Positions 1-13,416 of a DNA stretch of 13,416 nucleotides are shown piece by piece. Location: positions 1 to 13,416 of the forward strand of contig PKZK01000043.1 in NCBI GenBank assembly GCA_003133025.1, given 5' to 3'. This DNA is from Vulcanimicrobiota bacterium (GTDB taxonomy: Bacteria; Vulcanimicrobiota; Vulcanimicrobiia; Vulcanimicrobiales; Vulcanimicrobiaceae). The position numbers were made by a program, and so were the translations under genes. The notes under the pieces are model-generated. The model saw nothing but the letters and a program-made list of their open reading frames with translations. It did not search any database and was not told where the DNA came from. Every line of letters begins with the position of its first letter. The first letter of the stretch is position 1.

Positions 1-431
1 CGGTCGGCGAGCTTGATGATGATGACCCTGATGTCCTTGGCCATCGCCATGAACATCTTGCGCAGATTCTCGACCTGCGCGTCTTCTTTCGACTGATAGG
101 GGATCCGGGTCAGCTTGGTGACGCCCTCGACCAATTGCGCGATCTCGGGACCGTACTTCTCGGCGACCTCCTCGCTCGTAACGACCGTGTCCTCGACCAC
201 GTCGTGGAGGATGGCGGCGGCGATCGTCGCGGTGTCCATCTCCATGTCGGCCAGGATGCGGGCGACGGCGAGGGGATGCTCGATATAGGACTCGCCCGAG
301 GCGCGCTGTTGGCCTTCGTGGGCGGCATCCGCGAGTTCGTACACGCCACGAAGCCAGGCGGGATCCAGGGTCGGGTCGTACGACCGGACCTTCTGGATGA
401 GATCCTCGGCGAGCGGGATGGTGTGGGACAT
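1..431 (-). CDS. relA: RelA/SpoT family (p)ppGpp synthetase/hydrolase, 5' part; runs off the window start and is not in the ORF track
   Basis: Manual translation from ATG 431: MSHTIPLAEDLIQKVRSYDP...AAHEGQQRASGESYIEHPLAVARILADMEMDTATIAAAILHDVVEDT...VEGVTKL...ENLRKMFMAMAKDIRVIIIKLADR. Classic long-RSH N-terminal HD hydrolase domain with intact HD motif; lies downstream of apt. Confidence 0.97.
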   Translation of the reverse strand, partial: MSHTIPLAEDLIQKVRSYDPTLDPAWLRGVYELADAAHEGQQRASGESYIEHPLAVARILADMEMDTATIAAAILHDVVEDTVVTSEEVAEKYGPEIAQLVEGVTKLTRIPYQSKEDAQVENLRKMFMAMAKDIRVIIIKLAD

Positions 432-446
432 AAGTGTAGTTTGCCT

Positions 447-475
447 ATCATGCCATAGACGCCCAGGGGTGTCCA
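447..475 (-). promoter_or_regulatory. Putative sigma70-type promoter for relA
   Basis: Minus strand TGGACA (475-470), 17-bp spacer ending in TGG (extended -10 TGn), CATGAT (452-447); 15 nt upstream of the ATG. Confidence 0.55.
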
Positions 476-500
476 CCGCATGGCGGGTCCTTACGAAAAC

Positions 501-1019
501 TCAATACTGGATGAACGCCGTGACCTCGTGACCCAGTTCCTCGAGCGACTTCCGGCCGTTCAAAAAGCTCAATTCGACCAGGAAGGCAAAGCCGACGATG
601 TCCGCGCCGAGCCGGTCGAGCAGCCGCGCCGTCGCGCCGGCCGTGCCGCCGGTCGCCAAAAGGTCGTCGACGACCAGCGTCTTGGCGCCCTTGCCCACCG
701 CATCGGCATGGATCTCGAGCGAGTTCGTCCCGTATTCGAGTTCGTATTCCTCGCGGAACGTCGTCGCCGGCAACTTGCCCGGCTTGCGCACGGGCACGAA
801 CCCGGCGCCCAGGTGATAGGCCAGCGGAGCGCCCAGCATGTACCCGCGGGCCTCGATGGCCACGACGTGCTCGATGCCCCGGTCCTTGAAACGCTCGACG
901 AAGAGATCGATCGTGGCCTTGAAGCCGGCCGGGTCGCCGAGCAGCGGCGTGATGTCGCGAAAGAGTATTCCGGGGATCGGAAAGTCCGGAATGGCCCGGA
1001 TCAGAGACTCGAGTTGCAG
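501..1019 (-). CDS. apt: Adenine phosphoribosyltransferase (~172 aa), probable CTG start
   Basis: [49 protein letters not shown]-binding [16 protein letters not shown] at 1032-1028 lies 8 nt before CTG 1019. Alternative in-frame starts are TTG 1085 and ATG 1091. Confidence 0.96.
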
Positions 1020-1148
1020 CGGCCCACCCTCCAGTTGAGAAAACGACCTGCGCTTCGGGCAAAGCCCGGGCGCACCTCCGGGCAAGGCCATTCCTCTGTC
1101 CGGGCGAACGTTAGCGGTAATGTAAGCTCCGCCAGAAAGGGAGAGCTC

Positions 1149-1448
1149 ATGTCCAAACGGACAGCTATCGCCGCGCTCGCTGCGGCCTTGGTTGCGGGCG
1201 CGTTCGCGCCGGCCCCGGCGCGCGCCAACGTCGTGGTCAACGCCGAGAACGCCGTGGTCGGAACCGTGCACCACATCGGCACCGCCATCGGCAGCATCGG
1301 GAAGAAGAAATCGAATCCCGAGCGCGAGGAATCGACGCAGCGTCAGAACGCGTACAAGACCTGGTTCCACAAGAAGTACGGCTATAACCCGACCTCGGAG
1401 CAGGTCCACGAGTGGTACGTGCGCAGTTACGGCGTCGATCCGGCCTAA
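1149..1448 (+). CDS. Small secreted hypothetical protein (99 aa) with two W-[FY]-x3-YG-x2-P repeats
   Basis: AAAGGGAGA SD before ATG 1149; Sec-type signal [27 protein letters not shown]-terminal part of ORF 480..1448. Confidence 0.85.
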
Positions 1449-1486
1449 GCGCGCCCGAAGCAAACGATCGCGACTACGGGCGCCGC

Positions 1487-2239
1487 ATGGCGCTCGCATT
1501 CGTTGCCGCCGCGGGCCTGCATGCGCTCGCGCTGGGCTTCATCCCGCGCGCGTCGCAGCGGCCCGAAGCGACGGCCGGAGGCGAGATCGTGACGGTCGCA
1601 TTCCGCCCCAAGCCGCCGCCCACGCCCACGCCGACGGCGACGCCCGCGCCTAGGCCCACGCCGAAGCAAACGCTGCGCACCGCCGCGCTCGCGCGTCCGC
1701 CCACCATACGACGGAGCATCGGCGCGGTAGCCGCGGCACCGGCACCGCACCGCCCGCTCGCGGCCGCGCGAAGCGTCGTCCCGATCCACGCGGCGCAGCC
1801 GGGCGCGGCGAAGAGCGCCGCAGCGGAAGGCAGCGGCGGAAGCGCGGCCGAGGGATCGGCCGGAGACGGCAGTGCATCCGGAGCCGCCAGTGCATCCGCA
1901 GCTGGAACCGCCGCGCCGGCACCGTGCGGCGTCGTGATCGTCACGGAACTGGCCACGCGCTATCGGCCCGACGGCAGCCATACCGCGACCATACGTCTCG
2001 AGGTCACCCTCAGCGACGGCAGCGTCGTCGCCGACGATCTCGGCTGGCCGTTCGTCTACGCCCACGACTCCGACGACCCGTTTACGCCCGCCGGCAAAGC
2101 CGACCAAACGCCCATTCTGCTACAGCCGCCTCCGCCCGGTTACGATCTCGCGGCGCAGCAGCCCGCGACCGTCTTCGCGGTACGGCACACCGATGCGCAA
2201 GGCTATACCGACCTGACCGATTGTCCGCCCCGGGAATGA
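1487..2239 (+). CDS. TonB/TolA-like single-pass membrane protein with Pro/Ala-rich linker and atypical C-terminal domain
   Basis: N-terminal hydrophobic helix ending ..[28 protein letters not shown] linker, Gly/Ser/Ala spacer, ~105-aa globular C-terminus bounded by two Cys. Start uncertain (frame open from 1412). Confidence 0.7.
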
Positions 2240-2273
2240 AAGAAGGCGCCGCCGCACCCGGTGACGCCTTCTT
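2240..2273. terminator. Bidirectional hairpin between convergent genes
   Basis: AAGAAGGCG (2240-2248) and CGCCTTCTT (2265-2273) form a perfect inverted repeat with further inner pairing; sits between stops at 2239 (+) and 2294 (-). Confidence 0.7.
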
Positions 2274-2293
2274 CAGCCTCTCGAGAGACGGAT

Positions 2294-2569
2294 TTACATC
2301 GAGCCCTTCCGGCAATAGGCCGCGACCTTGGTGCCGTCTTTCTTCGTGTACCCCTTGACGAGGGTCTGGCCCGACGGACACTTCGTGACGGCTTTGGACA
2401 TCGACATGGGCGGCTTGGCGGTCGACTTGGTCATGGGCTTGGCAGTCGACATCATCATGGCTTTGCCGGTCGACATGGCGGCGGGCGTGGCCATCGGATC
2501 GGCGGAGACAGCTCCACCGAGTGCGAGCGCGAACGCGAGCGCCGCGCAAGCGGAAATGAGACGTTGCAT
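2294..2569 (-). CDS. Small secreted Met/Lys-rich protein (91 aa) with C-terminal C..VKGYTKKDGTKVAAYC motif
   Basis: GGAGGT SD 9 nt before ATG; signal peptide MQRLISACAALAFALALGGAVSA; 9 Met in the 68-aa mature chain. Confidence 0.85.
   Translation of the reverse strand: MQRLISACAALAFALALGGAVSADPMATPAAMSTGKAMMMSTAKPMTKSTAKPPMSMSKAVTKCPSGQTLVKGYTKKDGTKVAAYCRKGSM
2405..2476 (-). repeat. Three degenerate 24-bp in-frame tandem repeats (MSTGKAMM / MSTAKPMT / KSTAKPPM)
   Basis: atgtcgaccggcaaagccatgatg / atgtcgactgccaagcccatgacc / aagtcgaccgccaagccgcccatg read on the minus strand. Confidence 0.75.
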
Positions 2570-2646
2570 AGGAAGAATACCTCCGGAAGTAAGGCGGAAG
2601 CGTTCTACCTTCGCCGCGCGGTCGCGCTGACCCCTAAGCGGGCGAT

Positions 2647-3447
2647 TCAGCCGACTGTTTCGTGCGCGATGCCCAAGGTCTCGATCCAGGCCAGGCTCGC
2701 GCGGGTGGTGCTCGAGGGTTTGTATTCGAGTCCGACCCAGCCGTCGTAACCGATCGCATCGAAGAAGGGCAGTATTCTGCCGTAATCGAGTTCGCCGGTT
2801 CCCGGCTCGTGCCGCGCGGGGCTATCGGCGATCTGCACGTGTCCGATGATGTCGAGATTGGCTTGCACGGTCGCCATGATGTTGCCCTCGGCGCGCTGCG
2901 CGTGATAGCAATCGTACTGCAACCGGAAATTCGGCCGGCCCACGAGCGCGAGCAACACCAGCGCCTCGGCCGAGGTGCCGATGAAGAACCCGGGCGTCTC
3001 GATGCGGTTGAGCGGTTCGACGAGCAAGGTTATGCCGGCCGTGCGCAGTGCGTCGGCTGCGAAGCGGAGGTTGGCCACGAGCGTGCTCTGCTGCACGTCG
3101 CGCGCGATATCCGGAATCGCTTTGCCCACCAGACAGTTGACCCGCGTGCAGCCCAATTCGGTCGCGATGCGTGCCGCGTCGGTAACGCCGCGTTTGAATT
3201 CCTCGACCCGGCCGGGATCGACCGCGAATCCACGTTCCCCGGCTGCAAAATCGCCCGCGGGCAGGTTGAACAGTACCTGTTCGACGCCCAGTGCGCGTAA
3301 TTGCGCGCGCCGCGCGCCGATCTCCTGATCGTAGGGAGACATGTACTCGACCCCGCGAAAGCCGGCAGCCGCAGCGGCGGCCACGCGTTCCTCGATGGTC
3401 GCAAACTCGCCGAAGAGAAACGACAAGTTGGCGGAGAGTTTAGGCAC
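2647..3447 (-). CDS. hyi: Hydroxypyruvate isomerase family protein (xylose-isomerase-like TIM barrel)
   Basis: MPKLSANLSFLF, AGFRGVE, LFNLPAGDFAAGERG, LLVEPLN, LQYDCYHAQRAEGN, HVQIADSPARHEPGTGELDY, GWVGLEY. Confidence 0.92.
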   Translation of the reverse strand: MPKLSANLSFLFGEFATIEERVAAAAAAGFRGVEYMSPYDQEIGARRAQLRALGVEQVLFNLPAGDFAAGERGFAVDPGRVEEFKRGVTDAARIATELGCTRVNCLVGKAIPDIARDVQQSTLVANLRFAADALRTAGITLLVEPLNRIETPGFFIGTSAEALVLLALVGRPNFRLQYDCYHAQRAEGNIMATVQANLDIIGHVQIADSPARHEPGTGELDYGRILPFFDAIGYDGWVGLEYKPSSTTRASLAWIETLGIAHETVG

Positions 3448-3515
3448 GCGCGGCCTCGACTGTCTTCATCGCTTTCCGGCTTTGACGCGGTCGGCGTGAT
3501 TCCGCCTCGAGCGAC

Positions 3516-4250
3516 TCACGGCCCGAGCGCCCGCAGCGCGGCCGCAAACGCCTCGGGCCGCAAGAGCGCCACGCCGTGTCCGACGCCCGGCACGACGATC
3601 GCGCGGCCGTGCGCCGCGGCCGCGGCGAAGCGCTTCGTCTGCCAGACGATGGGCACGTCGCGCGATCCGTTGACGAAGGTCACCGGCGCGCGGATCGCGC
3701 GCACGTCGGCAAGCGTATCGTGCCCGAGCAGCGCGCGCAGGGTCGCGCCGCGCATCCCGACGTTGAGCCCGCGCGCGACGATCGCGTCGCCGATGTCGGC
3801 GCCGGCCTCGCGGCGAAGCACGCCCGCGAAGAACCGGGCGGCGGCGCGTTCGCCGTCGAGCGCGGCCAAGGCATCGGCGGCGAGCGTGAGCCGCGCGGCC
3901 GCGCCGGTGAGCCCGCGCAAGGCATAGGTGCAGCCGCCCGCGACCACGCCGAGCAACGGCACGTCGAGGCGGCCGCCAACCGCGAGGGCGAGATAACCGC
4001 CGAGCGAATCGCCCGCCAGCAGCAGCGGTCCGCGCGCCGCGTGAGCCGTCGCACGCGCGATCAATTCGGCGATGACGGGTTCGAGTGCGAAACGCTCCGC
4101 GCGCCGCGCACCGTGACCCGGTAAATCCGGTGCGTCGACGTGCATTGCATCGCCCAACGCTCGCTGCACGCCGAGCCACGCCGCGCCGTTGGCAACCGCT
4201 CCGTGAAGCGCGAGAACCGTCACGCGAGGTGACGAAAGGTAAACGCGCAC
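3516..4250 (-). CDS. Alpha/beta fold hydrolase
   Basis: LALHG oxyanion loop, APDLPGHG, nucleophile GDSLGG, acid VNGSRD, His in GVGHG. Start GTG 4250 or GTG 4223. Confidence 0.88.
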   Translation of the reverse strand: MRVYLSSPRVTVLALHGAVANGAAWLGVQRALGDAMHVDAPDLPGHGARRAERFALEPVIAELIARATAHAARGPLLLAGDSLGGYLALAVGGRLDVPLLGVVAGGCTYALRGLTGAAARLTLAADALAALDGERAAARFFAGVLRREAGADIGDAIVARGLNVGMRGATLRALLGHDTLADVRAIRAPVTFVNGSRDVPIVWQTKRFAAAAAHGRAIVVPGVGHGVALLRPEAFAAALRALGP

Positions 4251-4306
4251 GCCATGGGAAGAGGTTACGCCGTTCGCCTCTCAACCCCGGCTATTGGAGG
4301 GTCGTC

Positions 4307-5326
4307 ATGGACGTTTCCGTCAAGCGGTTGGGCACATTGCTCACCGTCGCGCTGCTGGCCGGATGCTCCGGCCTCTCGCAGCCCGCGACGACCGGGAGCA
4401 CTTCGGCGCAATCGAGCCTGCATAGCGCCTTCGAATCCGTTCGCGCCGCCGACCGTTTCGGGATCGACGCCGGCGCGCGTAGCGCGCGCATGGCCTCGCG
4501 CGGCGCGGGCTACGGACCGGCCAAGAAAAGCGCGCAGACCCTGTTCGTCTCCGACCTCTCCGCGAGCGCGATTCGGCTCTATCCGGCCAACGTCAAAAAT
4601 CCGAAGCAGACGGGTGAGATCACGCAAGGCATCGACCTGCCGGTGAATATCGCGGTCGACCAGTCGGGTACGCTCTATGTCGCCAACAACGGCAACAGCA
4701 CGGTCACCGAATATCCGCTCGGGCAGACGACGCCGAGCGTGACCTTGACCAATTCGCTCGTCTATCCCAACGGCATCGCGGTCGATTCCGCCGGTACGGT
4801 GTACGTCACGAGCGGCTCCTCCGTCGGCGATACCTACGTCCTCGAATTTCCCAAGGGCGCGACGTCGCCGAGCGTGCAGGTCGACGGCTTCGGCCTCGCC
4901 ATCGGACTGGCAATCGACAAGGCCGGCAACCTCTACGTCGGCGACGCGCACACCAACGAAGTCTTCGAAGTAGCGAAGGGCACGACCAAACCCGTCGATC
5001 TGGCACTCACGGAACTCGCCGATCCGACGGGCGTGGCGATCAGCCCGAAGGACGACCTCTACGTGTCGAACGAAAGTCCGAGCGCGTTTGCCGTACACGG
5101 TTACAAGCTGGGCCAAACGACGCCGTTCGTCACCATCACCGACGGCACGGACGGGCCGTATGCGATCGGCTTCTCCGCATCGGGTACGCTGTTCGTGGGC
5201 AACGGATACAAACAGCCCGGGAACGTGACCGCCTACAAAAAGAACGCGACGGCGCCGTACGAGACGATCTCCGGTGAGATCGAGAATCCGGTCGGCATCG
5301 GCGTCTATCCGGGTAACGGGTTCTAA
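4307..5326 (+). CDS. NHL-repeat six-bladed beta-propeller lipoprotein (339 aa)
   Basis: GGAGG SD before ATG 4307; lipobox LAGC; repeats PVNIAVDQSGTLYVAN, PNGIAVDSAGTVYVTS, AIGLAIDKAGNLYVGD, PTGVAISPKDDLYVSN, PYAIGFSASGTLFVGN, PVGIGVYP. Confidence 0.88.
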   Translation: MDVSVKRLGTLLTVALLAGCSGLSQPATTGSTSAQSSLHSAFESVRAADRFGIDAGARSARMASRGAGYGPAKKSAQTLFVSDLSASAIRLYPANVKNPKQTGEITQGIDLPVNIAVDQSGTLYVANNGNSTVTEYPLGQTTPSVTLTNSLVYPNGIAVDSAGTVYVTSGSSVGDTYVLEFPKGATSPSVQVDGFGLAIGLAIDKAGNLYVGDAHTNEVFEVAKGTTKPVDLALTELADPTGVAISPKDDLYVSNESPSAFAVHGYKLGQTTPFVTITDGTDGPYAIGFSASGTLFVGNGYKQPGNVTAYKKNATAPYETISGEIENPVGIGVYPGNGF

Positions 5327-5342
5327 CGGCAACCCGAAGAGC

Positions 5343-5819
5343 ATGAAGCGCACCGTCGTCACCTTCAAGACGGCGATGCCGATCGAGGCGACGATGGACT
5401 TCGAGCGCGAGTACGAGCCGGAGTTACGCCTCGACCTGGAAGAGAAAAAGGCGCTCGTCGCGGCGGGATACGCGGTTTGGATGTTCGTCGACGGCGCGCT
5501 CGCCGGCGAGACCTACGCGGTGTCGCCCACAGCCGTCGGCGATGAGATCGACGACATCGATGCCATCCATCCGCTCATGCTGTACTGCTATTCCACGACG
5601 ATTCTCGGGCCGTTTCGCGGACGGGGCTTAGCGAAGGTCCTCGTCGCGTATTCCCTCGGCCAGCTGAGGCAGGCCGGATACACCACGATCGTCGGTCACG
5701 CCACGAGCCCGGCGATGGTGCACGTGCGCGCCTCGTTCGGCGCCCGGTTCGGCCCCGTGCACGAAGGCTGGTTCGGCACGCGCCGCGTCGCGCGCTTTTA
5801 CCGCATCGACCTGGAGTAA
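5343..5819 (+). CDS. GNAT family N-acetyltransferase (158 aa)
   Basis: Acetyl-CoA-binding motif A ..STTILGPFRGRGLAKVL; typical GNAT size; 16 bp downstream of the NHL gene. Confidence 0.8.
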   Translation: MKRTVVTFKTAMPIEATMDFEREYEPELRLDLEEKKALVAAGYAVWMFVDGALAGETYAVSPTAVGDEIDDIDAIHPLMLYCYSTTILGPFRGRGLAKVLVAYSLGQLRQAGYTTIVGHATSPAMVHVRASFGARFGPVHEGWFGTRRVARFYRIDLE

Positions 5820-5820
5820 A

Positions 5821-6522
5821 CTACTTTAGAAAGTCGATGACTCCGGTGTGGAAGCGGTACTCGGCTGCGACGACCTTGCAGTCGCCGCTCGCGATCGCCG
5901 GACCGAGCACCGGCGAGGCCTTCAACTTCTCGGCCTGCGCGCGTACGTTGGCAACGACGGCTTCTTGCTTCGAGCCCTTCGCCGCAACGACCGAAGCGAT
6001 GCCCGGGGCGATTGCGTGCTGCAGCACGTCGAGGTTGGGCGGCAACGGCTTGTTCTCGGCGACGGCGTCGTAGGTTGCGGCGATCGCTCCGCACGACTCG
6101 TGTCCCAACACGACGATCAGCTTGACCCCGAGCGCACCGTAGCCGTACTCCAGCGTTCCGAGCACGTTGTCGGAGACGAAGTTGCCCGCGTCGCGGAAGA
6201 CGAACAGATCGCCGACGTTCTGATCGAAAACGAGTTCGGGCGGCACGCGCGAGTCCGAACAGGAGAGGATCGTCGCGAACGGAGCCTGATGTCCGGTGAG
6301 CGCGAGGCGGCGTTCGGTCACGCCGTCTTGATTGCTCAGCGTTCCGGCCACGAACCGTTTGTTGCCCGCGACCAGCCGGGCCAGGGCCTCGGCCGGCGGC
6401 ACGCTGGTCGCGGCAGGCGCGGCCGCGATTGCGGGCAGCCGGCCCAGCGAAAGCGAGGCGGCCGCGCCGGCAGCGAGCCGCAACGCGGCGGAACGGGAGA
6501 GGCTTCGGTCGACGTGCGGCAT
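5821..6522 (-). CDS. Beta-class carbonic anhydrase with N-terminal export leader (233 aa)
   Basis: ALARLVAGNKRF, Zn ligands CSDSRV and HESCG, GDLFVFRDAGN, GTLEYG; leader LSRSAALRLAAGAAASL...AIA; AGGGG before ATG 6522. Confidence 0.93.
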   Translation of the reverse strand: MPHVDRSLSRSAALRLAAGAAASLSLGRLPAIAAAPAATSVPPAEALARLVAGNKRFVAGTLSNQDGVTERRLALTGHQAPFATILSCSDSRVPPELVFDQNVGDLFVFRDAGNFVSDNVLGTLEYGYGALGVKLIVVLGHESCGAIAATYDAVAENKPLPPNLDVLQHAIAPGIASVVAAKGSKQEAVVANVRAQAEKLKASPVLGPAIASGDCKVVAAEYRFHTGVIDFLK

Positions 6523-6583
6523 GCGCCCCTGTTCTGCAATGAGGGCATGCCTATCCTTGCCTGCCAGGCTACGGGAGCAAACC

Positions 6584-7120
6584 TCAGGCGGGGGTGGGAT
6601 CGCGTTCCAGCGCTGCGTATTCGCGCTCCATCGCGCCGCTCTCGATGTAGCGGCGCGAACGCATTGCGAGATGTTCGAAAGCGCGGCCGGTGTGCGGCCC
6701 GAAGGCGATGCGACGTTCGATGATGGCAGGCCGCATTTGCTCCCAAATCGCCACGAACGTATCGGCATACTCGGCTAAGACCAGGGCTTCCGCGACGCCG
6801 CCCTTCGTGATCAAGACCGAGATGTGTTCCAGGAACCCCAGGAGCATCGCCACCTCGAGGAACTCGGCCGGGCGGAATTGGGGATCCCGCAGGCGTTCCC
6901 GATAAGCCGGATCGCTTTGCACCTTCTGCGCGATCACCGCGAGGCTCGCCCGCGCCTCCACGGTGGCCGGCGAATCCAACCGGTCGATGATCCGCAAATA
7001 GACGACGATGTCGTTGGCATTGCGGTTGTGGCGAAGCTGCCTGAAGGCGGCGATCGCCGTGACGGCCACGATGAACGCCGAGGCCAGCGATGCGATGGCG
7101 GCGACCCAACCTGAATCCAT
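6584..7120 (-). CDS. DUF4760-like membrane-anchored helical protein (178 aa)
   Basis: GAGGA SD; N-terminal TM followed by AFRQLR; LGFLEHISVLITKGGV, W..M.P.I..RR and AFEHLA match the DUF4760 pattern as recalled (not searched). Confidence 0.65.
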   Translation of the reverse strand: MDSGWVAAIASLASAFIVAVTAIAAFRQLRHNRNANDIVVYLRIIDRLDSPATVEARASLAVIAQKVQSDPAYRERLRDPQFRPAEFLEVAMLLGFLEHISVLITKGGVAEALVLAEYADTFVAIWEQMRPAIIERRIAFGPHTGRAFEHLAMRSRRYIESGAMEREYAALERDPTPA

Positions 7121-7244
7121 CTTGCTTCCTCTCACCGCTCGGCGCAAGAGACCTGCTCGGCGCCTCCGGATTCTGCGCCTCGGCCCTTGTCGCCGGCGCG
7201 CAGCGCGTGATGTACCCGTCGACTCTTCACCAGCGGAGGCGCGG

Positions 7245-8474
7245 ATGGTCGGCACTCGTTCGCTCGAGGGTGCGCAACGCACGCTCGAGTTCGGCATCTA
7301 TCGCGACGGCGACAACAACCTCGACGACATTCAGTCCGGCGTGATCGCACAGGCACGGGCGGTCAGCGCTCGCAACCCGGGCATCGAATTTCTCGTCGAA
7401 GACACGACGGCTCGCCGCGGCTTTGCGCCGCGTCACGTGCTGCGCACGGAATCCTACGCCATCGCGGAGGGCGAGCTCTCGCGACGCATCGAGGTCGGGC
7501 CGCCGCACGACATGTCCGACGGCAAGACGCTGGCAAACTTCGTGCGACGCACGCTCGACCGGGCGCAGGCCAACGGCGCGCAGCAGACCTGGATCGAACT
7601 CGTCGACCACGGCGCGGGCGACGGCGGCGGCCTCGAGGCCGACCACGGCAACGGCATCATGCGCGAAGACGACATGGCCCGCGCGATTGCCGCCGGCGTG
7701 GCCGCACACGCCCGCGCGCACCCCGAAGACGCAAGCCGCCGCGTCGACGGCGTGCTCGCCAACGAGTGCCTCATGGGTTCGCTCGGTAATGTGTCGGCAC
7801 TCTCGCACGCCGGCGTGCGTTTCTTCGCGGCGTCGCCGGAGACCATGCTCGCGCCGGGTGCGCCCACGAGCGTCGCCGATGCCATCGAGCGACATCTCGA
7901 CGAGCCCAAAGCGATGGCGAAATCGATCGTGGAACGCGTGATGCGCACGCGCTACGAATTGGGCGACGGCGAACGTTTCGGGCCCGCGGCCGCCTTCGAC
8001 GTCTTCGATCTCGCTCCGGAGAAGGTTCGCGCGATGGAGCGCGGCGTGCGCAACCTCGATGCGGCGCTCGGCAACGCCGCGCAGGATCGCGCGCTGCGCG
8101 ACGCGATTCGGCAAGACGCACGCGGCGTGGAGGGCATGGTGCGCTTCCGGCACAACGGCGGACTGCCCTGGCGCGCCGATCGCCCGGCGATCGCACTCTA
8201 CGATGCGCTGGCCCGCGACGGCAGATTACCCGAAAGCGTGCGCGAGCCCGCGCGCGTCGCCCGCGATGCGGTGGCGGATCTCGTGCTCGCACATCGCGAG
8301 AGCGACGGCTTCGAGCCCTTCGACGGCGCCGACTACTCCGACGCGAGCGGTCCCACGGTGCATTTCCCGATCACCAAGCGACAGATCGATGCATGGGCGC
8401 CCGACGTCTCGGAGACCGATAACGCCTTTTACGCGAAGACGGGAGCCGCCGACCTGACGCGTCGCCTCACCTGA
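7245..8474 (+). CDS. Clostripain-related cysteine peptidase (MEROPS C11, clan CD), ~409 aa
   Basis: GGAGG 5 nt before ATG 7245; IYRDGDNNL, catalytic His in VDHGAG (7608-7610), catalytic Cys in ANECLMG (7767-7769), FAASPE; order and spacing as in C11. Confidence 0.8.
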   Translation: MVGTRSLEGAQRTLEFGIYRDGDNNLDDIQSGVIAQARAVSARNPGIEFLVEDTTARRGFAPRHVLRTESYAIAEGELSRRIEVGPPHDMSDGKTLANFVRRTLDRAQANGAQQTWIELVDHGAGDGGGLEADHGNGIMREDDMARAIAAGVAAHARAHPEDASRRVDGVLANECLMGSLGNVSALSHAGVRFFAASPETMLAPGAPTSVADAIERHLDEPKAMAKSIVERVMRTRYELGDGERFGPAAAFDVFDLAPEKVRAMERGVRNLDAALGNAAQDRALRDAIRQDARGVEGMVRFRHNGGLPWRADRPAIALYDALARDGRLPESVREPARVARDAVADLVLAHRESDGFEPFDGADYSDASGPTVHFPITKRQIDAWAPDVSETDNAFYAKTGAADLTRRLT

Positions 8475-8497
8475 GCGTCGCGGCGCGGGCTCGCCGG

Positions 8498-8893
8498 TTA
8501 ATCGGGCGGCAGGGTGAGCGCGACCGAGCGCTCGACCTCGGTGCCGGTCGAATCGATGCCGTAGACGGTGAGGTCGATTTCTCCGGCGTGATAGGCGGGG
8601 ATGTCGACGGTGACCACCTGCCGTTCGGAGATCGAACCGGGATCCACGTCGGAGGCGCCGTCGACCAGATTCGCCTTGAGTTTCTTTCCGTCGAACGTAA
8701 ATGCGAGGGAACGGCTGACCAGCGTAAACGGCTCTTCCGAGCTATTTTTAACCGTCACGTCCAGGATCAGTTGACGCACGCCCGCGGCGAGGTCTTCGCC
8801 GTCGTAACCCGCGTAGGCGAGACGAGCCGACACCACCGTGAACTCCTGGTCTCCCGCCGCCAAAGGCGGAGGTGCGGTCACCTTCAGATCCAT
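8498..8893 (-). CDS. Hypothetical beta-rich protein (131 aa), possibly DUF4352/Ig-like fold
   Basis: Alternating beta patterns LILDVTVKNSSEEPFTL, DVDPGS...VVTVDIP; acidic; fills the gap between the protease and the helicase. Confidence 0.6.
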   Translation of the reverse strand: MDLKVTAPPPLAAGDQEFTVVSARLAYAGYDGEDLAAGVRQLILDVTVKNSSEEPFTLVSRSLAFTFDGKKLKANLVDGASDVDPGSISERQVVTVDIPAYHAGEIDLTVYGIDSTGTEVERSVALTLPPD

Positions 8894-8910
8894 GCTCTGC
8901 TAATTGCCGG

Positions 8911-8938
8911 AGAAGAAACCAGCCCCTCCAGAGAGGCT
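8911..8938 (-). terminator. Possible intrinsic terminator after the helicase
   Basis: Minus strand AGCCTCT-CTGG-AGGGGCT hairpin followed by GGTTTCTTCT, starting 6 nt after the stop; the U-tract is weak. Confidence 0.4.
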
Positions 8939-8944
8939 CGGAGC

Positions 8945-11014
8945 CTACCGCTCCAAGGGGACGGAGTTGGGATAAATCGGCCGGTTTATGATCTGTTCGA
9001 GCGAGGCTGCGTCCGCCTCGAGCGCCAGCGCACAGAATTTCTCGAAGTCCTCGCGCTCGGCGAGACCCTCTTCGTAGCGAGCGGTCGTCGTGAGATCGAC
9101 CTTCGAGCCCACGTCGAGAAAGCGCACGAAACGTCCGTCGTCGTCGCGACCGGTATCGACGAGGCCGGCTTCCTGCCAGATGCGCACTGCGGTCGAAACC
9201 GTTTCCCCCTTGACCATGTCGAGATCGAGCGTACGCGCCACGTCCTCGTGCGTCATGCGCAGGGTATCGGCCGAGGCGAGCGCGCGCATTCCGCGGTAGA
9301 GTTCGCGCAACGTCGCGATCGACGGCGCCGACTGCGCGATAATGAAATCGTTGATGCGCCGGTCGGCCTCGCCGTAGAGCAGGTGAATGCGCGCGGGCAA
9401 GCCGTCGCGACCGGCACGGCCCGCCTGTTGATTGAACTCCGTCAATGCGAAGTTGAGATGGTAGAGCACCACGTCGCGCACGTCGGGTAAGTCGATGCCC
9501 TCGCCGAACGCCGAGGTCGCCACCACCAAACGCAGCGCGCCGGCGCGAAAGAGATCCTCCAGTTGCGCGCGCTCGCGGGCGGGCACGCCCGCGTGATAGA
9601 AGCCGACGTTGTCGCCGAAGCGCCGGCGCAAGCGCTCGGCCAGCTTCGTGGCCTCGCTGCGCGAGTTGCAATAGACGATCGCCTTCCCGTCGCCGTCGAG
9701 TTCGCGTTCGAGGTAGCGTTGCTTATCGGCACCCCGCGCGTCGATCACGCGCAGGTTGTCGCGTACGGTCGGATCGATCACCCAGCGCTCGATGCGCAAA
9801 GCCGCGCGGATTTCGGCGAAGGCCGCTTTGTCGGCGGTCGCCGTCAAGGCCAGCACCTGCGGGCGTCCGAGCGCGTCGAGCAGCGTGCCGAATTCCATGT
9901 AGGCCGGCCGATGACGCGACTCGAGGAGATGATGGGCCTCGTCGACGACGACGAGCGCGGGCACGTTGCACGCGCGCGCGAATGCGGCCTTGTGATAGGT
10001 GGCGAACTCGGGCGTGGCGAGCACCACGTCCCACGAGCCGTCCTCGAGCGCGAGGTCGAGTTCGGCGCGTTCGTCGCCGTCGATCGAACCGTTGGCGCGA
10101 AGCACGCGCAAACCGAGCGGCGCGAGCCGCCGCTCGAGCGCCGCATGTTGATCGTTGGCCAGCGCGCGCAACGGATAGAAGACCAGCGTCTTGCGTCGCT
10201 CGCGCAAAGCGCGATCCGCCGCGGGCAATTGGAAGCAGAACGACTTGCCGCGGCCCGTGCCGAGCACGGCCAGACAGTTATCGCCTTCGGCCACGCGTTC
10301 GAGCACGGCGCGTTGCGAGTCGCGAATCGGTTTATCGCCGATCAACGCGTGGCGGATCCGCTCGACCGGCGAATCGTGTTCGAGCAACCCGAGCGCGGCG
10401 CTCTCGCCCGCGGACCGTCGCGAGGGCGGCAACGTACTGCGCCGGCGGCGCACGTGAATGTTGACGCCGACGTGTTTCTCGCCGCCCCCGGTGACGTCGG
10501 CGACGACGGCGCTATACCGGTCGCCTTCATCGATCTTGGGCGCGATGCGCTTGGCGATCTCGCGGCGGATGAAGCCCACCTGCAGGCTGCCGTAACGTAC
10601 CTCGATCGCGTTGGGATCGGCCTCGTTGTGCGGATCGCGGACCAGTTCGAGTTGCGCGCCCGCGCTCAGGCCGCCGGCCACCGACTGACGAAGGCCGAAC
10701 GAAACGCCCACCACCTTCGTATGGAAGTCGTCGGCGTCGCCGATCCTTGCGTAGGGGTCGCGCGCGAGAAACTCGTCACGCCGGGCAAACAACGCCTCGA
10801 CGAATTCCGACGCTGAGTCGACGGCCGCGCCGGACTCCGCTTCGGCCGCGACGGTATCGACTCGCGGCGGCAGCGGCGCGTCGTCGTCGAGGTCGTCGAA
10901 GCGCGCCAAAAGCGCCTCGAAGGCCGCCTCCGACGCGGTCGGCGGCGGCAGGCCCCGATCCGCGGGCTTACTCGGGCTTCGCGGCCGCCCCGTGCTCGTC
11001 CGCGCTCTTCGCAT
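8945..11014 (-). CDS. HIRAN-domain RecQ-like SF2 DEAH-box helicase with probable RecJ-type C-terminal domain
   Basis: HIRAN FHTKVVGVSF..LELVRDPHNEADPNAIEV..QVGFI; motifs GTGRGKS, YPLRALANDQ, ATPE, DEAHH, LTATA, VYCNSR, YHAG, ATSAFGEGID, QQAGRAGRDG. Start uncertain: ATG 11014 overlaps secF by 47 bp; CTG 10951 or TTG 10909 are alternatives. Confidence 0.9.
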   Translation of the reverse strand: MRRARTSTGRPRSPSKPADRGLPPPTASEAAFEALLARFDDLDDDAPLPPRVDTVAAEAESGAAVDSASEFVEALFARRDEFLARDPYARIGDADDFHTKVVGVSFGLRQSVAGGLSAGAQLELVRDPHNEADPNAIEVRYGSLQVGFIRREIAKRIAPKIDEGDRYSAVVADVTGGGEKHVGVNIHVRRRRSTLPPSRRSAGESAALGLLEHDSPVERIRHALIGDKPIRDSQRAVLERVAEGDNCLAVLGTGRGKSFCFQLPAADRALRERRKTLVFYPLRALANDQHAALERRLAPLGLRVLRANGSIDGDERAELDLALEDGSWDVVLATPEFATYHKAAFARACNVPALVVVDEAHHLLESRHRPAYMEFGTLLDALGRPQVLALTATADKAAFAEIRAALRIERWVIDPTVRDNLRVIDARGADKQRYLERELDGDGKAIVYCNSRSEATKLAERLRRRFGDNVGFYHAGVPARERAQLEDLFRAGALRLVVATSAFGEGIDLPDVRDVVLYHLNFALTEFNQQAGRAGRDGLPARIHLLYGEADRRINDFIIAQSAPSIATLRELYRGMRALASADTLRMTHEDVARTLDLDMVKGETVSTAVRIWQEAGLVDTGRDDDGRFVRFLDVGSKVDLTTTARYEEGLAEREDFEKFCALALEADAASLEQIINRPIYPNSVPLER

Positions 11015-12341
11015 CGTGGCCGACGGCCGCTTCGTGCGCGGCGAATTCTTGCGCGATCGGATGATCCTCGAGATTCAAGACGATCTCTTCGTGACCGAGT
11101 TCCAACTGCTCGTCGTGCAGGCCCGCGCGCTGCGCGTCGAGCGGATCGATCTCCTCGTGCCCGTACTCGAGCACGTCTTCATCGTATTCGGTGTACTCGG
11201 GCTCCGCGACGGCCGTACCGGCCGGGGGCGCGACCCGCTTGCGCTTGTAACGCGCGGGGCCCGTCGTGCGCGCGGGCACGCTCTTCTTCTCGGAACGGCG
11301 CTCGCGACGCGCGGCCAGGATTGCCGCACGTTCGGCGGCGTCCTTCTCCTGGGCGCGAGCTTCGGCAACGCTCTTGGGCGCGCGCAGGCCGCCGCTCGCA
11401 CGCAGTTCCTCACGCTTCTTCGCAGCGTCCTTGAGCTGGCGATCGCGCATCACCGCGACCAGCGGAGCCGAGTAGAAGATCGAGTGGTAGCCGCCGGAGC
11501 AGATGCCCACGAGCAGCGCGAAGGCGAAATTCTGCAGCGAGGCGCCGCCGAAGGCCAAGAGCGCCACGAGCGTGACCACCACGGTCGCGAGCGTGTTGAC
11601 CGAGCGCGACATCGTCTGCAGGATCGAGGTGTTGACGATCGCGTCGTACGACTGCCCCGGCATCAGCCTGACGTTCTCGCGGATGCGGTCGAGGATGACG
11701 ATCGTGTCCATGACCGAGTACCCGATGACGGTCAGCACGGCTGCGAGGAAGGCGTCGTCGGCGCGCTTTTGCGCCAGCGCGTAGATGCCGATCATCATCG
11801 CCGCGTCGCGCAAGAGCGCGATGACCGTGACCAGGCCGAAGATGTAGTTCCAGCCGAAGCGGAAGGCGATGTAGCCGAACTGGATGCCGATGGCGATGAC
11901 CAAGGCTTCGAGCGCTTTGATCAGATACTCGTGCGAAAGCGACGGTCCGACGGCTTCGATCGACGACTGCGTGCGGTCGATCGTGCCCGCCGTGGCCAGC
12001 GCGTTCCAGATCTTGCTGGTCTGATCGCCGAAGTCGACCTGCGTCGAAATCGTAAAGCGTTCGTTGGCGTCGTCGCCGGCCTTGGTCAAGGTGTTGACCT
12101 GGGCGTCGGTGACGTTGACCGTGGCCAGCGCGGCACGCACCGCATCGGCCGTGGTGGGCGCCTTGTATTTGACCGTCACGTCGGTGCCGCCGGTGAACGA
12201 CAAACCGAGCTTGATCGGATAGTGGTGCACGACCAGGTTGTAGGCGATCATCAGCGCGCCCGCGATGATGATCGCGTACGAGATCGCCGAGACGGTCTTG
12301 AACCAGCCGACGACGTTCCAATTCAGGCGACGGAAAAACAT
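10968..12341 (-). CDS. secF: Protein translocase subunit SecF with long charged C-terminal extension
   Basis: LGLSFTGGT, EAVGPSL, YIAFRF, AAVLTVIGYSVMDTIVILDRIREN, SILQTMSRSVNT; immediately downstream of secD. Confidence 0.96.
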   Translation of the reverse strand: MFFRRLNWNVVGWFKTVSAISYAIIIAGALMIAYNLVVHHYPIKLGLSFTGGTDVTVKYKAPTTADAVRAALATVNVTDAQVNTLTKAGDDANERFTISTQVDFGDQTSKIWNALATAGTIDRTQSSIEAVGPSLSHEYLIKALEALVIAIGIQFGYIAFRFGWNYIFGLVTVIALLRDAAMMIGIYALAQKRADDAFLAAVLTVIGYSVMDTIVILDRIRENVRLMPGQSYDAIVNTSILQTMSRSVNTLATVVVTLVALLAFGGASLQNFAFALLVGICSGGYHSIFYSAPLVAVMRDRQLKDAAKKREELRASGGLRAPKSVAEARAQEKDAAERAAILAARRERRSEKKSVPARTTGPARYKRKRVAPPAGTAVAEPEYTEYDEDVLEYGHEEIDPLDAQRAGLHDEQLELGHEEIVLNLEDHPIAQEFAAHEAAVGHDAKSADEHGAAAKPE

Positions 12342-12345
12342 CGCG

Positions 12346-13416
12346 CTACGCTCCGTACGCCCGGTGATCGGTGACCAGATCGTTGTCGACCACGACGTCG
12401 ACGAAGAACCGGGTCACGAAGACGGCGGTGACGAGCGAGAACAGCGTGCCCCAGAAGAGCGTGTAGGCGAAGCCTTTGACGGTGCCCGTGCCGAGCACGA
12501 ACAGCACGCCCGCGCCCACGATGGTGGTCACGTGGCTATCGAAGACTGCCGTGAAGGCGCGCTTGAAGCCGATTTGCACGGCCGCGCGCAGCGTCTTGCC
12601 CGACCACAACTCTTCCTTGATGCGTTCGAAGATCAGAACGTTGGCATCGACGGCCATGCCGATCGAGAGCACGAACCCGGCGATGCCGGGGAGCGTCAGC
12701 ACGGCTTTGACGCCGGCGAGCAGCCCGAGCAGCATGAGCACGTAGAGAATCAGCGCGATGTCGGCCAGGAACCCCGGCAGGCGATAGACGGCGACCATGA
12801 AGATCAGCACGAGGCCCAGCCCGATCATGGAGGCCCAAAGCGACTTTTCGAGATCGATCTTGCCCAGGATCGGCCCGACCGTGTCGTTTTCGACGACGGT
12901 GACGCCCACGGGCAATGCGCCGGCGTTGAGTTCGTTGGCGACGCGAATCACTTCGTCTTCGGTGAACTGTCCGGTGATCTGACCTTCGGTCGTGATCACG
13001 CCCTGAATCGTGGCCGCCGACACGTACTTCTTATCGAGGAAGATCGCCAGCAACTTGTTGAGGTTGTCGGTCGTGACCTTACCGAATTTGCCGCCGTCTT
13101 TGGTTTGGAAATCGATCTTCGGGTTGCCGCTCTGATCGAAGCCCGCCTGCGCGCCCTTGAGGTCGGCGCCGGAGTAGACGATGGGTCCGGCATCCTTGTA
13201 CGCGCCGTTCGGATCGTCGGCATACTTCTTATCCGTGAGCGCCTTCTGATTGACCGCAGCCGGAATGATCTTGAAGTCGAGCTTCGCAACGTCTTTGAGC
13301 GTCTGCACCGCTTCATCGGGGTTTTTGACGTTGGGCAACTCGACCAGGATGCGGCTGTCGCCGACCGGCTCGATCTGCGGCTCCGAGACGCCCAAGCCGT
13401 TCACGCGATTGGAAAC
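12346..13416 (-). CDS. secD: Protein translocase subunit SecD, 5' end outside the window
   Basis: NRVNGLGVSEP, RILVELP, LNAGALP, VGPILG, LTLPGIAGFVLSIGMAVDANVLIFERIKEE, GTGTVKGFA; frame open to the window end. Confidence 0.97.
   Translation of the reverse strand, partial: VSNRVNGLGVSEPQIEPVGDSRILVELPNVKNPDEAVQTLKDVAKLDFKIIPAAVNQKALTDKKYADDPNGAYKDAGPIVYSGADLKGAQAGFDQSGNPKIDFQTKDGGKFGKVTTDNLNKLLAIFLDKKYVSAATIQGVITTEGQITGQFTEDEVIRVANELNAGALPVGVTVVENDTVGPILGKIDLEKSLWASMIGLGLVLIFMVAVYRLPGFLADIALILYVLMLLGLLAGVKAVLTLPGIAGFVLSIGMAVDANVLIFERIKEELWSGKTLRAAVQIGFKRAFTAVFDSHVTTIVGAGVLFVLGTGTVKGFAYTLFWGTLFSLVTAVFVTRFFVDVVVDNDLVTDHRAYGA

Follow-up and report, generated by a model that had tools for sequence, protein, structure and literature searches.

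A HIRAN-helicase gene at the recJ position in Vulcanimicrobiaceae, probably the motor half of a RecJ-helicase fusion

Fusions of about 1200 aa, in which RecJ is followed by a HIRAN domain and a helicase, occur at the secDF-recJ-relA locus in Bacillota and Coriobacteriia. They are annotated merely as "RecJ", as in Thermincola ferriacetica (P0145), Acetohalobium arabaticum (P0126), Peptococcaceae, Coriobacteriia and Collinsella tanakaei. Literature searches found no functional study of these fusions, no paper on a stand-alone HIRAN-helicase and none on the S. aureus RecJ structure 8Y30. The motor of HLTF is a double-strand translocase (PMC4666394), and the 3'-OH mechanism of its HIRAN domain has been reported (PMC5773155). 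In D. radiodurans, according to the passages available, the RecJ tail binds the C-terminus of SSB and HerA (PMC4663267, PMC4846377) and the RecJ C-terminal domain is required in vivo (PMC4663267); homology to the tail described below was established for S. aureus RecJ only. The same literature passages offer no explanation for the origin of this domain.

The window, i.e. the whole stretch of DNA analyzed (13,416 nucleotides, contig PKZK01000043.1), comes from the Vulcanimicrobiaceae, uncultured soil bacteria which carry a HIRAN-helicase gene. It offers a natural, nuclease-free version of the widespread fusion, so that the motor and a bacterial HIRAN may be assayed alone.

The gene, its product and its position

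The gene lies on the minus strand (8945..11014) and encodes a HIRAN domain, a RecQ-like helicase and a winged helix, 689 aa when counted from the first ATG. The position of the start codon is uncertain: the conserved part starts at codon 22, and codons 1-21, with a pN/pS of 1.00, are probably excluded from the conserved protein. All domains are under purifying selection (pN/pS 0.35-0.48). Among the segments measured, constraint is strongest in a family-specific N-terminal motif, aa 22-40 (10895..10951, minus strand; pN/pS 0.30), composed of a proline-rich stretch and an amphipathic helix. It might be a remnant of the RecJ helix preceding DHH, with which MAFFT aligns it; that site, however, is the top-ranking one in just 14 of 119 fusions. 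Leu22 was rejected as a start, since its codon varies (CTG 12, CTC 10, TTG 6, CTT 5, others 5).

A helical linker, aa 58-95 (10730..10843, minus strand), marks the break point relative to the fusions, where its equivalent comes directly after the RecJ OB domain. The HIRAN domain, placed by the earlier note at about 10726-10455, is borne out by Pfam (aa 97-175, nt 10726-10490, E 2e-11); in full it spans aa 97-191 (10442..10726, minus strand). Its D133, invariant in relatives, aligns with HLTF D94. The position of Y93, the stacking tyrosine of HLTF, is occupied by His, Phe or Tyr in 105 of 118 relatives and by Ala in the protein of the window, an observation which counts against the preferred reading given below. 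By the Asp and this position taken over the relatives, the domain qualifies as having a 3'-OH pocket of the HLTF kind.

The motor is a complete SF2 DEAH core, as had been read from the sequence (Pfam: DEAD 232-396, Helicase_C 431-538). RecA-like domain 1 (9827..10321, minus strand) contains Walker A (10261-10241), motif Ia, the DEAH box (9943-9932) and motif III; domain 2 (9401..9724, minus strand) contains motifs IV, V (9517-9497) and VI (9430-9401). The motifs GTGRGKS, YPLRAL, DEAH, TATA, TSAFGEG and QxxGRxxRD are all intact, and conserved in 119-120 of 120 relatives. The protein ends with a winged helix and helical tail, aa 555-689 (8948..9352, minus strand), whose fold is that of the RecJ C-terminal region. 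No RecQ_Zn_bind (PF16124), RQC, HRDC (PF00570), DHH, DHHA1 or RecJ_OB match is listed on the ORF at Pfam E<=1, the Cys4 zinc pattern is found in none of 120 relatives, and the last 140 aa hold one Cys in 111 of them. The absence of zinc site, HRDC and DHH/DHHA1, anticipated by the earlier note, thus holds for this ORF.

Upstream, secF (10968..12341, minus strand) overlaps the annotated helicase start by 47 nt, and is preceded by secD (12346..13416, minus strand), the first gene of a likely operon, which leaves the window. Downstream, the recJ locus is marked by apt (501-1037) and relA (3-476, incomplete at the window end), both on the minus strand. The gene order proposed earlier, secD-secF-helicase followed by apt-relA, is correct, with the addition of about 8 kb of unrelated genes between helicase and apt. 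The same secF-helicase order was seen in each of the 43 family loci inspected, which come from 38 genomes. A public-run contig, X12 (9470-11625), possibly from the source sample, runs gap-free across the secF junction, with 5 differences; RNA-run contigs overlap the helicase gene in short pieces only. The helicase frame is +1 relative to secF in 29 of 38 loci. A SecF-helicase frameshift fusion, or special docking link, was considered and rejected: in sister family f3 there is an overlap of the same kind with a transporter gene, and family f2 carries the SecF tail motif without the helicase. No sigma-70-like promoter was found; a Firmicute-type SOS box pattern gave 22 matches (17.0 expected), none upstream of the helicase, the operon start being outside the window. 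A terminator-like hairpin (8921..8938, minus strand) immediately follows the stop codon, and is not significant alone, since 3 such sites were found against 4.3 expected.

Three simpler identities were weighed: a plain paralogue of RecQ, a helicase of DpdF/PsyrT-like defence systems, or a pseudogene in decay. The best NCBIfam match is indeed recQ, and PADLOC DpdF models match the motor core. Yet the recQ score, 204.5 bits, misses the TIGR01389 equivalog cut-off of 640.2, no Zn, RQC or HRDC domain is matched, and a branch with 100* support unites family and fusions to the exclusion of RecQ; the fixed housekeeping slot after secF, the near-universal single copy and the purifying selection also make any of these readings very improbable.

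Fusions and the distribution of RecJ

The protein of the window matches residues ~570-1210 of the RecJ-HIRAN-helicase fusions, and is collinear with their C-terminal half, the break falling immediately behind the OB domain. Each of the top 120 longer relatives has the domain order DHH-DHHA1-OB-HIRAN-DEAD-HelC, and 119 of them span 99-100% of aa 97-689, with 37-46% identity. The 80 GTDB loci include 21 complete fusions that carry a nuclease motif in frame, 56 loci without nuclease, and three non-family loci interrupted by contig ends. The full fusions (15 Bacillota, 4 Actinomycetota, 1 Chloroflexota, 1 Peptococcia) mostly adjoin secDF and/or relA. The earlier proposal of a reduced half of such a fusion, sitting in the recJ slot, agrees with these findings, as does the suggested link of the homologs with the recJ locus. 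We regard as probable that the gene is the stand-alone HIRAN-helicase-winged-helix half of a RecJ fusion, whose nuclease half was likely deleted, and which likely encodes a repair helicase that senses 3' ends, unwinds 3'-5' and acts together with a different nuclease.

The phylum sample included 160 Vulcanimicrobiaceae genomes, along with 66 genomes of 17 other families scored for RecJ. The helicase gene is near-universal and single-copy in the family: it is present in 159 of the 160 genomes, with one further copy interrupted by a contig end. RecJ was found in none of the 160, several of them single-contig, within the sensitivity of the TIGR00644 and PF17768 models, and is present in all 66 genomes of the other families. 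The RecJ OB is absent from all five family genomes examined, where the only DHH gene is NrnA-sized and lacks this domain. Within the class, the two sister families, sampled with 3 and 18 genomes, feature neither RecJ nor the HIRAN-helicase, which is therefore dispensable in close kin; no HIRAN was found in five genomes of families f2, f3 and f11.

These counts bear on the idea, put forward in the earlier note, that the helicase pairs in trans with a RecJ missing its C-terminal domain. In E. coli and D. radiodurans, RecQ and RecJ do work together while being encoded separately (PMC4846377). The idea fails because RecJ is found in no family genome; in the genome of the window itself the nuclease halves of six fusions match nothing better than E 0.2, and a canonical recQ was found there but no recJ. 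Such pairing, which would require a strongly diverged RecJ, is extremely improbable.

Vulcanimicrobiaceae carry one or two further RecQ-type helicases. Canonical RecQ is present in 40 of 61 genomes, the HIRAN-helicase being kept more widely, and RecO in all four near-complete genomes. AddA scored above cut-off in none of 61 genomes, and NurA was found in none of five. The whole class keeps RecO and RecQ-type helicases, with neither RecJ nor canonical AddA found, so that its resection nuclease becomes a matter of interest. A PD-(D/E)XK nuclease is present in 180 of 181 class genomes and in 0 of 69 others, a distribution that derives from one query protein and reflects a single phylogenetic event; three RecJ-less f11 genomes are without it.

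The tail and the direction of loss

Among 48,161 chains, the best structural match of the tail is S. aureus RecJ (8Y30, residues 645-756; Z 10.3, rmsd 5.2, 109 residues aligned), and in this comparison the RecJ-C fold accounts for the entire tail. RecQ chains are not among the top 50 matches listed, which is still compatible with a remote kinship. The RQC winged helix (PF09382) gave no match in 35 family rows. HHalign pairs the tail with residues 1064-1197 of fusion P0127 (97.9%), where PF10141 exceeds its cut-off; a direct PF10141 match of the tail was obtained in none of 35 family rows and none of five genomes. In 41 non-family genomes the tail profile has only three matches, all in the tails of ordinary RecJ frames; against PDB sequences it found nothing relevant, and Foldseek with the tail returned weak MarR-type matches only. 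By the HHalign match, the genome scan and the structural comparison the tail is homologous to PF10141, and the RecJ-C type is thereby favoured over RQC.

Ordinary RecJ tails of the sister lineages, which are without catalytic helicase motifs, align with RecA2 plus winged helix (HHalign 99.7%), and with RecA2 alone (98.2%, with 24 controls at 1.2% or less); 439-aa tails additionally retain a dead RecA1 (95.4%). The fusion profile matches 16 of 19 sister-lineage RecJ tails at E<0.01, in frame with RecJ. Against PDB, the remnant profile yields S. aureus RecJ 607-735 (E 0.18) as the fourth of 16 weak rows, a suggestive result. Judged from these alignments, the tail appears to be a winged helix belonging to the helicase itself, and the RecJ C-terminal domain looks like a helicase remnant, probably a vestige; this would likely explain the puzzling tail of many RecJ proteins, and gives that domain a testable origin. 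The earlier identification of the C-terminus as a RecJ C-terminal domain is therefore right as to the shared fold, with its origin reversed. A tail that originated with the helicase does not, alone, prove the loss of a nuclease.

Nor do the trees prove the direction of loss. RecQ-rooted trees set the family outside the fusion clade (SH-aLRT 90 and 98); their root is weak, since the outgroup is distant and was chosen by similarity to the query, and the tree including the RecJ-tail remnants gives no resolved placement. Nuclease loss rests, for this reason, on parsimony and gene position. The placement outside all fusions, and a tail which is no proof of a former nuclease, would fit an ancestral stand-alone helicase, which adjoined recJ and fused with it elsewhere, the family losing its separate recJ; function would be similar, with no deletion in the gene. 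Against this stand, besides the weak root, the motor remnants in frame with RecJ in sister lineages and the fact that each of the 21 complete GTDB loci from outside the family is a fusion. The start codon, moreover, is not fixed: in 5 of 38 loci the 40 codons ahead of the conserved motif contain no ATG, GTG or TTG, which is what a gene deprived of its 5' half should look like. We consider this origin unlikely.

Under the preferred reading, loss of the nuclease half of a fusion, the phylum ancestor would have carried the complete fusion, of which its descendants retained opposite halves: the pattern in the phylum indicates reciprocal loss, with the nuclease kept in sister lineages and the motor in Vulcanimicrobiaceae. 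In a wider version, on which our judgement is evenly divided, the ancestral RecJ of these Gram-positive-type lineages would have been a one-chain resection machine of nuclease, HIRAN and RecQ-like motor, which a single phylum split in both directions, the motor decaying in stages in most lineages. Decay would have led from dead RecA1, RecA2 and winged helix, to RecA2 and winged helix, to the winged helix only, the C-terminal domain of Bacillus and Staphylococcus RecJ being a fossil helicase. Vulcanimicrobiaceae would have kept the motor only, a new PD-(D/E)XK nuclease pair taking over resection, and the HIRAN-helicase would be the living form, serving a RecFOR pathway without RecJ.

Proposed function and known systems

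The motor is predicted to unwind DNA 3'-5', driven by ATP. The HIRAN domain would hold a free 3'-OH, as in HLTF, and the winged helix may bind the duplex side, and possibly SSB. Another enzyme would remove the 5' strand; the best candidate is the gene pair, a PD-(D/E)XK nuclease and a UvrD-like protein, of the RecJ-less class.

By analogy with HLTF/Rad5, fork remodelling is possible. It might even be the main task: HIRAN would capture the nascent leading-strand 3' end, the motor would regress the fork, and a nuclease would be unneeded. The HIRAN of the window is homologous to that of HLTF (E 0.005), which HLTF needs for fork reversal (PMC4666394), and the gene is kept in 160 of 160 family genomes, none with a RecJ found. 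However, the HLTF motor is of the SWI/SNF type, the motor of the window being closest to RecQ4, WRN and RecQ; in most lineages the module is attached to a nuclease of 5'-3' polarity, an arrangement suggesting resection; and 6 of 11 scanned fusions keep the motor without HIRAN. A mainly fork-reversing role appears rather doubtful to us; it overlaps with the preferred reading, a repair helicase derived from a fusion, and does not exclude it.

Compared with known systems, the gene is nearest to the RecJ fusions, sharing their collinear order of linker, HIRAN, RecA1, RecA2 and winged helix, and the same secDF ... apt/relA locus; it lacks their DHH-DHHA1-OB nuclease of about 570 aa, and features a short family-specific N-terminal motif instead. 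Canonical RecQ (E. coli, D. radiodurans; TIGR01389) is the closest characterized motor in sequence and fold, with intact SF2 motifs and a winged helix after the core, but the protein of the window has no Zn-binding subdomain, HRDC or matched RQC, a shorter loop after motif II and an N-terminal HIRAN. With RecJ proteins carrying a C-terminal domain (S. aureus 8Y30; PF10141) it shares the tail fold and the position in secDF-recJ-apt-relA; unlike RecJ (TIGR00644), it has no DHH, DHHA1 or OB, and its tail is joined to a live motor. HLTF/Rad5 similarly place HIRAN ahead of an SF2 motor, with the 3'-OH-binding Asp conserved; the present protein differs in its RecQ-type motor, in having no RING domain and in being bacterial. 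Mycobacterial RqlH (PMC3378886) likewise represents a bacterial RecQ-like clade that has accessory domains of its own and lacks HRDC; unlike the protein described here, it keeps a Cys4 zinc domain, ends in a ComF/PRTase module, and has neither HIRAN nor a link to recJ.

The helicase gene, its domains and its locus

The minus-strand ORF at 8945-11014 encodes a 689 aa protein, in which Pfam recognizes HIRAN (aa 97-175), DEAD (aa 232-396) and Helicase_C (aa 431-538); RecQ zinc, RQC, HRDC, DHH, DHHA1 and RecJ OB domains were not found in the scan of the 689 aa. The top NCBIfam model is recQ, at 204 bits, below its cut-off of 640. All motor motifs are intact, and 119-120 of the 120 closest relatives conserve them; the Cys4 pattern occurs in none of the 120. 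The description made in an earlier note, a HIRAN domain with a complete SF2 core and neither the Cys4 zinc site nor HRDC, is confirmed. The secDF-apt-relA setting reported there is also found: the helicase is immediately preceded by secD and secF, and apt and relA follow about 8 kb downstream. The secF junction is spanned gap-free by one public contig, possibly from the source sample itself. The structure model of the whole protein is that of P0001, the cluster representative; three residues distinguish it from the window's helicase.

A variable insert (1412-8893) separates the helicase from apt. ORF and Pfam scans identify in it a DUF4352-like 131-aa gene, DUF4760, carbonic anhydrase, GNAT, an NHL beta-propeller, an alpha/beta hydrolase, a xylose-isomerase-like TIM barrel, a small Met/Lys-rich protein with a signal-like N-terminus and a Pro/Ala-rich protein with no Pfam match. 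Atlas features class a 488-aa protein (7008-8474, plus strand), with no Pfam or NCBIfam match, as clostripain-like (Peptidase C11; score 0.92); its gene is often convergent to the helicase across family loci.

SecF of this order features a long acidic C-terminal tail, with a strongly conserved motif of about 27 aa shortly before the stop (11070-11150, minus strand). By-eye inspection of the tails found the motif in 37 of 38 Vulcanimicrobiaceae and in 2 of 3 from the sister family f2, the third being misread, and did not find it in sister family f3 or in other classes. The motif is independent of the helicase, and may serve in docking or act as an arrest-type peptide.

Relation to RecJ fusions and to RecJ tails

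By sequence comparison, the helicase is one half of a RecJ fusion. Full RecJ-HIRAN-helicase proteins, which the earlier note had proposed to search for, are readily found: the best 120 of 1888 longer relatives are all 1140-1270 aa long, with DHH, DHHA1, RecJ OB, HIRAN, DEAD and Helicase_C, and 119 of these 120 span 99-100% of helicase aa 97-689, at 37-46% identity. An unfiltered search agrees with this length-filtered one. In the alignment, homology begins at the helix following the OB domain. Of 80 GTDB loci, 21 have an in-frame nuclease motif and encode full fusions, 56 are without nuclease, and the remaining 3, all non-family, are cut by contig ends. The 21 fusions come from Thermincola, Peptococcaceae, Clostridia, Coriobacteriia, Collinsella and one Chloroflexota; full fusions mostly adjoin secDF and/or relA. 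Seven of the 56 nuclease-less loci bear other phylum labels (L158, L172, L176, L184, L193, L209, L211; Acidobacteriota, Pseudomonadota or Armatimonadota), as do proteins such as P0059. They are probably mislabelled bins, since they share the same gene order and the three placed in the tree nest within Vulcanimicrobiaceae. Fusions with a decayed motor (P0356, P0357, P0363, P0366) or without a HIRAN match (P0297, P0300, P0316, P0326, P0335, P0351) also exist.

The last 135 aa of the helicase, predicted by the structure model to form a winged helix followed by helices, had been likened by eye to the RecJ C-terminal domain, and the likeness holds. In a structural comparison with 48,161 solved chains, they match S. 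aureus RecJ best (8Y30, residues 645-756; Z 10.3, rmsd 5.2, 109 aligned), the runner-up chain reaching Z 7.9 with 65 aligned. PF10141, the Pfam model of the Firmicute-type RecJ C-terminal domain, does not match the tail directly; the tail profile matches, at 97.9% (HHalign), the stretch of fusion P0127 scoring over the PF10141 cut-off. In 41 non-family genomes the same profile has three matches, each at the end of an ordinary RecJ frame.

Post-OB tails, 103-439 aa long, were taken from the 20 best RecJ loci of the families other than Vulcanimicrobiaceae. In the 19 tails above 150 aa, alignment to the helicase begins where RecA2 starts and runs to the protein end (HHalign 99.7%, E 4e-26, 248 columns), a result reproduced on 14 of the 19. 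With the four 439-aa rows left out, the half preceding the winged helix matches the helicase RecA2 by itself at 98.2% (E 3e-14), versus 73.7% for canonical RecQ RecA2; controls stayed at or below 0.5% for RecA1, HIRAN, winged helix and DHH domain, and 20 column shuffles reached no more than 1.2%. The four 439-aa tails also retain a recognizable RecA1 (95.4%); these tails (L023, L025, L027, L028, all from family f12) have both RecA folds and no catalytic motifs. DExH and motif VI are found in none of the 19 tails, where one loose Walker-like match falls within the winged-helix region. PF10141 is matched by 8 of 14 tails at E<=0.1. The HHalign matches and the missing DExH and motif VI indicate, at the level of sequence, that these RecJs end in a dead piece of the helicase, in three lengths. 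The same origin is likely for Firmicute RecJ tails, RecA2 part included: the remnant profile matches S. aureus RecJ 607-735 weakly (E 0.18), so that this extension rests on the tail fold (8Y30) and on PF10141.

In the trees, the family forms one side of a branch (support 97; 48 in a mixture-model quick tree), and family and fusions together stand apart from RecQ (100). Rooting on RecQ places the family outside the fusions and not within them; nuclease loss is therefore not shown by the trees, which also argue against a recent transfer from Bacillota. By parsimony, we infer that the helicase gene lost its nuclease, given that outside phyla have the fusions, that RecJs of sister lineages carry in-frame remnants, and that the gene sits in the recJ position with an unsettled 5' end. 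There, codons 1-21 are neutral (pN/pS 1.00), while constraint acts on a motif at aa 22-40 (0.30) and on the domains (0.35-0.48), values computed with synonymous sites near saturation. Start positions shift from locus to locus, falling close to the secF tail or within it, and in 5 of 38 loci none of the common start codons is nearby.

Distribution of the helicase and of RecJ

Close relatives, 60-88% identical, are labelled Eremiobacteraeota or Baltobacteraceae, and many carry the JGI name 'single-stranded-DNA-specific exonuclease'; GTDB titles place the family as Vulcanimicrobiaceae. In a phylum sample of 251 genomes, the helicase is present (E<1e-70) in 159 of 160 Vulcanimicrobiaceae and in 0 of 90 others; in the one family genome below threshold, the gene is truncated at a contig end. 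RecJ (TIGR00644), in the same sample, is found in 0 of 160 Vulcanimicrobiaceae, in 0 of 3 and 0 of 18 genomes of the two sister families within the class, in 0 of 3 of family f11, and in 66 of 66 genomes of the remaining 17 families. The check for a recJ elsewhere in the genome found none, either in the family or in the window's own assembly (80% complete). In five genomes examined, four of them single-contig, the sole DHH gene encodes 330-360 aa and RecJ OB is absent. secF is directly upstream of the helicase in all 43 family loci examined (38 genomes). Six genomes marked as unpublished (G213, G238, G246, G248, G128, G233) are counted in the tallies; G248 supplied a single row to the tail alignment and G128 a single SecF tail; the conclusions are independent of all six.

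In 24 genomes of f2, f3 and f11 (e.g. G055, G041, G008) neither RecJ nor the helicase was found. Two observations count against the importance of the helicase: the two sister families have neither gene, and 40 of 61 Vulcanimicrobiaceae genomes possess canonical RecQ. A second RecQ-like gene of the same assembly (G000:C60:1653-3012, locus L002) is possibly frameshifted there, as its two recQ-matching pieces lie in different frames; Vulcanimicrobiaceae carry a similar gene throughout.

Possible role and comparison with known systems

The literature covered (titles and abstract openings; few subscription journals) yielded no description of the helicase or of the RecJ-HIRAN-helicase fusion. According to PMC4666394, bacterial HIRAN can occur joined to phosphoesterases or nucleases, so Iyer et al. 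2006 may already mention the RecJ-HIRAN architecture. The helicase is real, a RecQ-like variant probably derived from an apparently unstudied RecJ fusion.

Its HIRAN resembles that of HLTF (E 0.005), where D94 binds the 3'-OH and the last bases stack on Y72 and Y93 (PMC5773155). D133 of the helicase HIRAN is invariant, and F106 is, by alignment register, the probable equivalent of Y72; the Y93 position holds His, Phe or Tyr in 105 of 118 relatives and Ala in the window's helicase. An HLTF-like fork-reversal enzyme (PMC4666394) is a live rival reading. The nearest matches to the motor are RecQ4, WRN and RecQ. RecQ, a 3'-5' helicase, enables RecJ resection of blunt or 3'-tailed ends (PMC4846377), so that the fusion would combine this two-protein step in one chain. 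The lone helicase would recognize a 3' end and unwind the DNA, with a different nuclease acting on the 5' strand. In D. radiodurans, the RecJ tail is described as binding the SSB C-terminus and HerA (PMC4663267, PMC4846377), which makes SSB contact by the helicase tail a reasonable guess.

RecO is present in 4 of 4 near-complete Vulcanimicrobiaceae genomes and was not found in the window's own, 80% complete. AddA exceeds the cut-off in 0 of 61 genomes of the family, and NurA is found in 0 of 5. A gene pair adjoining ubiX (G000:C101:17561-21468; L129:2561-6468; L130:2330-5691) encodes a PD-(D/E)XK nuclease with C-terminal cysteines and a divergent UvrD-like protein. A search with one query protein finds the nuclease throughout the class (180 of 181 genomes) and in 0 of 69 genomes outside it, family f11 also being without it, a pattern that amounts to one evolutionary event. 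The nuclease is a candidate replacement for RecJ in its nuclease role, and the pair resembles a reduced AddAB/AdnAB.
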